64,000 bases of DNA, from positions 6,169-70,168 of the forward strand of contig CALRGT010000003.1 of NCBI GenBank assembly GCA_943358095.1, given 5' to 3'. This DNA comes from an uncultured Candidatus Saccharimonas sp. (GTDB lineage: Bacteria; Patescibacteriota; Saccharimonadia; Saccharimonadales; AQU-01). How positions within the stretch are numbered: position 1 is the stretch's first letter; each line of letters opens with the position of its first letter. A program made the position numbers and the translations under genes. Shown in pieces: positions 1 to 64,000 of this stretch. Below the pieces are notes generated by a model. It was not told the origin of the DNA. It did no database searches and saw only the letters and a list, made by a program, of their open reading frames with translations.

Positions 1-1133
1 GGGTAGTGCTGGCAAATGGCGAAGTAATAGAGACGAGACGATTAAGCAAACGAGAGCTCGACAAAAAGCTTGGCCTAACGACTCTAGAGGGCGAAATTTA
101 CCGTTCATTAGATACGCTTATCGAAGAAAATAGCCAACTAATAAAGAACTTTCGACTGGGAGTTAGCAAGAACTCTGCAGGATTTGATATTTTTGATGTG
201 AAGCACAAGGACGGCTCCTTTGACCTTTCCCCGCTTATAATTGGTTCACAGGGAACACTAGGAATCGTTACCGAGGCTGTATTGTCGACATCGCCACATA
301 ATCCAGACACAACTGTTATTGCTGCTTTGTTTGACGATATTCAGGTGGCCGAACAGGTTATACTTGAGCTTCGTAAATTGCCAGAATCACCTAGTGCTAT
401 CGAAATGGTGGACGAGGCATTGTTAAATTTTGTCGACCAGCAAAATCCTCATCAGCTGAAGGGTGTATTTACTAAGCCTTTTCCTAGAATTGTTTTGTTG
501 ATAGAGTTTGATAATTTGAACGCAAGACTACAGAGTAAAATGGTTAAAAAAGCGACAAAGATACTTAAGAATAATCAGGTTGTTTACAAAGTAGAATCTG
601 AGGACCTAGCCAAAGAAAAATTATGGAAAATCCGCAACTCATCGGCAATTTTATACAGTCATTCAGATGGAGGAGCAAAACCATTACCAATAATAGAAGA
701 CGGTATCGTACCTGTTGAGAAATTTAGTGAATTTCTAGCTGGTATATATTTGCTATTTGAGAAATATAAACTAGTACCATCAGTTTGGGGTCACGCCGGA
801 GATGCGAATTTGCATGTTCAGCCAATATTAGACCTATCATTAGTTGGTGACAGGCAGAAGATTTTTAAATTAATGGAAGAATACAGTGAGTTAGTCATAG
901 GTTTAGGCGGCAGCACTTCAGGTGAGCATGGTGACGGCAGACTAAGAGCCCCTTATCTTAAGAAGCTCTACGGTGATGAAATTTATGCTATCTTCCAGAA
1001 AATAAAACTGATATTTGATCCTTATAATACAATGAACCCAGGCGTTAAGGTGAATGTGTCGATTGACGAGATTAAGCCTTTGCTTAGGCAGGAGTTTACA
1101 ATTAATCATGCTCAGCATCTACCTCACAACTAA
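1..1133 (+). CDS. FAD-linked oxidase, GlcD/D-lactate dehydrogenase family (5' end outside window)
   Basis: Frame stays open to the window edge. C-terminal FAD-oxidase signature GEHGDGRLRAPYL and FDPYNTMNPG tail. Stop at 1131-1133. Confidence 0.8.
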   Translation, partial: VVLANGEVIETRRLSKRELDKKLGLTTLEGEIYRSLDTLIEENSQLIKNFRLGVSKNSAGFDIFDVKHKDGSFDLSPLIIGSQGTLGIVTEAVLSTSPHNPDTTVIAALFDDIQVAEQVILELRKLPESPSAIEMVDEALLNFVDQQNPHQLKGVFTKPFPRIVLLIEFDNLNARLQSKMVKKATKILKNNQVVYKVESEDLAKEKLWKIRNSSAILYSHSDGGAKPLPIIEDGIVPVEKFSEFLAGIYLLFEKYKLVPSVWGHAGDANLHVQPILDLSLVGDRQKIFKLMEEYSELVIGLGGSTSGEHGDGRLRAPYLKKLYGDEIYAIFQKIKLIFDPYNTMNPGVKVNVSIDEIKPLLRQEFTINHAQHLPHN

Positions 1134-1136
1134 TTT

Positions 1137-1400
1137 ATGAAGGCGTATGACTTAATAGGACTAATCGGCGCGATATTTCTTCTTTTTGGATTCTATAGAG
1201 TTACTATTGGTAAATGGACCAACAAATCACTGTGGTACGAGCTAGATAATGTGATAGGACCAGTGCTACTAATAATTTACCAGTTACACCTACGAGCGTA
1301 TATTAGCGTGGTCCTTAATGCGGTTTGGGCGATTGTCGCCTTTAAGGGCATAACTTCCTACGCTGAAAGATTTGTTACTGCTCGTAGGTCAAAGCAATAG
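1137..1400 (+). CDS. small membrane protein, unknown function
   Basis: 87-aa ORF 4 nt after the previous stop. Two or three hydrophobic helices. No family recognised. Confidence 0.5.
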   Translation: MKAYDLIGLIGAIFLLFGFYRVTIGKWTNKSLWYELDNVIGPVLLIIYQLHLRAYISVVLNAVWAIVAFKGITSYAERFVTARRSKQ

Positions 1401-1469
1401 AGCTTGAGTTTTTGTCTAAAAAATAGTAATATAACAGAGTTATTATGACTGTAGGCGGTTGCCGACTTA

Positions 1470-1553
1470 GCGCGAGTGGTGGAATGGTAGACACGCTTGT
1501 CTGAGGGGCAAGTGCCGCAAGGTGTGGAGGTTCAAGTCCTCTCTCGCGCACCA
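1470..1553 (+). tRNA. tRNA-Leu(GAG)
   Basis: Acceptor GCGCGAG/CTCGCGC. Anticodon stem CTTGT/GCAAG with loop CTGAGGG. Long variable arm, T-loop TTCAAGT, encoded ACCA. Confidence 0.9.
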
Positions 1554-1566
1554 TAGTAATAGATTA

Positions 1567-1643
1567 GGGCGCTTAGCTCAGTTGGCTAGAGCATCTCGTT
1601 TACACCGAGAGGGTCGGGGGTTCGAGTCCCTCAGCGCCCACCA
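1567..1643 (+). tRNA. tRNA-Val(TAC)
   Basis: Acceptor GGGCGCT/AGCGCCC. D-arm GCTCAGTTGGCTAGAGC. Anticodon stem TCTCG/CGAGA with loop TTTACAC. T-loop TTCGAGT, encoded ACCA. Confidence 0.95.
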
Positions 1644-1652
1644 AGAATAAAA

Positions 1653-1675
1653 CCGACCCTAAAGGTCGGTTTTTT
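1653..1675 (+). terminator. intrinsic terminator after tRNA-Val
   Basis: Hairpin CCGACC-ctaaa-GGTCGG followed by TTTTTT. The 5' arm CCGACCCT is antisense to tRNA-Val AGGGTCGG. Confidence 0.8.
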
Positions 1676-1716
1676 CATGGCTTGGCGATGAAGCAAATGA
1701 ACTGCTTCATTTGCGT

Positions 1717-1832
1717 GGGGCGAAGAACAGTCGGAGCCTTGTGCGCCGGTACTTGGCGCACGGCGAGACGGGGTCGACCGCAAAATGCAAGGCATTTTGA
1801 CGGGTGACTCGAAAGTCCCTCAGCGCCCACCA
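1717..1832 (+). pseudogene. degenerate tRNA-Val-derived copy (tRNA-like remnant)
   Basis: GGGCG...CGCCC acceptor-like pairing. A 7-bp hairpin has loop GGTACTT with TAC central. The last 19 nt, AGTCCCTCAGCGCCCACCA, are identical to the tRNA-Val 3' end. No intact D or T arm. Confidence 0.6.
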
Positions 1833-1840
1833 AAGAAAAA

Positions 1841-1871
1841 TGCCAGACTTTATGTCTGGCATTTTTCTTTT
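1841..1871 (+). terminator. second intrinsic terminator after the tRNA-Val-like remnant
   Basis: Hairpin TGCCAGAC-ttta-tGTCTGGCA followed by TTTTTCTTTTT. Confidence 0.8.
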
Positions 1872-1922
1872 TAGACTTACTTATTTAGAGGTAGTACAAT
1901 TAGGTCATAAATAAGGAGCAAT

Positions 1923-2687
1923 ATGGGTACATTAATAACAATTTTGGTAGTTGGATTATTTATTATTCTAGTAAATAGTGTAAGGATTATTAATCAGTAC
2001 GAGCGTGGTGTTGTTTTTCGCCTTGGTAAAGTTCAGGGTGATATTAAGCAGCCCGGCCTAAGATTAATTATCCCAATTATCGACCAAATGCGTAAAGTCC
2101 CACTACGTACAATTACTCTGCCGATCGAAACACAAAAAATTATCACAAAAGACAATGTTTCGATCGATGTTTCGGCTGTTGCTTATTACCAAGTAGCAGA
2201 TCCAATTAAATCAATTGTTGAGATCGAGAATGTTGTTTCGGCAACTTATCAGATCGCTCAGACTACCGTGCGTAATGTTGTTGGCCAGTCAACTATGGAT
2301 AATGTGTTGAGTGAAACTACGGAATTGAACGAAAAAGTTAAGTCTATTTTGGATATAGCTACCGAAAAATGGGGTATATATGTTAGCAATGTTGAGCTAA
2401 AGGACATCCAGCTACCTGAAAGCATGCAGCGAGCTATGGCCAAACAAGCTGAAGCAGAGCGTGAAAAACGTGCAAAAATTATTGCTGCTGAAGGTGAAGC
2501 CCTAAGTGCTGCCAAGTTAGGTGAAGCAGCTGATATCATCAGCGCTCACCCAATTGCATTGCAACTTCGTAATCTCCAGGTTCTTAGTGAAATTGCGGTC
2601 GAAAAGAACTCAACTATCATTTTCCCAAGTCAATTCATGGACACAGTCTCAAGCGTCAAAGAATTCATGGCCAAAGAGACTAAGTAA
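1923..2687 (+). CDS. SPFH/band-7 (stomatin-like, slipin) family protein
   Basis: N-terminal TM helix. Motifs [31 protein letters not shown] and a C-terminal [12 protein letters not shown] coiled region typical of the stomatin/HflK-C family. Confidence 0.9.
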
Positions 2688-2688
2688 A

Positions 2689-3015
2689 GTGTCAGATTCT
2701 AAAACATTAAAAGAATATCAAAAACAAGTCGACGACCAATTGCAGCCTTATTTAAAACCATATTGGGATCCGCTCAGTAACATGGCCAGGCTTACGGAAG
2801 AGGCGGGGGAAGTAGCAAGAATACTCAATCATCAATTTGGCGATAAGCCCAAGAAAGATAATGAAGAGCATGAGGATCTTGCTGACGAGCTCGCCGACAT
2901 TATCTATACGGTCATTTGTTTGGCTAATAGCCAGGGCATAGAACTTGACCCAGCACTAGAAAGGGCGATAGCAAAACTAGAGACAAGAGATGCTGGTAGA
3001 TTTGCTAAGAAGTAG
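2689..3015 (+). CDS. MazG-type nucleotide pyrophosphohydrolase domain protein
   Basis: GTG start 2 nt after the SPFH stop, in frame with ORF 2521-3015. EEAGEVARIL ... ELADIIYTVICLAN is the MazG EExxE/ExxD helix pair. Confidence 0.8.
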   Translation: MSDSKTLKEYQKQVDDQLQPYLKPYWDPLSNMARLTEEAGEVARILNHQFGDKPKKDNEEHEDLADELADIIYTVICLANSQGIELDPALERAIAKLETRDAGRFAKK

Positions 3016-3066
3016 TAAACTTGAAAAACCCCCTGTTTTCAAGTAGAATACTCTGGTTACTAGCGT

Positions 3067-3142
3067 GGCTCTTTAGCTCAGTTGGTAGAGCAGGGGCCTG
3101 AAGAGCCCTGTGTCCCCAGTTCGAGTCTGGGAGGAGCCACCA
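3067..3142 (+). tRNA. tRNA-Phe(GAA)
   Basis: Acceptor GGCTCTT/AGGAGCC. Anticodon stem GGGGC/GCCCT with loop CTGAAGA. T-loop TTCGAGT, encoded ACCA. Confidence 0.95.
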
Positions 3143-3152
3143 AAGTAAAAGT

Positions 3153-3180
3153 CTCAGCCGTAAGGCTGGGGCTTTTTCTT
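3153..3180 (+). terminator. intrinsic terminator after tRNA-Phe
   Basis: Hairpin CTCAGCC-gtaa-GGCTGGG followed by CTTTTTCTTT. Confidence 0.75.
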
Positions 3181-3322
3181 TGGCCTAGGCTTTGCCTAGG
3201 GACTCGAACTGCTACAGTTCGCTAATTCACTGAAAAGTAAGTTTCTTTTCAGTGAATTATATCCTGAGACCGAGTCGCATCGTGCGACGCGGCTCGAGGG
3301 AGTATTCTGGGAGGAGCCTCCA
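3181..3322 (+). repeat. tRNA-Phe-derived trailer (inverted + direct self-fragments)
   Basis: GACTCGAACTG (3201-3211) is the exact reverse complement of the tRNA-Phe T-loop region CAGTTCGAGTC, followed by a direct CAGTTCG. A 14-bp hairpin carries CTGAAAAG (compare anticodon loop CTGAAGAG). It ends with TCTGGGAGGAGCCtCCA versus tRNA TCTGGGAGGAGCCaCCA. Confidence 0.6.
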
Positions 3323-3331
3323 ATAAAAACA

Positions 3332-3613
3332 TTAGTCTAGATGCTTAAAATTACGCGTTAACAGCCAAAGCATACAAAGTCCAAGAAGTCCGGTGAGTAT
3401 ATCTGTTAAGTAAGAGGAATCAACCGGCAATAACCTATCTAAAATATTCCAGGACGCACGCCAAAATAACACTGTTGCTATTGCGATGCCGATATAATGC
3501 ACTTGTCCAAGTTTTCGCTTCTTCATCAACCCATCATAATCGTTTATGTCTTTTAAGTCTATTGCCTTAGTGTTTGTTTGTGCACTTGTCTCTGTAGTTA
3601 CATTTTGATACAA
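3332..3613 (-). CDS. small membrane protein, unknown function
   Basis: 93-aa ORF with two C-terminal hydrophobic helices. No family recognised. Confidence 0.5.
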   Translation of the reverse strand: MYQNVTTETSAQTNTKAIDLKDINDYDGLMKKRKLGQVHYIGIAIATVLFWRASWNILDRLLPVDSSYLTDILTGLLGLCMLWLLTRNFKHLD

Positions 3614-3629
3614 TCTCTTGAGTAAACAT

Positions 3630-3706
3630 GCGGGTGTAGCTCAGTTGTTTAGAGCGCGTCCTTGCCAAGGACGAGGCCAAGGGTTAGAGTCCCTTTACCC
3701 GCACCA
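3630..3706 (+). tRNA. tRNA-Gly(GCC)
   Basis: Acceptor GCGGGTG/TACCCGC. Anticodon stem CGTCC/GGACG with loop TTGCCAA. Unusual D-loop AGTTGTTTA and T-loop TTAGAGT. Encoded ACCA. Confidence 0.9.
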
Positions 3707-3715
3707 AAATTAGAG

Positions 3716-3741
3716 CCCCACGAAAGTGGGGTTTTAATTTT
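3716..3741 (+). terminator. intrinsic terminator after tRNA-Gly
   Basis: Hairpin CCCCAC-gaaa-GTGGGG followed by TTTTAATTTT. Confidence 0.75.
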
Positions 3742-3750
3742 GGTTTGAGA

Positions 3751-3843
3751 TTCTAACCCTTGGCCTCGTCAAAATCAAATAATAGGCCAAGTGTCTTCCT
3801 CGACCGCCTACGGTCGAGGCGTTAGAGTCCCTTTACCCCTAAC
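3751..3843 (+). repeat. tRNA-Gly-derived trailer (inverted + direct self-fragments)
   Basis: TTCTAACCCTTGGCCTCGTC (3751-3770) is the reverse complement of tRNA-Gly GACGAGGCCAAGGGTTAGAg (19/20). Then a direct AGGCCAAG, an inserted 8-bp hairpin CCTCGACC/GGTCGAGG, and GTTAGAGTCCCTTTACCC, 18/18 identical to the tRNA 3' part. Confidence 0.65.
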
Positions 3844-4017
3844 TAGAAATTTGATTTATCGCGTCGATGCTAGTATTTACGATGAGTCAAAAGTAGTCGT
3901 GCCTGGCTGTTTAACTCGCGACCTTATTGAGGGCTAGCTCTAGGTAACCCGTTGATTTATTAACAAGTGTAATTTATAATTACGCTAAAGGTAATTGGTT
4001 TTATAGGGTTTGAGGGG

Positions 4018-5703
4018 ATGAGGATAGCTTTAATGCAGAGATTTAGAACTATATTGTCTAAATTGGCGCTGTTAAGTGCGGCGTTGATAATAAGTGGTGC
4101 TCCTAGAGCATTTGCTTTGGTTGGCCCGCACTCATTTACCAATACCGAAACTGGCGATGTTTATTTGGGCGGCGACTACATAGAGCTTGGTATAAGTAAA
4201 CCTGGATCATTCGGAACTACTCTCGGTACAATTCCCACAGGTTTTTTTGGAACCTCTATAGTTAGTGTCGGCATGACTACTAATCCATCTGGATTGGGTG
4301 AGACTCCTAACTTGATTATGGATTACTTTTTACCAGGCTCGCCAGAAGAGCGTTGGGTAGTTGGATATAAAGAGAATGGAACGCCTGCAATTGGCTCTAA
4401 CAGCCTACTTATGAATAATTTATATAATAATAGCCTAGATATGCCAGACAACGTTGTGACTAATCAATCGACAGGAGATCTACTAAAGGCCACGAGTCTT
4501 GGTACGCTAAACAACAAACTACAGACAACGCAGGTTATATCTTTTAACCGTGCGGATAAGTATTTTAGAAATCAGGTAACCTTAAAGAATGTGGGTGTCG
4601 CATCCATAGACAGCGTACGTTTTATGCGTAATTTTGACCCTGATAATACTGTTTTTCAGGGCGGAAGTTACACTACTCACAATACAATACCGTTCACCCA
4701 AGAAGCCGGTGACGGTAAGGCAGTAGTTATTGCTGATACTAACCGACCAGGACTAGTCGACCCGGTTAAAGCAGTGAACGGCTCAGACTCACCAATAATG
4801 TTTTATAGTAGTGATTCCCGAGCAAGAGTTTCAATATACGGGTTTAGTAACAAGAATCCCTATCAGGCACAAGCATATGATGAGGCGCTACCGAAAGGAA
4901 CTGTTATTGTTGGTGACTTATCCGTTACTATAACTTTTGATGTCGGAACGTTGGCTCCAGGTGCATCCGAGACAGTAGTTTACTATACTAGCCTCGATAA
5001 CCGTGATTTCACAGAAGTTGTAGCCGCGATCGAGAGTAATGATAGCGACAACATCGAAAAAGCAGTAGAAGATGCAGCACCAAATAACGGTGATAGTAAC
5101 GGCGATGGCATAGCTGACAGTACGCAGGATAGCGTCGCAGCTTTTCCAAACAGCGTGGTTGGAGGCGGCGCCTACCAGACGCTCACTAGTAGCGGTGACT
5201 GTTCTACTGTCAAAGAGGTTAGCGGTGGTGCAGTAGAAACATTTGGCGTAGATAGCTCATACAAGTACCCGCTCGGCCTCGCTAGCTTTACTTTAGCTTG
5301 TGCTAATCCTGGTGGAACAGCACATATAAAAATATTTTATGACAAGGTATATGATACGACTGCCTGGAAGGCTAGAAAATTTGTCAAAGGTTCGTTTATC
5401 GACATTCCTGGGGCCGTTTTTGGAGCTGCTGACGTTGGCTCCACAAAGGTGACTACTTTGTCTTACGATGTCACTGATGGTGGGATCCTAGATTCAGATG
5501 GATTAACAGATGGCGTAATCATAGATCCAGCGGGTCCTGCGCAACTTAAATTAACCGCACCCAACACTGGTTTTTATAACGATCAATCTGGGCTAAAGGC
5601 TTTGATGACAGGACTATCTTTACTTACTGCTGGAGTCTTGAGTTTGTGGTTTATTGGTAGACAGCACGCTCGATTCCTCGGCGACAGCTCAGACATTAAA
5701 TAG
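4018..5703 (+). CDS. secreted cell-surface protein with LPXTG-like (APNTG) C-terminal sorting signal
   Basis: N-terminal signal peptide ending APRAFA. Acidic D/G-rich repeat (NNGDSNGDGIADS). C-terminus is APNTG + hydrophobic helix + RQHAR tail. Confidence 0.7.
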   Translation: MRIALMQRFRTILSKLALLSAALIISGAPRAFALVGPHSFTNTETGDVYLGGDYIELGISKPGSFGTTLGTIPTGFFGTSIVSVGMTTNPSGLGETPNLIMDYFLPGSPEERWVVGYKENGTPAIGSNSLLMNNLYNNSLDMPDNVVTNQSTGDLLKATSLGTLNNKLQTTQVISFNRADKYFRNQVTLKNVGVASIDSVRFMRNFDPDNTVFQGGSYTTHNTIPFTQEAGDGKAVVIADTNRPGLVDPVKAVNGSDSPIMFYSSDSRARVSIYGFSNKNPYQAQAYDEALPKGTVIVGDLSVTITFDVGTLAPGASETVVYYTSLDNRDFTEVVAAIESNDSDNIEKAVEDAAPNNGDSNGDGIADSTQDSVAAFPNSVVGGGAYQTLTSSGDCSTVKEVSGGAVETFGVDSSYKYPLGLASFTLACANPGGTAHIKIFYDKVYDTTAWKARKFVKGSFIDIPGAVFGAADVGSTKVTTLSYDVTDGGILDSDGLTDGVIIDPAGPAQLKLTAPNTGFYNDQSGLKALMTGLSLLTAGVLSLWFIGRQHARFLGDSSDIK

Positions 5704-5814
5704 TCATTCGCAACCAAAATATTTATTATCGTAAGTCGTTAATATTCGTGTGCAAAAACAGTAGAAGTCGGTGCCTATTTCGTAGTTTAGTTATAAGCAA
5801 TAGAGCTATGTATA

Positions 5815-6615
5815 ATGGTAGATATGAAAACACTCAACGAAATCATTGATCTATCCGGAAAGTCGGCAATTGTAACTGGTGGGGCAAAAGGTATTGGATA
5901 CGGCATAGCCTATAGGCTGGCAGAGGCAGGTGCAAAGGTGCTGATAGCAGATCTTGACGATGTAACAGCGCAGGAGGCCGCAAACGAGCTTACCGGTAAG
6001 GGCTGGACTGTTAAGGCGATAAGAACTGATGTATCTGACGAACAGGCCGTAAAAATGATGATAGACGCCTGTAAAGAGCTGTATGGCTCAGTTGATATTT
6101 TGGTGAATAACGCTGGCATTTATCCGTCTGAGCCGGTTTCTAGTATGACAGCCGAAGGATTCGACAAGGTCATGCATGTAAACCTCAGAAGTGTATTCCT
6201 AACTACTAAGTACGCGTCGGAAGTTATGAAAGAGCAGGGTGGTGGCAAAATTATTAATGTGTCATCAATTGACGCGCTACATCCATCAATGATTGGGCTC
6301 GCTCATTATGACGCCTCAAAGCACGGCGTATGGGGGTTCACCAAAAATTCAGCTCTTGAACTTGCCGAACATAAGATTTGGATTAACGCGATTGCACCAG
6401 GTGGCATAGCTACTCCTGGAGTCGTTGCCAGTAGTGGTGGTGCTAGCGGCGAGCAAATGGCAGAGGCGACAAAGGCTTTTCTTGGTAAGATCCCTATGCA
6501 TCGAATGGGCGAATCCGACGAGATTGGAAAGGTTGCATTATTCTTAGCAAGCGACATGTCTAGCTATATGACAGGTAGTCAAATAGTGGTCGACGGCGGA
6601 GTACTATTAAGCTAA
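5815..6615 (+). CDS. SDR family oxidoreductase (FabG/glucose dehydrogenase-like)
   Basis: TGGAKGIGYGIA cofactor motif, NNAG, and catalytic S...YxxxK (YDASKHG). Confidence 0.9.
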   Translation: MVDMKTLNEIIDLSGKSAIVTGGAKGIGYGIAYRLAEAGAKVLIADLDDVTAQEAANELTGKGWTVKAIRTDVSDEQAVKMMIDACKELYGSVDILVNNAGIYPSEPVSSMTAEGFDKVMHVNLRSVFLTTKYASEVMKEQGGGKIINVSSIDALHPSMIGLAHYDASKHGVWGFTKNSALELAEHKIWINAIAPGGIATPGVVASSGGASGEQMAEATKAFLGKIPMHRMGESDEIGKVALFLASDMSSYMTGSQIVVDGGVLLS

Positions 6616-6841
6616 ATTTCGTTAAAAAGCTTATGTCTATTGACATTATGGTGTAAAATCTAAATAGCTTCCTTAAAAAAGAAGTAGGTTTCCGCTAAAG
6701 CCAAAAGCTGGTTGTGGAAACAGAAAGTTTGAAGTCTAGGGGATACCCTGGGAATATTCAATACTACTAAAAAAGATATCGAGCAATATACTCGATTCAT
6801 CGGTTAGAGCTTTGATTGCTGCAGAAATCAAAACTCCGACT

Positions 6842-6883
6842 AAAAATTATAAACACCTCACAAAAGGGGTGTTTATAATTTTT
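6842..6883. terminator. bidirectional hairpin terminator in AT-rich spacer
   Basis: 16-bp perfect stem AAAAATTATAAACACC / GGTGTTTATAATTTTT with a 10-nt loop. A-run and T-run flanks. Confidence 0.6.
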
Positions 6884-7148
6884 AGGCCCAATAGTGACTA
6901 AGAACTATTTATGAATTTACCCTTTTATTGTATTTTTGACACCACTAACAATTATGACGATTGTGACACTAAAATATGTGCTTAAAATATTTTAACAGAT
7001 TGAGATTATGTCAAAATAATGACATTATAGTTTGTTCATAAATTAAAACTATTGCAAAAGCCAATTTTGAGGCATATAATTTGTCGGTAAATTACATTAG
7101 ATACGCTCTAATGAAAAATAATAAATTAATTATTACGTAGGAGTTTTT

Positions 7149-7472
7149 ATGGCTGTTAATGGTGAATATCTATCAATGCCCGAAGATAATGGTTTTGGTC
7201 TACAAGATGGTTGGTCATCTAGATTAAAGAGCGTGTTTTCATCACGAAAAGAAGAAGTTACTGCTGTAGAGCACGTTGAACATACTAGCCACCACACTTC
7301 TCCTATCCCAGAAGTAGCTCTAGGTGGTATCGTTATCAATCAAGGTGTTATTCCTGCCACTAAAAGAAACGGTCAGATAGACGAAAATCATCCTGGTTAC
7401 GAAATTAATATTTACAAGTCGTCATCATTGCTCTCAGCTGAAGGACAGTCAGCGGAAAGATTCATAGCTTAA
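7149..7472 (+). CDS. hypothetical protein
   Basis: 107-aa ORF with strong SD (AGGAG) 7 nt upstream of ATG. No family recognised. Confidence 0.5.
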   Translation: MAVNGEYLSMPEDNGFGLQDGWSSRLKSVFSSRKEEVTAVEHVEHTSHHTSPIPEVALGGIVINQGVIPATKRNGQIDENHPGYEINIYKSSSLLSAEGQSAERFIA

Positions 7473-7493
7473 CAGCTCTATTAGTGTCCTATT

Positions 7494-9104
7494 ATGCACG
7501 CAAAGAGTATAATAGGACACAGTTATATGGATCCGTCTACAAAAAAATCTGATATATTTATTTTGCTCCAAGAGCAGTTATTAAATGCGCGCGCGAACGA
7601 CCAGCTTATTCGCGCCGACAACACCAAAGGCAAGAAGATCACCGTGCCTAATACAGGCAAGGCTATATCGTCAGCCTACGAGCAGTTGCGCAATGCTGCC
7701 GAGTACGCAGAAGATCATTTAATTTTGCAGAGAGCGATTAGAAGATTTTTGAAGCGTAGTTTGTTTATCGGCAAGGTTGAGTTGGTTGATCTTGGTGAGG
7801 ATTTAATTATAGAACTCGTGCAAGCAGGTTATCTTAAGGAGACGGAGCTAGGCTCAAAAGTTGCCGGCTCTATTAGTCAGTTAGCAGCTAGCTACGAGGA
7901 TGTTTATCACCGGCTTCGGCAATCGCATGTTACTAAGGTACAGGCTCAAGATTGGGTGCTATCTATATTGTCGGTAGAGATTGAGTCGATCCTGAACCCT
8001 CAAAACCATCATTACGCACTATTATATGTTGCTCAGTATCATTTTATGGATATGCTGCCGCGCCGAAAACTTGTTGTTAATCAAACCGAAGATGATCAAT
8101 ACGAGATTTCATTATATGCGGCCGTACATCTTGCCTTGTTTAAGTCAGATATAGCAGTGGTTAGGCACGATATAATGCGCGTTTATCAGCAATCTCCAGA
8201 CGATTTGAAGGGTTTTATATCTATGAACCGACATATTGACGATTTGTATCTCGCCAAGCTAACTCATCGACTTAGGCGTAATGTCGGCAAGAACGGTGCT
8301 CCGTTTAGGATTCTTAAAAGTATGTGCGACGATTTCCCCAATACAGTAGACATGCTCAGTGATCGTCAGCAGTTTCTGCAGGCATACAGACGACAAATTG
8401 ATATCGAGTTCGAGAATGTACACAAAAGAGTGAACAAGGGAATTGTTAAGAGTATTTTCTTTATCCTTATTACAAAAGTTATTATCGGTGTTGGCATTGA
8501 GGTTCCCTATGATCTTGTAACTACTGGCGCAGTAGCTGGCGTTCCGTTGCTGGTGAATCTTGCCACGCCTCCACTTTATATGGCAAGTCTAAAGTTTAGT
8601 CTTAAATCGCCACAATCACTTAGCAAGCAGACTCTCATAGAATATATAAACACTATGATTTACACTGACGACAAGCCGCCTCTATTGATGGTTAGGCCGG
8701 TGTCTAGTAGTCGATATATGGTTAATTGGGTGTATTCTATTTTGTTCTTTGTGCCGTTCGCTTTGCTTGTTTATATTCTAAAATTGCTAGATTTTAATAT
8801 TCCACAGATGATCATATTCTTTACATTCTTATCTACTGCCAGCTTCCTAGGTTTCCGACTGAGCAGTAAGATTCGTGAAGTTGAATTCGGCGATCGTCAG
8901 TCATCCGGTTTTATGACGTCATTAAGAGATTTTTTCTATCTGCCGTTTATAGTTTTTGGGCAATGGATATCTGGTAAGTATTCTAAGATTAATTTAGTAA
9001 GTAATGTGCTGGATATTGTTATAGAGTTGCCGTTAAAGACAATACTTAAATTAGCGCGTCAGTGGGTTACTTTCCTAGATCAAAAACAAGAAGAAATATA
9101 CTAG
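7494..9104 (+). CDS. hypothetical membrane protein (soluble N-terminal ~320 aa, C-terminal multi-TM region)
   Basis: 536-aa ORF with 4-6 hydrophobic helices in the C-terminal third. No family confidently recognised. Confidence 0.6.
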   Translation: MHAKSIIGHSYMDPSTKKSDIFILLQEQLLNARANDQLIRADNTKGKKITVPNTGKAISSAYEQLRNAAEYAEDHLILQRAIRRFLKRSLFIGKVELVDLGEDLIIELVQAGYLKETELGSKVAGSISQLAASYEDVYHRLRQSHVTKVQAQDWVLSILSVEIESILNPQNHHYALLYVAQYHFMDMLPRRKLVVNQTEDDQYEISLYAAVHLALFKSDIAVVRHDIMRVYQQSPDDLKGFISMNRHIDDLYLAKLTHRLRRNVGKNGAPFRILKSMCDDFPNTVDMLSDRQQFLQAYRRQIDIEFENVHKRVNKGIVKSIFFILITKVIIGVGIEVPYDLVTTGAVAGVPLLVNLATPPLYMASLKFSLKSPQSLSKQTLIEYINTMIYTDDKPPLLMVRPVSSSRYMVNWVYSILFFVPFALLVYILKLLDFNIPQMIIFFTFLSTASFLGFRLSSKIREVEFGDRQSSGFMTSLRDFFYLPFIVFGQWISGKYSKINLVSNVLDIVIELPLKTILKLARQWVTFLDQKQEEIY

Positions 9105-9165
9105 ATTACTGATAGGTCACTTATTCCACTCCGCAACTCATTGTGTTGTTAGCCTATCTATTAAT

Positions 9166-9203
9166 AAATATACCGCTAGCCAATGACTAGCGGTATATTT
9201 GTT
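9166..9203. terminator. bidirectional terminator between convergent genes
   Basis: 13-bp stem AATATACCGCTAG / CTAGCGGTATATT, loop CCAATGA, T-rich 3' flank. Confidence 0.7.
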
Positions 9204-9222
9204 CTAGATCTATGTAAATCTT

Positions 9223-11154
9223 CTATTCGAAGGTTACTGGTACTAGTTCGGCGTTAAGCCTCGAGTCTTGGCCTAGTCCGTAGTAGTCATAGGCAGGACT
9301 TGAGTTGTTTGCAAGTGAGGTGTATAGAAGTGAACGTAGTTTCCTGATACCCTTGTGACGCTTAGGAATAAATCTTTCACGTGCTACGTAAATAATCCAG
9401 TCTTTCATGTCGTCGTTTGGTGTTAGTTTGTCATTTGCGGCAATGTCACGTATTACTTGTTCGACATCAGGCTGTTCCATGAAGCCAAAGTTAGCGCTAA
9501 TTGCAAGTAGACTAGTGCCTTTCTTGTGGTTGTTCTCGAACTCTTTAATCGTGTAACGATCGGCCTCGTCAACATATGGTCGCTTAATTTGTTTAATGTT
9601 AAGGCTAATAATATGGTTTGGTAGACTTTGGTAACGATTAATGAATAGCTCGAGCAGTGGTGGCGCCATGTCGGTAAGCTTATTGACGCTACGGTCAGAT
9701 AGTACTAATAGGCTACGTTCAAAGACGTGCTCTTGCTTGTGCTTAATTTTCAATATTTTGGCAATGGTAAGGGTCGAGTGACTGTTCAGGGTCTTAGACC
9801 AGTGGTGGCGACCCCATCCCCACGCACCCATAACCGCTGACAGCGTTAAGCCTATTGTGATCGGAACATAACCGCCCTGGAAGAACTTTAGACTATTTGC
9901 AGTCAGGAACATACTGTCAAGCGCTAAGATCGGCAAGAAAACAGCAAGACTTACAAGTTTTGACCATCTCCAAATTTTTTGGGAGATTAAAATCATACTT
10001 AAGGTAGTCACAAACATTACGCCCGAAACAGCCAGGCCGTAGGCACTGGCCAGATTGGTGCTACTGCCAAAGCCAATCACTAGAAGTACACAGCCAACAT
10101 ATAGGGCCCAGTTTACGAACGAGATATAGATCTGACCATGGTGGTGTTCGTGGGTATGGCTGATACGGAGACGCGGCAAGAGGCCTAGAGCGATACCCTG
10201 TGATGTTAGACTAAAAGCCCCAGAAATAAGGGCTTGGCTTGCGATTACCGTTGCCAGGCTGGCAAGAATTACCATTGGAACGAGAAGTGCAGACGGAACT
10301 AAGCTATAGAAAAGACTCCCACCTATTACTTCTCGGCCTTGGAGTAGAAAAGCACCTTGGCCCAAGTAATTTAATATCAGGCAGGGCATAACAACAACGA
10401 ACCAACTTATACGAATTGGTAGTGCCCCAAAATGTCCCATATCGGCATATAACGCTTCGCCTCCGGTTATGACCAGCACAACCGATCCAAGTAAAATAAA
10501 TAATTTTTCAATCGGGAATAGCGTAAACGCACGTACGGCAAATGCAGGGTTAAATGCTTCCAGAATAGAAGCATCACTAATAATTTCGCGGATACCGAGT
10601 GCAGCCAGTGATATGAACCATATCAATATAATTGGTCCAAATAACTTACCAATCTTATGTGTGCCATATGACTGGATCGCAAATAGGCCTGTTAGTATCA
10701 ATATAGTAATTGGGACAATATATGCGCTTAGTGTTGGGGTAATCACTCTAAGGCCTTCGACGGCAGACAGTACACTGATAGCAGGGGTGATCACACCTTC
10801 ACCAAATAAAAGTCCAGCTGACATCATGAGTAAGGCAAAAACTGGCAAAACAATTTTTTGCCTATATCGTTGAAGAAGCGCGAAAAGTGAAAAGACTCCA
10901 CCCTCTCCTTCGTTATCGGCTCTAAGTACCCAAAATATGTACTTAAAAGCAATGACAATAATAAGTGTCCAAATTATAAGGGATATTAGGCTAAGTATAT
11001 TTGTTCTGGACAGTTCTGGCCTAAAGTGCCCAAAGAACATTTCGTTTACTGAATACAGTGGACTGGTGCCGATATCGCCGTAGACTATACCGAGTGCACC
11101 AAATGATAATCCGAGCACTCCTAATTTGGAGCGCTTTGTAAGGTGATCTGACAT
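9223..11154 (-). CDS. kup: KUP/HAK/KT family potassium transporter
   Basis: 643 aa, 12 TM plus cytosolic C-domain. N-terminal GALGIVYGDIGTSPLY and ADNEGEGG motifs are diagnostic of Kup. Confidence 0.95.
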   Translation of the reverse strand: MSDHLTKRSKLGVLGLSFGALGIVYGDIGTSPLYSVNEMFFGHFRPELSRTNILSLISLIIWTLIIVIAFKYIFWVLRADNEGEGGVFSLFALLQRYRQKIVLPVFALLMMSAGLLFGEGVITPAISVLSAVEGLRVITPTLSAYIVPITILILTGLFAIQSYGTHKIGKLFGPIILIWFISLAALGIREIISDASILEAFNPAFAVRAFTLFPIEKLFILLGSVVLVITGGEALYADMGHFGALPIRISWFVVVMPCLILNYLGQGAFLLQGREVIGGSLFYSLVPSALLVPMVILASLATVIASQALISGAFSLTSQGIALGLLPRLRISHTHEHHHGQIYISFVNWALYVGCVLLVIGFGSSTNLASAYGLAVSGVMFVTTLSMILISQKIWRWSKLVSLAVFLPILALDSMFLTANSLKFFQGGYVPITIGLTLSAVMGAWGWGRHHWSKTLNSHSTLTIAKILKIKHKQEHVFERSLLVLSDRSVNKLTDMAPPLLELFINRYQSLPNHIISLNIKQIKRPYVDEADRYTIKEFENNHKKGTSLLAISANFGFMEQPDVEQVIRDIAANDKLTPNDDMKDWIIYVARERFIPKRHKGIRKLRSLLYTSLANNSSPAYDYYGLGQDSRLNAELVPVTFE

Positions 11155-11276
11155 TATTACCTCTTAATTGATTAATTATTGTAAAAGCTTGGAGAAGTTT
11201 TTGTTTGAATTTAAGTGCCTATAGTAACACATCTAAATACGCAAAAAAAGTCTTTTCAGATATAATTTATTTAGCT

Positions 11277-11666
11277 ATGAATACAGCACCAAACAATGAG
11301 CCAGAAAGAAGCGTCGAATCTGAAGAGATTCGCCTTGGTGTTCATAATATAGACCCGACAAGGGATATGAGTATATCTGCTAAAGATTCAGAAGGTAGGG
11401 CGGTAAGTCTTAGTGACTTCCGTACGGAAAATAACGGAGAAGATGACGACGAGCATGTTTTGGCCAGAGTAGGCTATACGACAAAAGATGGAGAGTTCCA
11501 AGCCGAAGAAGTTCGGATGAGCAAAAGAGTCGTTGCAGCCGGCAAAACAACAATGGAGGTTGTTCAGCGCAACAAGGGTAAGATTGCTGTTGTTGGGTCG
11601 GTTGTGGTCGCTATTGCAGCTGGAACTGGGTTGTTGATACGTCGCAATCATCGTAGTGGCGACTAA
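11277..11666 (+). CDS. hypothetical protein with C-terminal TM anchor
   Basis: In-frame ATG 10 nt after a TATAAT box (11261-11266). The TTG at 11205 in the ORF track is less likely. No family recognised. Confidence 0.5.
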   Translation: MNTAPNNEPERSVESEEIRLGVHNIDPTRDMSISAKDSEGRAVSLSDFRTENNGEDDDEHVLARVGYTTKDGEFQAEEVRMSKRVVAAGKTTMEVVQRNKGKIAVVGSVVVAIAAGTGLLIRRNHRSGD

Positions 11667-11742
11667 ATTATTCCGCATATTATTTACAGAGACGTTGAGT
11701 CTAGAGCTCTAATCCTATAGAATGAACTGGATAAGATATAAT

Positions 11743-11816
11743 GGCGCCTTGGCCGAGCAGTTAGGCAGAGGTCTGCAAAACCTCGTAGATGGGTGCGACT
11801 CCCATAGGTGCCTCCA
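11743..11816 (+). tRNA. tRNA-Cys(GCA)
   Basis: Acceptor GGCGCCT/AGGTGCC. Anticodon stem GAGGT/ACCTC with loop CTGCAAA. T-stem ATGGG/CCCAT with atypical T-loop TGCGACT. Discriminator T + CCA. TATAAT directly upstream. Confidence 0.8.
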
Positions 11817-11834
11817 ATGATATACTTATATTAT

Positions 11835-11922
11835 GGGCGAGTGGCGGAATTGGTATACGCGATAGACTTAAAATCTGTTGACTGAATAAGTCTTGTGGGT
11901 TCAAGTCCCACCTCGCCCACCA
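11835..11922 (+). tRNA. tRNA-Leu(TAA)
   Basis: Acceptor GGGCGAG/CTCGCCC. Anticodon stem ATAGA/TCTGT with loop CTTAAAA. Long variable arm, T-loop TTCAAGT, encoded ACCA. Confidence 0.9.
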
Positions 11923-11932
11923 TAATAAAATG

Positions 11933-11954
11933 CTCCCTTTTTAGGGAGTTTTTT
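11933..11954. terminator. terminator after tRNA-Cys/Leu pair
   Basis: Hairpin CTCCC-ttttta-GGGAG followed by TTTTTT, with an A-run on the other side. Confidence 0.7.
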
Positions 11955-11961
11955 ATTACTG

Positions 11962-12690
11962 CTAGTATTTCCACTGATCAGGTATTTTGTTGATGCACTC
12001 TGGAATTTTCTGTAATTCGTTTAGACCGGATCGGCCAATGCAGCGGATATTCTTCATGGCCTTATTAGTAAAGCTGCCTTGTTCTATTATCGAGCCATCG
12101 TCGGCAATGTAGCTGAAGGGGTCTGCAAAATAGTTGCCAAGGAATTTTGCCGATCCTTCCATGAATGTTTTTGCGCTTGCGGGAACGGAATTACCAAGCC
12201 TAAGCTGTTCGTTTGCCAGTAGGACGCTATTAAGCAAGAAGCTTTTTCGGGGTCCAGCTACATTGTGCAAATCTGATTCTACTACTAGTGTTGCTTCGTT
12301 GGTGGGCCTTGGTTGGCCGAGCTGTGTTGCTATAATCGCTATTTCAACTTTTTCGACATAGTCTTCGTCGTGGCCCATTTCTAATAAATTAGTTCTGGCA
12401 GTTGCTGCGGCCAGAGCCTCCTTGCTGACAAAGCCATTTTTTTGCGGGTCTAGTTGAAAGTCGGCGTCATGCCATAAAATTGCATCGTCAACTACGTCAG
12501 CATCTAGCGTTACTCCAAGCCGGCTCAGATTAGGAATCCGCTTGCTTGCATACTCTCTCATAGACGTCACATGATTCCAATTATGATAGTCAAGATTGTA
12601 GTAGTGAGTCTTTGCTAGCTCTTGGGAGTAGGCCCTAAGTTCGGGAGAAGATTTATCCATTGTTATTTCATTATAATAGAGTATTGTCAA
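11962..12690 (-). CDS. hypothetical protein, possible HD-domain phosphohydrolase
   Basis: H...HD pattern (NWNHVTS ... ILWHDADF). Weak assignment. Confidence 0.4.
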   Translation of the reverse strand: MTILYYNEITMDKSSPELRAYSQELAKTHYYNLDYHNWNHVTSMREYASKRIPNLSRLGVTLDADVVDDAILWHDADFQLDPQKNGFVSKEALAAATARTNLLEMGHDEDYVEKVEIAIIATQLGQPRPTNEATLVVESDLHNVAGPRKSFLLNSVLLANEQLRLGNSVPASAKTFMEGSAKFLGNYFADPFSYIADDGSIIEQGSFTNKAMKNIRCIGRSGLNELQKIPECINKIPDQWKY

Positions 12691-12753
12691 GTATGCAAGA
12701 TGTTGCGATTAGAGGTATAATACAAGTACATTTAAGTAAGAGGGATTTAAAAA

Positions 12754-13314
12754 ATGACTATATATTATATTATCGGCGCTATCCTATTGTTGGTTGCAAT
12801 TATTGCCTCAATGTACAACGGTTTAGTTAAGATAAACACAAGAGTAGACGAAGCTTGGAGCGATATTACTGTCCAACTCAAAAGACGCACAGATTTGATA
12901 CCAAATCTTATAAATACCGTTAAGGGCTATGCCAAGCACGAAAAAGAAGTGTTCGAGCAAGTTACCGAGGCTAGATCTGGTTTGATGAACGCTCAAGGCG
13001 TCGCAGAAACAGCTAAGGCCGAGAATGCCTTCCAACAAACCCTAAAGAGTTTATTTGCGGTTGCAGAAGCTTATCCAGACTTGAAGGCAAACGAAAGCTT
13101 TCAGCAATTACAGACTGAACTAGTTGATACTGAAGACAAGATTCAGGCCTCACGACGATTTTATAATGGTTCTGTACGCGACCTAAATGTTAAAGTAAAG
13201 GTTTTCCCAACCAATATTTTTGCAAACATGCTAGGTTTTAAGGTGCGCGAATTTTTTGAAGTTGCGGAGAGCGAGCAGGCAGAAATCCAGAAACCTGTCG
13301 AAGCTAAATTTTAA
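12754..13314 (+). CDS. lemA: LemA family protein
   Basis: N-terminal TM then [32 protein letters not shown] and [12 protein letters not shown], a typical LemA signature. Confidence 0.9.
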
Positions 13315-13391
13315 CAAAATCTACAAGTTGATGATTGATATGATCAATACCACGAAAGGAATGCTAGAAACTATTTGCTAGCGGATAACTT

Positions 13392-14273
13392 ATGTACTCT
13401 GAGATAGAAAGCAATAAGCGCAAAACATGGTTTCTGATGTTTAGTTTTGCTGTTTTTATAACTCTACTGGGCTATATTTTTAGTAAAGCTTATGGGCAGC
13501 CTTCTATAACTTTTGCAGTAGGTATAGGAGCGATTTTCTACACTGTTTTTCAATATTTTGTTGCAGACAAATTAGCTACGGCCGTGAACGGGGCCAAGCA
13601 AATTACAAAAGCAGATAATCCAAGGTACTGGCGAATTGTAGAAAATCTTGCAATAACAGATGGATTACCAATGCCGAAAGTCTATATCATAGAAGATCCT
13701 TCGCCTAACGCTTTTGCCTCTGGGCGAGATCCAAATCATGCCTTGGTATGTGCGACTACCGGTATTTTAGATATTATGACCGACAGCGAACTCCAGGGGG
13801 TATTTGCGCACGAGATGGGTCACATTAAGAACTATGACATTAGAGTTAGTATGATAGTTTTTGGATTAGTTAGCCTAGTGGCGATATTAAGCGATATATT
13901 TTTGCGCATGATGTTTTGGGGTAACAACGACAATGACAACAACAATAATAACGCTATTTTCATTGTGCTAGGAATTGCAGCGGCAATATTAGCGCCAGTA
14001 GCGGCCACTCTCATACAGTTATCCATCAGCAGGAATAGAGAATATTTGGCAGATGCAACCGGTGCATTAACGACCCGCTATCCACAAGCTTTGGCTAGCG
14101 CTTTACAGAAGATTGAACAATCCGGTAGCGTACTTCGTAAGCAGAATACATCTACAGCTCATTTGTTTTTTGCCAACCCACTAAAAAAGAAGAGTTTACT
14201 AAATATGTTCAGCACACATCCACCTATCGAGGAGAGAATTAAACGACTTCAAGGAATGGATTTGCACGCTTAA
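13392..14273 (+). CDS. htpX: M48 family zinc metalloprotease HtpX
   Basis: HEMGHIKNYD zinc motif, 4 TM, C-terminal STHPPIEERIKRL. Contains an Asn/Asp low-complexity insert. Confidence 0.9.
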   Translation: MYSEIESNKRKTWFLMFSFAVFITLLGYIFSKAYGQPSITFAVGIGAIFYTVFQYFVADKLATAVNGAKQITKADNPRYWRIVENLAITDGLPMPKVYIIEDPSPNAFASGRDPNHALVCATTGILDIMTDSELQGVFAHEMGHIKNYDIRVSMIVFGLVSLVAILSDIFLRMMFWGNNDNDNNNNNAIFIVLGIAAAILAPVAATLIQLSISRNREYLADATGALTTRYPQALASALQKIEQSGSVLRKQNTSTAHLFFANPLKKKSLLNMFSTHPPIEERIKRLQGMDLHA

Positions 14274-14274
14274 T

Positions 14275-15288
14275 ATGGCTACCAAAAAGAGTGCTCCCAA
14301 GCAAGAGTTCAAGATAATCAAAAAGACTAAAAAGTTATTTGTTAAAAAAACCGACATCAAGACAGCTACTGTTGGCTCGGCAAAGCGGCCGCGTAAAATC
14401 AAACAAGCCGAGCATAAATCTTTCAAACTAAGTAAGCGGATTAAGCACTATAATCGACCTATTGCCGGCCCGATAAAACTTACAAGGTATACATTTCGAC
14501 CGTTCATAAAGCACTGGCGTTTATACGCTGGTATCGTGCTAGTTTATTTAGTGCTAAATGTTATTTTTGTGCATGGTTTTGGTAGTGGAATTGATCTAGT
14601 GGCTCTAAAGGAATCTATTCAAAACAATAAAGCCGCAGATCAGGGTAATCTCGCGACAGCTACGACGCTTTTTAGCTATCTACTAACTTCTAATGGCGGT
14701 AGTTCGGCGGGTACTGGACTATTTCAAACACTGCTAGTACTTCTGGTGAGTCTGTCTATTATCTGGACTCTAAGGCAGATTACTGTTGAATCAAAAATTA
14801 GAATTCGCGACGCTTTTTATAAAAGTACCGGTCAATTAATACCGTTCATTCTTGTGTTAACTGTAGTCGCCTTGCAACTAATTCCGTTAATAGCCGCAAA
14901 CTGGTTGATCACAAACATTATTGGTGGCGGGGTAGCTTCTGCTGCTGTAGAGAGGTTTGTAACATATATAATTGCCGGACTGTTCACGTTGTTATCGTTG
15001 TACATGTTGAGCTCATCATTATTCGCATTATATATAGTAACCCTGCCAGACATGACGCCTTTTAAGGCGCTTAAGGGAGCCAGAAAACTTGTTATGCACC
15101 GACGCTGGACTATCATGCGTAAAATAATCTTCTTGCCATTCTTGCTGATAATTACAGGGGCTGCGATTATGTTGCCGATGCTATTATTGCTACCTTCTTT
15201 TGCGTCGTGGGTGTACTTCATATTGTCGCTACTGATACCGTTTGTTATTCATAGCTATATGTACAGTTTGTATCGGGAATTACTGTGA
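14275..15288 (+). CDS. hypothetical polytopic membrane protein with Lys-rich N-terminus
   Basis: 337-aa ORF starting 2 nt after the htpX stop. 5-6 TM helices. No family recognised. Confidence 0.6.
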   Translation: MATKKSAPKQEFKIIKKTKKLFVKKTDIKTATVGSAKRPRKIKQAEHKSFKLSKRIKHYNRPIAGPIKLTRYTFRPFIKHWRLYAGIVLVYLVLNVIFVHGFGSGIDLVALKESIQNNKAADQGNLATATTLFSYLLTSNGGSSAGTGLFQTLLVLLVSLSIIWTLRQITVESKIRIRDAFYKSTGQLIPFILVLTVVALQLIPLIAANWLITNIIGGGVASAAVERFVTYIIAGLFTLLSLYMLSSSLFALYIVTLPDMTPFKALKGARKLVMHRRWTIMRKIIFLPFLLIITGAAIMLPMLLLLPSFASWVYFILSLLIPFVIHSYMYSLYRELL

Positions 15289-17315
15289 ACAAGCCCGATG
15301 CAATAAATAGGCTAAGTAAATTAATTTCTCAGCTCTCGCAATATGCCTATGAGTATTATGTGCTCGACAAAACCACCGTTAGTGACGCTGTCTATGATGG
15401 TCTTATTCAAGAGGTAAAAAAGATCGAGGAGGAATATCCTGATCTTATTTCGCCCGAATCGCCGACGCAAAGAGTTGGGGCTGGTCCTGCGGATGACTTT
15501 CAGAAAGTTCCGCACTCTACCAGAATGCTTAGCTTGAACGACGTCTTTAGCAGAGAAGAAGTTGAAGCGTGGGTGTTAAGAATGGAGAAGTTGATACCAG
15601 GCAGTAAGCACGAATATTCTGCAGAGATAAAGATGGATGGTTTGGCTTGTTCTTTGATATATCAGGACGGTGTTCTTATAAGAGCTATTACTAGAGGCGA
15701 CGGTTTTGTGGGCGAAGATGTGACGACTAATGTCCGCACTATTAAAAGCGTGCCACTAAAATTACGACATAATGATGAGTCGTCATCGGCTAGTAAATTC
15801 TTAAGCGGTCGTACAGAAATCCGTGGCGAAATTATTATGCTAAAGAAAGATTTCGAAAAATTGAATGCCGCGCGTGAGCTAAATGGACTTCCGGTATTTG
15901 CTAATCCTCGCAACTTAGCTGCCGGCACTATTAGGCAGCTTGATCCTAGGTTGGTGGCAGAAAGGCCCTTGCAGTTTAGGGCCTATGATTTGATACGCGA
16001 CGATGCCAGTGAAGTTCCGACTTACGTGTTTGCATATGAGACTATTCGACGTCTTGGAATTATTGTGACTCCAGAAAACGACATGTTTAGTAATATTCAG
16101 GACGTGATGGATTTTGTTGAAAAATGGGATAAGAAAAGGCACGCTCTGTCATTTAATACTGACGGCCTAGTGATTAAAATTAACGATCGTAAATTATATG
16201 CTGAGCTTGGCGTCGTGGGCAAGAATCCGCGCGCAGCTGTAGCCTACAAATACGCCGCTGAAGAAGCCACTACAATTGTGCGCGACATAGTGATTAGTAT
16301 TGGTAGGACAGGTGCAGCAACTCCTGTAGCAGTATTTGACCCTGTAGTTGTCGCCGGAACAACTGTTCAGCATGCTAGTCTGCATAACGCCGACGAGATT
16401 GCCCGTAAAGATATACGAGTTGGCGATACGGTTGTTATATATAAAGCGGGCGATATTATACCTCAGGTTCAGTCTGTAATAGAGAGTTTGCGTCCAAAAA
16501 ATTCTAAGCGTTTTAATATGGAGGATGAGCTGGCTACGCAGTTTCCAGGGCTACAGTTTGAGCGTCCTGAAGACGAAGTCGTATACCGTATAAAAGGCGA
16601 CGCTGGGAATATTTTACTAAAAAAAGCGCTAGAGCATTTTGCCAGTCGGGGTGCTCTTGATATAGAGAGTCTGGGCGAAAAAAACGTTGAAGCTCTTATC
16701 GACGCACAGCTTGTTTATGATTTGGCAGATATATATAGACTCAAAAAAGAAGATGTCTTGACGGTTGATAGGTTTGCCGAGATTTCGGCCAGTAAATTGG
16801 TGTCAGCGATAGCCGAAAAGCGTAATCCGCCAATGGCAAAATTCGTCTATGCTCTAGGTATACGACATGTTGGTACGCAAACAGCTATAGACCTAGCTCA
16901 CGCCTTTAAATCACTTGATACATTAGGCACAGCTACCTATAAACAGTTAATGTCAGTTGATGGTATAGGCGAAATCGTAGCAGACTCGATATTGATGTGG
17001 TTCGAGGACGATGATAACCAGAAGTTACTAGCAAAATTCCGCAACTTGAGTGTCTGGCCGGAGGACGACTCTGCTATTAATGGTAAGTTGACGAATAAAA
17101 GTTTTGTCGTTACGGGTACTTTGGAGTCGATGAGTCGTGACCAAGCTGCTGACAAGATTCGTGCACTTGGTGGCACATTTCAAAGCTCAGTCGGCAAGGG
17201 TACAACATATCTAGTTATGGGTACCAATGCTGGTAAATCCAAAGCCGAAAAAGCCCGAAAAGTTGGAACAGAAGTTATTGACGAGCCCGAACTGATTAAA
17301 ATTTTAGAAACTTAG
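15285..17315 (+). CDS. ligA: NAD-dependent DNA ligase
   Basis: Adenylation motif KMDGLA, OB fold, Zn finger region, HhH and C-terminal BRCT (FVVTGTL...GGTFQSSV). GTG start overlaps the upstream stop by 4 nt. Confidence 0.95.
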   Translation: MNKPDAINRLSKLISQLSQYAYEYYVLDKTTVSDAVYDGLIQEVKKIEEEYPDLISPESPTQRVGAGPADDFQKVPHSTRMLSLNDVFSREEVEAWVLRMEKLIPGSKHEYSAEIKMDGLACSLIYQDGVLIRAITRGDGFVGEDVTTNVRTIKSVPLKLRHNDESSSASKFLSGRTEIRGEIIMLKKDFEKLNAARELNGLPVFANPRNLAAGTIRQLDPRLVAERPLQFRAYDLIRDDASEVPTYVFAYETIRRLGIIVTPENDMFSNIQDVMDFVEKWDKKRHALSFNTDGLVIKINDRKLYAELGVVGKNPRAAVAYKYAAEEATTIVRDIVISIGRTGAATPVAVFDPVVVAGTTVQHASLHNADEIARKDIRVGDTVVIYKAGDIIPQVQSVIESLRPKNSKRFNMEDELATQFPGLQFERPEDEVVYRIKGDAGNILLKKALEHFASRGALDIESLGEKNVEALIDAQLVYDLADIYRLKKEDVLTVDRFAEISASKLVSAIAEKRNPPMAKFVYALGIRHVGTQTAIDLAHAFKSLDTLGTATYKQLMSVDGIGEIVADSILMWFEDDDNQKLLAKFRNLSVWPEDDSAINGKLTNKSFVVTGTLESMSRDQAADKIRALGGTFQSSVGKGTTYLVMGTNAGKSKAEKARKVGTEVIDEPELIKILET

Positions 17316-17340
17316 TCAGAATAAGCATAAGTGTTATATT

Positions 17341-18045
17341 GTGACTATGAAATATTCCAGTAATAAATTTTATTGTTTTTCGCCACCAGTAATGCTGGCA
17401 ACTATTATTATCGAACTTAGCTTGGCGATTTATACATTAGTTCGCTACAAACTAAATCCAAAGAAAAGATTAGTTCTTGCAATTTTGCTGTTATTGGCCA
17501 CGTTCCAGCTAGCGGAATATAGCGTCTGTGGACGGTTTAATCTTAATGCAGAAGCATGGTCGAGGGTCGGTTTTGTTGCTATTACGATGTTGCCACCTCT
17601 AGGTATACATTTGATAAAAGTAATAGCCGGCAAGAGTGCAAAGCTCTTGTTGCTCGTCGCCTATCTGTCTGCCTTGGTATGGATAGTGGCGTTTACTTTT
17701 AGCAGTAATGTATTTGCAGGCCAGGTGTGCGCAGGTAATTATGTGATATTTCGTCTAACCAGTACCGCAAATCTAGGTTATTTTATTTACTATTACTCCT
17801 GGTTGTTTATTAGTATATTTTTGGCTCTACATTGGTCGAGAAACACCAAAAAACAGACATCAAGGGCGTTAATGCTATTAGTCTTGGGGTATCTAGTATT
17901 TTTGGTGCCTACTACTGTAACAAACAGTTTATATCCTAATTCAGGCAGGGGTATACCTAGTATTATGTGTGGCTTTGCCGTTTTCTATGCGATTATCTTG
18001 GTATTCGGCGTTATGCCTTTGTCGCTTGACAAACGTAAAGCTTAA
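17341..18045 (+). CDS. hypothetical 7-TM membrane protein
   Basis: 234-aa hydrophobic ORF. No family confidently recognised. Confidence 0.55.
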   Translation: MTMKYSSNKFYCFSPPVMLATIIIELSLAIYTLVRYKLNPKKRLVLAILLLLATFQLAEYSVCGRFNLNAEAWSRVGFVAITMLPPLGIHLIKVIAGKSAKLLLLVAYLSALVWIVAFTFSSNVFAGQVCAGNYVIFRLTSTANLGYFIYYYSWLFISIFLALHWSRNTKKQTSRALMLLVLGYLVFLVPTTVTNSLYPNSGRGIPSIMCGFAVFYAIILVFGVMPLSLDKRKA

Positions 18046-18142
18046 GCTTTAAATGAATAGTATCTCGTGCGCTCTGCGGCGCGTGAAATAAAAACAACCA
18101 AAACAAAAAAAACCACCCGCCGCGGGTGGGCGCGCACGAATT

Positions 18143-18173
18143 ATAAAAACCCTATCAAGTATAGGGTTTTTAT
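18143..18173. terminator. bidirectional hairpin terminator
   Basis: Stem AAAAACCCTAT / ATAGGGTTTTT, loop CAAGT. A second GC-rich hairpin CCACCCG/CGGGTGG (18113-18129) with an A-run lies just upstream. Confidence 0.7.
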
Positions 18174-18176
18174 AAT

Positions 18177-18270
18177 GATGGAGGCACAGAGACAGCCCAC
18201 TTCAATCCGAGCCCTAGCGCCAAGCTGAAGCTTGTCGCGGTCCAGGGCTCGAAGCTCAATAACTTGACCA
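18177..18270 (-). repeat. tRNA-Ala-derived trailer (inverted + direct self-fragments)
   Basis: In tRNA sense: CTTCGAGCCCTGGACC is antisense to tRNA GGTCCAGGGTTCGAG. It is followed by a direct AGGGCTCG and CTGTGCCTCCATCA (tRNA has CTGTAGCTCCACCA). Confidence 0.6.
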
Positions 18271-18298
18271 AAATAAAAACCCATCCTTATGGGATGGG
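18271..18298 (-). terminator. intrinsic terminator after tRNA-Ala
   Basis: On the minus strand, CCCATCC-cataa-GGATGGG followed by TTTTTATTTT. Confidence 0.75.
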
Positions 18299-18307
18299 AT
18301 CTTATTT

Positions 18308-18384
18308 TGGTGGAGCTACAGGGACTCGAACCCTGGACCTCTTCACTGCCAGCGAAGCGCTCTAGCCAACTGAGCTACAGCCCC
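18308..18384 (-). tRNA. tRNA-Ala(GGC)
   Basis: Reverse complement reads GGGGCTG...TAGCTCC-ACCA with G3:U70. Anticodon stem CTTCG/TGAAG with loop CTGGCAG. T-loop TTCGAGT. Confidence 0.95.
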
Positions 18385-18420
18385 AAAATAACGTTGAATT
18401 TGATTGTTAATATTATGGTG

Positions 18421-18429
18421 ATTATACCA
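18421..18429 (-). promoter_or_regulatory. extended -10 promoter element for tRNA-Ala
   Basis: Minus strand reads TGGTATAAT about 37 nt upstream of the tRNA 5' end. Confidence 0.5.
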
Positions 18430-18503
18430 GTTGGCCAGAGCGCTTAAGCGCATCTTTTATTTTTGCAACAAGTTGCCCCAACTGAGCTTCGTCCCCAAAA
18501 TAA
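18428..18503 (-). repeat. tRNA-Ala-derived leader (direct 5' fragment + inverted D-arm fragment)
   Basis: In tRNA sense: TTTTGGGGACGAAGCTCAGTTGG (tRNA has TTTTGGGGCTGTAGCTCAGTTGG). Then GCGCTCTGGCCAACTGG, antisense to the D-arm CTCAGTTGGCTAGAGCGC (15/18). Confidence 0.6.
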
Positions 18504-18664
18504 TCAAAATTAATTATACCATGATTTATAGATAGTAAGGCTGCATCAGAGTAGTTTAGCCTAGACGCAACTTAACAGTGCATTCTGATGTACTGTAGAT
18601 TCTACTAGAAGTCATATATACTTAAGTGGCTAGTTGATCGCCAAATTTACTGCTAGCAATATAT

Positions 18665-18700
18665 GGGGCGATGCATGGTTTACTCTGCAGAGCTCCACCA
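18665..18700 (+). other. tRNA-Ala acceptor-like minihelix sequence on the opposite strand
   Basis: GGGGCG-(20 nt)-AGCTCCACCA. 5' GGGGC can pair with GCTCC, keeping the G3:U70 geometry, and it ends in ACCA. Function unknown. Confidence 0.3.
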
Positions 18701-18745
18701 CATCTTAGAACTACAGGATAATTAACAGACCTGGCTTACAAAAAT

Positions 18746-20032
18746 ATGAAAGATCAATTCAAAAAAATTATAGTCTCATTGCTTGGTAGGCAAGTTATTC
18801 GGCTTAGGGCTCGGAGTGATTTTACAGTAGTTGCTGTTGGCGGAAGCGTCGGCAAGACTGGCACAAAATATGCTATTGCTACACTGTTAAATCAGAAACT
18901 TAGAGTGCAATATCAGCAGGGTAATTACAATGACATAGTAACTGTTCCATTGGTGTTTTTTGGAATTACAGAGCCTAGTTTGTATAATCCGTTCGCTTGG
19001 CTTTTGGCGCTGATAAAGACAGAAATACTACTTCACAAAGATTATCCTTTTGACGTTGTTGTGCTCGAGCTCGGTACTGATGGTCCGGGCCAGATATCGC
19101 GATTTTCCGAATATTTGAACATTGATCTAGCTGTAGTCACTGCTATAGCCGACGAGCACATGGAGTATTTTGGCTCACTTGACGCAGTTGCTCTAGAAGA
19201 GCTGGAACTGATAAATATATCCAAAAGGACTATTATTAATAGCGATTTATGCGACAGTAAATATCTACCAAATGATAAATCCTTTGATACATATGGTTTT
19301 GCTAAGGCTGATTATCAACTAACAGATTTAGTAACCGAAAACCAAAAGTTTGATTTTACTATTATGAAAGGCGAAAGTAAGTTATTAGCATCTTCATATG
19401 AAGGTATCGCTAAGTCACAGCTATATTCATTGCTTGCTGCCACGGCAGTCGCAGATATTTTGAGCGTACCAGTTGAAGAGATTAGTTTGGGTATAAAAAA
19501 GATTACAGCTGTTAATGGGCGCATGAACCTTTTGAACGGAATAAGTAACTCCACCATTATTGACGATAGCTATAACTCAAGTCCTTTGGCTGTAAAGAGC
19601 GCTCTAGATGCTTTGTCGGCATTTAAAGGCGATTATAAGATTGCTATTTTGGGTAACATGAACGAATTAGGTAATCTGTCTGCAGCTGCACATATTGAAA
19701 TTGGGGATTATTGTAATCCAAGATATATAGATTTATTGGCCACAATTGGTCCTGACGCAAACCAATACTTAGCTGCAGCTGCAGAAAAGAAGGGTTGTGT
19801 CGTGGAGCGATTTGACAGCCCATATAAAGCTGGCGAATGGGTTAAGCAGAGGATCAAAGATGGAACAATTGTATTGGTTAAGGGTTCACAAAATGGCGTT
19901 TTTGCCGAAGAATCAGTTAAACAATTATTGTCTGATAAGAACGACGTCAGCAAGCTAGTACGTCAGTCTAAGTACTGGCTTAAAATCAAGCAAAAACAGT
20001 TTACTCAAAGAGATAACGGGGTCAGGAAATGA
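18746..20032 (+). CDS. murF: UDP-N-acetylmuramoyl-tripeptide--D-alanyl-D-alanine ligase
   Basis: Mur ligase P-loop GGSVGKTGTK, central and C-terminal Mur ligase domains (DDSYNSSP). Overlaps ddl by 4 nt. Confidence 0.85.
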   Translation: MKDQFKKIIVSLLGRQVIRLRARSDFTVVAVGGSVGKTGTKYAIATLLNQKLRVQYQQGNYNDIVTVPLVFFGITEPSLYNPFAWLLALIKTEILLHKDYPFDVVVLELGTDGPGQISRFSEYLNIDLAVVTAIADEHMEYFGSLDAVALEELELINISKRTIINSDLCDSKYLPNDKSFDTYGFAKADYQLTDLVTENQKFDFTIMKGESKLLASSYEGIAKSQLYSLLAATAVADILSVPVEEISLGIKKITAVNGRMNLLNGISNSTIIDDSYNSSPLAVKSALDALSAFKGDYKIAILGNMNELGNLSAAAHIEIGDYCNPRYIDLLATIGPDANQYLAAAAEKKGCVVERFDSPYKAGEWVKQRIKDGTIVLVKGSQNGVFAEESVKQLLSDKNDVSKLVRQSKYWLKIKQKQFTQRDNGVRK

Positions 20033-20934
20033 AAGTTCTTGTACTTGGCGGAGGCGACTCACCAGAAAGAGACGTATCGCTCAGATCGGCCAAGTCAGTC
20101 GCTTTGGCATTGCGAGATGCAGGTCACGATGTGGTCGAAGCCGATCCAATAAATGGTGATGATATCTTTAATGGTATAGATCAATCGGTACTAGTTTTTC
20201 CTATTCTTCATGGAGCAGGTGGTGAGGACGGGATTATACAGAAAAAGTTAGAAGAAAGAGGGCTGCGTTATTTAGGATCAGACAGCACCGTTTCGAAAAT
20301 TTGTTTTGACAAAAACGCCACCAGAGTAAAATTGAATGACTCCGGCATAAAGGTCGCAGAAGGCGGCAGCGTGACAAAATCTGATTATTGGACCAACGAA
20401 CTAATCACTAGGCCTCATGTTTTAAAGGTGCAGCATGGTGGCTCAAGTATTGGCACCTATATTATCCGTGATCCTGGTCATATAAATAAAGAAGAGGTTG
20501 ATGCAGTATTTGAACTTGATGACCACGCGATTATAGAAGAATTGGTTGTTGGGATTGAGATAACTGTACCAATTTTGGACGATAAAGCCCTGCCAGTTAT
20601 TGAAATAGTGCCCCCGCAAAACGAAGATTTTAACTATGAAAATAAATATAACGGAAAGACTGGCGAGTTATGTCCGCCTCAATCAATAGATAGTGAAGTG
20701 CAGGCCAAGGCGCAAGAGCTAGCCGTTTTAGTGCACAAGAACCTCGGTTGCCGTGAACTATCGAGGATAGATATGATTGTGCGTCAAAATGGCGAAATAG
20801 TTGTATTAGAAGCGAATACGATGCCAGGCATGACGGATCAGAGTCTGTATCCTAAGGCCGCGCTTCAGTACGGGCTTACAATGCCTGATTTGATGAATAT
20901 TTTTGTTGATCTAGTTGATCGCCACAAAATATAA
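20029..20934 (+). CDS. ddl: D-alanine--D-alanine ligase
   Basis: ATP-grasp; ILHGAGGEDGIIQ and EANTMPGMT motifs. Confidence 0.95.
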   Translation: MKVLVLGGGDSPERDVSLRSAKSVALALRDAGHDVVEADPINGDDIFNGIDQSVLVFPILHGAGGEDGIIQKKLEERGLRYLGSDSTVSKICFDKNATRVKLNDSGIKVAEGGSVTKSDYWTNELITRPHVLKVQHGGSSIGTYIIRDPGHINKEEVDAVFELDDHAIIEELVVGIEITVPILDDKALPVIEIVPPQNEDFNYENKYNGKTGELCPPQSIDSEVQAKAQELAVLVHKNLGCRELSRIDMIVRQNGEIVVLEANTMPGMTDQSLYPKAALQYGLTMPDLMNIFVDLVDRHKI

Positions 20935-20996
20935 GACCAGTAAAAGTAAACAGAGGTGTGGTTATAGCTAAAAGTCCTATATAATAATATTTAACT

Positions 20997-23432
20997 ATGA
21001 AGAGATATAACCCAAAAGATATTGAAGTTAAGTGGCAAAAGTGGTGGGACGACAACAAGACCTACCAAGTAGATTTTGACAGCCCAAAAACTAAGTATGT
21101 CGGAATGGGTATGTTTAATTACCCAAGTGGCGCAGGTATTCATATTGGCCACGCTATGAGCTATACGGTAAGTGACGTTATGGCACGTTTTAAGCGCCAG
21201 CAAGGTTACGAAAGCTATAACCCGATTGGTTGGGACGCTTTTGGATTGCCAGCCGAAAATTATGCAATCAAGACTGGCGTGTCGCCTCAAGCCAATATGG
21301 CTACTATTATTCCGGGCTATCACAAGCAATATAAGGCTATGGGTTGGAGCAATGACTGGTCTAAAGAGATTTCTACTCACGAGCCAACGTACTACAAATG
21401 GACTCAATGGATATTCACGCAAATGTTTAAGCAGGGATTGGCTTATCAAGATGCGCGAATGCAGTGGTGGTGCGAAAAATGCCAAACAGTGTTGTCGAAC
21501 GAGCAAGTTATTGACAGTAAATGTTGGAGGCATGATAGTGCTGATGATGTAGAGGTCGCTAAGCGTGAAGTTAAGCAATGGTTTTTCAAGATTACTGATT
21601 ATGCCGATGAGTTGCTTGAGGCGATTGACGACTTAAACTGGACTGATACTGTTAAAACTGCACAGAAAAATTGGATTGGTAAAAGCAAAGGCGCGGAAGT
21701 GACTTTTGCAGTTGATGCTAGCGACGAAAAGCTCGTAGTATTTACTACTAGGCCGGACACATTATATGGTGCGACATTTATGGTGCTGGCGCCAGAGCAT
21801 GATCTAGTCGACAAGTTAACGACTGAACCTCAAAAAGCAGAAGTAAGTAACTACGTTAAACAGGCTACTAAAAAATCAGAAGTAGAACGCCAGGCCAGTA
21901 AAGATAAAACCGGTGTATTTACTGGAGCTTATGCCACTAATCCTATTAACCAAGCCAAGATTCCAATTTGGATTGCTGACTATGTTTTGGTTGGTTATGG
22001 CACTGGTGCGATTATGGCTGTGCCAGCCCACGACGAGCGAGACAAGGAATTTGCAGTCAAGTACAGTCTGCCAATAATTAAAGTTGTCGATACGCCTGAA
22101 GACGATATTAGTGTCGAGGCTAAAATGATTAATTCTGACACCTTTAATGGCTTAATGTCGAGCGATGCCCGCGAAAAAATTGTTGCAGATCTGCAGGTGA
22201 ATAATCTGGCAGAATCAAAAACTACCTTTAAAATTCGTGATTGGAGTGTGTCGCGTCAACGTTATTGGGGAGCGCCAATACCGATTATTAATTGTCAAAA
22301 ATGTGACCAAGTTTTGGTACCGGACGACCAATTACCGGTCGTACTTCCGGAACTGGAAGACTTTCAGCCAAGTGGCGATGGTCGTAGCGCGCTAGCTAGA
22401 GCCAGTGAATGGCTTAAAGTTAAGTGTCCAAATTGTGGCGGCGATGCCGAGCGCGAGACCGATACGCTAGATACTTATATTTGTAGTAGTTGGTATATGC
22501 TGCGCTATCTTGATCCGCATAATAGTGAGGCAATATTCAACAGCCAGCAAGTAAATAAATGGCTACCGATTGATTTTTATAATGGCGCTGATCATGCCAC
22601 TGCTCATATGATATATGCTCGTTTTATGACTAGATTCTTCCACAAGCTTGGTCTTATAGACAATCCTGAGCCATTCAAGAAGTTCTTGTTTAACGGTAAG
22701 GTCACCGCTGCTGACGGCCAGATGTTTAGCAAGAGTAAGGGTAATGGCGTTGATCCACTTGAGATTATAAATAGCGGATATGGAGCCGACGCCTTAAGGA
22801 CATATTTGATGTTTGCTGCGCCACTAGAATTGTCTGCAAAATGGGATGCTCAGGGCGTGCCTGGTACTTACAGGTTCCTGAATAGAGTATGGAATATTGT
22901 TCAAGAATATCTAGAATTACAGCCAAGTTCAGAAACTAATAACGATGCTCCACTGCGCATTATTCATCCAGCTATTAAGAAAGTTACTTCTGACATTGAA
23001 GAGCAAAAATACAATACGGCAATCGCTGCTATGATGCAGGCCTGTAATAGTCTGTATGACCTGAAGGCAATGAGCGGTTTTGATGATACGACTAGTTGGC
23101 GACAAGCTTTGGAGAGTTTAGTGATGTTGGTTACTCCGTTTGCTCCACATATGTCTGAGCAGCTATGGCATGATCTTGGTCACGAGGATAGTGTAAATAA
23201 GGGCCACTGGCCTGTATGGGATGACAAGTTCTTGGCTTCCGACACAATGACGATAGCAGTGCAGGTTAATGGTAAATTACGAGCCGAAATAGAGGTTCCG
23301 TCAGACGCCGATCAATCTGCTGTATTGGCGGCCGCTAAAGCAAATCTAAAAGTCGCTGGCTATTTGACCAGCGACCCTATTAAAACAATTTATGTGCCCG
23401 GCAGACTACTTAGTTTAGTCGTCCGCGCGTAA
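20997..23432 (+). CDS. leuS: leucine--tRNA ligase
   Basis: 811 aa; HIGH-type motif (GIHIGHAMSY), KMSKS variant (MFSKSKGN), CP1 editing domain. Confidence 0.97.
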   Translation: MKRYNPKDIEVKWQKWWDDNKTYQVDFDSPKTKYVGMGMFNYPSGAGIHIGHAMSYTVSDVMARFKRQQGYESYNPIGWDAFGLPAENYAIKTGVSPQANMATIIPGYHKQYKAMGWSNDWSKEISTHEPTYYKWTQWIFTQMFKQGLAYQDARMQWWCEKCQTVLSNEQVIDSKCWRHDSADDVEVAKREVKQWFFKITDYADELLEAIDDLNWTDTVKTAQKNWIGKSKGAEVTFAVDASDEKLVVFTTRPDTLYGATFMVLAPEHDLVDKLTTEPQKAEVSNYVKQATKKSEVERQASKDKTGVFTGAYATNPINQAKIPIWIADYVLVGYGTGAIMAVPAHDERDKEFAVKYSLPIIKVVDTPEDDISVEAKMINSDTFNGLMSSDAREKIVADLQVNNLAESKTTFKIRDWSVSRQRYWGAPIPIINCQKCDQVLVPDDQLPVVLPELEDFQPSGDGRSALARASEWLKVKCPNCGGDAERETDTLDTYICSSWYMLRYLDPHNSEAIFNSQQVNKWLPIDFYNGADHATAHMIYARFMTRFFHKLGLIDNPEPFKKFLFNGKVTAADGQMFSKSKGNGVDPLEIINSGYGADALRTYLMFAAPLELSAKWDAQGVPGTYRFLNRVWNIVQEYLELQPSSETNNDAPLRIIHPAIKKVTSDIEEQKYNTAIAAMMQACNSLYDLKAMSGFDDTTSWRQALESLVMLVTPFAPHMSEQLWHDLGHEDSVNKGHWPVWDDKFLASDTMTIAVQVNGKLRAEIEVPSDADQSAVLAAAKANLKVAGYLTSDPIKTIYVPGRLLSLVVRA

Positions 23433-23771
23433 AGGCGAACAAGCTGGCACGACAATAGGTGTACCTAAAGGAATTTCATCCATATTTTCACTTTGAATTG
23501 AGTCATTGTATTTGTCTACCCAGTCAATAAAGTCGTCTCGGTTCATACCGGGACATACCTTCGTCGACATATCCCACAGAGGTCTGTCTACTAATACAGT
23601 ATTAAGACTAGCCGGTAAATCTGGCTTACCTTCACAGGCAGATACAGTAACCATAGAGCTCATTGCTATTAGTGGGAGGGCGGCCTTAGCAATTGCTCGT
23701 TTTAATGGTCCGGTCTTGCGATCATTCGTGTTCGGTTCAAATGTACCTGGAATAATTTCAATAGTGTTCAT
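23415..23771 (-). CDS. putative lipoprotein, unknown function
   Basis: Internal Met gives a signal peptide with lipobox (MVTVSAC). The 3' end overlaps the leuS stop by 18 nt, convergently. Confidence 0.5.
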   Translation of the reverse strand: MNTIEIIPGTFEPNTNDRKTGPLKRAIAKAALPLIAMSSMVTVSACEGKPDLPASLNTVLVDRPLWDMSTKVCPGMNRDDFIDWVDKYNDSIQSENMDEIPLGTPIVVPACSPLRADD

Positions 23772-23888
23772 AAAAAGTATTATAACATAGTAGACTAACT
23801 TTAGCAATATATTTACGGTTGCGTAAAGGGGTGGTTAAGAGGTATAATATGTTCAAATAATATAAAATAACTAAAAGGACAGCTATTC

Positions 23889-24038
23889 ATGGGTAAACCA
23901 AAGAAACGAACCAGCCCCCGCAGAACCGGTACACGCCGTAGTCACTTAGCTTTGAAGTTAGCCCGAGCGGTTAACGCCAAATCTCCAGTTAAGGCCTACA
24001 CGACTCGTCGTGAATCTGGCAAAGCCGCAGTCAAATAA
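23889..24038 (+). CDS. rpmF: 50S ribosomal protein L32
   Basis: 49-aa ORF missing from the ORF track. MGKPKKRTSPRRTGTRRSH matches the L32 N-terminal signature (PKRRTSKSRxxxRRSH). Promoter TTGCGT-17-TATAAT upstream. Confidence 0.85.
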   Translation: MGKPKKRTSPRRTGTRRSHLALKLARAVNAKSPVKAYTTRRESGKAAVK

Positions 24039-24097
24039 GACTGCAAAAATCTTCGTAGTAACAGTTTTAGTCAAGGAAAGTAGCCACTTAACATTAT

Positions 24098-24577
24098 ATG
24101 AGCGCAAATCGCCACCTCGGTCGCATCGTAGCCCTACAGACTCTATATGAGCAGGATTTTCGACGTGAATGTGGCGATGAGCTATTTGACCTAAAAGAAG
24201 TACTTGACCGCAATATAGGCCGTTACCACAAGACTATTGAAGACCCTGAGTTCATTGTTTCGTTGGTTAATGGCGTGGCGTCGCGTGCAGAGGAGTTAGA
24301 TAGTGTTCTTCAACCTATAGCTCCAGAGTGGCCCATCGACCAAATTGCCCGCATGGATAGAGTTATATTACGCATGGGCCTTTATGAATTAACTCATCAA
24401 AAAGATGTTCCATCCAAGGTGGTTATAAACGAAGCTGTTGAATTAGCAAAATCATTTGGTGGCGACAATAGTTCAAAATTTGTTAATGGTGTGCTTGGTA
24501 CAGTATTACGACAGCATCAGGCCGAGGAAATTACTTTACCTGCAAAGGCTAAAGTCAAGAAAGTGGTGGCAAAATAA
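24098..24577 (+). CDS. nusB: transcription antitermination factor NusB
   Basis: RIVALQTLYE ... VVINEAVELAKSFGGDNSSKFVNGVLG, a canonical NusB C-terminal motif. Confidence 0.9.
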   Translation: MSANRHLGRIVALQTLYEQDFRRECGDELFDLKEVLDRNIGRYHKTIEDPEFIVSLVNGVASRAEELDSVLQPIAPEWPIDQIARMDRVILRMGLYELTHQKDVPSKVVINEAVELAKSFGGDNSSKFVNGVLGTVLRQHQAEEITLPAKAKVKKVVAK

Positions 24578-24579
24578 TT

Positions 24580-25080
24580 ATGAAAAGACCATTACCAATT
24601 GGTGGAATCAAGAAGCTGGTGGGTAGACGACGCCCAGCTATCAGTGAAGTGTTGAGCGAACCGACAGCTGGCGGTGTAGTTTATCGTCGCAATACGACTA
24701 CTAATGCCGTCGAAATATTATTGATCCAAGACGCCAAAAATCGTTGGACAATACCGAAGGGTCACATTGAAGAGGGTGAGTCAGCCAAAGAGACTGCCGC
24801 TCGAGAAATAGGCGAAGAAACAGGCCTAACTGACGTAACTGTCATGAACTGGCTCGGTAAGATTAACTTCCGCTATCGTCGTCAGCAGAGCCTAGTATTG
24901 ATGACTACAGAGATATTCCTGGTGAAGGCCAATGGAGATACTGATGCTTTGAAGCCCGAAGATTGGATGAACGGCATTCAGTGGTTTCCGACTAGTGAGG
25001 CTTTGGACAAGATAGAATACGAAGATATTAGTAAGATTATTTTAATTGGTTTAACTAAGTTACGACAGGCGGGGCTGTAA
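24580..25080 (+). CDS. NUDIX hydrolase
   Basis: Nudix box GHIEEGESAKETAAREIGEETGL. Confidence 0.85.
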   Translation: MKRPLPIGGIKKLVGRRRPAISEVLSEPTAGGVVYRRNTTTNAVEILLIQDAKNRWTIPKGHIEEGESAKETAAREIGEETGLTDVTVMNWLGKINFRYRRQQSLVLMTTEIFLVKANGDTDALKPEDWMNGIQWFPTSEALDKIEYEDISKIILIGLTKLRQAGL

Positions 25081-25088
25081 ATTATCCT

Positions 25089-25790
25089 ATGCAAGATTTT
25101 TCGACTTATAAGCAGTTCGCAACAGATAAACTAGCAGTAGAATTTAACGATTTAGGCATTCTAGTGACAGCATTTACTCATCGTTCGTACGTAAACGAAC
25201 ACCGTAAGACTGTCCAGACTCATAACGAGCGTCTCGAGTTTTTGGGTGATGCCGTATTAGAGCTAGTCGTAACCGAGTATTTATATGGTAGTTTTGATGA
25301 TCCAGAGGGTGTGCTTACAAACTGGCGCAGTGCACTTGTAAGAACAGAAAGTATTAGTGCAGCTGCTACTCGTCAAGAGTTAGAGCCGCTGCTTCGTCTA
25401 AGTCGTGGTGAGAAGCGTGGTACGGCTCGCGCTAGAGCTCAGATTCTAGCCAATTGTTACGAGGCTGTTATTGGTGCGTTGTATGTTGACCAAGGCTATG
25501 ATGCTGCTAAGAAATTTATTGAGAATAGTTTGCTTACTACTTTTAGTGAAATTCTAAAGACTGGTTCGTGGATGGATCCAAAATCACATTTACAAGAGTT
25601 AGTTCAGAGCCATGAAGGTCATACTCCTATCTATAGAGTGATTAGCGAGGAAGGTCCTGACCATGACAAGGTTTTTACTGTTGGTGTATTAGTTGATGGC
25701 GAGATTAAGGGGCAGGGGCAGGGGCCTAGTAAGCAGGCTGGGCAGCAGAAGGCGGCGGAGTCGGCATTAGAGGCTTATAAACAGGTTTAG
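25089..25790 (+). CDS. rnc: ribonuclease III
   Basis: RNase III signature NERLEFLGDAVL and a C-terminal dsRBD (GPDHDKVFTV...AEQQAAESAL-like). Confidence 0.95.
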   Translation: MQDFSTYKQFATDKLAVEFNDLGILVTAFTHRSYVNEHRKTVQTHNERLEFLGDAVLELVVTEYLYGSFDDPEGVLTNWRSALVRTESISAAATRQELEPLLRLSRGEKRGTARARAQILANCYEAVIGALYVDQGYDAAKKFIENSLLTTFSEILKTGSWMDPKSHLQELVQSHEGHTPIYRVISEEGPDHDKVFTVGVLVDGEIKGQGQGPSKQAGQQKAAESALEAYKQV

Positions 25791-25877
25791 GGTAGTCGAC
25801 ACGCATCTTTGGCACATTTTCGGCGAACTATTATTTGATGGAATCGTTTTTCCTAGTTCCCTAAAAGGGGCTATTTA

Positions 25878-26097
25878 GCCACTTTTGATTCGGCAAAAGT
25901 GGCGCAAAACCGAGGGGCGGTGGCCACAACTCGATATAGCTTCCTAACAAGGAGCACAACACAGCCTGCGGAACTAGCTGCTTCGCAGCGTCAGACAGTC
26001 CTCGGCAGGAAGTGTTGTTGTGCTCTTGTAGGAATCTATCTCGGGTTGCACCCAGGCCCCACATAAGCCCATGGATGCCCGCTGGAGGCGGGCTATT
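25878..26097 (+). ncRNA. candidate structured RNA / palindromic repeat element, copy 1 (unclassified)
   Basis: 10-bp hairpin GCCACTTTTG/CAAAAGTGGC, then a long imperfect rod helix. Ends in terminator GCCCGC-tggag-GCGGGC + TATT. Paralogous to complement(28400..28621) with paired substitutions. Confidence 0.45.
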
Positions 26098-26143
26098 GAT
26101 TGGTATATAGTTAGAGCAAATCAAGGTCTGCTATGATTAAATC

Positions 26144-26680
26144 ATGTCAGTAGATAAATCACGTAATTTTGAATTAGAAATAGATGAAAATCTAAAACTC
26201 CGTCAGTTAATTCCCGACGAAGCCAATTTAATATTTAGTATTGTGGATAGTGAAAGAGAGTATTTAGGTAAGTGGTTGCCGTGGGTCAAAACAACCCAAA
26301 CACCAGAAGATTCTAAAGATTTTATTGAAAGTATTATAGAAAAGCGACAAGAAGGCTCAGAATTTGGTTTTGGAATAATCGTCAATGACCAGCCAAAAGG
26401 CCATATAAGCTTAATGCATGTTAGTGATGGCAAAGGGCCAGAAATCGGTTATTGGATATCAAGCCAGGAATCAGGCAAGGGCATAACTAGTAAAGCGGCT
26501 AAAACGGTCACCGAATTTGGTTTTAAGACATTAGGTCTAGATAAAATAACAATTCGAGCCGACCACAGAAATATAGCTAGCAACAAAGTCGCCGAAAAGT
26601 TGGGCTATATCCTGACGGGTCAAGAGTATGCGGGCACGGAAACTGCAATGAATGTTTGGGAAAAGACTAAACCTATATAA
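26144..26680 (+). CDS. GNAT family N-acetyltransferase (RimJ/RimL-like)
   Basis: 178 aa; acetyl-CoA motif region GKGITSKAAKTVTEFGF and C-terminal N..A..VAEKLGY. Confidence 0.85.
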   Translation: MSVDKSRNFELEIDENLKLRQLIPDEANLIFSIVDSEREYLGKWLPWVKTTQTPEDSKDFIESIIEKRQEGSEFGFGIIVNDQPKGHISLMHVSDGKGPEIGYWISSQESGKGITSKAAKTVTEFGFKTLGLDKITIRADHRNIASNKVAEKLGYILTGQEYAGTETAMNVWEKTKPI

Positions 26681-26690
26681 GACCATGGAT

Positions 26691-26713
26691 GCCCGCTGGA
26701 GGCGGGCTATTTT
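26691..26713 (+). terminator. intrinsic terminator after GNAT gene (third copy of the repeat's terminator module)
   Basis: GCCCGC-tggag-GCGGGC + TATTTT. The ~35 nt AAGACCATGGATGCCCGCTGGAGGCGGGCTATT are shared with 26063-26097 and complement(28400-28436). Confidence 0.8.
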
Positions 26714-26730
26714 GATGAGTGAGGATGGGG

Positions 26731-27510
26731 TTAGTTTTTGGAGCTGAGTGTACCTAGGACTATTATCCAGGCCAATAACGATTTAGCGATTAGGCTGAGC
26801 CAAACATAGGCGCGCTCGCCGTATGCATAGTCCTTCCATTTGCCGATCTTTTTGTACTGTAACCACATGTTGACAGCAAAAGTATTGAACAGTAAGAACG
26901 TTAACAAAAAGCCGAGCTTGGCGTACCACGGTATAGAATCGGCTATATTGCTAGTACTTGCCCAGAAGTATATGCCACCGATTATCCAAGGTACGATGCC
27001 AGCAATAATACCTATATTAAACGGGAACCATGATGTTTTCTTGGTTAGTTGATTGTAACGTTCCATTTCTAGACCCCAGATGTTCATAAGGAAATTAAGA
27101 GTAAAAACAAAAACTACGCTCGGCAACTCGTTTAATCCACCCATCATAAGTAGGACGGTAATCATCAGTGATGAACTGATGGAGTATTCCAGCCAGCGCA
27201 TAGGGTTTATGCCTTTTTTGATATTGGCTTCATAGCGGCGATAGTACATTGGTGAGGCTACGAAAAGATGAAAAAAGGCTGCAACTAGCAGAAATAGTGG
27301 ACCAACAACTGCTATAGGTATATCAACAAGTATCTTGGTCGCAAAAGTGAAGTCACCATCAGGAGCCACATCAAAAAAGCGAGTAATAATAGGTATCTTG
27401 AGCGAATAGTTCAAAATTATGAGCATTATCGTCGCCTGCAAAAGATGCACGGAACCCATAATAATATTAAATCGTCGAAGTTTTTTGGTCTGGTTGTTTT
27501 TAAATATCAT
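26731..27510 (-). CDS. heliorhodopsin
   Basis: 7 TM. Recalled heliorhodopsin 48C12 motifs are all present: FNxxxGxVHLLQ, MRWLEYSISSSLMI, GIIAGIVPWI, GERAYVWLSLIAKSLLAW (Schiff-base Lys). Confidence 0.9.
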   Translation of the reverse strand: MIFKNNQTKKLRRFNIIMGSVHLLQATIMLIILNYSLKIPIITRFFDVAPDGDFTFATKILVDIPIAVVGPLFLLVAAFFHLFVASPMYYRRYEANIKKGINPMRWLEYSISSSLMITVLLMMGGLNELPSVVFVFTLNFLMNIWGLEMERYNQLTKKTSWFPFNIGIIAGIVPWIIGGIYFWASTSNIADSIPWYAKLGFLLTFLLFNTFAVNMWLQYKKIGKWKDYAYGERAYVWLSLIAKSLLAWIIVLGTLSSKN

Positions 27511-27518
27511 ATAAATAA

Positions 27519-27546
27519 ATTATAGCATAAGCACAATGCCGTCAAA
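27519..27546 (-). promoter_or_regulatory. sigma70-type promoter of heliorhodopsin, near-leaderless
   Basis: Minus strand has TTTGAC(G), a 16-nt spacer, then TATAAT. Only 8 nt lie between the -10 box and the ATG. Confidence 0.6.
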
Positions 27547-27554
27547 CCCTTCCT

Positions 27555-27580
27555 GCCACTTTTGCCGAATCAAAAGTGGC
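27555..27580. repeat. third copy of the 26-nt hairpin GCCACTTTTG-6 nt-CAAAAGTGGC
   Basis: Same hairpin as at 25878-25903 and 28596-28621. Here it sits immediately upstream of the heliorhodopsin -35 box. Confidence 0.8.
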
Positions 27581-27674
27581 ATAATCACGATAAGCTTATC
27601 AGGAAAAGGCGCTTGTCATATTAAGCAGAAGTATTCTAGCCTTTTGCCCGTAATGAATGCTCTATTATTTCTAA

Positions 27675-27959
27675 ATGAGCGATATTAACTTCTGCCCACA
27701 TTGCGGTCACGACTTAGCGATGTATCAAAATAACGATTACTCTACTGCAGACAACACAGAGGATGAAAATCTTTTAATAGCTGTAAAATGCGTAATAGAG
27801 GCCAATAAAGCGTCGACATCACTGCTTCAAAGAAAGATGAGGATCGGTTACGGTATGGCAGCGCGTTTGATAGAGACGATGGAAGAACGGGGCTATATAG
27901 GGCCTGCTATTGACTCTAAACCACGAGATGTACTAATAGATAGTATTGATCGAATGTAA
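27675..27959 (+). CDS. zinc-ribbon + stand-alone FtsK gamma (winged-helix) domain protein
   Basis: N-terminal CPHCGH. The C-terminal [32 protein letters not shown] matches the FtsK/SpoIIIE gamma domain. Confidence 0.8.
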
Positions 27960-27963
27960 TGGT

Positions 27964-28401
27964 ATGAATATTTACCTAGATATTGACGGAGTGATAGTCG
28001 CGAATGATAATAACGCAGCTAATTATGCTGCGGAGTTTATTGAGTACGTATTAAATAAGTTCCCAGACACAACCTACTGGCTGACTACTCATTGTCAAGG
28101 TGACGCAAGTCAACCGATTAAGGACATTGGTCATTTGTTTGATGCCAAAACCATTGATTATATGAAGATGATTAAACCGACAACTTGGTTAGACTCACCA
28201 AATAAAACATCGGCTATAGATTTTAGCCAACCCTTTTTATGGTTTGACGACGACTGTTTTGACGGCGAGAGGCAAGAGTTAATCAAGAACAATGCACTAG
28301 ATAATTGGATAGAAGTTGACTTAAGTAAAGATCCAGACCAACTGCTAAAATTCATAACCAGTTTTCCGATTGCTTCTGAAATGGCACAAGAAGGCTCATA
28401 A
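27964..28401 (+). CDS. hypothetical protein, HAD-like N-terminal motif
   Basis: MNIYLDIDGVIV resembles HAD motif I (DxDGV). The rest is unrecognised. The ORF track's start at 27946 overlaps the upstream gene. Confidence 0.5.
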   Translation: MNIYLDIDGVIVANDNNAANYAAEFIEYVLNKFPDTTYWLTTHCQGDASQPIKDIGHLFDAKTIDYMKMIKPTTWLDSPNKTSAIDFSQPFLWFDDDCFDGERQELIKNNALDNWIEVDLSKDPDQLLKFITSFPIASEMAQEGS

Positions 28402-28621
28402 AAAATAGCCCGCCTCCAGCGGGCATCCATGGTCTTATGTGGGGCCTGGACGCGACCCGAAATAGATTCCTACAAAAAGACAACAAACTACTCCCCGAGG
28501 ACTGTTTGAAGTCCGATAGGACAAGTTCCGGAGGGCGTGTTGTCCTTTTTGTTAGGAAGCTATATCGAGTTGTGGCCACTGCCCCTCGGTTTTGCGCCAC
28601 TTTTGCCGAATCAAAAGTGGC
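28400..28621 (-). ncRNA. candidate structured RNA / palindromic repeat element, copy 2 (unclassified)
   Basis: The reverse complement aligns over its full length with 25878-26097: the first 73 nt have 1 difference, the last 72 nt about 5, and the central 75 nt are diverged but still fold. Minus-strand terminator + TTTTTT at 28400-28424. Confidence 0.45.
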
Positions 28622-28750
28622 ATAAATAAACTCCGCATCTGCGGAGTAAAAATAACTATATATAAGAAAAAAACGTTAGAAAATATCATAGACTGTAAGA
28701 AACGTGGCATAATCCGCAAAAAGCGCAATTGCGAGCCAGCAAGCCAGCAG

Positions 28751-28779
28751 TTGACTTATCTGTTATTCCCCTGTAAAAT
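28751..28779 (+). promoter_or_regulatory. sigma70-type promoter upstream of rpsP
   Basis: TTGACT, 17-nt spacer, TAAAAT, about 45 nt upstream of the rpsP ATG. Confidence 0.6.
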
Positions 28780-28825
28780 ATTCTTTATATATTCATAAAG
28801 TTAAGACCGGGAGTGATATTAATAA

Positions 28826-29209
28826 ATGTTAGCAATTCGTATGCAACGCACAGGCCGAAAAGGACACGCTAGTTTCAGAGTTGTCGTTCAGGATTCTTCA
28901 CAGACACCAACTAGTGGTAAGGTCGTTGTTCAAATTGGTAGCTATGATCCTCACACCAAGGCTGCAATTATTTCTAAAGACAAAGCTGAGTTCTATCTAG
29001 AGCACGGTGCACAGCCATCTGAAAGAGTAGCTTATCTTCTTAAAAAAGAAGGTGTTAAAATGCCTACTTGGGTAGAAAAAGCGACTAAAAAATCTGCTAC
29101 TACTCGTCACCCTGAAAAACTACGCCGAAACCGACCACCAGAGCCAAAAGCTGAAGCTCCAGTCGAAGAAGAAACTGCCGACGTTGTCGAAGCAGTACCT
29201 GCCGAATAA
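28826..29209 (+). CDS. rpsP: 30S ribosomal protein S16 (with C-terminal extension)
   Basis: MLAIRMQRTGRKGHASFRVVV is a canonical S16 N-terminus. Basic/Pro-Glu-rich tail. Confidence 0.95.
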   Translation: MLAIRMQRTGRKGHASFRVVVQDSSQTPTSGKVVVQIGSYDPHTKAAIISKDKAEFYLEHGAQPSERVAYLLKKEGVKMPTWVEKATKKSATTRHPEKLRRNRPPEPKAEAPVEEETADVVEAVPAE

Positions 29210-29304
29210 ACTACAACAATTCAACGTGCTTTTAGTCGACCAGCAAGAGATTTGGTCTGCTATAATAGTACGTATCACTACCGCTTAAAAGGAGATTACC
29301 AAAC

Positions 29305-29787
29305 ATGAGTAGCATTGACGAACAATTTGTCGAATTTATAGTAAAATCACTAGTCGGCAACCCCGACGCTGTTAAAATCGAGCGACGCATTGATGAAAAG
29401 GGCGTATTGCTAGAGTTGACTGTTGATCCAGAAGATTTGGGCCGTGTTATTGGCAAAAGAGGCGCTACAGCTCAGAGTCTACGAACTCTACTTCGTGCAT
29501 TGGGTACCAAGAATGATGCAAGATACAATCTAAAGATCGTTGACAATGGCGAACCTCGTCCGCGACGCGAAGACGATCAGTCTAGCTACGGCGACTCAGT
29601 TCATCAAGATTCTGCTCCAGCTACACAATCAAGCGAAGTAAGCGAAACTAACTCCTGGAACACTCCTGTTGCTGACAACAAAGAAGACGACGACTTGTTT
29701 CCGTCTAAAACTGATGACAGTAGTTCATCTAGTCGTGCAGAACAAACTCGCAAAGAGCTTGAAGACCTAGACGACCTAGACCTGTAA
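29305..29787 (+). CDS. KH domain RNA-binding protein (YlqC-like) with long acidic C-terminal tail
   Basis: GRVIGKRGATAQSLRTLL KH motif in the first ~80 aa, followed by ~80 aa of D/E/S-rich tail. Confidence 0.85.
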   Translation: MSSIDEQFVEFIVKSLVGNPDAVKIERRIDEKGVLLELTVDPEDLGRVIGKRGATAQSLRTLLRALGTKNDARYNLKIVDNGEPRPRREDDQSSYGDSVHQDSAPATQSSEVSETNSWNTPVADNKEDDDLFPSKTDDSSSSSRAEQTRKELEDLDDLDL

Positions 29788-29788
29788 A

Positions 29789-30364
29789 TTACTTACTTGT
29801 TGGAAAAGTAGGTTCCAAGTAACCCGGACTATTCGGGGTTATTATATCTGGTGATAATTTGTGAATAAAGGCTGAACGAAAAATAATTCTAGAATCAGGC
29901 CATTCTGGGGTATTGTTTGGCCTGGCGGCGTGCAAGTCGTGATCTGGGTCAAAAACAGAGACAAAACCGTCTGGTGCTGTTACAAAGTTTGCTTCGATAA
30001 ACTTTTTGTCTAATTCGCCGGTTCTCTCTCGTTCTAAAGATTCATCACGCGTAAACAGTGTGCTGGCGTTCTCTCCATTAGCTGTCAGGGCTAGGGTGAC
30101 AAATGTCGCTTCACCAGGTCGTAGACTGTCTCTGTGTACGTCTGTTGAACGATTGCTACAGATAAGGCTTAGGTCACTGCGTTCATTTATCTTTAGAGTT
30201 CGTTCGGGGTTATGATCATTAAATTCGGGCATAAGTATTCGGCCTACCCATTTTGCAAAAATCTCACCACGATGCTTGATTTGGTTGGTACGGCCATATG
30301 AATCGAATTGATCAAAAGGACTAAAAAATTCTTCGCCTAACTCTTTCGCGTCTGCATAAAACAT
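29789..30364 (-). CDS. hypothetical protein, possible 2OG-Fe(II) oxygenase-like fold
   Basis: 191-aa ORF antisense to the rpsP-trmD operon direction. HxD (VHRD) ... H (DLHAA) ... RxxFRS spacing is suggestive only. Confidence 0.35.
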   Translation of the reverse strand: MFYADAKELGEEFFSPFDQFDSYGRTNQIKHRGEIFAKWVGRILMPEFNDHNPERTLKINERSDLSLICSNRSTDVHRDSLRPGEATFVTLALTANGENASTLFTRDESLERERTGELDKKFIEANFVTAPDGFVSVFDPDHDLHAARPNNTPEWPDSRIIFRSAFIHKLSPDIITPNSPGYLEPTFPTSK

Positions 30365-30386
30365 GGTATAATAATAACATTAATCT

Positions 30387-31046
30387 ATGAAAATTCAAAT
30401 CATCACACTATTTCCAGACATGTTCCCAGGTGTATTCAACGCAAGTATGCTGTGGAAGGCGCAAGACCGAAAGCTAGTAGAAATAAGCTATATTGACTTA
30501 AGGCAATTTGGTCATGGTCCTCGAAAGCAGGTTGATGATACGCCTTATGGCGGTGGTGACGGTATGTTACTAAAAGTCGACCCACTCGTAGAGGCGATTG
30601 AGCTAGCCAAGAAGAACGATCCGACGGCTGTAGTTATTCTTCCTACGCCGAGAGGCAAAACTTATAAGCAGTCTGACTCTAAGCGATTAGCAGCCGCTCA
30701 AAACGGCCTAATATTTGTCTGCGGACGCTACGAGGGATACGACGAGCGTGTAACTAATTGGGTGGATGAACAGTTTAGCATTGGTAATTATGTTTTGACT
30801 GGAGGCGAGCTGCCTACTATGGTTATCGCCGACAGTGTTATAAGGCTAATTCCAGGAGTTCTTGGTGGCGAAAATAGTGTTGAGTTTGAGTCCTTCCAGC
30901 AAGATGACAATAATATAGAATTTCCTCAGTACACGCGCCCAGAAGAATTCAGAGGATTAAAAGTACCGGATGTTTTGCTAAGCGGGCATCACGCCGAAAT
31001 CGAAAAATGGCGCATACAAGAATCTTCTAAAATGAGCGAGAAATAA
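30387..31046 (+). CDS. trmD: tRNA (guanine37-N1)-methyltransferase
   Basis: MKIQIITLFPDMF, YGGGDGML, CGRYEGYDERV and SIGNYVLTGGELP motifs. Confidence 0.95.
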   Translation: MKIQIITLFPDMFPGVFNASMLWKAQDRKLVEISYIDLRQFGHGPRKQVDDTPYGGGDGMLLKVDPLVEAIELAKKNDPTAVVILPTPRGKTYKQSDSKRLAAAQNGLIFVCGRYEGYDERVTNWVDEQFSIGNYVLTGGELPTMVIADSVIRLIPGVLGGENSVEFESFQQDDNNIEFPQYTRPEEFRGLKVPDVLLSGHHAEIEKWRIQESSKMSEK

Positions 31047-31047
31047 C

Positions 31048-31986
31048 ATGGTAAATAAAGAAATGCTAAGTTGGTCCGTGGAGGTTCCTGCCAGTGATTA
31101 TGGGGACTATGATCCGTTTATTATTACACGAGCTCAGGCACGTGACTCTGTGGCTCGGGCAAAACAACAAACCATAGGTTCTACTTCTGACCTATATAAA
31201 CTTGACGGCGATACTACTGAAGCTATGTGGCAAAGAGTTATGCAGTCGGCCATTATCATGACGCCGAGCACAAGAGAAGTAATTGCTAGTAATAATATTG
31301 TTATAGATAATGTGGTTCCATCTGGAGTTGCTCTAGGCGGACTTAGGCTTGTCGCGGAATCTGCCAATACCGCCACCGTAGAACCTGAAGCACCTAACAT
31401 AAGATTAGTTATCCCGGCAATTGGCGGAGAGTACAGAAGACTCAAAAAAACTGTTGAAAGATACGTTGGTGTTACAAAAGACAATCCAGACGCTATAAGT
31501 GGAGGTGGATCGGATAGAATACAAGAATTAATCGAAACGCCAAAATTAATGGAAAATGTCGCAATAGAACTGGCCGCCTCACGTAGAATCCTTAAATACG
31601 GCTTACTGCCAGACGAGGCTTTGCCTGAAGGTATGCGAGAACATGGCTTTGAATCTTGGCGAAAAGTAGTAAATAACAACGTAAGCGCTGCAGATCGCAA
31701 GAAACAAAACAGTCAAACACTTAGAGGGCTATATGTCGAAAATGACCAGGCGATGAAAAATTTGCGCGGAAATGTTTGGCCAATAATATCTAGTCGAATA
31801 ATTGGTATCGACCCAACAAAAGATGTGATGTTTAACGTCGTGCACGGCAGTGTAAGTAATGAATCTCCAGATAGTTATTTGATATCCTTTAGGAACAAAT
31901 TGACCAGCGAAGTGTCTCCTGTTGAAGGAAAAGAAATGATAACTTCTATTTATAGCCCAAGAAGGACGATAAGACGAGTCAAGTAA
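31048..31986 (+). CDS. hypothetical protein (occupies the position normally held by rplS)
   Basis: 312-aa ORF whose ATG lies 2 nt after the trmD stop. No family recognised. Confidence 0.55.
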   Translation: MVNKEMLSWSVEVPASDYGDYDPFIITRAQARDSVARAKQQTIGSTSDLYKLDGDTTEAMWQRVMQSAIIMTPSTREVIASNNIVIDNVVPSGVALGGLRLVAESANTATVEPEAPNIRLVIPAIGGEYRRLKKTVERYVGVTKDNPDAISGGGSDRIQELIETPKLMENVAIELAASRRILKYGLLPDEALPEGMREHGFESWRKVVNNNVSAADRKKQNSQTLRGLYVENDQAMKNLRGNVWPIISSRIIGIDPTKDVMFNVVHGSVSNESPDSYLISFRNKLTSEVSPVEGKEMITSIYSPRRTIRRVK

Positions 31987-32041
31987 ATAATTAATCATCA
32001 CTTACTGTTATAATTAGACAGTAAAGAAAGTGAGGGTAATT

Positions 32042-32422
32042 ATGAAGTTTATTAAGCCAGTTTATGCACATTGTGATTTGCCTTGTGGGGTTTACGATCC
32101 TGCTCAAGCTCGAATCGAAGCAGAGTCTTGCCATATGATAATGACAAAATATGCAGATTTGCACAGCGAAGAAGACAAATGGCGAGCAGTATTTATCAAA
32201 GAAGAGCGTGCCGACATGGTCAAGAACCATCTATGGGTGTTGTGGACCGATTATTTTAAGCCTGAACATCTAGCTAAGTTTCCTGATTTGCACGATTTAT
32301 TTTGGCGAGCTACAAAGCAAGCTGGCAGCGTCAAGAAGTCTGTCGACCCGGCCGAAGGTCAAAAGTTGCTAGACCTAATTGCTGAGATTACTGATATTTT
32401 TCAACAACCCAAAAAAGCTTAA
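32042..32422 (+). CDS. sodN: nickel-dependent superoxide dismutase precursor
   Basis: Leader MKFIKPVYA followed by the Ni-hook HCDLPCGVYDP. SD GAGGG upstream of ATG 32042. Confidence 0.9.
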   Translation: MKFIKPVYAHCDLPCGVYDPAQARIEAESCHMIMTKYADLHSEEDKWRAVFIKEERADMVKNHLWVLWTDYFKPEHLAKFPDLHDLFWRATKQAGSVKKSVDPAEGQKLLDLIAEITDIFQQPKKA

Positions 32423-32428
32423 TTTTTA

Positions 32429-32728
32429 ATGAATTTACCGCTAATGATACGACAAGTGCGTGGTGCTAGCATGGAGCCGTCACTTCCTGCTGGTAAGTAT
32501 GTGTTTGCTATAAGGCGAGTTCGCCCAAAAAGTGGGCAAATAGTAATTGTGCTACACAATAACGTAGAGAAGATTAAGCGAATCAACGAAGTTGACGGCG
32601 CTCATGTGTTTTTGCTGGGAGACAATCCAGCAGAGAGTAATGACAGTCGGGATTTTGGACTTGTGCTATCTAATACAATTATCGCTACTGTAATTTGGCC
32701 TAGACGTAATCTGGCGAGTTCTCTGTAG
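32429..32728 (+). CDS. sodX: S26-family NiSOD maturation peptidase
   Basis: GASMEPSLPAG serine motif, GDNPAESNDSRDFG box. Immediately downstream of sodN. Confidence 0.8.
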   Translation: MNLPLMIRQVRGASMEPSLPAGKYVFAIRRVRPKSGQIVIVLHNNVEKIKRINEVDGAHVFLLGDNPAESNDSRDFGLVLSNTIIATVIWPRRNLASSL

Positions 32729-33620
32729 TGCTTAATTGCTCTGTTTCTTTTAATTGAATTATTTTGGATTTTAAGGCAAAGATAAATTCGATTATATAAA
32801 ATGCTGAAAAGGCAAAGATAACACCAATTATGACATCAAAAACATAATGCTCTCCTTGATAGACGACACCAAAGTACATAAGTATTGGATAGATGCTGGA
32901 TAAAGCACCCCATTTCTTGCCAAAAAGTTTAAATATAATAACCGCGAACAAAGTGGCATATGCACAGTGGAGCGAAGGAACGGCAGCGACAGGATTGGGT
33001 GCGATTTTATTGTACAGTGAAGGGAAGTCGTTAACTCCAAGTGCTGCCCAAACATGGCTAGAGACTCTTGTTATTGGCTCAATAATCTTCTTGTCGCTCG
33101 CCATCCAAGGAGGTGCGGCCGGATATATAAAGTAAGTAACGAATCCTGCAAAAGACAGTACCACGTAGCTGTACATAAAACGCCAGTAGTAGCTATCTCG
33201 CATCTTCCATATAATTATCGCTAAGGCTAAAGGCATAACAAAGTGGAGCATGTAGTTTATATATAAGACAAAATCATACCACTGCACACTACCGTGCCAT
33301 AACTGCCGTTGCAGTGCGGCGGTTGGTAGTGAGCCAAATAGTCGTTCGTCAAACTTTGCCATAAAAGTGTAGTTAACATGATTATTAATTGAGTGAGCAA
33401 GGCCGCGAAACGACTCATATACTATAAGCAAAGCAACAAAAGGCAGCAGTCTTTTGAGCAGTTCCTTGGCCTGGCTAAGTGACAATCCAGCAAAAGTTAA
33501 GAATACTAATAATTTATCTGGAGTAGGAAAGCTGGGTTTGTTAATAAATATCAAGACACAGGCTACTGTTCCAATTATTCCGACGATTCTTAAAGCTTTA
33601 CGATAATTTAAGTTTTTCAA
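32700..33620 (-). CDS. PAP2 superfamily membrane phosphatase/phosphotransferase-like protein
   Basis: 6-7 TM. PSLHCAYA and downstream H/D motifs are typical of PAP2_3/IPC-synthase-like proteins. Confidence 0.7.
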   Translation of the reverse strand: MKNLNYRKALRIVGIIGTVACVLIFINKPSFPTPDKLLVFLTFAGLSLSQAKELLKRLLPFVALLIVYESFRGLAHSINNHVNYTFMAKFDERLFGSLPTAALQRQLWHGSVQWYDFVLYINYMLHFVMPLALAIIIWKMRDSYYWRFMYSYVVLSFAGFVTYFIYPAAPPWMASDKKIIEPITRVSSHVWAALGVNDFPSLYNKIAPNPVAAVPSLHCAYATLFAVIIFKLFGKKWGALSSIYPILMYFGVVYQGEHYVFDVIIGVIFAFSAFYIIEFIFALKSKIIQLKETEQLSTTENSPDYV

Positions 33621-33633
33621 TTTAACACCAAAT

Positions 33634-34053
33634 TTAAGATTTTTCTAATGAATTTATGCGGTCATGATCAAGTCCGTAAAAGTGAGCTACCTCGTGCCAT
33701 ACCGTATGTCGAACACGTTCGCGTAGTTCGTCTATCGAGTTGCTGGCCATCTCTAACGGGTTTTTAAAAATAGTGATTTTGTCTGGCAGTACTAGGTTAT
33801 AATTTGAGCCTCGGCGGGTTAGTGGAATACCTTCATATAGCCCAAATAGTGATTGGTCGTGGCGTAACTTTAGCTTGTAGATTTGTTCTGCCGAAGGGGT
33901 GTCTTCAGTCACAAACACTATATTATTAAGATGCTCGATGTATTTTGGTGAAATAGCGTCCATGCCGGCGCCCACCATTGCTGCAAATTCTTCCTCACTG
34001 ACAGATATCATTACTATATAATAGCAAACTTGAGCCGGCTTTGTATTAGCCAT
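33634..34053 (-). CDS. zincin-like metallopeptidase family protein (DUF1025-type)
   Basis: C-terminal HEVAHFYGLDHD. The likely true start is the internal MISVSEEEF (34011). Confidence 0.7.
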   Translation of the reverse strand: MANTKPAQVCYYIVMISVSEEEFAAMVGAGMDAISPKYIEHLNNIVFVTEDTPSAEQIYKLKLRHDQSLFGLYEGIPLTRRGSNYNLVLPDKITIFKNPLEMASNSIDELRERVRHTVWHEVAHFYGLDHDRINSLEKS

Positions 34054-34099
34054 AATGGTGCAAAATTAGTGTAATATAGTAGTAGGCATAAGGAGATAT

Positions 34100-34777
34100 A
34101 TGGCAGGAACTAGAGAATTTATAAAAATCAGCTCAATTGATCCAGTTGTCGACTATTTATCAGATGCGATATCTACTGCATTAGCCCAAGACAAGAAAGT
34201 TTTATGGCTTGTCCCTGGCGGATCTTCTATAAAGATCGCAGCAGAAGTTAGTAAGCGATTGGCGGGCTCGTCACTTAAAAATTTGTATGTTAGTTTGACG
34301 GACGAAAGATACGGAGACGTTGGACATGCTGACTCTAACTGGCTACAACTTGTGCAAGCCGGATTCAATCTACCTGAAGCAAATTTGCGTCCTGTGCTTA
34401 TTGGCCAAGATTTTGACAAGACAGTAGAGGAATACGGCAAAGAAGTTGACAAGGATATGCAGGCTGCAGACTTTCGTATTGGGTTTTTTGGAATTGGTCC
34501 GGACGGTCATACGGCAGGTATTTTGCCAGGTAGTCCTGCTGTGAGCGATAAGGGGCTTACTAGCGGATATGATGCAGGAGTATTTAAGCGCATAACTATC
34601 ACAGGTAACGCTATAGATAGGTTAGATGAGGCAGTAGTTTATGCAGTTGGTGAAGACAAGTGGCCAGTGATCGACCAACTAGATACCGACCTGTCAGTTA
34701 ATCAACAGCCAGCCCAAATGCTCAAGGCCGTACCGAGACTTATAATATTTAATGACCACAAGTCTAGCCAGCTTTGA
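34100..34777 (+). CDS. pgl: 6-phosphogluconolactonase
   Basis: NagB/RpiA/DevB-type fold. LVPGGSS, DERY, GIGPDGHTAGILPG motifs. Adjacent to zwf. Confidence 0.85.
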   Translation: MAGTREFIKISSIDPVVDYLSDAISTALAQDKKVLWLVPGGSSIKIAAEVSKRLAGSSLKNLYVSLTDERYGDVGHADSNWLQLVQAGFNLPEANLRPVLIGQDFDKTVEEYGKEVDKDMQAADFRIGFFGIGPDGHTAGILPGSPAVSDKGLTSGYDAGVFKRITITGNAIDRLDEAVVYAVGEDKWPVIDQLDTDLSVNQQPAQMLKAVPRLIIFNDHKSSQL

Positions 34778-34854
34778 TAAATTCAACTGGCGCGATTAGC
34801 TAAAAGTGTACATACTATATTAAGAGGGACAATTAAAAAGAAAAGCTTACAACT

Positions 34855-36207
34855 ATGAACTCAAGACTAACAAATCCGACCATTCTTATCATAATAGGTA
34901 TATCAGGTGATTTAGCTAGGCGTAAATTGTTGCCTGCAATCCGCAAGATACATGATGCTGCGGTATTACCAGAAAACTTCCGTATCATAGGCATTTCTAG
35001 AAGAGATATTAGCGTTGAAGATGTTTTGCCTATTGGAGGCGATCAAGAGTATCTACGCAGTAGCATAGAGATCAGGCAGATGGACCTAGGTAACGAAAAT
35101 GATTATCGAGCATTAGGGGAATACCTAACAACCATTGAGCAGGAGTTTGGTGCTGAAACTCAACGAATATTTTATTTGTCAGTTCCGCCACTTGCATCAC
35201 AGCCAGATATTGAGCTAATGGGATTGTCCGGTCTTTCAAAAGCGCCTCGCACAAAACTTTTGATCGAAAAGCCTTTTGGTACCGACCTGGAAACAGCTGA
35301 AGAGTTAGTAGAAAACATAAAGCTTCATTTTGCAGAAGACCAAGTGTATCGAATTGACCATTATTTAGCCAAGGAGATGACTCAGAACCTTGTAGTATTC
35401 CGCAGCAGCAATGCTTTGTTTAGGAACACCTGGAACAAGGATAATATAGAATCGATAGACATCACCGCTAGTCAGCACATTGGCATAGAAGGTAGGGCGG
35501 CATTTTATGAGCAAACAGGGGCACTGCGCGACATCGTGCAGAGCCATCTACTCCAGCTAGCTGCGCTGACGCTAATGGATTTACCGAATGGTGATGACTG
35601 GCAAGCAATTCCCGTTAGTCGCCTGCACGCACTCGAAAAGCTCAGTCTCAGCGGCTCAGCAAATGACACCGTCACCAGAGGTCAGTATAGAAGTTATCGC
35701 CAAGAAGTCGACAACGAAACTAGCAATGTGGAGACTTTTGTTTCACTTAAATTAGCATCGTCCGATCCAACGTGGCAAGGCGTGCCGATAACTTTAACTG
35801 CCGGCAAGGGACTGAACGACACCCTTACAGAAATCACTATTACTTATAAAAAAATTGGCACAGAAGAGCCTAATGTTCTGATTTTACGTATTCAGCCAAA
35901 TGAGGGTGTTGAGTTATATCTATGGACCAAAGAACCCGGTTATGACCGTAAGTTGCGTCAAGTACCGCTTAGCTTCTCTTATAGCGAGCAATTTGAAGGA
36001 TTGCCAGAGGCCTATGAACGCGTATTTGTTGATGCCATGAAGGGCGACCGAAGTTTGTTTACGAGCAGTGACGAGGTGCTAGCATCTTGGAAAATTCTAA
36101 AACCTGTGCAGGATAATTGGAAGTCAATAGGCGACCAAGGACTTATTATTTATGAGTCTGGAAGTAAGCCGGGCGACGTTGTTGGCACGATACCCGCTAA
36201 AGATTAA
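34855..36207 (+). CDS. zwf: glucose-6-phosphate dehydrogenase
   Basis: GISGDLARRKLLPA dinucleotide motif, RIDHYLAKE active-site nonapeptide, DIVQSHLLQL. Confidence 0.95.
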   Translation: MNSRLTNPTILIIIGISGDLARRKLLPAIRKIHDAAVLPENFRIIGISRRDISVEDVLPIGGDQEYLRSSIEIRQMDLGNENDYRALGEYLTTIEQEFGAETQRIFYLSVPPLASQPDIELMGLSGLSKAPRTKLLIEKPFGTDLETAEELVENIKLHFAEDQVYRIDHYLAKEMTQNLVVFRSSNALFRNTWNKDNIESIDITASQHIGIEGRAAFYEQTGALRDIVQSHLLQLAALTLMDLPNGDDWQAIPVSRLHALEKLSLSGSANDTVTRGQYRSYRQEVDNETSNVETFVSLKLASSDPTWQGVPITLTAGKGLNDTLTEITITYKKIGTEEPNVLILRIQPNEGVELYLWTKEPGYDRKLRQVPLSFSYSEQFEGLPEAYERVFVDAMKGDRSLFTSSDEVLASWKILKPVQDNWKSIGDQGLIIYESGSKPGDVVGTIPAKD

Positions 36208-36257
36208 GACATTGTGGCTCTGGATAAGTAAAACAGAAAAGGCTATACTTAAGCGTA

Positions 36258-36887
36258 ATGGATAAAATGGATGAACTCGACGAAATGATAAGTGCAAATG
36301 AGCCCGCTCCCGAGCAGGTCCATCAACCTTATTTCGAGACAAGTCAGCCTCAACCCACTGCATCTCGAATTAAACTGCCGTTTAAAGGAGTCAGGAGATC
36401 GGTTAGGCTATTGATTGCAGGGGCGATTATTACGATAATGTTCTTTATTCTGAATGTATTTATACCTAAACCAAAGGTTGTTAACGTCAAGGTATTGGCA
36501 GCCGATAAAGCAGCTATGGTTTTACTAATAGATAAGCAATGTCAGGATGGAGCTAAGATCTATGGTTTGACCTCAGGCGTTACGGGCTTTATCGTTTCAG
36601 ACGAAATTGCATCTAGGGGTCTTGCGGCCAACTCAGCTGTAATTAATTTTAAGCAAATAGAGTCAGCTGGCGTGGCTACGATTAGTTGCGCTAACGGTCA
36701 ATCACCATTAGATGTGTACTCTGATGCTTTATTTTTAAAGACTAATAATATATGGAAAATTGCTGGCACTAAGATTACTATCCCAGGAAGTGGGTTCCTG
36801 TGTTCCACGCTTTCTAACAATAAAGTACCCAAGGATTTTATTAGTACATGCTCGGACAAAGACGGTGCTGCTAGTCACGCCCGCTAA
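36258..36887 (+). CDS. hypothetical membrane-anchored protein
   Basis: 209-aa ORF with a single TM near residue 55-75. No family recognised. Confidence 0.5.
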   Translation: MDKMDELDEMISANEPAPEQVHQPYFETSQPQPTASRIKLPFKGVRRSVRLLIAGAIITIMFFILNVFIPKPKVVNVKVLAADKAAMVLLIDKQCQDGAKIYGLTSGVTGFIVSDEIASRGLAANSAVINFKQIESAGVATISCANGQSPLDVYSDALFLKTNNIWKIAGTKITIPGSGFLCSTLSNNKVPKDFISTCSDKDGAASHAR

Positions 36888-36906
36888 GCCTTATTGGTAT
36901 TTTTAT

Positions 36907-39528
36907 TTAATTTGATGTGTATTGTCTGTGCAGATAGGTGCCGTATGTTTTGTCGCCTCTACATAGTTTTACTGTTTTACATACAGCGCCGTCGTACTTA
37001 GAGTAGGTTAAGAAGGTAGAGAACTTACTGCCTAGTTCTGCGCCAGTTACATTCTCAGCCATCTCTCTTATAGGATATCCAATGTAGTGCTTGAGAGGTA
37101 TCTTGAGAATGTTGGCATAGTGCTGGTTCATATAAGCTTCGTAGCTTCTATCTACAAATTTTGAAGTGTAAATGTGATCGCTGTGATCGGGTATTATTGT
37201 GCCATTATAATCACTCAAAGTATTTATAAATGATGGGTGATAAGTGGCCATTATCTCCAGCAAGGAATCAGTCAAATTTTGAGTGCTATAAGTTGAGTCG
37301 CCATACAAAGCTTTAATGCTTGGTATTGAATCATTATAAAGCTTCTCTATACTTTCATTATTTGTGATTTTAAATCCGCCTCCTCTCAAATTACCATCAG
37401 GTAAGTGCATGTAAAGTAAAAGTATTTTATCGTTCCCTACAGGATTAGATGCAGTTATATAATGCCCGTTATCAAGCTCTACAGTACGATCAACCCAGAA
37501 ATTGTCTATTCCAGCCATTTTGGAATATGCGGCCTCTGAGCCTCTCTCTCTTCTTAGCCAATAGAAACTATTATTACCACCATCACCTGTTGTTAGGTAT
37601 ACAGTACGTACACACAATCCAGCAGTGATATATTTTTGGATATCAGGGTTCATAAATAATATATCATCATCTTGGTGAGCGACTATATTTAGAACGCTCG
37701 CTTTAGTACAAGAAGTATTGGTGAGATTTTTCATCTTTGTTGGTACGACAGCCAAAGTAGTTTGCTTACTTATATTATTAGCTATCGCTCTGTCGCGGTC
37801 TGAGTAGTCGTAGAACAATAAGAGTTCTTTTGGATTTTTGACGGTACCCGAAACTACAATGCTGCTGTTTGGTTCGCCGTATTTTGATATGACGGTGTTG
37901 ATGCTACATCCAGGAAAGTCAGTTTGACCCTTTTCTACAGAAAGCAGGTATGCAAAACTGCTGGTTTTTAAGTCCATCTGCCATTCGCTACTTGTTAGTA
38001 CGTTTTTATAGGTTGTACAGTCGCTAAGTGGCAGCACCCTTACTTTGCCTTTAGAGACTTGTTTGATCGGTAATACTCGCCAATAATCCCCTATCAATAC
38101 GCTAACTGGCTGAGCATTAAGAATTTGTGATATGACTGAATTACGAAATGTGAATTCGTCGTTAGATGACGACTCTAGTCGATTGTAGTTGTAGATAGCA
38201 GGCATGCTTATAAAACTGAGCAATGCAATAGAATAGCCGGCTATAACTAACTTTTCTGAAGATATATTAAATTTGCGTAAATATGTGGTGCCGGCTATGA
38301 AAATTGTAAATAATGCGATGCTAAGATATCTCGCGTCGCCAGCGTAATAATGATTAGTCACTACGAATGCTCCTAATGCCGCAACAGTAGACCAGATCAT
38401 TGCTACAGACAATGTATTGTTGATGTCGGCGCCAAAATCTCCATGCTTTCTTAGACTATTTTTGATAATCATAAACACCGCCACAATACCCACAATAAAT
38501 AACGCGAAGTTTATTAATAATGCAGGTCCAGAGTATGAAAGTATATTTGCTAAAGCGTGTTTAGGAAATTGGCTTAAAATATTTGTGTCGTAGGCAAAGT
38601 TAGCTCCAAAGTTCACTAGAAGGCCACTAACTCCATATGCGATGCCGAGAATTAATTGATGTAGGCTTGACGCTAGATTGTACGTATTAGTTGATTGTGA
38701 CGAAAAATTTACTACACCAATAGTACTAACTAATCCTAGTATTGAGTATGATCCTGCTGCTCCTGCTAATACCCCAAGCACCCATCTGGCTGATGTCGTT
38801 ACTAGATTCCACCTTCGACTAAGCGCGTATACGAATAGCGCTATCAGTGCGCCGCCTAAAGATATATTAAAGAACAATGCGTCAGATGCTATGAGTACGC
38901 TCAGGCCAATTACTCCTACCAGGAAGAGCCTATGCTTGATTTTTGGAGAACGTAGCAGCGCCAAGATACTGGCTATATATAAGACATATTCTATATTTCT
39001 GGTAGTGGCCATGCCCATATTGACTGGCAATAAAGCTCCAGCATAGGGCTGAGCAGGTATTTGTAGAAGTACTGAAGCTAGAGCTAAAAAAATAGTTCCA
39101 ATTACTAAAGGTCGCTTTTCGATTTTGTAGAGTATTTTGCAAAAAAACAAAACGGTTGCTAGGGCCAGTATGATTGTTGCGACCTGATAACTTCTGGCTG
39201 TGTCGCCAAAAAGATGAATTACATAAAATACTGGCCATTTCAAAAACTGAGAATGTTGTCCAGGTAGTGTTGAGTTTCCGAAGCTCGTAGAAGATTCGTA
39301 TAGGTATGGGTTTACTAATTGGTCGGCGTTGTTGCTATGCACTCTTGCGCTAAGGCCTGCCCAAATGACTGTGCTTATTATAAGAAATATGACCGACCCT
39401 ATAAGATAATTTCTCTGATATTTTTTGTCGTTAACCATCTTCTCAAAGATGTTTACACGTGATTGCTTGTGATTATTGATGATAGTACGTTTGTTGTTTT
39501 TGTTAGGTTTACTCATAGATTCAATCAT
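36907..39528 (-). CDS. fusion protein: polytopic membrane domain (GT-C/ArnT-like topology) + C-terminal PIG-L/LmbE family deacetylase
   Basis: 873 aa. About 13 hydrophobic helices in the N-terminal 450 aa. The C-terminal domain has VAHQDDDILFMNPD (the AHPDDE-type PIG-L motif). Confidence 0.7.
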   Translation of the reverse strand: MIESMSKPNKNNKRTIINNHKQSRVNIFEKMVNDKKYQRNYLIGSVIFLIISTVIWAGLSARVHSNNADQLVNPYLYESSTSFGNSTLPGQHSQFLKWPVFYVIHLFGDTARSYQVATIILALATVLFFCKILYKIEKRPLVIGTIFLALASVLLQIPAQPYAGALLPVNMGMATTRNIEYVLYIASILALLRSPKIKHRLFLVGVIGLSVLIASDALFFNISLGGALIALFVYALSRRWNLVTTSARWVLGVLAGAAGSYSILGLVSTIGVVNFSSQSTNTYNLASSLHQLILGIAYGVSGLLVNFGANFAYDTNILSQFPKHALANILSYSGPALLINFALFIVGIVAVFMIIKNSLRKHGDFGADINNTLSVAMIWSTVAALGAFVVTNHYYAGDARYLSIALFTIFIAGTTYLRKFNISSEKLVIAGYSIALLSFISMPAIYNYNRLESSSNDEFTFRNSVISQILNAQPVSVLIGDYWRVLPIKQVSKGKVRVLPLSDCTTYKNVLTSSEWQMDLKTSSFAYLLSVEKGQTDFPGCSINTVISKYGEPNSSIVVSGTVKNPKELLLFYDYSDRDRAIANNISKQTTLAVVPTKMKNLTNTSCTKASVLNIVAHQDDDILFMNPDIQKYITAGLCVRTVYLTTGDGGNNSFYWLRRERGSEAAYSKMAGIDNFWVDRTVELDNGHYITASNPVGNDKILLLYMHLPDGNLRGGGFKITNNESIEKLYNDSIPSIKALYGDSTYSTQNLTDSLLEIMATYHPSFINTLSDYNGTIIPDHSDHIYTSKFVDRSYEAYMNQHYANILKIPLKHYIGYPIREMAENVTGAELGSKFSTFLTYSKYDGAVCKTVKLCRGDKTYGTYLHRQYTSN

Positions 39529-39564
39529 TACAGTATGACTTAAAATTGCGTTTCTTAAAAGAGG

Positions 39565-39984
39565 TTATTCGATAGGTGGAAAGTTGTTATCGCCAAAAAT
39601 ACGGGTTTTGTATAGATAAAAGTTCCAAATAGTAGTCGCACCAAGCGCGATGGTTCTACTTATTGGTGCCGGCACTCTATCGCCTAATGTTTTTGCTAAC
39701 ATAATAGTGAAGTAGAAATTGAATAGTACTAAAGCTGATGCATAAAAGACTTGCTTAAAAAGTACTTTTTTGTGCATACGTTTGTCTCTGAATGTTAATA
39801 GTTTCTGTGCCCAGAATGACACCACAAAACCTGTCCAATAACTTATGCCAACCGCTAATATAGTGTTTGCTCCGAATTTTTGGGCAATTACTATAATTAT
39901 TAGCTCCAGTAAATATATTGACACCCCTACTACTAAATAGCGACCAGTGTTTGTCTTAAGGAATTTGCTATATTTACTGCGCAT
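39565..39984 (-). CDS. GtrA family membrane protein
   Basis: 139 aa, 4 TM. RYLVVGV...E N-terminal motif and WNFYLYK C-terminal motif. Confidence 0.8.
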   Translation of the reverse strand: MRSKYSKFLKTNTGRYLVVGVSIYLLELIIIVIAQKFGANTILAVGISYWTGFVVSFWAQKLLTFRDKRMHKKVLFKQVFYASALVLFNFYFTIMLAKTLGDRVPAPISRTIALGATTIWNFYLYKTRIFGDNNFPPIE

Positions 39985-40952
39985 TAATTTTTGCCAGAAT
40001 GAATCGACTTACTCCTGTCGATAACATATAAAGGTCTTCGTTTGCTAAGTGTGTGAATATGTGAGACGTAAAGCGATAGTAGCCCGAGCGACAACAGAAC
40101 TATCCCTACGAGAAAAACAATTAAAATGCCAAGCATGGCATTACCTGTAAATTTCCAGCTTAGAGGGTCGTTCATTATTAGTTGTTCAATTATGACTGCC
40201 AACCCTAGAAGTAAGGAGCAGGAAGTTATAAATATTCCTACCCAGCCAAACATATAAAGAGGGCGTGGTGATGAAGATATGAAGCTATCCGTAGCGAGTT
40301 TAAATAGCATATTTCTAGTATATGATGGGCTACCTCCGTCTCTATCGTTGGCGTTAAACTCAATATATTCACGGTCAAAACCTAGCCAGTCAATAAGACT
40401 GCGAGTTACCCGGTTATTTTCTGGAAGTTCTAGGAATGCCGATTGAACGCTTCGGTCAATTAGACGAAAGTCGCTCGAGCCAATGTTTACGGCTTGGCCT
40501 GTTATGGCTTTAAAAAGCTTGTTGAATATCTTGGGTCCACTGTTCTTTAGTAGGCCTTTTCCGCTAGGATTGACTCGTATGCCTATTACAACTTGGGCAC
40601 CAGACTGCCATTTGGCTATAAACTCTGGTATTAGATCTACTGGGTGTTGACTGTCAGCGTCCATTGTTATTATTGCGTCACCTTTAGCTTCTGCGATTCC
40701 GGCAGTTAGTGCTGCCTCTTTGCCAAAGTTGCGAGATAGTCGGACGTAGTTAATGTTGCTGTAATCTTTCTGAAGGGATTTTATAATTTTGGGGGTGTCG
40801 TCGACGCTGCCATCATCGCAATAGATTATTTCAAAAGTCAGATTAGTATTTTTAAGAACATCGTAAAGTTTTATATGAAAAGCTGGTAGAGCCTCGGCTT
40901 CGTTGTAGGCCGGTATGACCATTGAAATATTGGGACTATTAGAATTTTTCAT
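39984..40952 (-). CDS. family 2 glycosyltransferase (polyprenyl-phosphate sugar synthase type, 2 C-terminal TM)
   Basis: SMVIPAYNEAE, DDGSVDDT, DADSQHP (DXD) motifs plus two C-terminal TM helices, as in DPM1/ArnC/GtrB-like enzymes. Confidence 0.9.
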   Translation of the reverse strand: MKNSNSPNISMVIPAYNEAEALPAFHIKLYDVLKNTNLTFEIIYCDDGSVDDTPKIIKSLQKDYSNINYVRLSRNFGKEAALTAGIAEAKGDAIITMDADSQHPVDLIPEFIAKWQSGAQVVIGIRVNPSGKGLLKNSGPKIFNKLFKAITGQAVNIGSSDFRLIDRSVQSAFLELPENNRVTRSLIDWLGFDREYIEFNANDRDGGSPSYTRNMLFKLATDSFISSSPRPLYMFGWVGIFITSCSLLLGLAVIIEQLIMNDPLSWKFTGNAMLGILIVFLVGIVLLSLGLLSLYVSHIHTLSKRRPLYVIDRSKSIHSGKN

Positions 40953-41120
40953 GTATTGGCTAGATTATACCAAATATCAAGCCTTGCTGTCGCATCTAGT
41001 TGTGTGATTGGTTTATTGCAGTTCTTTGCTGGCTATATATACAATCGAAAAACTATAAGAATAATATGGTATTTCATGGGATTAGTGGTGTATTATGGTT
41101 ATGGTAGGAGGGGACAATTT

Positions 41121-41708
41121 GTGAGGGTTACTGTTTTCGGTGAAACCAATCGCGCTAAACACTTTATATTAAATAGAGCTCTTTCTGCAGGTTATTCTGT
41201 TAATGTGATCGAAAATGGCAAAAAAAAACATCCCAAGCGAAAGAATCTCAAGGTATTTAGTGGCAGGCCTCAAGACGTAAAAAGCATTAATCGAGCAACC
41301 AAAAACACTGACGCGGTATTATGTTTATTGCAAGACGCTCTGAGCGATAAATCTGAAGCTTTTATCTATAATCTTGTTTCTGTAATGGAGAGCAAGTCTA
41401 TTCGCAGGCTAGTAATTTATTCTTGCACTCAAGAGCAAAATGCTGGTGCAAGTATGGAGACCAGTAGGCTGGTTGCATTATTCAAATTTAAGAAATCCCC
41501 AAGCCATAGCGACATAAAAGAGATTCTTAAAAAATCAAATATAGACTGGACAATCGTTGGGCACCCTCCAGTTACAAGAACACTCAGCAGCGATATTACT
41601 AAAAGCCAGGAATACCCTGAAAGCTTCGGAGCGGATTTAGCTAAACGATTAGTCTCTCAGATAACAGACTCATCATCAATTCGTGAAACACTACTACTCT
41701 CGGCGTAA
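41121..41708 (+). CDS. NAD(P)-binding (NmrA/SDR-a5-like) domain protein, degenerate Gly motif
   Basis: GTG start with an AGGAGG SD 8 nt upstream. VTVFGETNRAKHFILNRALSAGYSV resembles a Rossmann N-terminus with GxxGxxG degraded. Confidence 0.5.
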   Translation: MRVTVFGETNRAKHFILNRALSAGYSVNVIENGKKKHPKRKNLKVFSGRPQDVKSINRATKNTDAVLCLLQDALSDKSEAFIYNLVSVMESKSIRRLVIYSCTQEQNAGASMETSRLVALFKFKKSPSHSDIKEILKKSNIDWTIVGHPPVTRTLSSDITKSQEYPESFGADLAKRLVSQITDSSSIRETLLLSA

Positions 41709-41711
41709 AGA

Positions 41712-43115
41712 CTAATTAACTGTGTAGTTAGAGGCGCTTAGCTCATTTTGAGTTTGATTCCATCTTAGACGTTCTAGAATCATATTATATGTTCGTTGGT
41801 TTGATGGCTTGGTTGTTTTGTTGGATGTTTGGACGCCTATTACACTAAATTTAAACTTGAAGGGTAATAGCCCAAGATTGCTTGTTTTAATTTGATCAAA
41901 ACAATCATCGTGAAAGGAAGCACATCTTTCTCCCAAGCTAACCCATGACTGTAGCATAGTTTCTGTTTCCGGGCTTTGATCAATACTCATTGTTAAGCTT
42001 ATAGCTGCTGAACGAGTTACTTCCTCGCTGAACTGCTGGTCAAATATAAAGTTACCCATAGAGTAGGCGATTAATTTTCCTTTATACACTTCTGTTGGCT
42101 GCACCCAATGTGGATGATTGCCGAGCACTATATCTGCACCATAATCTATCATCTTATGGTACAGAGCCTGTCTCTCTGCGTCTACAACAGAACTGTATTC
42201 AACACCCATATGAGGCATGACAATAACTGGCATATATTTTGCATATAATTTGATAGGCTCTAGGTCCTTGTCTTTTATTTTGTAATTCACGCCAGCAAAA
42301 CCACACATTGCTACTGGGATTTTTACTTCCTTCTGTGTGTCATCCAGGCGCACCCTAGCAGGAATCGCTATGACCTCGCAAGCATCGGTGCTTATACTCG
42401 GATCAAAATGTCCAAAATATTGAATTGCGTAATCGTCCAGTGCTTTTCTAGTTGCGAGTAGTCCTTCTTCGTCTTTGTAGTTATTGGTGTGGTTGTTAGC
42501 GAGCGAGAACACATTGAACCATTTAGATGCCTCTGAAAGATACGATACAGGGCAGTTAAATATCAATTTCTCTTTCTCATCTTTAATTGATGCTTGCACT
42601 CCTGGAACTGAAGGACATTCAAGGTTAGCTACCCACGCATCGTAGCTGTCTTTTTTGAACTCGCCTAAATGTCTAAAGGGGTAGGCTTCTTTTAATGAGG
42701 TTTCTTGCGCCCACTTGTTTAGATTCCGTCCCCAGTAAACGTCGCCCGCAAATAGAACTCTACTTTCTAGAATTGTTGATTCCGGAAGTTTGGTCGAGTA
42801 GTCCTCCATCCGAATGGCATGACTACGTAGAGAAATGTTTACAGCAAGTCCAAGGCCAATCATGGCCAGCACCACCATACAGAGTATATTTTTGCGTTCA
42901 TCTTCTGTATATCGTTTATTGTAGCGTGCTCTACTTTTCTTTGCTTTGAACTTCAATAGAATAATTTTATTTCGCTTAATCTTATTAGCATTACGAATTA
43001 CTTTACGAATTCGATTAATGCGAAACTTCAATACCTTTAATCTTCTCTTAATAAGTCTTCGAGATTTTTTCGTAAGAAGTGCCATATTAATTACTTTCCT
43101 TTTCAGGATGCCCAA
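41712..43115 (-). CDS. capA: CapA/PgsA family poly-gamma-glutamate synthesis protein (metallophosphatase fold) with highly basic N-terminal extension
   Basis: VANLECP, SLANNHTN, LGNHPHW and YSMGNFIFDQ motifs. About 70 aa Lys/Arg-rich N-terminus, then a TM. Confidence 0.85.
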   Translation of the reverse strand: MGILKRKVINMALLTKKSRRLIKRRLKVLKFRINRIRKVIRNANKIKRNKIILLKFKAKKSRARYNKRYTEDERKNILCMVVLAMIGLGLAVNISLRSHAIRMEDYSTKLPESTILESRVLFAGDVYWGRNLNKWAQETSLKEAYPFRHLGEFKKDSYDAWVANLECPSVPGVQASIKDEKEKLIFNCPVSYLSEASKWFNVFSLANNHTNNYKDEEGLLATRKALDDYAIQYFGHFDPSISTDACEVIAIPARVRLDDTQKEVKIPVAMCGFAGVNYKIKDKDLEPIKLYAKYMPVIVMPHMGVEYSSVVDAERQALYHKMIDYGADIVLGNHPHWVQPTEVYKGKLIAYSMGNFIFDQQFSEEVTRSAAISLTMSIDQSPETETMLQSWVSLGERCASFHDDCFDQIKTSNLGLLPFKFKFSVIGVQTSNKTTKPSNQRTYNMILERLRWNQTQNELSASNYTVN

Positions 43116-43770
43116 AACCTAGAAATCCGTAATTCTGTACAAATGAAAAATTCCGGTATTTCACTCCACCATTCAAATTGCCGCCAATCATACCGGCTCT
43201 TCCGATTTCATCGCCAACGTCTACGACAATATCTACGTGCCCAAGATTATCTTCATAATCGCCGCGCCAGAATATAACAAAATCACCAATTTCTGGCTGA
43301 AGTCCTTTCTGTGTTATCTCTGCGCTGTCGTGCCACGTACCATGTTCCTTTAGATATTCTGTGAACTTACGAGAATTTGTTATTCGCCAATTTTGAGTTA
43401 AATTATCTGCTACTGGCGATCCTGCCTTCATAGTAACCCAGCTCGCAAACATGGTGCACCATTGTGAATGATAACCCTGCGTGTACATGTCGACCTGGGG
43501 TCCGCTATTAGATCCCATAGGAGATTCAAGGACGTTTTTTCTGAACTCCTGCATAGCAATATCAGCCCGTTTTATGCCATAAAATTCTTTTGGTTTTACT
43601 TCAGCCTTGGCTGTCTCTAATAATTGTTTTTGGATTTTTATTTCTGGCTGCGCTGCGACGTCAAAAAATAGGTCCTTGTAGCCAAAGTATGTATAGAACG
43701 TAACTGTAAACAAGACTAATCCAATTCGCACAAAGACTCTTTTATTAATGAAATTAAATTTAATGCGCAT
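43087..43770 (-). CDS. CHAP domain amidase/peptidase
   Basis: N-terminal TM. Catalytic Cys context QWCTMFASWV and His context LGHVDIVV. Confidence 0.7.
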   Translation of the reverse strand: MRIKFNFINKRVFVRIGLVLFTVTFYTYFGYKDLFFDVAAQPEIKIQKQLLETAKAEVKPKEFYGIKRADIAMQEFRKNVLESPMGSNSGPQVDMYTQGYHSQWCTMFASWVTMKAGSPVADNLTQNWRITNSRKFTEYLKEHGTWHDSAEITQKGLQPEIGDFVIFWRGDYEDNLGHVDIVVDVGDEIGRAGMIGGNLNGGVKYRNFSFVQNYGFLGFGHPEKESN

Positions 43771-44977
43771 GATTTTTCTCTAAGAATTTTAATAGCGCTT
43801 GAGATTGCTTGGTGTGGATATTAACAGACCCTAATAGCAAAAACTCGTCCTCTACAATAGCTTTTGATATAACTTTAAGAAGCTTTGTTCCTGCTAGTTC
43901 TGAGTGCATGCTCTCGTTCCCCATACTTACAACCACGACATTCTTGTTTTTACGTTTGCGAGTTAATTTTGCAACTTCCTTAATGACATTTTTTTCATAA
44001 TCACCGAATGCGAAGATATAGTCAGCGCCAATTGATTTGACTGCAATATTCGCAAATTGTGATACTCGATCAGGTCTATCGTGCCTATTGTTTAGAATTA
44101 CGGCTCTGATAGTCTTGTCGCCTACTTTAGTGCGCAAGGCTTTAGACGTCATTATGAAACTTTCTGAATCGTTAATAGCAAAAAGATTTGCCCAATGTAT
44201 AGTCTTTTTGTGTTTAATTATTTTCTTTAGCGCAAAGGCACCAGGATCAGGTTGTGCTTTATGCATGCCATTTAGAGCCGTGCTTCGCTTTATGCCAGTT
44301 AGTTGCGCTACTTTTATTGCTATAGCGACATTCGACTTATACTCAAAGTGATCAAACATAGACATTTGTTTATCGCCAATTCTCATACTCCCTACGGCAT
44401 GAAATTTTGTATTACGTCTCTTGCACTCTTTACGAAGAATCGTAAGAAGTTTAGGGTTTGTTTCCGCTGTAATTAAATGGCCATTTTTGGGTATAGTTGC
44501 ACATAGACTTCTGGCAATTTCCGGCAAGGTTTGCCCAAGCATATCCATATGATCTTCTCTAATATTCGTAATGACACCAATAGTTGAGTGCATGATTTTT
44601 TCTTCAAGATACTTCTGGTATATCGGGTTAATTGCCATGCATTCAAAAACAATAGCTCTGTATCCTTGGCCTTTGTACATGTCTATAATTTGTTTTTGTT
44701 CTGCAATATCTGCTTCTGTTCTCGGTATTTCCATATCTTTGCGATGTCCTATTACTAGGCGGGCAGCTGAGCCAGTAGTTTTACCAAGAGTATTGATTCC
44801 ACCCTCTCTTAGCGAGGCTGCAATTAATCGGGTAACCGTAGACTTACCGCGAATGCCGTTAACGTGAATTCGATGTTCAAACTCTTTTAAAACTAAGTGC
44901 GAATGCTTACGCTCTATTAGAACGCTGTTCGTAATATATATTGCAAATAATATGGCAATTACAATCGGAATATACAT
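43760..44977 (-). CDS. capB: poly-gamma-glutamate synthase CapB/PgsB (Mur ligase family)
   Basis: HVNGIRGKSTVTRLIAA, ECMAINP, NIREDHMDMLG, PDPGAF and NNRHDRPDRVSQFA closely follow recalled B. subtilis PgsB. Confidence 0.9.
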   Translation of the reverse strand: MYIPIVIAILFAIYITNSVLIERKHSHLVLKEFEHRIHVNGIRGKSTVTRLIAASLREGGINTLGKTTGSAARLVIGHRKDMEIPRTEADIAEQKQIIDMYKGQGYRAIVFECMAINPIYQKYLEEKIMHSTIGVITNIREDHMDMLGQTLPEIARSLCATIPKNGHLITAETNPKLLTILRKECKRRNTKFHAVGSMRIGDKQMSMFDHFEYKSNVAIAIKVAQLTGIKRSTALNGMHKAQPDPGAFALKKIIKHKKTIHWANLFAINDSESFIMTSKALRTKVGDKTIRAVILNNRHDRPDRVSQFANIAVKSIGADYIFAFGDYEKNVIKEVAKLTRKRKNKNVVVVSMGNESMHSELAGTKLLKVISKAIVEDEFLLLGSVNIHTKQSQALLKFLEKNHAH

Positions 44978-44979
44978 GA

Positions 44980-45942
44980 CTACACCGCCAATCTTGCTAT
45001 GTATGCTAATAGAAGGGAAGGAAACACGCCTTTAATCAGAGATTCACGGACAGGCTGCAAACAAAGCTCGTTCGTTAATACGGCGACAGCAATAATGGCA
45101 ATAGTCGGTGATGGATGATATTTATTCATGTGTACAGCTAGAGCGGTATAATCTAGTATAGAAATCGTCAGATAGCCCATAACTAGACTGGCTACAAACC
45201 TTTCCAGCCCAATAATCAGCGTGTATTTTTGGATAAGTTTCATAGCCCAGAAACTAATTACTACGGCTATGGATATGCACATCGCTTGCAGTGGCGCGAT
45301 AAATATTAGAAGAGCAAGAAATGGACCGATCACATATCCACCACCACGAATACCGAAGCGATAATAGATCAAGGCTGCAGTAATTAAACTTATAGGTATC
45401 ACAATAAATGGAGCAGTCAATGTTAGCGGTGTGTATTGAGCCAATTGAACGTTTAATGAGGTGAGGTCATGTTTTGGAATCACAGACGCCAATATCACAC
45501 CTGCCGACCCAGTTAGCGCAGTAACAAGTAATGTTGAAGTAATAATTCGCGACTTGCCATATTTATGAGCGCTAATAGTAATAAGTCCTGGTATGACAAG
45601 ACTAACGATTGAAGATTCTATATAAGCATTTCCGTAAGTTCTAAAAACGTACATCGTGATAAGTCCAAGAAGTGTAGATATGGACATGCAGATAATGGTA
45701 ATCCAACGACTACTAAGTGCGTGCTTGGACACAAATATGCGATAAATAGTCCAGCATATAACAGTAGAAATAAGTAAAACAATAAAGGATTTAAAGCTGA
45801 CGAATAACGTTCCTGCCAAGATTCCAGGTACGATAATACCGCCTGGTGTTACCCCATACTTTTTTTTATAAAGTATTGAGATAATTGCTCCCAGTAGAAA
45901 TAGAATGCGAATAAGTTCGATCGAACTGTCTAATATCTCCAC
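44980..45942 (-). CDS. capC: CapC/PgsC-like membrane protein, apparently duplicated (about twice the usual length)
   Basis: 320 aa. GVTPGGIIVPGILAG and SLVIPGLIT resemble PgsC GIVPAGLVVPGYLA / GIIVPGLIAN. Its stop lies 2 nt before the capB start. Confidence 0.7.
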   Translation of the reverse strand: MEILDSSIELIRILFLLGAIISILYKKKYGVTPGGIIVPGILAGTLFVSFKSFIVLLISTVICWTIYRIFVSKHALSSRWITIICMSISTLLGLITMYVFRTYGNAYIESSIVSLVIPGLITISAHKYGKSRIITSTLLVTALTGSAGVILASVIPKHDLTSLNVQLAQYTPLTLTAPFIVIPISLITAALIYYRFGIRGGGYVIGPFLALLIFIAPLQAMCISIAVVISFWAMKLIQKYTLIIGLERFVASLVMGYLTISILDYTALAVHMNKYHPSPTIAIIAVAVLTNELCLQPVRESLIKGVFPSLLLAYIARLAV

Positions 45943-46185
45943 GATACCTTGCCCACAATAAGTTAACAGGGGTAGTATAACATATAAGTTGACTTTTTGT
46001 CAATGCTGTAGCGTTATATTTTCAATAATGTAAGATAGATTATGCTTACCAAGATCTGTCACTAGTTTGTCTTTTATAGAAAATTGTAAGCAGATCATTT
46101 AGATCGTGCTTGTGCCTTTAAATTTTTCACTATATATTTAATATGTATAGATAATCATACGATTAAAAAAGATAGGATTCGCATT

Positions 46186-46734
46186 ATGTCCAAAAAAGCA
46201 GATAGAAGAACACTAGATGTCACTTTCACTTTATTAGGTCTTGCAGTCACCGTAATATTATTTGTTGCTGGCTGTATAGGGATGTATGCCTATAATTTTG
46301 CAACTTCTACAGTTAGAAGTGAATTGGTTCAGCAGAAAATCTTTTTTCCACCAGCAGGTAGTCCAGGCTTAAGTGCTAGTGAGTTTCCTGATCTTCAGAA
46401 ATATGGTGGCCAGCAGGTAGACGATGGCATTAAAGCGAAGGCTTATGCAAACGGATTCATCGGAAGGCATCTAGATAAAGTCGCTAATGGAAAAACATAT
46501 TCAGAAGTAAGCGCCGAGTCAAAACTTGATCCAACCAACGCAAAACTAACGGCACAAAAAGCAACTCTATTCCAGGGCGAAACATTACGAGGAATTTTAC
46601 TTGGTGATGGCTATGCCTATTGGACATTTGGTTTGATCGCTTATTATGCATCCATACTCGCACTTACCGGTTCGGCTGTAATGTTATTGCTAGTAATCCT
46701 AGGCTACCGACACATTCGTCATAATAAGAATTAA
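46186..46734 (+). CDS. hypothetical membrane protein (N- and C-terminal TM)
   Basis: 182-aa ORF. No family recognised. Confidence 0.55.
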   Translation: MSKKADRRTLDVTFTLLGLAVTVILFVAGCIGMYAYNFATSTVRSELVQQKIFFPPAGSPGLSASEFPDLQKYGGQQVDDGIKAKAYANGFIGRHLDKVANGKTYSEVSAESKLDPTNAKLTAQKATLFQGETLRGILLGDGYAYWTFGLIAYYASILALTGSAVMLLLVILGYRHIRHNKN

Positions 46735-46759
46735 AAACGAAAAAATTATTTTATTAGGC

Positions 46760-46915
46760 GTGACGCTAGTTATTGTATTGGCTGGAGCGTATTTTGTGGT
46801 TAATCGTAGTTCAAGTACACAAACCTACACTAGTCCATCAAGTGCTGTCATTACAACAAGCTCAACAACTTGCACTTCTCAAATTATTATGATGCCGCCA
46901 ATGAACCGCCAATAA
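46760..46915 (+). CDS. possible small Ser/Thr-rich membrane-anchored peptide
   Basis: 51-codon ORF from GTG (or from in-frame ATT codons at 46745/46748, which add KIILLG). Hydrophobic N-terminus. Below the ORF-track cutoff. Weak. Confidence 0.25.
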   Translation: MTLVIVLAGAYFVVNRSSSTQTYTSPSSAVITTSSTTCTSQIIMMPPMNRQ

Positions 46916-46963
46916 AAATAGCCGACAAATGTCGACTATAGTTATTTGCTAAACGTTGAGCTT

Positions 46964-47155
46964 TTAGTAAGCTTTTGTTGCGCCTTCTTCTAATGCTTTT
47001 TCGGCATTAACTTTAGACATCATCGCACAAACGGTAGTTCCACACGTTGCGTGCTTTCCCTTGGCCATGTAGCCGCCCTTTGATGTTTGATGAATCTCTG
47101 GTGCTGACAATTCAACGCCCTTTTCTTTGCACTTAACGCAGTATCCTGTAACCAT
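46964..47155 (-). CDS. DUF5679-type small zinc-ribbon protein
   Basis: 63 aa; CVKC ... CGTTVC cysteine pairs. Confidence 0.6.
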   Translation of the reverse strand: MVTGYCVKCKEKGVELSAPEIHQTSKGGYMAKGKHATCGTTVCAMMSKVNAEKALEEGATKAY

Positions 47156-47436
47156 TTCTATGTACTCCTTATATTATTGCTTTATCAGTAGGCATTATAG
47201 CCCTAATCAGTATTTTCTCTAAGTAAAAGTAAAAATTACAAAGGTATTATATTCGGTAAAATATTGAAGCCTAGTCCGTAGAAATATCAAAATTGTTTTA
47301 TATAATTGTAAATGCGCAATCATAATAAGATTTCAGCCGCATGATTTTACGCACATCCCGTATTTAGTACTCGAACTACTTCTACTCTTGCCTCATAGAA
47401 TAGGCTTAAGAGTGTCGTAGGGTGTAATATTAGTAC

Positions 47437-48003
47437 ATGGCAATTGAAACACCGAAGTATAAAGTTTTAGAAAAAAATGGGCATATTGAGCTAAGAAAAT
47501 ATGACGGCTATATAACAGCAAATGTAGAAATTAAAGCCGATAGCTATAAATCTGCCGGCAGTATGGCATTTAGAGTTTTGGCCGATTATATATTTGGGAA
47601 TAATACGAAAAATACAAAGATAGCTATGACTGCTCCTGTAATTAGCCAAAAACCTGCTACTTCAGAAAAGATAGCAATGACTGCTCCTGTAACTACGGCT
47701 AAACTTGACGATCAAAAGTACGTTATTTCATTTACAATGCCAGCAAGTTTTACGTTAAAGGATTTACCTAAGCCCAATAATGACAATGTAATTATTAAAA
47801 GTTTGCCTGCGCACGAAGTAGTTGCTATTGAATTTTCGGGGTACACATCAGAAGGTGATATTGAGAAGAAGTCCGCTGAACTCAGGGAGTGGGCTAATAA
47901 AAAACAAATTAAGCTAGCCAATCAGCCGTCTGTACTAAGATATGATCCACCATGGAAGCCAGGATTTATACGACGAAACGAAGTCTGTTTTAGTGTCGTC
48001 TAG
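47437..48003 (+). CDS. SOUL heme-binding family protein
   Basis: IETPKYKVLEK...IELRKY N-terminus, repeated IAMTAPV motif, C-terminal YDPPW....RRNEV. Confidence 0.85.
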   Translation: MAIETPKYKVLEKNGHIELRKYDGYITANVEIKADSYKSAGSMAFRVLADYIFGNNTKNTKIAMTAPVISQKPATSEKIAMTAPVTTAKLDDQKYVISFTMPASFTLKDLPKPNNDNVIIKSLPAHEVVAIEFSGYTSEGDIEKKSAELREWANKKQIKLANQPSVLRYDPPWKPGFIRRNEVCFSVV

Positions 48004-48028
48004 ATTAGTATGCCGCTGTGCTCGTGGA

Positions 48029-48433
48029 TTATCTATTTAAATAAGTAATCCCAAGCTGCACGGTGGTCGCGAATGCGCCCCAAACAAGATAAGGGATATT
48101 TGCATAGCTGACCCATCTGAGTTCGGGAGCTTTTAGCCAAACTGCTAAGAGTGCCCATATAAGTGTGGCTACTATGAGTAATATATCTATAGACGCAAGT
48201 AAATTATTCGCCAAACCGAATTGTATGTATGTAAAGGCAAAGTTGAAAATAAGATTAAGAGCAAAGGGCAAAGCAACCACCCTCGGAATTAGCTTTTTAT
48301 ATGCACTGTAAAAAACCACACTATAGGAAACTGCAATTATCACATACAAAAACGGCCATACGAGACCGATTACCCACGACGGTGGTGTCCATGACGGCTT
48401 AATGTACTGTGAGTATAGTGCTCTTCCATCCAT
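48029..48433 (-). CDS. tspO: TspO/MBR tryptophan-rich sensory protein
   Basis: 134 aa, 5 TM. KPSWTPPSWVIGLVWPFLY and the aromatic-rich C-terminus are typical of TspO. Confidence 0.85.
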   Translation of the reverse strand: MDGRALYSQYIKPSWTPPSWVIGLVWPFLYVIIAVSYSVVFYSAYKKLIPRVVALPFALNLIFNFAFTYIQFGLANNLLASIDILLIVATLIWALLAVWLKAPELRWVSYANIPYLVWGAFATTVQLGITYLNR

Positions 48434-48524
48434 TAGTTCCTGCGATTCTGTATAACATAATTATTAGTTTAATAACTTAATTGTATCAAAAAAAGACCAA
48501 TTTGGTCTTTAAACTCAAGCATTT

Positions 48525-48598
48525 TGGCTGGGGATGAGGGATTCGAACCCCCGATCGTGGAACCAGAATCCACTGCCTTACCACTTGGCCAATCCCCA
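48525..48598 (-). tRNA. tRNA-Gln(CTG)
   Basis: Reverse complement reads TGGGGAT...ATCCCCA-GCCA with U1:A72. Anticodon stem GTGGA/TCCAC with loop TTCTGGT. T-loop TTCGAAT. Confidence 0.9.
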
Positions 48599-48690
48599 AT
48601 AGCAAACGTAGCGTGGTTATTATAACAATTCGTATCTGTTTAGGCTAGTTGTTATGTGTAGATCGTCGACAAAGTAGTATACTTAAAATA

Positions 48691-49350
48691 ATGAAATTAG
48701 CTCACGTTCATCACAGGGTAAAATTAGAGCCGGTTTGGCACGTCCAGTTTGCCGTATTCATGGCCATAGTTCTGCAGGTCGTTTTAAGTAATAGTCTTAC
48801 GTTCGGCCCCAAGTACTTAATTGCTATTATCGAGTTTATTCTGCTTGCTGCGTTAATTGTTATGCCTCGCGACGGTAACTTGTCCTGGAGAATTAAAAGA
48901 AGTGCAGCCCTAATTTTAATAGGCGTTATATCTTTAGCTAACATAATCTCACTATTCCTTGTGACTCATTCTCTACTCATAACAAACACTGTTACGGGTA
49001 GGCAGTTAATCGGCTCGGGTGTGGCGATATTTCTGACAAATATTATTGTTTTTGGACTTTGGTATTGGGAGCTTGATAGTAACGGGATTCAAGGACAGTC
49101 TACGAAAGTTCGCCCAGTAGATTTCTTGTTCCCACAAATGACGCCAGGTGAGCACGTAGTTGAGCGTGGACTTTGGGTCCCAACATTTTTTGATTATCTA
49201 TATATATCAATAACTAATGCCACAGCTTTTAGCCCAACCGATAGCCAGCCTTTGTCGCATAGAGCAAAATTATTGATGGCCTCACAGTCTCTAATATCTT
49301 TGATTACCGTTGCACTAGTTGCCGCTAGAGCTGTATCTATATTGTCTTAG
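48691..49350 (+). CDS. DUF1345-type membrane protein
   Basis: Start taken at MKLAHVHH. 5-6 TM. The C-terminal FFDYLYISITNATAFSPTD resembles DUF1345. Confidence 0.55.
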   Translation: MKLAHVHHRVKLEPVWHVQFAVFMAIVLQVVLSNSLTFGPKYLIAIIEFILLAALIVMPRDGNLSWRIKRSAALILIGVISLANIISLFLVTHSLLITNTVTGRQLIGSGVAIFLTNIIVFGLWYWELDSNGIQGQSTKVRPVDFLFPQMTPGEHVVERGLWVPTFFDYLYISITNATAFSPTDSQPLSHRAKLLMASQSLISLITVALVAARAVSILS

Positions 49351-49402
49351 TTTTTAAAGTAAATCTTCTGGTGTGCTAAACTATAAGAGCTTTAACAATT
49401 TA

Positions 49403-49494
49403 AAAATATAAAGAGTGTAGCGAGGGTTCTAGCCCAATGACCTACCGGCAACCTACTAATTAATAGCAAGGTGCTCCATCTAGTCCGTAGTTAT
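49403..49494 (+). promoter_or_regulatory. SAM-I-type riboswitch aptamer upstream of metK
   Basis: The conserved core is readable: AAGAG-tgtagc-GAGGG-ttct-AGCCC-aatGA-cctaCCGGCAACC-...-GGTGCT. The P4 region looks short. Confidence 0.75.
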
Positions 49495-49495
49495 T

Positions 49496-50668
49496 ATGGA
49501 AACGATATTTTGCCAAAACATATCCTTTCCATATATTCACGGGGAAGGATATTTTATTTCAAACTCTACAAAAACAACACTATTTACTAGTGAATCAGTT
49601 GCCGCAGGGCATCCAGACAAAATCTGTGACGCCATAAGTGATGCAATTCTTGACGCAGCCTTAGCGCAAGATCCAAAAACGAGAGCCGGTATTGAGGCGG
49701 TTGCTGGCGCAAATCAGATCAGCCTATTTGGTGAAATTACCACTACCGCCAAACTAGACTATGAGGCGATTGTTCGAGAAGTTATTAAATCTCAAGGTTA
49801 CATTGAGCCAAAGTGGGGCTTTTCTGAAGAGTCAAAGTTCACAAGTTATTTACATCAACAATCGCCAGAGATATCGCAGGGCGTTGACCAAGATGGGGCT
49901 GGCGATCAAGGAATGATGTTTGGTTATGCCTGTAACGAAACCCCAGAACTTATGCCGATGCCGATTACTTTGGCACATGCTTTAGCGCGTAGAATCGACG
50001 AAGTCCGTCAGAAAAAAATACTCGATTATATCCGACCCGACGGCAAGGCGCAGGTTACTGTCGTCTACGAAGATGGCATACCTACTGCTATAGCTAACGC
50101 CGTTATTGCAGTAGCACATTCCGAGCAAGTTAGCGCCGATCAAGTTCGTGCTGGAGTTATTGCTGAGATTATTACCCCAGTTTTAGCTAAATATGGCTTC
50201 ACAGTGAGCGACGAAAATATAACTGTAAATGGCACAGGCTTATGGCATATACCAGGTCCAGAATCAGACGCAGGATTAACTGGTAGAAAAATTGTAGTAG
50301 ATACATATGGTGGTTACGCTCGTGTTGGAGGAGGCGCCTTTAGCGGTAAAGATCCGAGCAAGGTGGACCGTTCTGGCGCTTATGCGGCACGATATATTGC
50401 TAAAAATATTGTTGCTGCCGGTCTAGCGGATAAATGTGAGGTTGGTCTGGCATATGTAATTGGTAAGCCGAATCCTTTAATGCAAACAATTGAAACATTT
50501 GGAACTAGTAAAGTTTCTGACAAAGAACTTTACGACTTCAAAGATAAATTGATAGATACTTCGGTACGAGGAATAGTCGAAAAATTGCAGCTACTTAGGC
50601 CGATTTATTCTGCGACAAGCGCATATGGACATTTTGGTAAGCCAGAATTGCCGTGGGAGCAGGGGTAG
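49496..50668 (+). CDS. metK: S-adenosylmethionine synthetase
   Basis: LFTSESVAAGHPDKICD, GAGDQGMMFGYA and GGGAFSGKDPSKVDRS motifs. The ORF-track ATG 49496 lies inside the riboswitch platform. The conserved N-terminus is better served by ATT at 49556 (see findings). Confidence 0.95.
   Translation: METIFCQNISFPYIHGEGYFISNSTKTTLFTSESVAAGHPDKICDAISDAILDAALAQDPKTRAGIEAVAGANQISLFGEITTTAKLDYEAIVREVIKSQGYIEPKWGFSEESKFTSYLHQQSPEISQGVDQDGAGDQGMMFGYACNETPELMPMPITLAHALARRIDEVRQKKILDYIRPDGKAQVTVVYEDGIPTAIANAVIAVAHSEQVSADQVRAGVIAEIITPVLAKYGFTVSDENITVNGTGLWHIPGPESDAGLTGRKIVVDTYGGYARVGGGAFSGKDPSKVDRSGAYAARYIAKNIVAAGLADKCEVGLAYVIGKPNPLMQTIETFGTSKVSDKELYDFKDKLIDTSVRGIVEKLQLLRPIYSATSAYGHFGKPELPWEQG
49520..49559 (+). 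terminator. riboswitch expression-platform hairpin (terminator/SD sequestrator)
   Basis: 11-bp stem ATATCCTTTCC / GGGAAGGATAT followed by TTTTATTT. The 3' arm contains the GGAAGGA Shine-Dalgarno. Confidence 0.7.
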
Positions 50669-50675
50669 TTAAATT

Positions 50676-51431
50676 TTAAGTATTTGGCCGGACTATGTCG
50701 GAGGCTAATCGAAGCATGCCAGCTGTCGCTACGCCATGAGTCAGAATGCTCATATGGCCCAGATTGGGTCCAGATATCCTTTCGATTCCGTCGTTAGCAT
50801 CTTCTGATTCTTGGCTCCAAGGGACAAACAGGACTCTTCGTGCTCCGGCGTAGTCGGGTAGGGCGCTAGAGGAGGTAACGAACTTGCTAGAAGTTGCAGT
50901 CATGGTGAGTTTTGGATGATTATCGGACTTTTGCGCTTCTTCTGCTAATCTGGCGGTCTCGTCGCTAAATTCCTCGCTGTTTATCAGTCGTCTCATCAGT
51001 AGTTCCGTCATTCCACCGATCGGTCCAGAGAACTTCCCACGGTGAGGTGAGTCGACTGTTATACCCCCAGCAATTCTTGAATCTTCAGTGTTCTGACATA
51101 ATCTCGCTACAGATAGCCCGCCAAGCGAGTGACCAACTAGTACGGCTTGGACGCTGTCTGGATATTTGTCTAGTTTGCGTTCTACTAGATCAGAAATATT
51201 TTTGTGAGTTTTTTCTATGGGCTGTATTCCAAGCCTAGGAAGTACGAGTGGTTCTTCGAAATCCCAACTCCCCTCACTCTTGAATGTCTTGCTTAGTTCG
51301 TTGAAATGGACGGTTGCAGTAGAGACGACATTTGCCCAAGGTAAGTGCGGCGTCTGGAGCTTCATGTTAATGGCTCCGGCTATCGGTATAACAACTTTAT
51401 CATGAGATTGGCCTAGCTTTTCAGCGGACAT
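50676..51431 (-). CDS. alpha/beta hydrolase (lipase/esterase-like)
   Basis: Nucleophile elbow GHSLGG. No signal peptide seen. Confidence 0.7.
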   Translation of the reverse strand: MSAEKLGQSHDKVVIPIAGAINMKLQTPHLPWANVVSTATVHFNELSKTFKSEGSWDFEEPLVLPRLGIQPIEKTHKNISDLVERKLDKYPDSVQAVLVGHSLGGLSVARLCQNTEDSRIAGGITVDSPHRGKFSGPIGGMTELLMRRLINSEEFSDETARLAEEAQKSDNHPKLTMTATSSKFVTSSSALPDYAGARRVLFVPWSQESEDANDGIERISGPNLGHMSILTHGVATAGMLRLASDIVRPNT

Positions 51432-51562
51432 TTTGGTCTCTTGCTTAGTTGAATATATTTATACGCCTAAATTTTTAATAAAGCTAGTGATTAAAATAGA
51501 GGTGTATTTGTAAAATTAGAGAAATAGTATAAGGTTGGTCGTTATCAGATTATTCGGTTATA

Positions 51563-52492
51563 ATGACATGGATGCTAAACGTTTATTTTAATACTACAAA
51601 AACCCCAAAGGTACGCAGTTATACGGTGCCACGAGCCGGCGCGTGGGTTAATATTGAGGCCCCAACAACAGTAGAGCTAGAATATATCGCCAAGAAATTA
51701 AAGCTTGATATAGACTTACTGAACGACGGAATTGACCCAAATGAATCGCCTCGTATTGAGAGGGACGTAAACAGTATTTATATTTATACGCGTTATTGCT
51801 TGCCTGAAAGCGAGAAGCAGACTACAAGCCCGCTGCTACTAATACTTACTCCAAATAACCTAGTGACCATAGCGCGAAGGCCATACAATGACCACAAACC
51901 AATAATTAAAAAGGCGGGGTCTACACAAAATCAGGCACAGCTGGCTCTCGAAATACTTACTCAAATTAACAATGGTTACAGTAAGAGAATTAATAATGTT
52001 AGTAAGCGAATTTGGCAGATTCGCAGCCAACTGGATAAGTCGCATATTGATAACAAGGATTTTATTTCCTTTATTGATCTTGAAGAAGATTTGAGTGACT
52101 TTTTGTTGGCGCTAGAGCCTATGAATACAAGTTTGAACACTCTATTATCAGCAAAATATTTCCGAGCCTACGAAGAAGACAGGGATGATTTCGAAGATCT
52201 TGAACTGACCACCAAGGAGCTTATTGGCTTAGCAAATTCACGACTAAAAACAATTCAGAATATACGCGAAGCCTATAGTACTATTACGGCCAATAACTTA
52301 AATAAAGTTTTTAAGTTGATGACTAGTATCACCATTCTTATGAGTATTTTTACTATTATTACTGGTGTTTATAGTATGAATATCGCACTGCCACTTGCTC
52401 ACGAAGGTTATGTGTTCTGGGTGTTGCTAGGATTCTCAGCGCTTATTATTGGTGTATTGGCGACAATCTTCCGCCGCAAAAAATGGCTTTAG
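51563..52492 (+). CDS. corA: CorA family divalent-cation transporter (SMN variant of the GMN motif)
   Basis: 309 aa; cytosolic N-domain and two C-terminal TM helices with GVYSMNIALP at the position of YGMN. Confidence 0.8.
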   Translation: MTWMLNVYFNTTKTPKVRSYTVPRAGAWVNIEAPTTVELEYIAKKLKLDIDLLNDGIDPNESPRIERDVNSIYIYTRYCLPESEKQTTSPLLLILTPNNLVTIARRPYNDHKPIIKKAGSTQNQAQLALEILTQINNGYSKRINNVSKRIWQIRSQLDKSHIDNKDFISFIDLEEDLSDFLLALEPMNTSLNTLLSAKYFRAYEEDRDDFEDLELTTKELIGLANSRLKTIQNIREAYSTITANNLNKVFKLMTSITILMSIFTIITGVYSMNIALPLAHEGYVFWVLLGFSALIIGVLATIFRRKKWL

Positions 52493-52705
52493 TTATTTGT
52501 TAATAATTTGACCTTTTGCGACTAAATGCGATTGTCCAACCACGTCTTTTAGGCTCTCTGGACGCAACTTTTCGGCTTAGGAATGTTATCCATATAACTA
52601 GTATAGCGCGTATTGCCAAAGAAGTACTTGCTTAAAAATCCCGCTTATGCCATAATATAAGTAATAGTTTTACAAGCGCTAATCAAGATAAGGAGCGCCT
52701 TTTTT

Positions 52706-54526
52706 ATGCAAGACCCAAACAAGATACGAAACATCGCAATTATTGCCCACGTTGACCATGGCAAAACAACATTAGTCGACGGACTATTAAAGCAGTCACA
52801 GACTTTCCGCGACAACCAAGCTGAAATGTCACAAGACTTGATTATGGATAGTGGCGACCAAGAACGCGAACGCGGAATCACCATTACGGCAAAAGTTACA
52901 GCTGTTCAGCACGGTGACTACCGCATTAATATTATCGACACACCTGGTCACGCCGACTTTAGTGGTGAGGTTGAGCGTATTTTGAATATGGCCGATGGTT
53001 GTCTTCTAATCGTAGATGCCCAAGAAGGCCCAATGCCTCAGACTAAGTTTGTGTTATCAAAAGCACTAGCTCAAGGCTTGAAGCCAATTGTAATTATCAA
53101 CAAAATCGACAAATTCGGTAGCCGTTTGGGTGAAGTAGAAGACGAACTAGCAGATTTGTTCCTAGAACTTGCCGTTCACGAAGATCAGTTACATTACCCA
53201 GTTTATTATGCAATTGGTCGTGCTGGTAAGGCTTGGCAGAATCCTCCAACAAACCCAGACGAAGACGCTAATCTTGATGTAATTTTCGACGCAATCATCA
53301 GCGACATTCCAGCTCCAGTAGTGGAAGCAGACAAGCCTTTCCAGATGCTTGTTACTGCATTGGCTTGGGATAACTTTAAGGGTAAATTTGCTGTTGGCCG
53401 AATATCTCGTGGTTCTATTAAAGCTGGTGAAGCTGTTACTCTTTGTCGCAAGGACGGAACATTATTAAAGTCAAAGGTTGACCTCGTATTCATGAGTCAT
53501 GGTGTTAGTCGTTTTGAAGTTCCTGGTGGTGTTGCTGGTGATATTGTCCAGTTGACAGGTATTGGTGAGGCTCAAATCGGTGAAACTCTAGCTGATGCTG
53601 TTAATCCTGAGGCTTTGCCGGTACTAGAGGTAGAAGCTCCAACCCTAAAAATCTATCTAGGTCCAAACACTAGTCCTTTTAAGGGCACAGAAGGTGAATT
53701 TACGACTAGTCGTCAGATTGGTGATCGCTTAAAGAAAGAACTTGAGATTAATGTTGGTCTACGTGTAGAAGAAGAGTCAATCGGCTTCTTGGTTTCTGGA
53801 CGTGGCGAACTTCACCTTAGCGTACTTATAGAAACTATGCGACGTGAAGGTTTTGAATTCGAAGTTGGTCGTCCACAAGTTGTTACCCACGAAGAAAAAG
53901 GTAAGACAATGGAGCCACTTGAAGAAGTTATCATCGAAATCCCTGCAGAGCATGTTGGTGCTGTCCAAATGGAACTTGGAACAAGACGAGCAGCATTGAA
54001 AGAGCAATTTACTAGCAATAAAGGTGTGACCAAGCTAGTTTACGAAATGCCTACCCGCACACTACTAGGTATGCGAAATATTCTTTTGACTAACACTAAG
54101 GGCACTATAATCATGAACACTTTGCCGCTTGGTTTCCAAGAGCTTGGGTCTAGTTTGCAACAGTTGCGAAACGGCGTCTTGATCGCTTTTGAAACAGGTG
54201 TTACTACTCCATACGCATTGCAGAACGTAGAAGAACGCGGTGTTTGTTTTATCGGGCCAGCAATTCGTGTTTATGCCGGTCAAATTATTGGACTTAACAC
54301 TCGTGGTGAAGATATGGAAATTAACGTTTGTCGCGCTAAGCAACTTACGAACATGCGAAGTAAGTCTAGTGACGGAACTGTACAGTTGACCCCTCCAATT
54401 AACTTCAGTCTTGAAGAGTGCTTAGATTTCCTAGAAAAAGATGAACTACTAGAAGTTACACCTAAGTCTCTTCGTTTACGCAAACGCGAACTTGATCCTA
54501 ACAAGCGAAAACGCGCTCCAAAGTAG
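52706..54526 (+). CDS. typA: translational GTPase TypA/BipA
   Basis: IRNIAIIAHVDHGKTTL, DTPGHADF and NKID G-motifs; 606 aa with the BipA C-terminal domain. Confidence 0.95.
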   Translation: MQDPNKIRNIAIIAHVDHGKTTLVDGLLKQSQTFRDNQAEMSQDLIMDSGDQERERGITITAKVTAVQHGDYRINIIDTPGHADFSGEVERILNMADGCLLIVDAQEGPMPQTKFVLSKALAQGLKPIVIINKIDKFGSRLGEVEDELADLFLELAVHEDQLHYPVYYAIGRAGKAWQNPPTNPDEDANLDVIFDAIISDIPAPVVEADKPFQMLVTALAWDNFKGKFAVGRISRGSIKAGEAVTLCRKDGTLLKSKVDLVFMSHGVSRFEVPGGVAGDIVQLTGIGEAQIGETLADAVNPEALPVLEVEAPTLKIYLGPNTSPFKGTEGEFTTSRQIGDRLKKELEINVGLRVEEESIGFLVSGRGELHLSVLIETMRREGFEFEVGRPQVVTHEEKGKTMEPLEEVIIEIPAEHVGAVQMELGTRRAALKEQFTSNKGVTKLVYEMPTRTLLGMRNILLTNTKGTIIMNTLPLGFQELGSSLQQLRNGVLIAFETGVTTPYALQNVEERGVCFIGPAIRVYAGQIIGLNTRGEDMEINVCRAKQLTNMRSKSSDGTVQLTPPINFSLEECLDFLEKDELLEVTPKSLRLRKRELDPNKRKRAPK

Positions 54527-54539
54527 ATAGTAGATAATT

Positions 54540-54690
54540 GATACATTTGTCATTGATACATTGATGCATTAATTTTGCATTTGGGCATTTAACATTGCAC
54601 ATTTATTTGGGCATTTGGCCTCCGTAGCTTCAATGACAAATGTGAAATGATAAATTAATGAGTCAATGACAAATGCATCAATGGTCAATT
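54540..54690. repeat. cluster of short direct and inverted repeats in convergent intergenic region
   Basis: CATTTGTCATTGA (54544-54556) is complementary to TCAATGACAAATG at 54630-54642 and 54663-54675. ATTTGGGCATTT is repeated at 54579-54590 and 54605-54616. Confidence 0.7.
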
Positions 54691-54702
54691 GTCTTCACGC
54701 CC

Positions 54703-55338
54703 TTATTCATTATCCAATGACTTCCAAATATACCAGCAGGCAACTGACTCGTAAGGATGCCAATTATTGATATCAGAAATTCTTAATATGTCGCTTGCAG
54801 TTGGTTTGCCGGGTAAATTGTACAGTGTCTTAACACCGTTTTTGACTCCAAGGTCTCCAGTTGGAAGTACATCAAGTCTACCAATCGAAAATATCAAAAA
54901 CATATGTGCAGTCCATTCGCCAATGCCTTTGACGGCAATTAATTCTTCAATAACCGATTCGTTGGGTAAGTTAATTAGATGATAAAGCTTTAGTCTGCCG
55001 TCAATTATATGCTCGGCGAGATCGCGTATATAATTAATTTTAGATGTACTTAGTCCAGCGCTTCGAATGTCTTCTGGTGACTTTTTTAGTATGTCTTCAG
55101 GCGTTGGAAAAACGTTGCTATCGCCAAAAAGATTTACGAATCTTGTTTGAATGGTGTAAGCCGCCTTTACGCTAAGTTGTTGTGAAATAATACTATTAAC
55201 AAGTTCTTTGTAATAATTTTGATGTGGCTTAATATCGAATGGGCCGAATCGTTTTATAAGAAACGCTAGTACTGGATCGTTTTTTGACAGATGAGACATT
55301 GCCGCGCGAGTACTTTTAGAGATAATGGGCATAGTCAA
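54703..55338 (-). CDS. HhH-GPD family DNA glycosylase (AlkA / 3-methyladenine glycosylase II-like)
   Basis: HhH motif LIAVKGIGEWTAHMFLIF followed by DVLPTGDLGV with the catalytic Asp. Confidence 0.85.
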   Translation of the reverse strand: MTMPIISKSTRAAMSHLSKNDPVLAFLIKRFGPFDIKPHQNYYKELVNSIISQQLSVKAAYTIQTRFVNLFGDSNVFPTPEDILKKSPEDIRSAGLSTSKINYIRDLAEHIIDGRLKLYHLINLPNESVIEELIAVKGIGEWTAHMFLIFSIGRLDVLPTGDLGVKNGVKTLYNLPGKPTASDILRISDINNWHPYESVACWYIWKSLDNE

Positions 55339-55436
55339 ATTGTATACCTAAACTGCAAATAAGTATCGTAGTGGCTTATTTGTACTAATATAATTAACTT
55401 GCAAACATCGCAGTAATCATTTAAAACTATTCTATT

Positions 55437-56021
55437 ATGATCGAACTTCGACCGAAAAGATTTATGATGGACAAAGACAAAGATGTTGCAGAACGACTAC
55501 GCGACGGCGACAATGACGATTTTTTTGCAAATATCAGACATGGCAACCAAGATATGCCGTGGGGCGGAACTATCGAAAAGGCTGGCGAATTATTTGTTGC
55601 AAAAGGCAATAGTCCTAGACTACCTAGAATCCGAGATGCTTTTAGTGCGGGGGTATCGGTAGCGGTTGAAAGTTTTTTTGAATCTGAAGTTCCTGTATCG
55701 TTAAGGCCAGCAGTACTTGATGTTTTTAGCGAGACTCCATTGCCACGCAAATTACGAAATGGTTCTTCTAGTGCGATATTGGATAATTTTATCGAACTTG
55801 CATATATCGGCTACAATCTTCATCCAGAACTAAATGAAGTCGCCATAAGAACCCGAGATTATTACATTCAAATAGACGAAGAAGCGAAATTGGGTCACCC
55901 CGCATTCTTGGGTATTGGTTTAGGTGCATATTTAATAGATGATGCTTACGAGAGCGCACTTGATAATAAGGTGAACGCTGTGATGAAGGCCGAAAATTGG
56001 CCAATTGACTTGATAGGCTAA
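55437..56021 (+). CDS. hypothetical protein, paralog 1 of a three-gene tandem family
   Basis: Shares VAVESFFESEVPV, GYNLHPE and AYLIDDAYE blocks with the next ORF. Confidence 0.6.
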   Translation: MIELRPKRFMMDKDKDVAERLRDGDNDDFFANIRHGNQDMPWGGTIEKAGELFVAKGNSPRLPRIRDAFSAGVSVAVESFFESEVPVSLRPAVLDVFSETPLPRKLRNGSSSAILDNFIELAYIGYNLHPELNEVAIRTRDYYIQIDEEAKLGHPAFLGIGLGAYLIDDAYESALDNKVNAVMKAENWPIDLIG

Positions 56022-56090
56022 ACGTCGCGACGATCTAAAAACAAAAATAGTGTTGCTTATTAGTTGGTTTGAGCTTAAAAATAGGTATAA

Positions 56091-56708
56091 ATGGAATCAC
56101 ATCTACCAGAAAAATTTAAGTTAGATAGTAACGGCAGAGTGTTGGATTATCTTAGGCATAAAGACCACAATAGCGGCCTAGATATGATGAGACAGCGCTA
56201 CGCAGGGTTGCCATTAATGGCTCCGGCGGTTGCTGCTAGTCGTAATTACGCACCGGTTAATGAAAGAATAAGTTCGGCATTTTTAAGACATGGTTTTGTT
56301 ACTGGAGCTTCTGTAGCGATTGAGTCTTTTTATCAATCCGATGTTCCGGTAGATATAAAAATTTCTCTAGCGGAAGAACTTATAAAAAGTAAGGTAGCTA
56401 ACGATTCCAAAAGTAGGCGGTCTAATGATGTGCTGCGAAATTTTTATGACTTAGCATCAAAAGGAATAAACTTACACCCAGAAGCCGTAGAATTAGTCGA
56501 TTTAACCGAGAGGCACTTTGAGGATCGCGGTCCCGTGGAAGAAATGGGCACTGCCGCTTTCTGTGGAGCCGGTATGACTATTTTGTGGGTCGATGAGGCC
56601 TACGACAGGGTTATTGATGGTCAATTTGATGCAATAAAGCCTGAGATTGATTGGGATTCTAAGTCCTGGGGTCCTGGTTGGAATACTCCATATCCTCCAA
56701 AAGCCTAA
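56091..56708 (+). CDS. hypothetical protein, paralog 2 of a three-gene tandem family
   Basis: VAIESFYQSDVPV, GINLHPE, ILWVDEAYD, C-terminal IDWD. Confidence 0.6.
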   Translation: MESHLPEKFKLDSNGRVLDYLRHKDHNSGLDMMRQRYAGLPLMAPAVAASRNYAPVNERISSAFLRHGFVTGASVAIESFYQSDVPVDIKISLAEELIKSKVANDSKSRRSNDVLRNFYDLASKGINLHPEAVELVDLTERHFEDRGPVEEMGTAAFCGAGMTILWVDEAYDRVIDGQFDAIKPEIDWDSKSWGPGWNTPYPPKA

Positions 56709-56774
56709 AAGCATATCTATATAATATTAAGTTAAAGCTTGCAAATTATCTGTTTTTCGCTTAAGGTATATGAT

Positions 56775-57407
56775 ATGTACGAATATAACGCACCTATATT
56801 GCGGCTAGATAGCACTGAAGAAATAGCAGCACGAATTCAAGAAGATGTTTTATTGGCGACGTGGGATTTCCATAATACCTATATTCCAAGAAGCCAAGGT
56901 AAGCATATTGTTGAAGTTGCAAATTCTCTGTTTATAGACCGACGCTCAGATTTAGACTTATATCGTGGCCAAGCTTTCTGTACGGGGGCTGCGGTAATGT
57001 TGGCGGCATTAGACTCGACAGTTATTGATCCTGAAATACATATCGAAACAATGAATCAGTTTACCTCACAACCTATGCCATACAGAAAAGATACTAGGCA
57101 TCAAAAGAAGATTGATTTAGTCGATAAGATGGCTGGGCTGGGGCACGTTCTTCACCCTGAAATGACGGTAGCAACAGAAGCAGTAGCTCAAGATTTTCTA
57201 AACAAAACTATGGAAATGTCAGTTGAAGATGCTGTGCGAAGCGGTACTGGCTACACTCTTTGGAGAGCTCATCGTTCATGGCAAGAGGCTCGTAGAATTA
57301 TTGCGGCAAAAAATGGCACTACACACGAAAACGAGGAAGCTCAGTTAAGTTCAGAAGTTGCCAGGTTAACCGTAGATCTCGATTGGGATGATTTGTTAAA
57401 AGGCTAA
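56775..57407 (+). CDS. hypothetical protein, divergent paralog 3 of the tandem family
   Basis: In-frame ATG with SD AAGG. GHVLHPE block, GTGYTLWRAH and C-terminal LDWDD align with paralogs 1-2. Confidence 0.55.
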   Translation: MYEYNAPILRLDSTEEIAARIQEDVLLATWDFHNTYIPRSQGKHIVEVANSLFIDRRSDLDLYRGQAFCTGAAVMLAALDSTVIDPEIHIETMNQFTSQPMPYRKDTRHQKKIDLVDKMAGLGHVLHPEMTVATEAVAQDFLNKTMEMSVEDAVRSGTGYTLWRAHRSWQEARRIIAAKNGTTHENEEAQLSSEVARLTVDLDWDDLLKG

Positions 57408-57459
57408 AATGCCCCCTAGTGCGGTTTGTTAAATAGTCGTCGTATTGTATATTTAGGTT

Positions 57460-57882
57460 ATTACAAAACACATTGCCCAAGCCGTCGTATACAGAAGAAA
57501 TCTAAATGGATTAGAGTTTCTTGTTATGAAGCGTGTTCCTAAAGATGGTGGATTTTGGCAGGCAATAACAGGTACCGTTGAGCCCGGTGAAGAAATATTA
57601 GACACGGTTAAACGAGAACTTGTCGAAGAGGCGGGTATTAGCGAACCAATGTATATAAGCGCCAAGCTAGCTGAATACGAATGGTTTAACAGCAAGGGCG
57701 GTTACGGTGGTCGCGACACAATATTTGCAGTAGAGGTCAGCCCGATCGCAGAGGTTGTGATTAGTATAGATGAACATAGCGAGTATAAGTGGCTGCAGAT
57801 AGAAGACGCCTTAGCTCTACTTAAATTTGATGGTAATAAAAAATCAATGCAGCTAGTTTTGGAGCACGCAAATAGTCGTTAA
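57460..57882 (+). CDS. NUDIX hydrolase (NudB-like context), start codon uncertain
   Basis: Nudix box GTVEPGEEILDTVKRELVEEAGI. The ORF-track ATG (57526) leaves only 15 aa before the box. The frame is open back to a TAG at 57454-57456, with ATT at 57460. Confidence 0.75.
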   Translation: MTKHIAQAVVYRRNLNGLEFLVMKRVPKDGGFWQAITGTVEPGEEILDTVKRELVEEAGISEPMYISAKLAEYEWFNSKGGYGGRDTIFAVEVSPIAEVVISIDEHSEYKWLQIEDALALLKFDGNKKSMQLVLEHANSR

Positions 57883-57883
57883 G

Positions 57884-58231
57884 CTAGGATTCTTTATCAA
57901 ATCTTATATAGTCCAGCTCTCTTGGAGTTAGTCCACCCCAGATTCCATCTTGTTGAACTGTGTCGATTGCGTAATTTTTGCAATCTATTCGTACATCACA
58001 TTGGTTGCAAATATATTTGGCGGCTCTTTCTCGGGTAATTCTTTGAGAGTTAGTCTCTACTTTTATTATTAACGGTTTGGAAGTTTGTGGCGTTTCATTT
58101 TCTGGAATGGAAAGTTCTGTGTAGGCGACTTTTGAATAAAATAATTCTGTTTGTCCCTTACAACTGGCGTACTTAACCCAAGACCTACCAGGCCCTTCGC
58201 GGTAATAATCAAGTATCGAGTCCTCTCTCAT
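57884..58231 (-). CDS. WhiB-like (Wbl) iron-sulfur transcription factor
   Basis: Cys pattern C-x(n)-CNQC-x5-C followed by GIWGGLTPRE. Start taken at MRED (a GTG at 58255 is also possible). Confidence 0.75.
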   Translation of the reverse strand: MREDSILDYYREGPGRSWVKYASCKGQTELFYSKVAYTELSIPENETPQTSKPLIIKVETNSQRITRERAAKYICNQCDVRIDCKNYAIDTVQQDGIWGGLTPRELDYIRFDKES

Positions 58232-58279
58232 CCAATAGATGGTATCACTAATCACCAGATTCTAGTATGGATAGATTTG

Positions 58280-58579
58280 CTATCTAATTCTTATTCGACC
58301 TTTGACTGGTGAGGGGAAGCCCCTGCGTAGTCGTTCGAGTTCATTAAGTCCAGCCCAGATGCCGTATTCTTCGTTCTTTGATGACTGTTCTAGGCATTGC
58401 TCTATTACAGGACAGCTGGCGCACATATTCCTTGCGATAGTCTCGCGGCGTTCTCTCGCTTTTGAGCTTTCGTTGTAAGGTGAATAAAACTTATCAGTCA
58501 TACCACGACAAGCTGCCTGGCCTATCCAGCCTTGCACAGCATCAGGATTATTTAGTTTTTCTTCAATTTTCTCTCTCAT
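58280..58579 (-). CDS. WhiB-like (Wbl) iron-sulfur transcription factor
   Basis: AACRG...CASCPVIEQC...GIWAGLNELER. Start at MREK (58579) is supported by a TTGCAC-17-TATAAT promoter 9 nt upstream. Confidence 0.8.
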   Translation of the reverse strand: MREKIEEKLNNPDAVQGWIGQAACRGMTDKFYSPYNESSKARERRETIARNMCASCPVIEQCLEQSSKNEEYGIWAGLNELERLRRGFPSPVKGRIRIR

Positions 58580-58588
58580 CGGATAATA

Positions 58589-58624
58589 ATTATAAAACAA
58601 TAAAGTAATTCGTGCAATATTGCA
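58589..58624 (-). promoter_or_regulatory. near-consensus promoter with overlapping 12-bp palindrome upstream of the WhiB-like pair
   Basis: Minus strand has TTGCAC, a 17-nt spacer, then TATAAT. The perfect palindrome TGCAATATTGCA (58613-58624) overlaps the -35 box. The ATG lies 9 nt after the -10 box. Confidence 0.6.
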
Positions 58625-58687
58625 TGGCACGGCCCATAAACAACAGAGGGCTACTAATTTACAAGTAAACATGGTATAATAGTATTA

Positions 58688-59173
58688 ATGAATGATTTTT
58701 CTAAATTCGAACGTGATTTGGCTTTTGATGCCGATAGTTATGCTGAGTCATACGACATGCAACGGCAGGCTACGCGTGAGCACCTCTCTAGTCTTATGGT
58801 GCAGGGTTATTTAAGTACTAATGTTATTCCTAGCGGATCTTTAGTGGAGGTAGAGCTAGCATCTAGAAGCGTAGCTTATGATCCAGATGAGAAATTGCGG
58901 AGAATAATTGGAACTATGGCTGGTGACGGTAGCTTGAAAGTGATCGGTGATAGTTCTGATGGTAGACAGCTCATAGGGCAGAGAATAGTCATGGGGAACT
59001 GGAAGATAGCAGACGAGGCAAATAACGATATAGTTTATACTCCAGGTACTGTTAATCCTGATGCAAACCTAGGCTATCATAATTATTGGGACGGCGAAGT
59101 TAGCGCGACAGATCTAGGTAGTCCGCCTGCTTCATTTACGGTTGATGGCATCCCTTTTATCTTTGAAAAGTAG
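58688..59173 (+). CDS. hypothetical protein
   Basis: 161-aa ORF divergent from the WhiB-like genes. No family recognised. Confidence 0.5.
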   Translation: MNDFSKFERDLAFDADSYAESYDMQRQATREHLSSLMVQGYLSTNVIPSGSLVEVELASRSVAYDPDEKLRRIIGTMAGDGSLKVIGDSSDGRQLIGQRIVMGNWKIADEANNDIVYTPGTVNPDANLGYHNYWDGEVSATDLGSPPASFTVDGIPFIFEK

Positions 59174-59243
59174 TATTCCTCTACTTCAGATTAATCTCAG
59201 GAAGTAGTATATAATTAGTAGCACCAGTAATAAGGAGTTTTTT

Positions 59244-59501
59244 ATGAGGAATTACGGTCAGTTCGAAAGAGTAGTTACTCAGCAACCTATGCACGATCCG
59301 CGTCAAGGTACGTGTTTATTGATGCTCGCAGTCTTCCTGCTAGTTGCAACGCTTGCTATGTATCTTGTTTATAGAATATTTTCAGAGTCAAAGTGGGCTT
59401 ATCGTTTCCAGGATCCGATTGATATTGCTGAAGCTAGATTCGCTAATGGCGACATAACTAAAGCGCAACTTTCAGATATTCGTAAAGAACTAGAACAGTA
59501 A
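59244..59501 (+). CDS. small membrane protein with C-terminal SHOCT-like domain
   Basis: One TM, then IAEARFANGDITKAQLSDIRKELEQ, resembling the SHOCT motif. Confidence 0.6.
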   Translation: MRNYGQFERVVTQQPMHDPRQGTCLLMLAVFLLVATLAMYLVYRIFSESKWAYRFQDPIDIAEARFANGDITKAQLSDIRKELEQ

Positions 59502-59547
59502 ACTATTGGTTTGCTCATATAAAATTATTTAATCGCTATGATTGCAA

Positions 59548-60375
59548 TTAATGCAGTTGTAGCGATTTTATAATTTCAATAGCTAGTTTGTAGGCATTAC
59601 TTTTAATAATATAATCGACTGGAACTGTATTAATTGCCATATCGTCTTTTAGTTCCTTTGATGAGTAGCCGCCCGATACAATAAAGGTTTCTGGTTCTTT
59701 GCCGTAATCTGGTCCAAGTGTATCACCAACTTTTAGTTGAAAGTTGCCAGCGACGAAAAAATAAGCAAAATTGTCGGCAGTATCGAGTCCAAAATTTGTT
59801 ACTAGTGTATCGGCTCTTTGCCCAACAGCAGGTTTTTTGTAAATTGTTTTAATGGATTCCTGAATCGCCACTCCTCGACCAATATATTTCCTGTCAGCAG
59901 CTCTAGCTCCCTTTCTGATATATATTCTAAAGTTACCGCTTACTGGATCACCATCTAAATTTTTATAATTAAATACTGGCGATTCTATCCTAGTGCCGTT
60001 GTCAGAAGTTTCTGTCGCAGTCCAGTCTGACGGATATGTTAGGGTTAGACCCATAGGTCCGTTTTCGTATTCTTTAGTTGTTGTAGTGTTAGGTAGGTCA
60101 GCAACTTCAACTTTTTGTTCCGATTTTTTCTCTATATTTGTAGTAGTTTTGGCGGCCGGATTTTTATGTGTAAAAAGCTTCACAGCGCCAATTATTAGAC
60201 CGGCGAAAATGCCCAGTGCAAGCAGTAACATAATTAGTTTTTTAGATTTTTTGGATTTTCGTGATCCGTTACGACGCACGGCCTTATTGTTTTCTTCGTC
60301 GATTTCGACGGACTGATTATACGGATCATTAATCTGCATATAGATTATTATGCTACTAAACTCGTATATATTCAA
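59548..60375 (-). CDS. hypothetical membrane-anchored extracytoplasmic protein
   Basis: Basic stretch + single TM + ~200-aa soluble domain. No family recognised. Confidence 0.55.
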   Translation of the reverse strand: MNIYEFSSIIIYMQINDPYNQSVEIDEENNKAVRRNGSRKSKKSKKLIMLLLALGIFAGLIIGAVKLFTHKNPAAKTTTNIEKKSEQKVEVADLPNTTTTKEYENGPMGLTLTYPSDWTATETSDNGTRIESPVFNYKNLDGDPVSGNFRIYIRKGARAADRKYIGRGVAIQESIKTIYKKPAVGQRADTLVTNFGLDTADNFAYFFVAGNFQLKVGDTLGPDYGKEPETFIVSGGYSSKELKDDMAINTVPVDYIIKSNAYKLAIEIIKSLQLH

Positions 60376-60406
60376 ATGCTGCCCGGCATAATGCCTGCTC
60401 TAGTAA

Positions 60407-61195
60407 CTAACGAATGAAGTAAACAACAGAAACAGAATACTGTAGTTTATTTTCGCCTGGCTGCACAACAAGGCTGTTGGTTGCATCTCTAGCCATGCTA
60501 TTGCTTACAGACGAATCTAAAGCAATAGGGTATGGTTGGTACATATTTCCAAACCCAGCGCCATCTGTCACCGACTTTACGTTAGATACTTTAAACCCAA
60601 GATTTTTTGCTGACTGATCGGCTTTGGCACGAGCTTCCTTGGTGGCTTTGTCGCGTGCCTGGCTTTCAAGCTCTTTGCGTTTTGCGTCGCTAAAACTTGC
60701 TTGAGGAGACACCTCTCCTAACGGTGAAGTTGTCGTTATGTAGTCTTGGATTTTTTGAGATAGTTCTGTTTTAGAAACTTTGATGGTGTACATGAGAGTA
60801 TAGGTTGCTTGCTTGGCGCTGTCGTCATAAAAATAATTGTAGTCGTATCCACTAGAGTTTGTTTTTATGTCTTTATCGACGACTCCTAGACCTTTTAGTT
60901 TTTCCGTTATCTCATTACTCTTTTTTGTTAAATTGGCTAGAGCTATAGTTTTGTCGGTATTCTTAAATGTATAACTAGGAGTAAAGACGTATTCGTCGGG
61001 CGTTGCAGTAACTGATGCCTCGCCAGTAACAGAAACGGTGCGGTCATTATTAGATTTTGTCGTCCATGGTTTCCAAATAAATACTATCGCAATAATTATA
61101 ATCAAAAGCACGAGACTGATTATTCGATAGTCGATGATAAGTTTTGTCTTATTTTTTTGTGGTTCTGAATGATTGGAGCTTGCCGGGTCGTTCAT
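60407..61195 (-). CDS. SIMPL (DUF541) domain protein
   Basis: Start at MNDPASS with an AAGGAG SD. TM, then RTVSVTGEASVTATPDEYVF, typical of SIMPL/26-kDa periplasmic antigen family. Confidence 0.7.
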   Translation of the reverse strand: MNDPASSNHSEPQKNKTKLIIDYRIISLVLLIIIIAIVFIWKPWTTKSNNDRTVSVTGEASVTATPDEYVFTPSYTFKNTDKTIALANLTKKSNEITEKLKGLGVVDKDIKTNSSGYDYNYFYDDSAKQATYTLMYTIKVSKTELSQKIQDYITTTSPLGEVSPQASFSDAKRKELESQARDKATKEARAKADQSAKNLGFKVSNVKSVTDGAGFGNMYQPYPIALDSSVSNSMARDATNSLVVQPGENKLQYSVSVVYFIR

Positions 61196-61385
61196 ATAAT
61201 TTAAAATCTCCTTAATTTGATTGCGATAAGCATAAGTATAATATTTATTCAATTATTTTTAAAGCTGATAAGCCTGAATCGCAGTTGAGTTTTTGGCAAA
61301 AACTCCAATCTGTATTGCAATTGAATTTTACTAACCATAGACTATGAGTAACAGTACGTAATAAATAAACAGGAAGTATTAATAT

Positions 61386-61715
61386 ATGGACGATCAAACA
61401 AACACACCAGTAGATATGAGTAGTGCAGAGCCTGCTCCAATAGTGATCGATCAATCAGCCGCTGCAGACGCGCCGTTTCCAGTTCTTCCGTCGCTAAATC
61501 AAAACGACGAAATAATGCCCAACGAAGCTGACTTGCCTCCATTGCCAAGCTTTGACGTTGCTACCCCAAGTTACTTGCCAAATGACAGCACCTCAAGCTT
61601 TCCCGCCAACGGAGGCCCTGTTGTTGGAGTAGAACACGATCCAAGTACTGATGCTATAGGCGCAGTCGAACCTGAATCAACAGGAGCGGCGACGACTATT
61701 CCGACGTCTCTGTAG
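61386..61715 (+). CDS. hypothetical Pro/Asp-rich protein
   Basis: 109-aa low-complexity ORF. Coding status uncertain. Confidence 0.35.
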   Translation: MDDQTNTPVDMSSAEPAPIVIDQSAAADAPFPVLPSLNQNDEIMPNEADLPPLPSFDVATPSYLPNDSTSSFPANGGPVVGVEHDPSTDAIGAVEPESTGAATTIPTSL

Positions 61716-61719
61716 TCGG

Positions 61720-61983
61720 GTGATGCTTAACAAGATTTTTCGAGACAAACAGGGGAAGGTAGTTATTATCCAATTCCCAAACATCCCTCTATCTGTATGG
61801 ATAGTTGGTTTGTTGTTAGCCAAGGTCTTGCCCTCGGGCGACTTTTCTAATTTCTGCAAACATATATCCACTCTTGGGTTGGTTGTTTGGGGGATAATAG
61901 AAATTCTGTATGGCGTTAATTATTTTCGTAGAATATTGGGAGCAGTCATTACTATTTCTACAATTTACGGATTAACTAGATAA
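61720..61983 (+). CDS. small membrane protein, unknown function
   Basis: 87 aa, 2-3 TM, starting 5 nt after the previous stop. Confidence 0.45.
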   Translation: MMLNKIFRDKQGKVVIIQFPNIPLSVWIVGLLLAKVLPSGDFSNFCKHISTLGLVVWGIIEILYGVNYFRRILGAVITISTIYGLTR

Positions 61984-62087
61984 AACCATAAATTAGTGAG
62001 TTAGATCATAGTCAGCACTATTAAAGTTGGGATAAAATAAAGGTGGAAGTGAGATACTTCCAACGAGTCCCGACTAGTTCGGGACTC

Positions 62088-62513
62088 TTATGTTGAAGAA
62101 GCGCAATCTTGACAGAGTCCTCTGATTTCCAGTTGATGGTCTGTCATAGTTAGGCCCTGGCTCTTAGCGAGTAAGGATATGCTAGCTTCAAGGTCGGAAT
62201 TGTCCTGCAGAGTTATGATTAGCCCGCATTTCATACAGCTAAAGTGGTGGTGATGGTGTGTGAAGGCGTCGCTTAGCTCTATCTTATATTTCCAACCTAA
62301 AGCTAGTCGCTGTGTAATGCCAAGGCTTTCGAATAGTCCTACCGTACGATAGACGCTGGCACGGTCTACAGATTTACCAAGCAAGTTTATTAACTCGTTC
62401 ATGGTTTGTGGTTTGTGACTACTAAGCACTTCAAAGACTAATTTTCGTGGGTTAGTAAGGCTTTGGCCCTTATTTTTAAGCACTTCTGATAATTTTTTGA
62501 GTTCAGGATTCAT
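62088..62513 (-). CDS. Fur family metalloregulator (Zur-like)
   Basis: Winged-helix N-domain (RASVYRTVGLFESLGI), HHHHF and CxxC...CxxC motifs. Divergent from a ZIP transporter. Confidence 0.85.
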   Translation of the reverse strand: MNPELKKLSEVLKNKGQSLTNPRKLVFEVLSSHKPQTMNELINLLGKSVDRASVYRTVGLFESLGITQRLALGWKYKIELSDAFTHHHHHFSCMKCGLIITLQDNSDLEASISLLAKSQGLTMTDHQLEIRGLCQDCASST

Positions 62514-62514
62514 A

Positions 62515-62537
62515 TCGCAACAATAGCATTATTGCGA
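62515..62537. promoter_or_regulatory. candidate Zur/Fur operator (imperfect 23-bp palindrome)
   Basis: TCGCAACAATAGCATTATTGCGA in the 74-bp divergent intergenic region. The arms TCGCAA / TTGCGA are perfect. Confidence 0.5.
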
Positions 62538-62587
62538 CATAATTGCAATAACTGGTTGTTTCCTCTAAGATATCTACTAAGCAACTA

Positions 62588-63370
62588 ATGAAAGGTAACT
62601 ATATGGCTACATATTGGCACGTAATATTTTATTCGATGATCGGTGGTGTTTTTTCTTTACTGGGTGGCATATTACTTCTTAGCAGACAAAAAAGTGCCGA
62701 AGTTTTAGCAAGATACGCTACTCCATTTGCGGCTGGAGCTCTCTTGTCAGCAGTATTTCTTGATCTATTAACTGACGGGCTCGAAGTTTCAAGCCCAGAA
62801 TCAGTCATGTGGTCGGTACTTGTAGGTATCTCTATTTTCTTCTTCCTAGAAAGATTTTTAAGATGGTTTCATCATCATCATGCCCACGCAGGTGATGTAA
62901 TAAGCCACAGAGTAGGAATGATAGTAATCGGCGACACGCTGCATAATGCCCTAGACGGTGTCGCCATTGCCGCAAGCTTCCTAATAAGCGTGCCAACCGG
63001 TATCGTTACAACTATTGCGGTTGCCGCTCATGAAATACCCCAGGAAGTTGGTGATTTTGGTTTGTTACTTGCAAGAGGCATGAGTCGCAGAGCCGTTTTG
63101 ATTGTGAATTTCTTTAGCGCACTGGCCACGGTACTTCTTGCCGTTATTACATTTGCGCTTGGAAGTGAGCAGAGATTACCAATCGGGATACTAATTGGAC
63201 TAAGCGCTGGATTCTTACTATATATTGCAATGAGCGACCTAATACCTGGTATACATGAGAGTTCGCCTAAAAAGAAATTGTTTGACTGGCGTCCAGTAAT
63301 GTTCGTCTTGGGCATTGTTACTGTCGCGGTCTCAATACAGATAGCTCATAGACTTACGCTCGTCGGTTAA
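62588..63370 (+). CDS. ZIP family zinc transporter (ZupT-like)
   Basis: 8 TM. His-rich loop WFHHHHAH and HNALDGVAIA / HEIPQEVGDF signature helices. Confidence 0.9.
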   Translation: MKGNYMATYWHVIFYSMIGGVFSLLGGILLLSRQKSAEVLARYATPFAAGALLSAVFLDLLTDGLEVSSPESVMWSVLVGISIFFFLERFLRWFHHHHAHAGDVISHRVGMIVIGDTLHNALDGVAIAASFLISVPTGIVTTIAVAAHEIPQEVGDFGLLLARGMSRRAVLIVNFFSALATVLLAVITFALGSEQRLPIGILIGLSAGFLLYIAMSDLIPGIHESSPKKKLFDWRPVMFVLGIVTVAVSIQIAHRLTLVG

Positions 63371-63395
63371 GTTTAAATTAATGTACAATATAGGT

Positions 63396-64000
63396 ATGCA
63401 AGAAATTATATTATTATTTTTGGTAGTCAATGCCGGCTTAGTAATATTTTTAATTCGATCCAAGAAACCTAGTCAAGACAGTCAGTCGCAATTAATGCTC
63501 AAGGCCGACATACAAGCTATGAGCGCTCAAGTTGAGAAGTTGCAAGAGAAGCTTAGCGGGCAGCTCGACACCAAACTAGACAAGAATCAAGAAAGTATGT
63601 CGCGTCAGCTAGCGTCAAGCGCCAAACTAGTAGCCGAAGTGACAGAGCGTTTGACTCGGCTTGATGAGACAAATAAGAGAGTTGTTGATGTTGCTGACGA
63701 GCTAAAGCAATTACAAAATGTTTTGCAGAATCCAAAACAGCGCGGAGTTTTGGGTGAGTTTTACTTAGAGCAAATACTTCAGAATTTATTGCCGCCAGGA
63801 TCATATGAACTTCAATATAAATTAACTGATGGATTTATAGTTGACGCCGTAATTATGCTAGACGGTAAAATGTTGCCGATTGACAGTAAGTTTAGTTTAG
63901 AGAACTATAACCGTTTGATAGATGCAAAAGGCGCAGAACGCAAATTATTGGAACGAGCCTTTAAGGATGATCTCAAAAAGCGCATCGACGAAACAGCAAA
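63396..64000 (+). CDS. rmuC: DNA recombination protein RmuC (3' end outside window)
   Basis: N-terminal TM, coiled coil, then NPKQRGVLGEFYLEQIL ... DAVIMLDGKMLPIDSKF, typical of RmuC. Open to the window end. Confidence 0.85.
   Translation, partial: MQEIILLFLVVNAGLVIFLIRSKKPSQDSQSQLMLKADIQAMSAQVEKLQEKLSGQLDTKLDKNQESMSRQLASSAKLVAEVTERLTRLDETNKRVVDVADELKQLQNVLQNPKQRGVLGEFYLEQILQNLLPPGSYELQYKLTDGFIVDAVIMLDGKMLPIDSKFSLENYNRLIDAKGAERKLLERAFKDDLKKRIDETA

Follow-up and report, generated by a model that had tools for sequence, protein, structure and literature searches.

Direct and inverted fragments of a tRNA-Ala gene in Candidatus Saccharimonas form two recurrent tRNA-linked modules

The tRNA-Ala gene considered here is flanked on both sides by direct and inverted fragments of itself, and the question is whether these are chance matches, remains of former genes or elements, or parts of a recurrent arrangement with a possible role. 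A preliminary description had reported the mirror order direct-inverted-tRNA-inverted-direct, and alignment of the tRNA to its flanks bears this order out. The arrangement is real, but its symmetry is not peculiar to the tRNA-Ala locus and results from the combination of two separate modules linked to tRNA genes, each of them recurrent.

The tRNA-Ala locus and its flanking fragments

The intergenic region at 18000-18800 of the window (the whole 64,000-nucleotide stretch of DNA that was analysed) contains a single intact tRNA gene, tRNA-Ala(GGC), according to both ARAGORN and Infernal. Around the locus lie ligA, a membrane-protein gene, murF, ddl and leuS; the intervals bounded by the fragments are overlapped by no ORFs other than spurious ones of 47-53 aa. 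The features of the locus, in the sense of the tRNA, are the following.

18513-18521, minus strand: P1, extended -10 TGGTATAAT, 16 nt upstream of the 5' fragment
18478-18496, minus strand: S, direct copy of tRNA positions 1-19, GGGGACGAAGCTCAGTTGG, 16/19 by alignment
18452-18477, minus strand: insert without tRNA origin, hairpin GCAAC-TT-GTTGC and A-rich tract AAAAATAAAAGAT
18440-18451, minus strand: fold-back junction GCGCTT/AAGCGC, sense tRNA 24-29 joined to its own antisense
18428-18445, minus strand: A, antisense of tRNA positions 13-30, AAGCGCTCTGGCCAACTG, 17/18 by alignment
18421-18429, minus strand: P2, second extended -10 TGGTATAAT, sharing 2 nt with the end of A
18308-18384, minus strand: tRNA-Ala(GGC), CCA encoded (ARAGORN; Rfam tRNA model, 62 bits)
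18267-18307, minus strand: T1, intrinsic terminator of the tRNA, stem 18280-18298 (terminator scan, called on both strands)
18239-18252, minus strand: antisense of tRNA positions 46-59 (T-arm), TCGAGCCCTGGACC, 13/14 by alignment
18208-18238, minus strand: spacer hairpin GCGACAAGCT-TC-AGCTTGGCGC (inverted repeat 18217-18226 / 18229-18238), then sense T-arm piece AGGGCTCG
18176-18193, minus strand: degenerate direct copy of the tRNA 3' end, GTCTCTGTGCCTCCATCA, 14/18 to positions 59-76 by alignment
18140-18176, minus strand: T2, perfect 16-nt inverted repeat, readable in both directions (inverted-repeat search)
within 18103-18176, minus strand: T3, stem 18113-18129 and T-run (terminator scan)

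The upstream module, a unit of about 110 nt, comprises an extended -10, a leader, tRNA 1-19, a hairpin with an A-tract, tRNA 21-29 and an antisense fold-back of positions 30-13. As noted earlier, the antisense D-arm directly abuts the extended -10 TGGTATAAT at 18421-18429; a 36-nt leader (18385-18420) follows. P1 and P2 are identical and lack a -35 match, so both promoters are read from the sequence only and are absent from the list of a promoter scan that requires such a match. The fold-back GCGCTT/AAGCGC at 18440-18451 was not part of the preliminary description. Folded alone, the upstream unit is unremarkable (z = -2.0 and -1.05).

The downstream module starts with T1 and continues with the antisense T-arm, a hairpin, the sense T-arm piece, the 3' end and further terminators. 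Alignment, inverted repeats and the terminator scan agree with the downstream order given previously (terminator, antisense T-arm, spacer hairpin, direct piece, two more terminators), and the tRNA-Ala locus has the layout T1-module-T2/T3. In the predicted fold of 18177-18272(-), CGAGCCCT and AGGGCTCG form a fully paired stem, the latter being the sense T-arm piece and its partner belonging to the antisense piece. Another element, missed previously, is a 48-nt, 77% inverted repeat (18239-18286 / 18292-18339) centred on the T1 loop, the arms of which comprise the tRNA 3' half, T1 and the antisense piece. Among strains the T1 stem has changed on both sides, from ATCC/GGAT to GTCC/GGAC. The window module is about 60 nt shorter than that of L105, its 3' end is mutated to CCATCA and it folds weakly (z about -2); this copy looks shortened, degenerate and decaying.

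The four flank matches were evaluated by local alignment of the tRNA to its flanks, with 1000 dinucleotide shuffles per flank as the control. The score of A (31) was reached by 0/1000 shuffles, while a score of 23 was equalled by 7/1000 for S and by 4/1000 for the downstream inverted copy. Three of the four matches exceed shuffled flanks. The downstream direct copy has a score of about 16-17, reached by 158/1000 shuffles, and is therefore a weak match that is not significant by itself; its homologous site is perfect in relatives (18/18 in L105, 17/17 in L094). With this perfect copy and the shuffle test, the earlier claim that the tRNA-Ala gene is flanked on both sides by direct and inverted fragments of itself holds. 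Chance matching in AT-rich DNA had been named as a possible source; the shuffle tests and the recurrence in relatives rule it out. Ordinary tandem tRNA-Ala genes, the other reservation raised, are not what relatives have at these positions: they carry the same fragments, and no second tRNA was called within the modules of relatives read at the sequence level.

A further tRNA fragment, GGGGC...GCTCCACCA, lies on the plus strand at 18665-18700 and had escaped the preliminary description. This relic occupies the site, just upstream of murF, of an intact tRNA-Ala gene in L023, L026 and L028. The distance to murF and the strand of tRNA-Ala(GGC) vary among different Saccharibacteria.

The search for known RNA families gave little else. 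Rfam, run on the region and on the entire window, returned only tRNAs and a distant SAM riboswitch. No T-box or tRNA-sensing leader was found by Rfam at 17500-19300 with E up to 10; only the tRNA model reaches its gathering score there, and the other matches there are weak ones to models of microRNAs and sRNAs. A tmRNA or two-piece tmRNA, considered because of the GGGGACG start and the ...CCACCA ends, was rejected: ARAGORN called none in any source scanned, and the modules, besides being too short, contain no reading frame for a tag.

Recurrence at other tRNA genes and in other lineages

Both kinds of module recur at other tRNAs and in other lineages, where the fragments track the local tRNA, the upstream copy number varies and the antisense pieces can pair with sense ones. 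The upstream unit precedes tRNA-Ala(GGC) in L091, L094, L019 and L096, tRNA-Ala(UGC) in L097/L099/L106 and tRNA-Val(CAC) in L100. A P1-type motif lies ahead of the unit also in L091, L096, L019 and L099, and a P2-type extended -10 fused to A is present also in L091. The distance from the fragment to the palindrome is 25-27 nt in four tRNA-Ala(GGC) lineages and 29-32 nt in L100 and L099. Identity of the 26-nt insert among the window, L091 and L096 is 81-85%, against 44-62% for the flanking leaders, and the insert's stem in L096 (GCAGC/GCTGC) has changed on both sides. The upstream unit of L055 is of another form, a 19-nt leader, tRNA 1-23 and a degenerate anticodon arm, repeated and without the antisense part.

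P2 belongs to a 109-112-nt tandem unit, with a period of 112-113 nt in the window and L019, and strains of the genus have one, two or three tandem upstream units. The window has one; L001/L004/L006 have 1.9 copies with a 112-nt period, L105 has two units, L095 has 3.2 copies with a 109-nt period, and in L002 and L005 assembly gaps fall at this site. The acceptor part of S differs between unit copies within the genus (GGGGACGAAG, GGGGATGAAG, GGAAATGAAG, GGGGCTGTAG). In L095 the tRNA-proximal unit carries the tRNA-type 5' end GGGGCTGTAG and the two outer units carry GGGGACGAAG, a hybrid pattern that is the expected residue of a crossover between unit and gene.

The own tRNA is the best-scoring partner of the fragments in most lineages. 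Complementarity of A to the local tRNA is 17/17 in L091, 15/15 in L096 and 14/15 in L094; within species A has 1-2 mismatches to the tRNA. The fold-back likewise follows the local gene, being GCGCCTTGGCGC in L096 (tRNA GCGCCT) and GCGCATGCGC in L094 (tRNA GCGCAT). An invertible promoter between A and tRNA 13-30 was considered and rejected: the spacer spans only about 55 nt, the tRNA would not survive the inversion, and none of 11 strain loci showed an inverted variant.

The window itself contains three further downstream modules.

1681-1832, plus strand: module after tRNA-Val(TAC), ending in a 19/19 copy of the tRNA-Val 3' end
3183-3322, plus strand: module after tRNA-Phe, fold z = -6.75
3741-3841, plus strand: module after tRNA-Gly, fold z = -5.9

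The tRNA-Val module lies between its own T1 (1644-1680) and T2 (1833-1870) and shares about 85% identity with the module that follows tRNA-Ala in L102 (fold z = -7.35), from which it differs by seven pairs changed on both sides. After tRNA-Ala, L102 has a tRNA-Val-type T1 and core, unlike other strains. The same downstream design follows tRNA-Glu and tRNA-Leu in other Patescibacteria, and a 12-nt hairpin core, TGAACTGCTTCA, is invariant in the window tRNA-Val module, L102 and two distant Patescibacteria (L047, L059). T1 is repeated almost exactly as T2 in L055 and L080; in L080 a second downstream unit begins after the first, while the window has a single unit. The antisense T-arm is complementary at 14/14 positions in L101 and L105. 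Each direct 3' copy extends over 17-20 nt, from the T-loop (positions 58-60) to the 3' end.

In each module the antisense piece adjoins a sense copy, with which it forms a local hairpin. The sense strand is the more stable one in 13/15 downstream modules, by a mean of 4.1 kcal/mol, these cases not all being independent, and G-U pairs number 56 on the sense strand versus 39 on the antisense strand. The better folding of the sense strand leans towards a structure at the RNA level. In L101 the stem is weakened without compensation (-25.5 kcal/mol vs -39.2 in the window).

The two kinds of fragment keep to their own sides. A copy of the 3' 16-mer with no more than 2 mismatches occurs within 350 nt downstream of 9/52 tRNAs and upstream of 0/52, with 0 in reversed-sequence controls; a 5' 16-mer copy occurs upstream of 3-5/52 tRNAs and downstream of 0-1. 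The modules also occur separately: L091 has the upstream unit and no downstream module, L012 has the downstream module only, and L016-L018, L022, L023, L026 and L032 have neither. The modules are dispensable, since L091, L012 and these seven relatives lack one or both. The architecture is kept across lineages with 46-62% MurF identity.

Possible origin and roles of the modules

The reading that we prefer, and to which we give an even chance, is that tRNA-Ala sits between two tRNA-linked modules formed by partial duplications of the gene ends with snap-back inverted pieces, subject to unequal crossover and transcribed as leader and trailer. Each module would be a partial copy of one gene end, the upstream one carrying the promoter and the downstream one the terminator. 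The end-points of duplication probably lay at natural hairpins, namely the D-arm/anticodon-stem region, the T-arm and the terminator, and the inverted middle piece may have arisen by snap-back (template-switch) copying of the tandem-inversion-duplication type. We infer such an origin from the order of the pieces and from their junctions; no intermediate was seen. Unequal crossing-over would then make the array grow and shrink, and together with hairpin-templated correction would keep the fragments like the tRNA. At present the modules would be transcribed as the 5' leader of the pre-tRNA and as a trailer read through T1, and would supply extra promoter copies upstream and extra terminator copies downstream. 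The antisense arms are probably occupied by the adjoining sense copies, so that the tRNA could fold and be cut out.

The positions of the junctions at hairpins (GCGCTT/AAGCGC upstream; the T1 loop as the centre of the 48-nt arms downstream) argue for a duplication origin, as does the duplication of the end signals (P1 = P2; T2 a copy of T1 in L055 and L080). Plain duplication does not account for everything. Conserved non-tRNA parts, which simple by-products would not show, suggest that the modules themselves are under selection or have been exchanged between lineages, and persistence over 46-62% MurF identity is long for unselected DNA in small genomes.

Possible, though doubtful, is that the upstream unit works as a cis-acting antisense switch. 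In transcripts from P1, A would block the cloverleaf through pairing with tRNA 13-30, S would serve as the anti-antisense by holding A in a local three-way junction, and either the balance of pairing or the choice between P1 and P2 would set mature tRNA-Ala. The alternative pairing suggested earlier is possible in principle: the duplex of A with tRNA 13-30 is present in the MFE fold of the precursor (S to tRNA) in 5/5 lineages, the joint fold is better by 7-15 kcal/mol than leader and tRNA folded apart, and downstream there is the quasi-palindrome with 48-nt arms. The energy model leaves out, however, the tertiary structure and modification of the tRNA as well as the sequence of events during transcription, in which S and A, synthesised first, can pair immediately. 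L096 and L019 show no evident promoter between A and the tRNA, and every transcript there would include A, but in the window and L091 a promoter follows A and many transcripts would therefore lack it. A complementarity of 14-17 nt to the local tRNA in divergent lineages and the conserved insert between S and A are consistent with a switch. Correction of inverted repeats at the DNA level can also keep complementarity, however; A has its 1-2 mismatches within species, and several relatives do without the upstream unit.

Two other pairing schemes were rejected. A long-range leader-trailer stem of S with downstream GAGCTTCGAGCCC is absent in L019, and L091 has no trailer module. The outer fragments as a second acceptor stem (GGGGACG vs TGCCTCC) show one compensated pair and one mismatch and are unsupported elsewhere.

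It is unlikely that the modules, chiefly those downstream, encode stable small RNAs that have tRNA-like ends, are excised by tRNA-processing enzymes and act in trans, for example by protein binding or by mimicry of uncharged tRNA. The terminal helix of such an RNA would consist of the antisense copy and the 3' strand of the sense T-stem/acceptor, with an NCCA end. The very stable folds (L102, tRNA-Phe and tRNA-Gly modules), the seven pairs changed on both sides between the tRNA-Val module and L102, the hairpin core invariant across classes and the better fold of the sense strand would all suit an RNA product. In E. coli, RrA/B/F, which belong to the tRNA-linked repeats (TLRs), undergo transcription and processing, and they bind Hfq and CsrA in vitro (PMC8144298). 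However, hairpin-templated correction of DNA also predicts apparent covariation, and the changes in L101 weaken the stem uncompensated. The tRNA-Ala module of the window is itself weak, having lost about 60 nt relative to L105 and ending in CCATCA, L091 has no module, and no Rfam family matches the modules. Under the identity rules of alanyl-tRNA synthetase, charging depends on G3-U70; the terminal helix has A3-U70, so alanine charging is not expected.

Improbable, and disfavoured here, is that the fragments are neutral debris of former tandem or inverted tRNA-Ala genes with no shared mechanism or role. The varying strand and distance to murF of tRNA-Ala(GGC) among Saccharibacteria would fit such a history, as would the plus-strand relic at 18665-18700 where L023, L026 and L028 have an intact gene, and the truncated pseudo-tRNA that makes up the upstream unit of L055. 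Debris does not explain, however, why the same pieces recur in the same order and spacing with different tRNA sequences and genes, why the fragments match the present local tRNA and not an ancestral one, why non-tRNA parts are conserved, or the strict asymmetry of the 52-tRNA count, with 3' copies downstream only and 5' copies upstream only.

Very improbable is an origin as att scars or miniature non-autonomous elements of tRNA-targeting integrases, in which integration would have duplicated the tRNA from the crossover point to the end of the gene: the direct 3' copies do run consistently from the T-loop (58-60) to the 3' end over 17-20 nt, the usual extent of the identity block in T-loop-type integration, the module after tRNA-Ala varies between strains (tRNA-Val-type T1 and core in L102), and in L028 the old tRNA-Ala has been replaced by a different tRNA-Ala with the old 5' 18 nt left behind, but the bounded intervals are just 90-215 nt, geneless, without an adjoining integrase and of the same small size throughout, no large version being seen, and the antisense copies and 5' repeats are unexplained. 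The preliminary description had doubted a single integration event as the source, and the arrangement is indeed not one integration scar. L091 has no downstream module and L102 has a different one; no empty/filled pair with exact boundaries was found. A phage or plasmid origin was rejected: viral contigs scanned with the unit pattern and the hairpin-core pattern gave chance matches only, in high-GC coding DNA. Three of the 12 metagenome pattern matches (L098, L103, L104) are likewise due to chance.

Relation to known systems

Literature searches on modules of this kind in Saccharibacteria or the Candidate Phyla Radiation returned no relevant account. The modules resemble the TLRs of E. coli, the literature on which is said to include work by Egan and Landy in 1978 and by Rudd in 1999. 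TLRs have been known since 1978 with no function established; they comprise 178-bp units linked to tyrT/tyrV (RttR) and rrA/rrB/rrF after rRNA operons, number 1-5 per locus, and end in 18-19 bp that match the 3' end of the preceding gene exactly (Stenum et al. 2021, PMC8144298). The three rRNA-linked TLRs are enclosed by dual terminators, and read-through leads to their transcription (PMC8144298).

The window modules too lie directly downstream of a tRNA and in the same orientation (18176-18307(-) for tRNA-Ala; also those of tRNA-Val, -Phe and -Gly). Identity to the 3' end is 14/18 at the window tRNA-Ala (weak alone), 19/19 at tRNA-Val, 18/18 in L105 and 17/17 in L094, and tandem copies are represented by the second downstream unit of L080 and by T2 copying T1 in L055. 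The tyrV-linked units contain an inverted copy of tRNA 56-77 (GGGGAAGGATGAGAAGCTTCGA), a direct T-arm-like piece and a direct 19-mer, so that an internal inverted and direct design is common to them and to the window modules; the likeness is one of design only. The 5'-side counterpart is absent from the E. coli description (PMC8144298), the comparison being by description only, and the promoter-bearing fold-back unit therefore appears to be additional. There is no homology: blastn of the tRNA-Val module against 20,395 E. coli records, complete genomes, gave nothing, and Rfam scans of the module intervals match no such family. The host here is, moreover, a Patescibacterium with a very small genome.

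Tandem inversion duplications are reportedly known from work of the Roth laboratory on Salmonella. Their direct/inverted/direct order and their junctions at short palindromes or hairpins recur in the window, where S, A and the tRNA join at GCGCTT/AAGCGC, and the tRNA 3' half, the antisense and the sense pieces join at the T1 loop and then at the spacer hairpin. Later remodelling by deletion, and direct repeats that permit expansion and contraction, are further points of likeness. The described cases are, in contrast, of kilobase scale, short-lived and under laboratory selection for gene dosage, whereas here 14-20-nt pieces form modules of about 100-200 nt that persist in deep lineages, and no intermediate is seen. 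In quasi-palindromes, template switching homogenises the arms of inverted repeats (PMC8604942), and arms kept alike in this way resemble those found here.

The attL/attR sites of prophages and genomic islands share with the modules a direct T-loop-to-3'-end copy of the tRNA downstream of the intact gene. They differ in that here the enclosed 90-215 nt contain no integrase or other gene, antisense copies and a mirror-image 5' repeat are present, and viral contigs give no matches beyond chance. Split and permuted tRNA genes (Nanoarchaeum equitans, Cyanidioschyzon merolae) likewise combine tRNA fragments with complementary sequences. Here, in contrast, the tRNA is intact and conventional, the fragments have no anticodon arm and cannot assemble into a tRNA, and the host is bacterial. 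Bacteria are not known to have a splicing endonuclease of the kind that split and permuted tRNA systems need.

A wider proposal, which we advance tentatively and with considerable doubt, is that TLRs are not debris but old and widespread RNA accessories of tRNA genes, occurring from E. coli to Patescibacteria, each built around a base-paired copy of one end of the tRNA that it accompanies, with the 5' version acting as a self-contained antisense/anti-antisense switch in the leader. If so, the number of upstream units, which differs between strains, would tune either how a single-copy tRNA matures or how much of it is made. The 5' version, with one promoter per copy and a copy number that varies within one genus, would be a natural handle on tRNA adjustment. 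Patescibacteria have small, gene-dense genomes. The inverted-plus-direct design at about one in six of their tRNA genes offers a new comparative handle on TLRs, and promoter-side modules in Saccharibacteria, whose genomes are tiny, add to the downstream kind known from E. coli. Behind the design would lie either a mutational process that acts very generally at the ends of tRNA genes or a conserved use, alternatives that are testable across phyla.

Modules of this kind could be misannotated as integration scars or pseudo-tRNAs. Their repeats also break metagenome assemblies, and scaffolding gaps fall exactly here in L002, L005 and L080.

The tRNA-Ala(GGC) locus

The fragments flanking tRNA-Ala(GGC), the single tRNA called there, are situated in a 700-nt gap between a membrane-protein gene and the murF-ddl-leuS genes. 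The tRNA was aligned to the flanks on both strands, and the scores were compared with those of 1000 dinucleotide shuffles per flank.

Features of the locus, with shuffles reaching the observed score
17341-18045 (+), membrane-protein gene, one border of the gap
18176-18193, downstream direct copy of the tRNA 3' end, 14/18 matches, 158/1000 shuffles
18239-18252, downstream antisense of tRNA positions 46-59, 13/14 matches, 4/1000 shuffles
18308-18384 (-), tRNA-Ala(GGC)
18428-18445, upstream antisense of tRNA positions 13-30, 17/18 matches, 0/1000 shuffles
18478-18496, upstream direct copy of tRNA positions 1-19, 16/19 matches, 7/1000 shuffles
from 18746 (+), murF-ddl-leuS, the other border

The preliminary description had reported direct and inverted tRNA-Ala fragments on both flanks; three of them stand out from the shuffles, while the downstream direct copy is weak when taken alone. 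The terminators and spacer hairpin described downstream are present, as is the antisense D-arm fused to the extended -10 element TGGTATAAT. The repeat search revealed an inverted repeat (48-nt arms, 77%) whose centre falls in the loop of T1, the tRNA terminator, and a fold-back, GCGCTT|AAGCGC, at the point where the sense copy turns antisense. TGGTATAAT occurs a second time, ahead of the 5' fragment. This putative promoter (P1) and the one fused to the antisense D-arm (P2) were read by eye; the promoter scan, which demands a -35 match, lists neither.

A 36-nt piece, GGGGCGATGCATGGTTTACTCTGCAGAGCTCCACCA (18665-18700, +), ends 45 nt ahead of the murF start codon; in it, GGGGC from the tRNA-Ala acceptor 5' strand and GCTCCACCA from the tRNA-Ala 3' end flank a short TGCA/TGCA hairpin. 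The piece is conserved in this genus and is probably the relic of an ancestral tRNA-Ala gene with an internal deletion, since an intact tRNA-Ala(GGC) occupies this place and strand in the relatives' loci L023, L026, and L028. In L028, a quite different tRNA-Ala(GGC) (3868-3942) replaces the version found in L023 and L026, its close relatives, between flanks that are unchanged on both sides; just upstream (3820-3867), the initial 18 nt of the old gene persist together with a hairpin (TCCGCCAGCTGGCGGA) and AGAGCGC. Another conserved hairpin-forming element, TCGTGCGC...(A-rich)...CCACCCGCCGCGGGTGGGCGCGCACGA (18065-18140; z = -3.1 on the + strand), without an Rfam match, follows the membrane-protein gene wherever that gene was seen (window, L091, L094) and adjoins tRNA-Ala in L012, L017, L023, L026, and L028. 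In many Saccharibacteria tRNA-Ala(GGC) is located near murF, but its strand varies and its distance ranges from 59 nt to ~3.4 kb (L012-L032, L091, and L094 versus the window); this neighbourhood has undergone repeated rearrangement.

Upstream units in other lineages and strains

Loci of other lineages were fetched via MurF relatives (46-62% identity) and by one metagenome pattern scan. The upstream unit precedes tRNA-Ala(GGC) in L091, L094, L019, and L096, tRNA-Ala(UGC) in L097, L099, and L106, and tRNA-Val(CAC) in L100. Its order is constant: a copy of approximately positions 1-19, a 25-32-nt insert ending A-rich, a short palindrome in which the D-stem/anticodon-stem junction occurs in both sense and antisense, the antisense D-arm, and then ~50-57 nt before the tRNA. 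The tRNA-derived parts match the local tRNA, as evidenced by GATTAG and GCAT in L094, GCGC for GAGC in L019, and GCGCCT in L096. Among the window, L091, and L096 the units are 76-86% identical and the insert, which is not tRNA-derived, 81-85%, versus 44-62% for the neighbouring leaders; the insert stem is GCAGC/GCTGC in L096 and GCAAC/GTTGC in the window. A promoter-like extended -10 lies ahead of the unit in most lineages; only the window and L091 have another one after the unit.

In L099, a 35-nt hairpin, GGGGTGTCAGACAGTTCGCTGTCTGCACTCCACCA (3396-3430, +), is located directly between the putative TGGTATAAT promoter and the tRNA-Ala(UGC) upstream unit; L106 and L097 likewise carry such an element just after the putative promoter. 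The L099 hairpin has 13 pairs (G-U at the third), a UUCG loop and an unpaired ACCA tail (-21 kcal/mol, z = -4.7), and in the L106 version, CAGATGG-CTCG-CCATCTG, two pairs are altered on both sides. Its predicted fold resembles a natural alanine "minihelix."

By a 100% MurF match, the organism of the window is that of a metagenome-assembled Candidatus Saccharimonas genome (CALREK01). Gap length varies among its strains, represented by ten metagenome contigs that encode the identical MurF and by a single reference contig with a 100% MurF match. The upstream segment is doubled in L001, L004, and L006 (period 112 nt, 1.9 copies), and within the genus L105 has two units and L095 three (period 109 nt, 3.2 copies, 97% matches). 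From copy to copy, the 5' fragment differs in its acceptor part (GGGGACGAAG, GGGGATGAAG, GGAAATGAAG). The gene-proximal unit of L095 carries GGGGCTGTAG, the tRNA's own sequence, and this hybrid is exactly what a crossover between unit and gene would leave. Two short stretches with sharp boundaries differ strongly between strains in almost identical surroundings: ~55 nt just upstream of P1 (18521-18578) and ~10-15 nt immediately following the P2 -10 (18401-18416). Scaffolding gaps (N runs) fall exactly inside tRNA-linked repeats in L002, L005, and L080, in the first two at the spot of the upstream segment. Because short-read assemblies break at such repeats, MAGs may underestimate their copy numbers.

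Downstream modules and tRNA-linked repeats

Three further tRNAs of the window are followed by a module comprising a terminator, antisense of their own T-arm or acceptor 3' strand, more hairpins, and their own 3' end repeated in direct orientation.

Further downstream modules of the window, with predicted fold stability
1681-1832, after tRNA-Val, direct 3'-end copy 19/19, z = -4.2
3183-3322, after tRNA-Phe, z = -6.75
3741-3841, after tRNA-Gly, z = -5.9

These folds are predicted to be very stable, as is that of the L102 module described below. Only a plain terminator follows tRNA-Cys/Leu(TAA) and tRNA-Gln in the window. The tRNA-Ala module (z only about -2) is a shortened relative of that in L105, without ~60 nt and with the 3' mimic mutated to CCATCA. 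In L102, of the same genus, T1 after tRNA-Ala is identical to the window tRNA-Val T1, and the tRNA-Ala module (z = -7.35) is ~85% identical to the window tRNA-Val module, with seven pairs changed on both sides, yet both its ends match tRNA-Ala. Other Patescibacteria carry the design after tRNA-Glu (L047, L059, L070, L080, L084) and tRNA-Leu (L055). In the window tRNA-Val module, L102, L047, and L059, a hairpin occupies the same place, and its core, TGAACTGCTTCA, is invariant. The downstream module is general and not peculiar to tRNA-Ala.

A census covered the 52 tRNAs with enough flank in the window and MurF-fetched loci; pattern-scan loci, biased to the pattern, were excluded. A copy of the last 16 nt (≤2 mismatches, within 350 nt) was found downstream of nine tRNAs, upstream of none, and not in reversed-sequence controls. 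Copies of the first 16 nt occurred upstream of three (five at ≤3 mismatches), versus 0-1 downstream.

According to PMC8144298, Escherichia coli has 22 tRNA-linked repeats (TLRs), spread over ten loci that hold between one and five each; the three linked to rRNA are situated between dual terminators and expressed through read-through transcription, and no function is established. In the tyrV-linked sequence, each 178-bp unit consists of a direct 19-mer, an inverted copy of tRNA positions 56-77 and a direct T-arm-like piece. Because of this common inverted-plus-direct design, the downstream half would be a TLR by design, although it shares no sequence similarity with the E. coli units and Rfam scans matched the window modules to no TLR-type family. 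The upstream half would represent a mirror-image version, absent from the E. coli TLR description in PMC8144298, on which the comparison is based. A literature search found no TLR description for Patescibacteria.

Origin and possible roles

Starting from the observed anatomy, recurrence, local-tRNA tracking, copy-number change, and hybrid unit, both modules may be partial duplications of a gene end with its signal, since P1 and P2 share one motif, T2 copies T1 in L055 and L080, and, in L055, the upstream unit is simply a truncated copy whose leader is repeated. Snap-back template switching, of the tandem inversion duplication type, leaves a direct-inverted-direct order. Such switching, followed by deletion remodelling, could account for this order in the modules, with junctions at the palindrome and hairpin loops, and unequal crossover would afterwards alter copy number and refresh the fragments. 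The modules are predicted to be transcribed as leader and trailer and to add promoters and terminators, with the sense copies probably sequestering their antisense arms.

Conservation of the insert and of the hairpin core speaks for selection acting on at least some modules in their own right, and two functional explanations are therefore retained: the upstream unit could act as a leader antisense switch, or the modules could be stable tRNA-mimic RNAs. In predicted folds the antisense piece is able to pair with the adjacent sense copy in every module. In 5/5 lineages the antisense D-arm:tRNA duplex appears in the minimum-energy fold predicted for the long precursor, 7-15 kcal/mol better than leader and tRNA folded separately in a model that ignores tertiary structure and synthesis order. 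The sense strand folds better in 13 of 15 downstream modules (G-U pairs, 56 versus 39), the cases being partly related; this bias is suggestive of an RNA-level constraint. Paired changes would also be expected from hairpin-templated DNA correction. Integration scars are unlikely, since no genes lie in the bounded intervals, such scars would not explain the antisense pieces, and viral-contig scans gave chance matches only.

Several relatives are without one or both modules, which indicates that the modules are dispensable. The window also contains a SAM riboswitch (RF00162, 57.9 bits; 49403-49511, +), unrelated to the tRNA-linked repeats.

Follow-up and report, generated by a model that had tools for sequence, protein, structure and literature searches.

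Hairpin units bounding an accessory island downstream of rnc in a Candidatus Saccharimonas genome: putative members of a cross-phylum family of structured intergenic repeats

Results

The island between rnc and rpsP

The window, as we call the whole stretch of DNA analysed here, comprises 64,000 nucleotides from an uncultured Candidatus Saccharimonas sp. (contig CALRGT010000003.1 of assembly GCA_943358095.1). It is a chromosome segment of ~41% GC, and an rnc protein identical to its own is found in MAG GCA_037137935.1 (Candidatus Saccharibacteria bacterium ELA371) as well as on several contigs from lake metagenomes. On the left, the genes run in the order leuS, nusB, NUDIX and rnc, followed by the first of two long hairpin units (copy 1), and on the right a second unit on the complementary strand (copy 2) precedes rpsP and the gene for a KH protein. 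Between rnc and the rpsP promoter lies an accessory island of ~2.9 kb (25828..28750, boundaries approximate), whose right end includes ~130 nt of flank beyond copy 2. Its cargo consists of genes for a GNAT acetyltransferase (26144-26680), a heliorhodopsin (26731-27510, - strand) and an FtsK-gamma protein (27675-27959), and of a HAD-like ORF (27946-28401). The latter was considered as a hidden transposase and rejected, its DxDGV motif being of the HAD type and a family match being absent.

In three related Saccharibacteria (L160, L161 and L163; rnc 78-84% identical), rpsP comes directly after rnc across a spacer of 95-125 nt, and no hairpin element was found between the two genes. Because the rnc-proximal flank of the window and its rpsP promoter (TTGACT-17-TAAAAT) align to this short spacer, the segment from ~25828 to ~28750 corresponds to an insertion. 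Aligned in this way, copies 1 and 2 are the inverted ends of the island, with the hairpin at the start of the unit (H1) pointing outward and that at its finish (T) inward. Another relative, L162 (rnc 80%), has two divergent units tail-to-tail at the identical site and no cargo. One of these has the H1 AUACUUUUUG-AUUCGG-CAAAAAGUAU, the linker CCAAAAAACC, an unrelated rod and the core GCGGAACUC-[hairpin]-CUCAAACAAUCCUCG, and is matched by an HMM of the window type at E = 2e-4. Among the matches listed, the Saccharibacteria loci that we recovered had units at the rnc-rpsP locus only.

Sequence, fold and covariation of the two units

Copy 1 (25878-26097, + strand) and copy 2 (28621-28404, - strand) align end to end, with a single mismatch (G/A, position 42) over the first 73 nt and five mismatches over the last 72 nt. 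Their centre is diverged and contains 1-nt indels and, since single bases are gained or lost between the copies, is noncoding. A small conserved ORF or type I toxin was rejected in view of the same 1-nt indels and of hairpin lengths that differ by amounts not divisible by three. Both copies fold into one layout of H1 hairpin, linker, long rod and terminator-like hairpin T, with minimum free energies of -102.6 kcal/mol (z = -5.5) for copy 1 and -93.4 kcal/mol (z = -6.5) for copy 2, and 0/200 shuffles folded as well as either copy.

A preliminary description of this DNA had reported two ~220-nt copies that align end to end and fold alike despite their diverged centre, which the alignment and fold statistics confirm. 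It had also pointed to details that we find present in copies 1 and 2, respectively: the compensatory differences CTGC/GCAG versus CTCC/GGAG and GGAGCA/TGCTC versus AAAGGA/TCTTT, and the exchange of the apical mini-hairpin GCTGC-ttc-GCAGC for GTCC-tatc-GGAC. The blocks GGAACT and ACAGTCCTCGG, described as invariant, do occur in both copies, and CCGAGG is complementary to CCTCGG as stated. A pseudoknot between these last two motifs (CCGAGG/CCUCGG) was tried and found unsupported, both sites being invariant in Saccharibacteria and no equivalent pairing being seen in the Nitrospira consensus.

The proposed compensatory pairing was also upheld by a covariation count. A search of strain-level contigs with nhmmer yielded 16 distinct full copies from related strains, in which 98.3% of the pair cells hold standard pairs and 14/64 pairs have changed on both sides. 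Shuffle controls gave 8.9 +/- 1.5 double-sided pairs and reached 14 in 0/500 cases, and controls slid by 1-3 columns gave 0-4. The rod alone accounts for 47 pairs, with 14 changed on both sides; as there are only three or four rod 'alleles', the independent covariation events in Saccharibacteria are few. The two-copy feature is real and statistically solid.

In copy 1, the island's outer (left) end is occupied by H1 (25878..25903, + strand), the perfect 10-bp hairpin GCCACTTTTG-ATTCGG-CAAAAGTGGC; the window holds three occurrences of this 26-mer, compared to 0 expected by chance. The linker GCAAAACCGA (25904..25913, +), which contains the part conserved family-wide, (G)CAAAACC, leads into the rod (25914..26060, +), a long imperfect helix that runs from GGGGC to GCCCC and whose arms covary between the copies. 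The apical core (25970..26005, +) reads GGAACT-AG-[GCTGC ttc GCAGC]-GTCAGACAGTCCTCGG, and the unit finishes in the T module (26058..26100, +) with the hairpin GCCCGC-TGGAG-GCGGGC (26077-26093). Copy 2 (28397..28621, -), the right inverted end of the island, has its H1 at 28621-28596, its core, AACT...TCAAACA, at 28527-28503 and its T hairpin, convergent with the ORF at 27946-28401, at 28424-28408. Two modules, which the preliminary description had missed, stand alone inside the island. One is a 42-nt solo T (26672..26713, +) that directly repeats the T of copy 1, extends over the stop codon of GNAT (26678-26680) and forms the right boundary of the GNAT cassette; the other is a solo H1 (27555..27580, -), located 9 nt upstream of the heliorhodopsin promoter TTGACG-17-TATAAT.

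The T hairpins at 26077, 26691 and 28424 each have a 7-bp stem with 6 GC pairs. Good U-runs follow at 26708 (solo T, TATTTTGATG) and at 28407 (copy 2, where the run is strong), and that after copy 1 (TATTGATTGG) is weak; the preliminary description, right in giving each copy an H1 start and a terminator finish, had overlooked this weakness. With its GC-rich stem-loop and U-run, T is predicted to be an intrinsic (Rho-independent) terminator. The two ends of a unit are unlike, the start being GCCACTTTTG and the finish GCGGGCTATT. No terminal inverted repeats were found on single units, either among the window copies or among the Nitrospira units described below, and inversion is seen only between whole units, as pairs.

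Strain variation at the island

We compared the island with contigs of the window's own population, which share 94-98% DNA identity. The GNAT cassette, flanked by direct repeats of T, is missing in strains L004-L006, where a single T occupies that place, and a cassette with a 208-aa ORF lies between units in L001 and L047. At the position of the solo H1, 7-10 kb of restriction-modification genes are inserted in other strains, the systems being of type I (L001, L003), type III-like (L127) or MmeI-type (L128). Homology between strains breaks off at 27564, inside H1, and at 26677, in T, and strains differ in the orientation of the H1 loop at the heliorhodopsin promoter, which is inverted according to whether a rod adjoins it. 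Incomplete units are common among the strains, as 3' halves left by truncation, as units with internal deletions and as remnants of H1. These comparisons show H1 and T to be the sites at which strains gain, lose or replace cassettes. No recombinase or transposase gene was found in any island version compared. Heliorhodopsin as a mobile cargo elsewhere was considered and rejected: none of its four homologues from other Saccharibacteria is accompanied by units, and their contexts are different.

Relation of the rod to RNase III

Copy 1 starts 87 nt after the rnc stop codon (25790), in agreement with the ~90 nt given in the preliminary description, which had further proposed that the rod is an RNase III substrate through which rnc is autoregulated. 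RNase III cleaves duplexes of this kind and autoregulates in E. coli, and the rod is a near-continuous duplex of ~70 bp on the same strand as rnc with no terminator between them. The comparative data, however, largely refute the proposal. Related species have no element after rnc; four strain contigs of the window's own population (L001, L129, L130 and L132) carry only a 3' half-unit there, which is unable to form the rod; and copy 2, as well as all copies in other phyla, is unrelated to rnc. Moreover, the known autoregulatory site of E. coli rnc is in the 5' leader and not at the 3' end. We therefore hold autoregulation of rnc through the rod to be highly improbable and read the tempting link, corrected by these comparisons, as a positional coincidence with no specific relation. 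If co-transcribed with rnc, the rod would nevertheless be a plausible RNase III substrate, judging from general knowledge of the enzyme.

Occurrence in other phyla

A scan of species-representative genomes with the pattern GCCACTTTTG-N6-CAAAAGTGGC returned at least 120 loci, a few of which are ordinary terminators. Most of the matches listed are from Nitrospirota and Gammaproteobacteria (Rhodanobacteraceae, Lysobacterales), and others are from a Desulfuromonas MAG and from a complete 0.6-Mb Kazan-group CPR genome, which holds at least one copy (one exact-H1 match among the matches listed). The loop TTTCGG and the flank CAAAACC are common to these matches though neither was in the search pattern, and the linker is kept 3' of H1-type hairpins in the Nitrospirota, Gammaproteobacteria, Desulfuromonas and CPR copies. 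Across the family, the loop and linker are constant and the H1 stem varies (GCCAC, GGUCC, GCUAC, GUUAC, GGCCC, AUAC), with covariation seen among GCCAC/GGUCC/GCUAC/GUUAC/AUAC. The rod sequence that follows H1 is particular to each group but the architecture is the same, and covariation is strong: pairs changed on both sides number 17/44 in Nitrospira (39 copies) and 34/72 in Gammaproteobacteria (13 copies). The T terminator module is part of the unit in the Saccharibacteria lineage.

In 50 distinct copies from outside Saccharibacteria, the apical core reads stem-AACUC-[hairpin, 7 to 31 nt]-UC(A/G)(A/G)ACA-N(0-2)-stem, with covarying stems, and the same core is found in the divergent L162 unit. 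At the rod tip of the window copies, in the same place as the family core, stands GGAACU-AG-[hairpin]-GUCAGACAGUCC, and the apical core of copy 1 is the putative local form of AACUC-[hairpin]-UCRRACA. Since the loose core pattern alone is frequent, with ~4.5 chance occurrences per window, what argues for the core is that it sits at the rod tip, encloses a hairpin and comes with the shared H1 and linker. The outer stem of the core in Saccharibacteria is too short for a significant covariance-model score. Judged by sequence and predicted fold, the window units belong to a family that is spread over several phyla and absent from Rfam, and whose shared features are an H1-type hairpin with the loop UUUCGG, a CAAAACC linker, a covarying rod and the apical core AACUC-[hairpin]-UCRRACA.

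The exact H1 pattern had 0 matches in viral contigs, and the 18 matches of a generalised loop and linker pattern to these contigs all lack the hairpin and were dismissed as chance. In BLAST searches, neither a window copy queried against phage genomes nor a gammaproteobacterial copy queried against plasmids had a match. In the literature, searched by sequence strings and keywords, we found no description of the hairpin-repeat family.

Arrays and neighbouring genes

Single Nitrospira genomes (e.g. T9 and MFD05684.bin.2.280) hold at least nine exact-H1 copies each. The Nitrospira copies, many per genome and with ~80% identity, often have their closest relative at an apparently orthologous site in another species, and these loci are on that ground considered old, stable and inherited. 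One Lysobacterales genome has four copies that are 94-99% identical and arranged in inverted tail-to-tail pairs of ~700 nt, which argues for recent spread. Additional units, whose H1 is a variant one, turn up within the 8-kb loci, tandem arrangements with a distance of 220-330 nt are common, and 17 of the 18 loci with three or more units have them in uniform orientation. Unit orientation is correlated with the local GC skew (Mann-Whitney p = 2.5e-4), a pattern compatible with a tie to the direction of replication or to gene strand.

In the Nitrospira arrays, units are separated by toxin-antitoxin and defence-type cassettes (HigBA, DUF4258, Phd-YafQ with SecB, Fic, DUF433/DUF5615, REase-ARP); single units are also located beside housekeeping genes, in either orientation. 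Clustering of the proteins encoded next to 120 of these loci gave no recurrent family adjoining units (the largest cluster was of ABC ATPases), and no transposase, integrase or HUH enzyme adjoins any copy in the loci and island versions examined.

These arrangements resemble integron attC sites and CALINs, and one alternative is that the unit is a folded-DNA recombination site of the attC kind, with a hairpin read by a site-specific recombinase that exchanges cassettes in an integron-like way in several phyla. Such a site would account for the co-oriented Nitrospira arrays, which separate toxin-antitoxin-rich cassettes and have about one gene, or a single toxin-antitoxin operon, in each interval, for cassette gain and loss in Saccharibacteria bounded by units or T modules, and for conserved ends around a variable centre that retains its pairing and its conserved unpaired bases; a rod that folds on either strand and an orientation correlated with GC skew are likewise as expected. 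The units are, however, two to four times longer than attC sites (215-250 nt compared to 57-141 nt) and, on reading the sequences by eye, have no R''/R' cores (RYYYAAC...GTTRRRY) at unit ends or rod base on either strand. Furthermore, no integron integrase was found in the 8-kb loci examined, the array ends being beyond those loci, and, unlike in integron arrays, genes are found in mixed orientations with respect to the units; single units adjoin housekeeping genes too. We consider an attC-like site quite unlikely.

Comparison with known RNAs and repeats

The preliminary description had left two identities open, the first of which was a structured ncRNA family, perhaps 6S-like (RF00013) or SRP (RF00169). 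In length (~200 nt) and overall rod shape the units do resemble 6S and SRP RNA, from which they differ in being multi-copy, in having solo modules and in being absent from close relatives. Rfam 15 gave no match to either window copy at the gathering score or even at E<=10, and nothing significant for Nitrospira and gammaproteobacterial copies (17 related loci). As far as Rfam models tell, 6S or SRP identity is excluded.

A structured ncRNA gene of another kind, trans-acting or protein-binding and transcribed on the H1-to-T strand, with core and linker as the functional parts and the rod as a scaffold, seems unlikely to us, although several traits would suit it. UUCG-type loops are found on H1 and on upstream hairpins and, in Saccharibacteria, an intrinsic terminator is present at the 3' end; covariation is strong, the core is strictly conserved across phyla, Nitrospira copies are conserved at orthologous sites and even the complete 0.6-Mb Kazan genome has at least one copy. 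Yet the upstream flanks differ between copies and hold no conserved promoter, the units are in either orientation relative to neighbouring genes, and truncated, tandem and inverted-pair copies as well as solo modules are common. Fold energies that are equal on both strands, close relatives entirely without the element and the lack of an Rfam match also weigh against an RNA gene.

The second identity was a MITE-like palindromic element, and here a multi-copy repeat family with inverted island ends was borne out, but terminal inverted repeats and a target-site duplication were not, no direct repeat being found to flank 36 Nitrospira copies or the window copies. Because a single unit has neither, it is not a plain MITE, and a known transposition mechanism is unsupported for the same reason. 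Of the two identities, that of a repeat element is nonetheless better supported than that of a structured ncRNA.

ERIC/IRU, Correia/NEMIS, YPAL, RUP and bcr1 elements are intergenic repeats of 100-200 nt that are rod-like when transcribed and alter transcript ends, and the long-hairpin MITE-like repeats of Neisseria are RNase III targets. Elements of the ERIC/Correia type, each restricted to one genus or family, possess terminal inverted repeats as well as target-site duplications. A single unit of ours has neither such repeats nor such duplications and is directional, from H1 to T.

REP, BIME and REPIN elements are like the units in being noncoding, intergenic and hairpin-forming, in lacking target duplications and in occurring singly, in clusters and as inverted doublets. 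The units, those of the window included, do occur in intergenic clusters and inverted doublets. Further points of likeness are the capacity to form mRNA 3' structures and the vertical inheritance of old copies. REPs, however, measure 20-40 nt and have a conserved GTAG-type head, compared to ~220 nt, three modules and a conserved apical core in the units, from which the GTAG head is absent, the conserved parts being the loop UUUCGG and the 3' linker CAAAACC. Neither a RAYT nor a Y1/HUH gene was found among the neighbours of units in the loci examined and, unlike REPs, the unit family spans several phyla with near-identical H1 and linker. REP elements are thought to work through single-stranded DNA (PMC6006769).

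The IS200/IS605-derived PATEs resemble the units in having hairpins near their ends and no inverted repeats or duplications, and IS200/IS605-derived elements have an orientation bias relative to replication (PMC6006769), which the units, judged by GC skew, may share. In contrast to PATEs, the left-end and right-end hairpins of the unit are unrelated; no conserved target tetranucleotide was found for the units, nor TnpA or TnpB in the loci.

Discussion

On balance, we lean towards reading the unit as a REP/BIME-like or MITE-like structured intergenic repeat that would act primarily at the level of DNA, with T serving as a terminator. By analogy, it would behave like the large structured bacterial intergenic repeats of the REP/BIME/REPIN, ERIC and Correia types. 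Action at the DNA level is favoured by the lack of a conserved promoter, by units facing either way with respect to genes, by the occurrence of solo modules and of tandem and inverted arrangements, by breakpoints that fall inside H1 and T, and by equally good folding of both strands. The last point concerns the rod, whose fold energies are equal on either strand, and counts of G-U versus A-C pairs, taken together with these energies, did not separate the strands. In such a repeat, units would be copied and recombined with the folded strand as substrate, most likely in the form of single-stranded DNA exposed in replication or recombination, and the short perfect H1 palindromes and repeated T modules could provide crossover points. 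Where transcribed, T would terminate transcription of rnc and GNAT, and rod and hairpins would contribute only a 3'-end structure, with any effects at the RNA level being incidental.

Several observations go against the repeat reading. The old, stable Nitrospira loci also fit a functional RNA gene, and UUCG-type loops, a strictly conserved apical core and a terminator are features expected of RNA. Moreover, no transposase, integrase or HUH enzyme adjoins the copies and, among the matches listed, the Saccharibacteria copies are not dispersed.

A bolder proposal, which we put forward as doubtful, is that the unit represents a new cross-phylum class of folded nucleic acid that organises accessory cassettes, being either a long attC-like site in an integron-like system of Nitrospirota, Proteobacteria and CPR bacteria, served by a recombinase of a novel kind, or a new and widespread structured RNA with its genes at cassette boundaries, and with AACUC-[hairpin]-UCRRACA as a candidate recognition site. 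Whichever its nature, the near-identical hairpin and linker and the apical core are common to Saccharibacteria, Kazan-group CPR, Nitrospirota, Gammaproteobacteria and Desulfuromonas, and absent from Rfam. Bacterial intergenic repeats are normally confined to one genus, which makes conservation across phyla unusual, as are a modular unit of ~220 nt and placement at the borders of accessory cassettes. These borders are those of toxin-antitoxin arrays and of the defence/heliorhodopsin island, and a partner of the unit, be it a recombinase or an RNA-binding protein, could explain cassette exchange in genomes without obvious mobile-element genes, those of tiny CPR included.

The element also breaks assemblies around its cargo. 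Metagenome contigs with the GNAT gene are often 700-870 nt long and end ~120-190 nt either side of the gene, and short contigs cut on both sides are as expected from the adjoining repeats. Many heliorhodopsin contigs are ~1 kb long.

A variable defence hotspot adjoins the heliorhodopsin promoter

Within the inserted island, the heliorhodopsin gene (window 26731-27510, minus strand; Pfam E = 2.6e-81) is preceded by a near-consensus promoter, TTGACG-17-TATAAT (27545-27517, minus strand), and the site to the right of this promoter, equivalent to window 27564-27672, is a defence hotspot. The cargo at this site varied by strain among the four strain contigs compared (L001, L003, L127 and L128), with one type made up of type I restriction-modification and a Ymh protein, another of a type III-like restriction-modification system with SNF2, DUF4391 and NYN proteins, and a third of an MmeI-type enzyme, a helicase and a T5orf172 protein; no recombinase was found in the hotspot cargo of any of the four. 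The heliorhodopsin homologues of four other Saccharibacteria lie in unrelated contexts from which the repeat units are absent. Also inside the island and adjoining the solo H1, a lone copy of the hairpin that opens each repeat unit, is a gene for a stand-alone protein of 94 aa (27675-27959, plus strand), which combines a zinc-ribbon-like N-terminus (CPHC) with an FtsK-gamma winged helix.

Right edge of the island

We found GATTATGCCAC twice in the window (28699-28714 and 27576-27586, both on the minus strand), compared to 0.03 occurrences expected by chance. At one site it makes up the flank of the solo H1 together with the first part of that hairpin. At the other, which is ~80 nt outside copy 2 and has GTTTC following it, it looks like what is left of an older H1, close to where the island truly ends on the right. 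Directly upstream of the H1 of copy 2 is a small terminator-like hairpin, ACTCCGCAGATGCGGAGT + TTATTTAT (28630-28647, minus strand), and no gene precedes this hairpin on the minus strand. Strain L117 has conserved the hairpin, there beside a solo H1.

Repeat units in other genomes

In a related Saccharibacteria genome (L162), the 686-nt rnc-rpsP spacer (8715-9400) is extremely structured (MFE -321 kcal/mol, z = -11.9) and comprises additional hairpins and two divergent units arranged tail-to-tail. The 110-aa gene called within this spacer is probably spurious. In Nitrospirales MAGs (L013, L023, L031 and L044), units arrayed in one common orientation separate toxin-antitoxin cassettes (HigBA, DUF4258, Phd-YafQ-SecB, Fic and DUF433/DUF5615) from one another. 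In these examples, the majority of the cassette genes are oriented against the units, when the units are read from H1 to rod. Contigs bearing the GNAT cassette (L155-L159) and many of those with heliorhodopsin homologues are merely ~0.7-1.5 kb long, which suggests that both are flanked by repeats that break metagenome assemblies.

SAM riboswitch

Elsewhere in the window, a SAM riboswitch (S-box; 49403-49511, plus strand; 57.9 bits) lies upstream of an S-adenosylmethionine synthetase gene (ORF 49496-50668). Since the listed start of this ORF, 49496, overlaps the aptamer, the true start of the synthetase is probably further downstream.

Follow-up and report, generated by a model that had tools for sequence, protein, structure and literature searches.

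The locus lies between the core genes rnc and rpsP in a 64-kb stretch of Candidatus Saccharimonas DNA, which was analyzed as a whole and is called the window in the following. As given in the first-pass annotation, nusB, a nudix gene and rnc stand on the left and rpsP, a KH gene and, further on, trmD on the right (Pfam), and the RNase III protein is 100% identical in contig L001. Four genes occupy the interval (Table 1). Pfam bore out three of the earlier calls, namely a GNAT acetyltransferase, a heliorhodopsin and a small FtsK-gamma protein, whereas the fourth, a 151-aa ORF that had been called HAD-like, had no match in Pfam, NCBIfam or PADLOC. Its sole PDB match (E=0.56) lies over a DxDGV-like N-terminus and leaves the label unsupported. 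PADLOC gave zero matches for the window's own four genes, and inspection of ORFs and Pfam matches agreed with the annotation that the interval contains no transposase or recombinase.

Table 1. Features in and around the rnc-rpsP interval (positions are those of the window)
Feature	Position	Strand	Basis
rnc (RNase III), conserved left border	25089..25790	+	Pfam Ribonucleas_3_3 and dsrm
R copy 1, left arm	25878..26103	+	fold, terminator scan, CM R1, covariation in A5
R copy 1, 5' palindromic hairpin	25878-25903	+	
R copy 1, rod	about 25914-26068	+	
R copy 1, conserved apical junction	25964-26010 (core motif 25969-26005)	+	
R copy 1, linker ACAUAAGCCCAUGGAU		+	
R copy 1, intrinsic terminator	26077-26093 plus T-tail	+	terminator scan
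GNAT acetyltransferase	26144..26680	+	Pfam Acetyltransf_3, 6.7e-27
3' R fragment (linker and terminator), 42 nt	26672..26713 (terminator 26691-26707)	+	repeat search, blastn
Heliorhodopsin	26731..27510	-	Pfam, 2.6e-81
Promoter-like sequence of heliorhodopsin's own, TTGACG-15-TATAAT	about 27520-27546	-	read from sequence
Solo R 5' hairpin	27555..27580	-	repeat search, blastn, strain comparison
Zinc-ribbon and FtsK-gamma (winged-helix) small protein	27675..27959	+	Pfam FtsK_gamma, 5.6e-24
151-aa ORF, no family assigned	27946..28401	+	
R copy 2, right arm	28398..28621	-	fold, terminator scan, CM R1
R copy 2, terminator	28424-28408 plus T-tail	-	terminator scan
R copy 2, core	28530-28495	-	
R copy 2, 5' hairpin	28621-28596	-	
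Vestigial R 5'-hairpin arm and flank (AAACGTGGCATAATC)	28700..28714	+	repeat search
rpsP promoter TTGACT-17-TAAAAT	28751-28779	+	promoter scan; homologous to L002 empty site
rpsP, conserved right border (with promoter)	28751..29209	+	Pfam S16

The inverted repeats of about 220 bp that had been reported at the ends of the interval were recovered by blastn (25878-26097 on the plus strand against 28621-28404 on the minus strand, 87% identity over 227 nt, E ~1e-72) and by a repeat search, which resolved an outer block of 98 nt (25878-25975/28524-28621, 93%) and an inner block of 83 nt (26015-26097/28404-28486, 90%). With 227 nt and 87% identity they have the form of the terminal inverted repeats of a transposon or MITE. 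The earlier reading of the arms as simple terminal repeats of a mobile cassette does not hold, as both arms are copies of an RNA-like structured element, here called R, that has its own terminator. This element is conserved via compensatory substitutions and also occurs as single copies, as direct arrays and in further phyla. The arms look like oppositely oriented copies of R rather than the termini of a cassette that jumps or flips. Copies 1 and 2 are predicted to fold with -107.9 and -93.9 kcal/mol, respectively (z = -6.3 in both cases), and scored 79 bits (E = 1.7e-24) and 61.5 bits against CM R1. Neither blastn nor the CM search found a further full copy in the 64-kb window, and the promoter scan revealed no clear sigma-70 promoter upstream of either window copy. 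ORFs of 55 and 82 aa span the arms, but indels between the copies disrupt the frames and we rejected them as coding sequences.

R is about 225 nt long and opens at its 5' end with a perfect palindromic hairpin (NNNNCUUUUG-loop-CAAAAGNNNN), followed by GCAAAAC and a long, imperfect rod of about 150 nt. An irregular, conserved helix (GCCUGCGGAACU/AGUCCUCGGC) caps the rod and bears a variable apical hairpin along with the 3' loop NUCARAC, and at the 3' end a single-stranded AAGACCAUGG linker (CCAUGG) leads into an intrinsic terminator. Compensatory changes were found in 26 of the 51 predicted pairs of the A5 alignment (16 sequences), in which 93% of the cells are paired compared with at most 49% after sliding the partners; none of 500 shuffles reached the observed values. 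Frequent G-U pairs in this alignment are exclusive to the terminator-bearing strand, such as U7-G23 in 11 sequences and U57-G189 in 13. The pair (-5:+1) of the core helix covaries as well (GC/CG/UA/AU), and together with CC:GG it has family-wide support as the core-closing helix; the alternative CCUG:CAGG is possible in the Saccharimonas copies and was discarded. R therefore has the compensatory-conserved, strand-specific secondary structure of a structured non-coding RNA in the generic sense. Intrinsic terminators alone point toward transcription, and we infer that R is transcribed as RNA from the strand that carries them, although it could also act as structured DNA instead. Individual copies are mosaics of two sequence types, el1 (R copy 1) and el2 (R copy 2). 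Searches of Rfam 15 gave no match at the gathering threshold in the window, nothing relevant at E <=10 in 25700-28900 and nothing relevant at E <=10 and <=5 in L082 and ten other R-bearing loci; weak matches to OmrA-B and Yfr8 were regarded as noise, and resemblances to 6S RNA, RNase P RNA and tmRNA found no model support. We regard R as a putative RNA family, uncatalogued and strongly covarying, with members in at least two phyla.

The first-pass annotation had overlooked two partial copies of repeat modules within the interval, the 3' fragment and the solo 5' hairpin. The former is part of a 40-nt direct repeat (26058-26097 and 26672-26711) and contains the stop codon of the GNAT gene, which is flanked by two such 40-nt terminator modules. 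Judging from its sequence, the solo hairpin is a hybrid junction remaining from a deletion, since its left flank and left arm resemble a (+) copy of R and its loop and right flank resemble a (-) copy in other strains. Crossovers in the solo hairpin and in truncated copies of R lie at GCCACTTTTG or CAAAAG. A further gene, ORF208, is flanked by two direct copies of R.

The distance between rnc and rpsP does not exceed 200 bp in 48 of 72 related species, which identifies the interval as an insertion hot spot, and in L002, the closest relative with the interval, the two genes are 129 bp apart and the repeat is missing. This is in line with the earlier view of the segment as accessory DNA that was inserted between core genes. 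The comparison across relatives revealed, in addition to empty sites, variation among strains of the same species, with at least eight layouts that all carry the same heliorhodopsin; an identical protein is encoded in 14 contigs that differ in layout. The presence of GNAT varies independently, and in L082/83/85/87, which lack it, the junction lies exactly between two terminator modules. Some variants have additional genes between rnc and GNAT, and in other strains 8-10 kb of defence genes part heliorhodopsin from FtsK-gamma and the 151-aa ORF, which are always paired and located beside R(-) and rpsP. As GNAT comes and goes, genes are added and defence systems differ, the four genes cannot be regarded as the single cassette that had been proposed: GNAT, the FtsK-gamma/151-aa ORF pair and heliorhodopsin vary separately among strains. 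The four-gene set was found at rnc|rpsP only, and heliorhodopsin homologues with 73-80% identity occur elsewhere without R. According to PADLOC and Pfam, the cargo of the variants includes type I and type IIG restriction-modification (R-M) systems, HKD+Snf2, SRA-HNH with Dcm, PLD-SNF2, MazG with an AbiO/Nhi-like helicase, and Fic, which is the variable, defence-rich content between core genes that characterizes a defence-island hot spot. Short-read assemblies of the species are broken at R repeats, and the GTDB representative contig L001 ends within one.

The core pattern matched 38 metagenome loci from Saccharibacteria, Spirochaetota and others, at which the flanking stems differ entirely in sequence and are yet complementary, while the conservation of the core is partly by construction as the scan pattern fixes its sequence. 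The context of R in other genomes was viewed within 16-kb flanks. One copy lies between rnc and rpsP in each of the soil lineages L097 and L118, and a homologue with a divergent core, found by an architecture regex, follows directly after rnc in L019. CM R1 missed this homologue and is too bound to the exact core, which also applies to the zero matches it gave for the heliorhodopsin-homologue loci and for 79 other rnc loci from Saccharibacteria. Single copies were found in L118, L097, L090, L091, L105 and L123. L090 belongs to the Spirochaetota, and three of its relatives in this phylum lack R at the orthologous site; the sequence upstream of proA in these relatives is unrelated and without R, and a clean insertion boundary cannot be drawn. 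R also adjoins the unrelated genes infC, pyrG, polA, 16S rRNA and proA. Its neighbours showed no enrichment of any protein family and include one Xer-like recombinase, in L112 only, and a weak TnsA-N match in L124. Three patterns scanned against a viral collection gave 0 matches.

Wherever copies of R stand in opposite orientation they are convergent (7 of 7 loci in at least three lineages: the window, L108, L114, L125, L113/L106, L092/L100 and L109). The pair in L113/L106 is located at infC|comM and encloses different cargo, L092/L100 is an empty pair, and the arms of the L109 pair are divergent in sequence. On our reading, the inverted orientation is the standard convergent-pair architecture of R and not the mark of a transposon or of an invertible switch. 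The latter, in which RecA or an invertase would use the inverted repeats to flip the 2.3-kb segment, is very improbable. In principle, 220 bp at 87% identity are sufficient for homologous inversion, but every contig from about 13 independent samples shows heliorhodopsin pointing toward rnc in convergent arrangement and FtsK-gamma reading in the direction of rpsP, so that all heliorhodopsin contigs with rnc, or with FtsK-gamma and rpsP, show a single orientation. Furthermore, no invertase gene and no recombinase domain were found in or adjoining the segment, the context of each gene is independent of orientation, and there is no obvious way in which an inversion would couple a promoter to a gene.

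We consider it reasonably probable that the paired copies of R frame a recombination hot spot whose cargo is turned over by homologous recombination at R modules. In a freshwater Candidatus Saccharimonas population, copies of R punctuate the hypervariable island of accessory and defence genes found at rnc|rpsP, with at least one (+) copy on the rnc side and one (-) copy beside rpsP. In the resulting layout the 5' hairpins point outward and the terminators inward, and cargo would be gained, lost and swapped one module at a time. The likeliest route would be homologous recombination, with RecA and probably natural transformation, between repeated R modules and the core flanks, and R may serve as a homology handle or an insulator. 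By itself, homologous recombination leaves unexplained that oppositely oriented copies are convergent without exception. Nor does it explain the sporadic occurrence of R among close relatives (absence from L002 and from the Spirochaetota relatives), which would match a mobile element. The clustering of breakpoints at the 10+6+10 palindrome could instead be due to a site-specific enzyme whose gene lies at some other place in the genome.

A mobile element of the foldback type would account for part of these observations. R(+)...R(-) would then be a non-autonomous unit with terminal inverted repeats of about 220 bp that is mobilized in trans, with the palindromic hairpins as outer ends, cargo captured centrally and nested insertions giving (+)n...(-)m arrays. 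Convergent pairs do occur at differing core-gene junctions and in different lineages, the pairs in L092/L100 and L109 are 'empty' with terminators tail to tail, the same site is R-less in L002 and in the Spirochaetota relatives, and in the arrays (+) copies stand to the left of (-) copies. We nevertheless regard this as unlikely. No target-site duplication was found outside the arms, as TATTTA and ATAAAT prolong the inverted repeat and form no direct repeat, and the comparison with the empty site of L002 did not reveal one either. No transposase is encoded in the 64-kb window or among about 135 distinct neighbouring proteins, the lone tyrosine recombinase (L112) looks Xer-like, and a unit of repeats and cargo was seen neither at other sites nor to be present or absent as a whole. 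Many copies are solitary, the rod is conserved at its apex and not at its ends, and the strongly diverged arms of L109 have each preserved their fold by compensatory changes, which indicates selection on each copy of R and not on termini.

It is also rather doubtful, and on our assessment quite unlikely, that R belongs to an integron-like system, in which a tyrosine, serine or HUH enzyme with its gene at another locus would recombine at the palindromic 5' hairpin (10+6+10), the terminator hairpin or both, and units of R and one or more genes would move in and out in the manner of attC cassettes. An R of its own precedes most (+) cargo (R-ORF208, R-GNAT, R-SNF2, R-HsdM, R'-Fic), variant junctions lie at the hairpin arm and the terminator module, the hairpin appears to have the geometry of a lox/dif-type core site, and the 42-nt copy of the R 3' end closes the GNAT unit like an att duplication. 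The arrays, however, have no integrase nearby: IntI with attI and Pc is absent, rnc and rpsP directly flank the array, and no variant contains an integrase or a tyrosine integrase at the island end. By sequence inspection, the attC R''/R' consensus is missing, with no GTTRRRY/RYYYAAC pair at the base of R and the conserved positions located apically. The spacer of the solo hairpin in the window is inverted relative to its left flank, which conservative recombination within the spacer would not yield, and several truncated copies fit deletions at CAAAAG microhomologies better. As the constant left flank is the heliorhodopsin promoter, selection alone could set the breakpoints there. Similarly improbable is a chiefly cis-acting R, be it the structured 3' UTR and terminator of the upstream operon, e.g. 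an RNase III autoregulatory substrate after rnc, or an attenuator leader for downstream cargo, whose copies were multiplied passively with the genes they serve. R follows the rnc stop codon at 45-90 nt in four lineages (window, L019, L097, L118) with neither promoter nor terminator in between, its terminator mostly lies just upstream of genes on the same strand, and RNase III could plausibly accept a rod of about 60 bp as substrate. On the other hand, R(-) beside rpsP and comM has no same-strand gene on either side, the genes adjoining R are unrelated (see above), and RNase III with its little sequence specificity leaves the invariant apical junction unexplained.

Saccharibacteria have tiny genomes with few recognisable mobile elements, and the shuffling of their defence and accessory genes is poorly understood. 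The locus provides a concrete and repeatable architecture: between core genes, a hot spot with strain-specific cargo, here including heliorhodopsin, is enclosed by convergent copies of a structured element. R is a candidate for an Rfam entry and for functional study. We give only a small chance to the far-reaching idea that R defines a new class of structured RNA, or of structured single-stranded DNA site, whose convergent pairs are a landing pad for cassettes with a dedicated exchange mechanism. Saccharibacteria and other bacteria would then possess integrase-less or trans-encoded cassette arrays, in which either the 10+6+10 palindrome or the conserved apical junction would be the element that is recognized. 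If R directs cassette capture, episymbiotic bacteria would have a new way of exchanging genes.

Among known systems, genomic and defence-island hot spots, including those anchored at tRNA or tmRNA genes, likewise carry strain-variable cargo between invariant core genes, and the cargo is also rich in restriction-modification, helicase-nucleases and toxins. Islands at tRNA or tmRNA genes have a small structured RNA gene at the border, to which R would correspond, and for the GNAT unit the 40-nt repeat may be the counterpart of their duplicated 3' fragment. They differ in that the border RNA here is neither tRNA nor tmRNA, an integrase is absent, the outer borders are convergent, inverted full copies and not direct att repeats, and several internal copies part the cassettes. 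Integron arrays and CALINs (attC clusters without integron integrase) also consist of gene cassettes between imperfect-palindrome hairpin repeats, and CALINs demonstrate that arrays are possible without a nearby integrase. In contrast to attC, R measures about 225 nt, is conserved at the apex and not at the stem base, lacks R''/R' (GTTRRRY) boxes, bears a terminator and is found solitary in other phyla, and its cassettes are mixed in orientation and have their own promoters. ERIC/IRU, Correia/NEMIS, REP/BIME-REPIN, BOX and RUP are comparable as intergenic, rod-forming multi-copy repeats of 100-200 nt that are sporadic between related genomes, have optional internal insertions and are potential terminators, RNA-processing sites and recombination substrates. 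Unlike these, R is asymmetric (5' hairpin, apical junction, linker, terminator), shows extensive compensatory evolution, is common to phyla with unrelated stems, and was seen with neither a TA or other target duplication nor a RAYT-like gene.

With SRP 4.5S RNA, R has in common a variable long stem that closes on a conserved asymmetric loop and helix motif near the apex, and with 6S RNA the rod shape. By this analogy, the pattern at the apex would be that expected of a protein-binding RNA. R has no Rfam match to SRP or 6S RNA (E <=10), neither the SRP domain IV motifs (GNAR loop, AGCA) nor a central bubble of the 6S type, and unlike these housekeeping RNAs it is multi-copy and sporadic. The 10-mer GGAAGCAGCC in one variant, which was considered as a sign of SRP RNA, is ordinary stem sequence paired with GGCUGCUUC.

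The inverted repeat that the first-pass annotation had placed between rnc and rpsP was recovered by a repeat search and by blastn, which joined both arm pairs in a single 227-nt alignment with 87% identity (E ~1e-72). Each arm is one copy of a ~225-nt structured RNA-like element, here called R, and blastn and a CM search detected no further full copy in the 64-kb window. On the terminator-bearing strand, read 5' to 3', R begins with a perfect 10+6+10 palindrome (GCCACUUUUG-AUUCGG-CAAAAGUGGC), which is followed by GCAAAAC, a rod of ~150 nt, the single-stranded linker ACAUAAGNCCAUGGAU and, at the 3' end of the unit, an intrinsic terminator (GCCCGCUGGAGGCGGGC and then a U-tail). Both copies fold much better than shuffled controls (z = -6.3 each), and since the two lie on opposite strands (copy 1 plus, copy 2 minus), the terminators face inward.

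Positions of the features discussed, in the window unless the contig of a relative (L) is named
Feature	Position	Strand	Remark
R copy 1	25878-26103	+	left arm
R copy 2	28398-28621	-	right arm
Arm pair	25878-25975/28524-28621		98 nt, 93% complementary
Arm pair	26015-26097/28404-28486		83 nt, 90% complementary
Partial R module	26672-26713		42-nt linker plus terminator, overlaps GNAT stop codon
Partial R module	27555-27580		solo 5' hairpin within the four-gene interval
ORF151	27946-28401		151 aa
Insertion, aligned against L002	~25826 to ~28750
Terminator-like hairpin	28622-28650	-	ACUCCGCAGAUGCGGAGU then UUUAUUUAU; directly upstream of R copy 2 in the rpsP-divergent spacer
191-aa ORF	29789-30364	-	between KH (KhpA-like) gene and trmD, opposite strand
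leuS	20997-23432
SAM-I (S-box) riboswitch	49403-49511	+	57.9 bits, gathering score 44.4
L019, second rod pair	6679-6837 and 7714-7862		inverted repeat, unrelated
L001, R copy	3180-3339		contig end falls inside it
L124, ORF	3-1046		347 aa
L093, 16S rRNA gene	1527-2194		Saccharibacteria; ~159-nt insertion near position 80; R copy ~1.1 kb upstream

When 16 Saccharibacteria copies were aligned over their full length, 51 pairs were predicted, of which 26 have compensatory changes; 93% of the cells are paired, versus at most 49% with the partners slid, and the observed values were reached by none of 500 shuffles. The frequent G-U pairs on the terminator-bearing strand indicate that this would be the functional one. 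A truncated variant and the full copies have in common only the short core CGGAACUWG-hairpin-NUCARACARUCCUCGG, and a metagenome scan with this pattern returned 38 loci. The stems flanking the core are unrelated in sequence yet complementary (e.g., in L091, L103, L105, L109 and L123), the core region itself is an irregular helix (GCCUGCGGAACU/AGUCCUCGGC) whose outermost pair covaries (GC/CG/UA/AU), and its apical hairpin covaries freely. We infer that the conserved apical helix-loop, which looks like a protein-binding site, is a candidate for this role, and that pairing of the palindromic CCAUGG linker would be possible in cis or between molecules; in R variants into which an extra hairpin is inserted, it pairs in cis. 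Searches against Rfam 15 gave no matching family for R. Two Saccharibacteria from soil (L097, L118) have a single R in the rnc-rpsP gap, and a homologue with divergent core follows rnc directly in L019, while R was not found at this site in most other species. Furthermore, the Spirochaetota contig L090 carries R upstream of the proA promoter, and R is missing at this site in three of its Spirochaetota relatives.

According to Pfam, nusB-NUDIX-rnc make up the left flank and rpsP-KH-(orf191)-trmD the right one, and the GNAT, heliorhodopsin and FtsK-gamma assignments within the interval were confirmed. The interval is, as had been annotated, free of transposases and recombinases. The 'HAD-like' label of ORF151 could not be upheld, as this ORF is without Pfam, NCBIfam or PADLOC match and its best PDB hit is not significant (E = 0.11). 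The 191-aa ORF also has no match in Pfam or NCBIfam, and a 40% identical homologue is present at the equivalent position in L002. Scanning with the RNase III protein yielded 80 loci, almost all from Saccharibacteria, including a 100% identical protein in L001, a Candidatus Saccharimonas genome from a freshwater reservoir metagenome. Among the 72 species having both rnc and rpsP, the gap is at most 200 bp in 48 and exceeds 500 bp in 18. In L002 (Rnc 84% identical), the closest relative with the interval, the gap measures 129 bp without the repeat, and the alignment to this locus revealed no target-site duplication at the insertion. The gap distribution together with this alignment argues that rnc|rpsP is a recurrent insertion hot spot and that the 2.9 kb of the window are accessory DNA.

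The exact heliorhodopsin protein was found in 14 contigs, to which the metagenome scan added more, and they represent at least eight layouts of the locus within this species, their flanks sharing 97-100% identity. The layout of the window recurs in L081 and L084; L082, L083, L085 and L087 contain rnc-R-heliorhodopsin-truncated R-type I R-M system-RadC without GNAT, L086 and L001 rnc-R-ORF208-R-GNAT-heliorhodopsin, and L095 R-heliorhodopsin-R-HKD/SNF2 helicase-DUF4391...FtsK-gamma. L108 reads ORF208-R-heliorhodopsin-...-type IIG R-M system-DEAD helicase-T5orf172-...-FtsK-gamma-ORF151-R(-)-rpsP, and other layouts include SRA-HNH plus Dcm and PLD-SNF2 (L110, L114), Fic (L111, L121) or HNH, MazG and an AbiO/Nhi-like helicase (L125). 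Of the earlier interpretation, accessory DNA at a variable site stands, whereas the four genes do not form one cassette and no transposon signature was recovered. The proposed inversion was not seen either: heliorhodopsin and the FtsK-gamma pair each keep one orientation in every contig, and an invertible switch is highly improbable. Heliorhodopsin homologues with 73-80% identity lie in unrelated surroundings that lack R.

All loci that contain R in both orientations have the copies arranged convergently, the hairpins pointing outward and the terminators inward. Such pairs occur at rnc|rpsP (window, L108, L114, L125), at infC|comM of another species, where the contigs L113 and L106 differ in their cargo, without cargo and with terminators ~15 nt apart in L092 and L100, and with strongly diverged arms in a different lineage (L109). 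As this arrangement recurs across loci, the inverted repeat is the normal pairing of R. Extra plus-strand copies mostly precede plus-strand cargo. That R is mainly cis-acting, as a 3'-UTR or attenuator, is an unlikely reading, although one compatible with a recombination hot spot.

The breakpoints fall on R modules. In detail, the presence or absence of GNAT is bounded by two 40-nt terminator modules and ORF208 by two direct R copies. Upstream of heliorhodopsin all variants are identical through GCCACTTTTG and diverge beyond, where a full R (L095), internally deleted copies joined at CAAAAG (L082, L110, L114), a fragment (L108) or only a hairpin (window) follows. The loop and right flank of this solo hairpin match minus-oriented R copies, suggesting that a deletion joined two hairpins of opposite orientation via their identical arms. 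The constant flank carries the heliorhodopsin promoter-like TTGACG-15-TATAAT, so selection may also limit the surviving breakpoint positions. Furthermore, R copies are mosaics of the two sequence types of the window, and the breakpoint patterns are compatible with repeats recombining by homologous and microhomology-mediated routes.

We assume that paired R genes probably frame a recombination hot spot between core genes, where cargo would turn over via homologous recombination at R modules and core flanks. The convergent-only rule and the sporadic occurrence of R between close relatives are not accounted for by plain homologous recombination, and they keep two other readings alive: a mobile element of the foldback type that has R at its ends, which we regard as unlikely, and an integron-like site-specific system with an enzyme encoded in trans, which seems quite unlikely. 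The locus is a variant of the island hot-spot theme, with an uncatalogued structured RNA family as its organizing part. The ORF of L124, two genes from an R(-) copy, has a weak TnsA-like endonuclease N-terminal match (3.8e-5), and no other domain related to transposition was seen in the vicinity of an R copy.

The second rod pair of L019 adjoins the divergent R copy and surrounds a 0.9-kb minus-strand ORF for a putative membrane protein between rnc and rpsP; rod pairs may perhaps enclose cargo more generally at this hot spot. Short-read assemblies of the locus break at R repeats, and the interrupted contig belongs to L001, a ~98% near-identical public assembly and GTDB species representative. 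In many relatives (L004, L008, L018, L019 and others) the tblastn matches of LeuRS are split in two blocks ~400-500 bp apart, so that leuS may carry a variable insertion or a domain that has diverged strongly.
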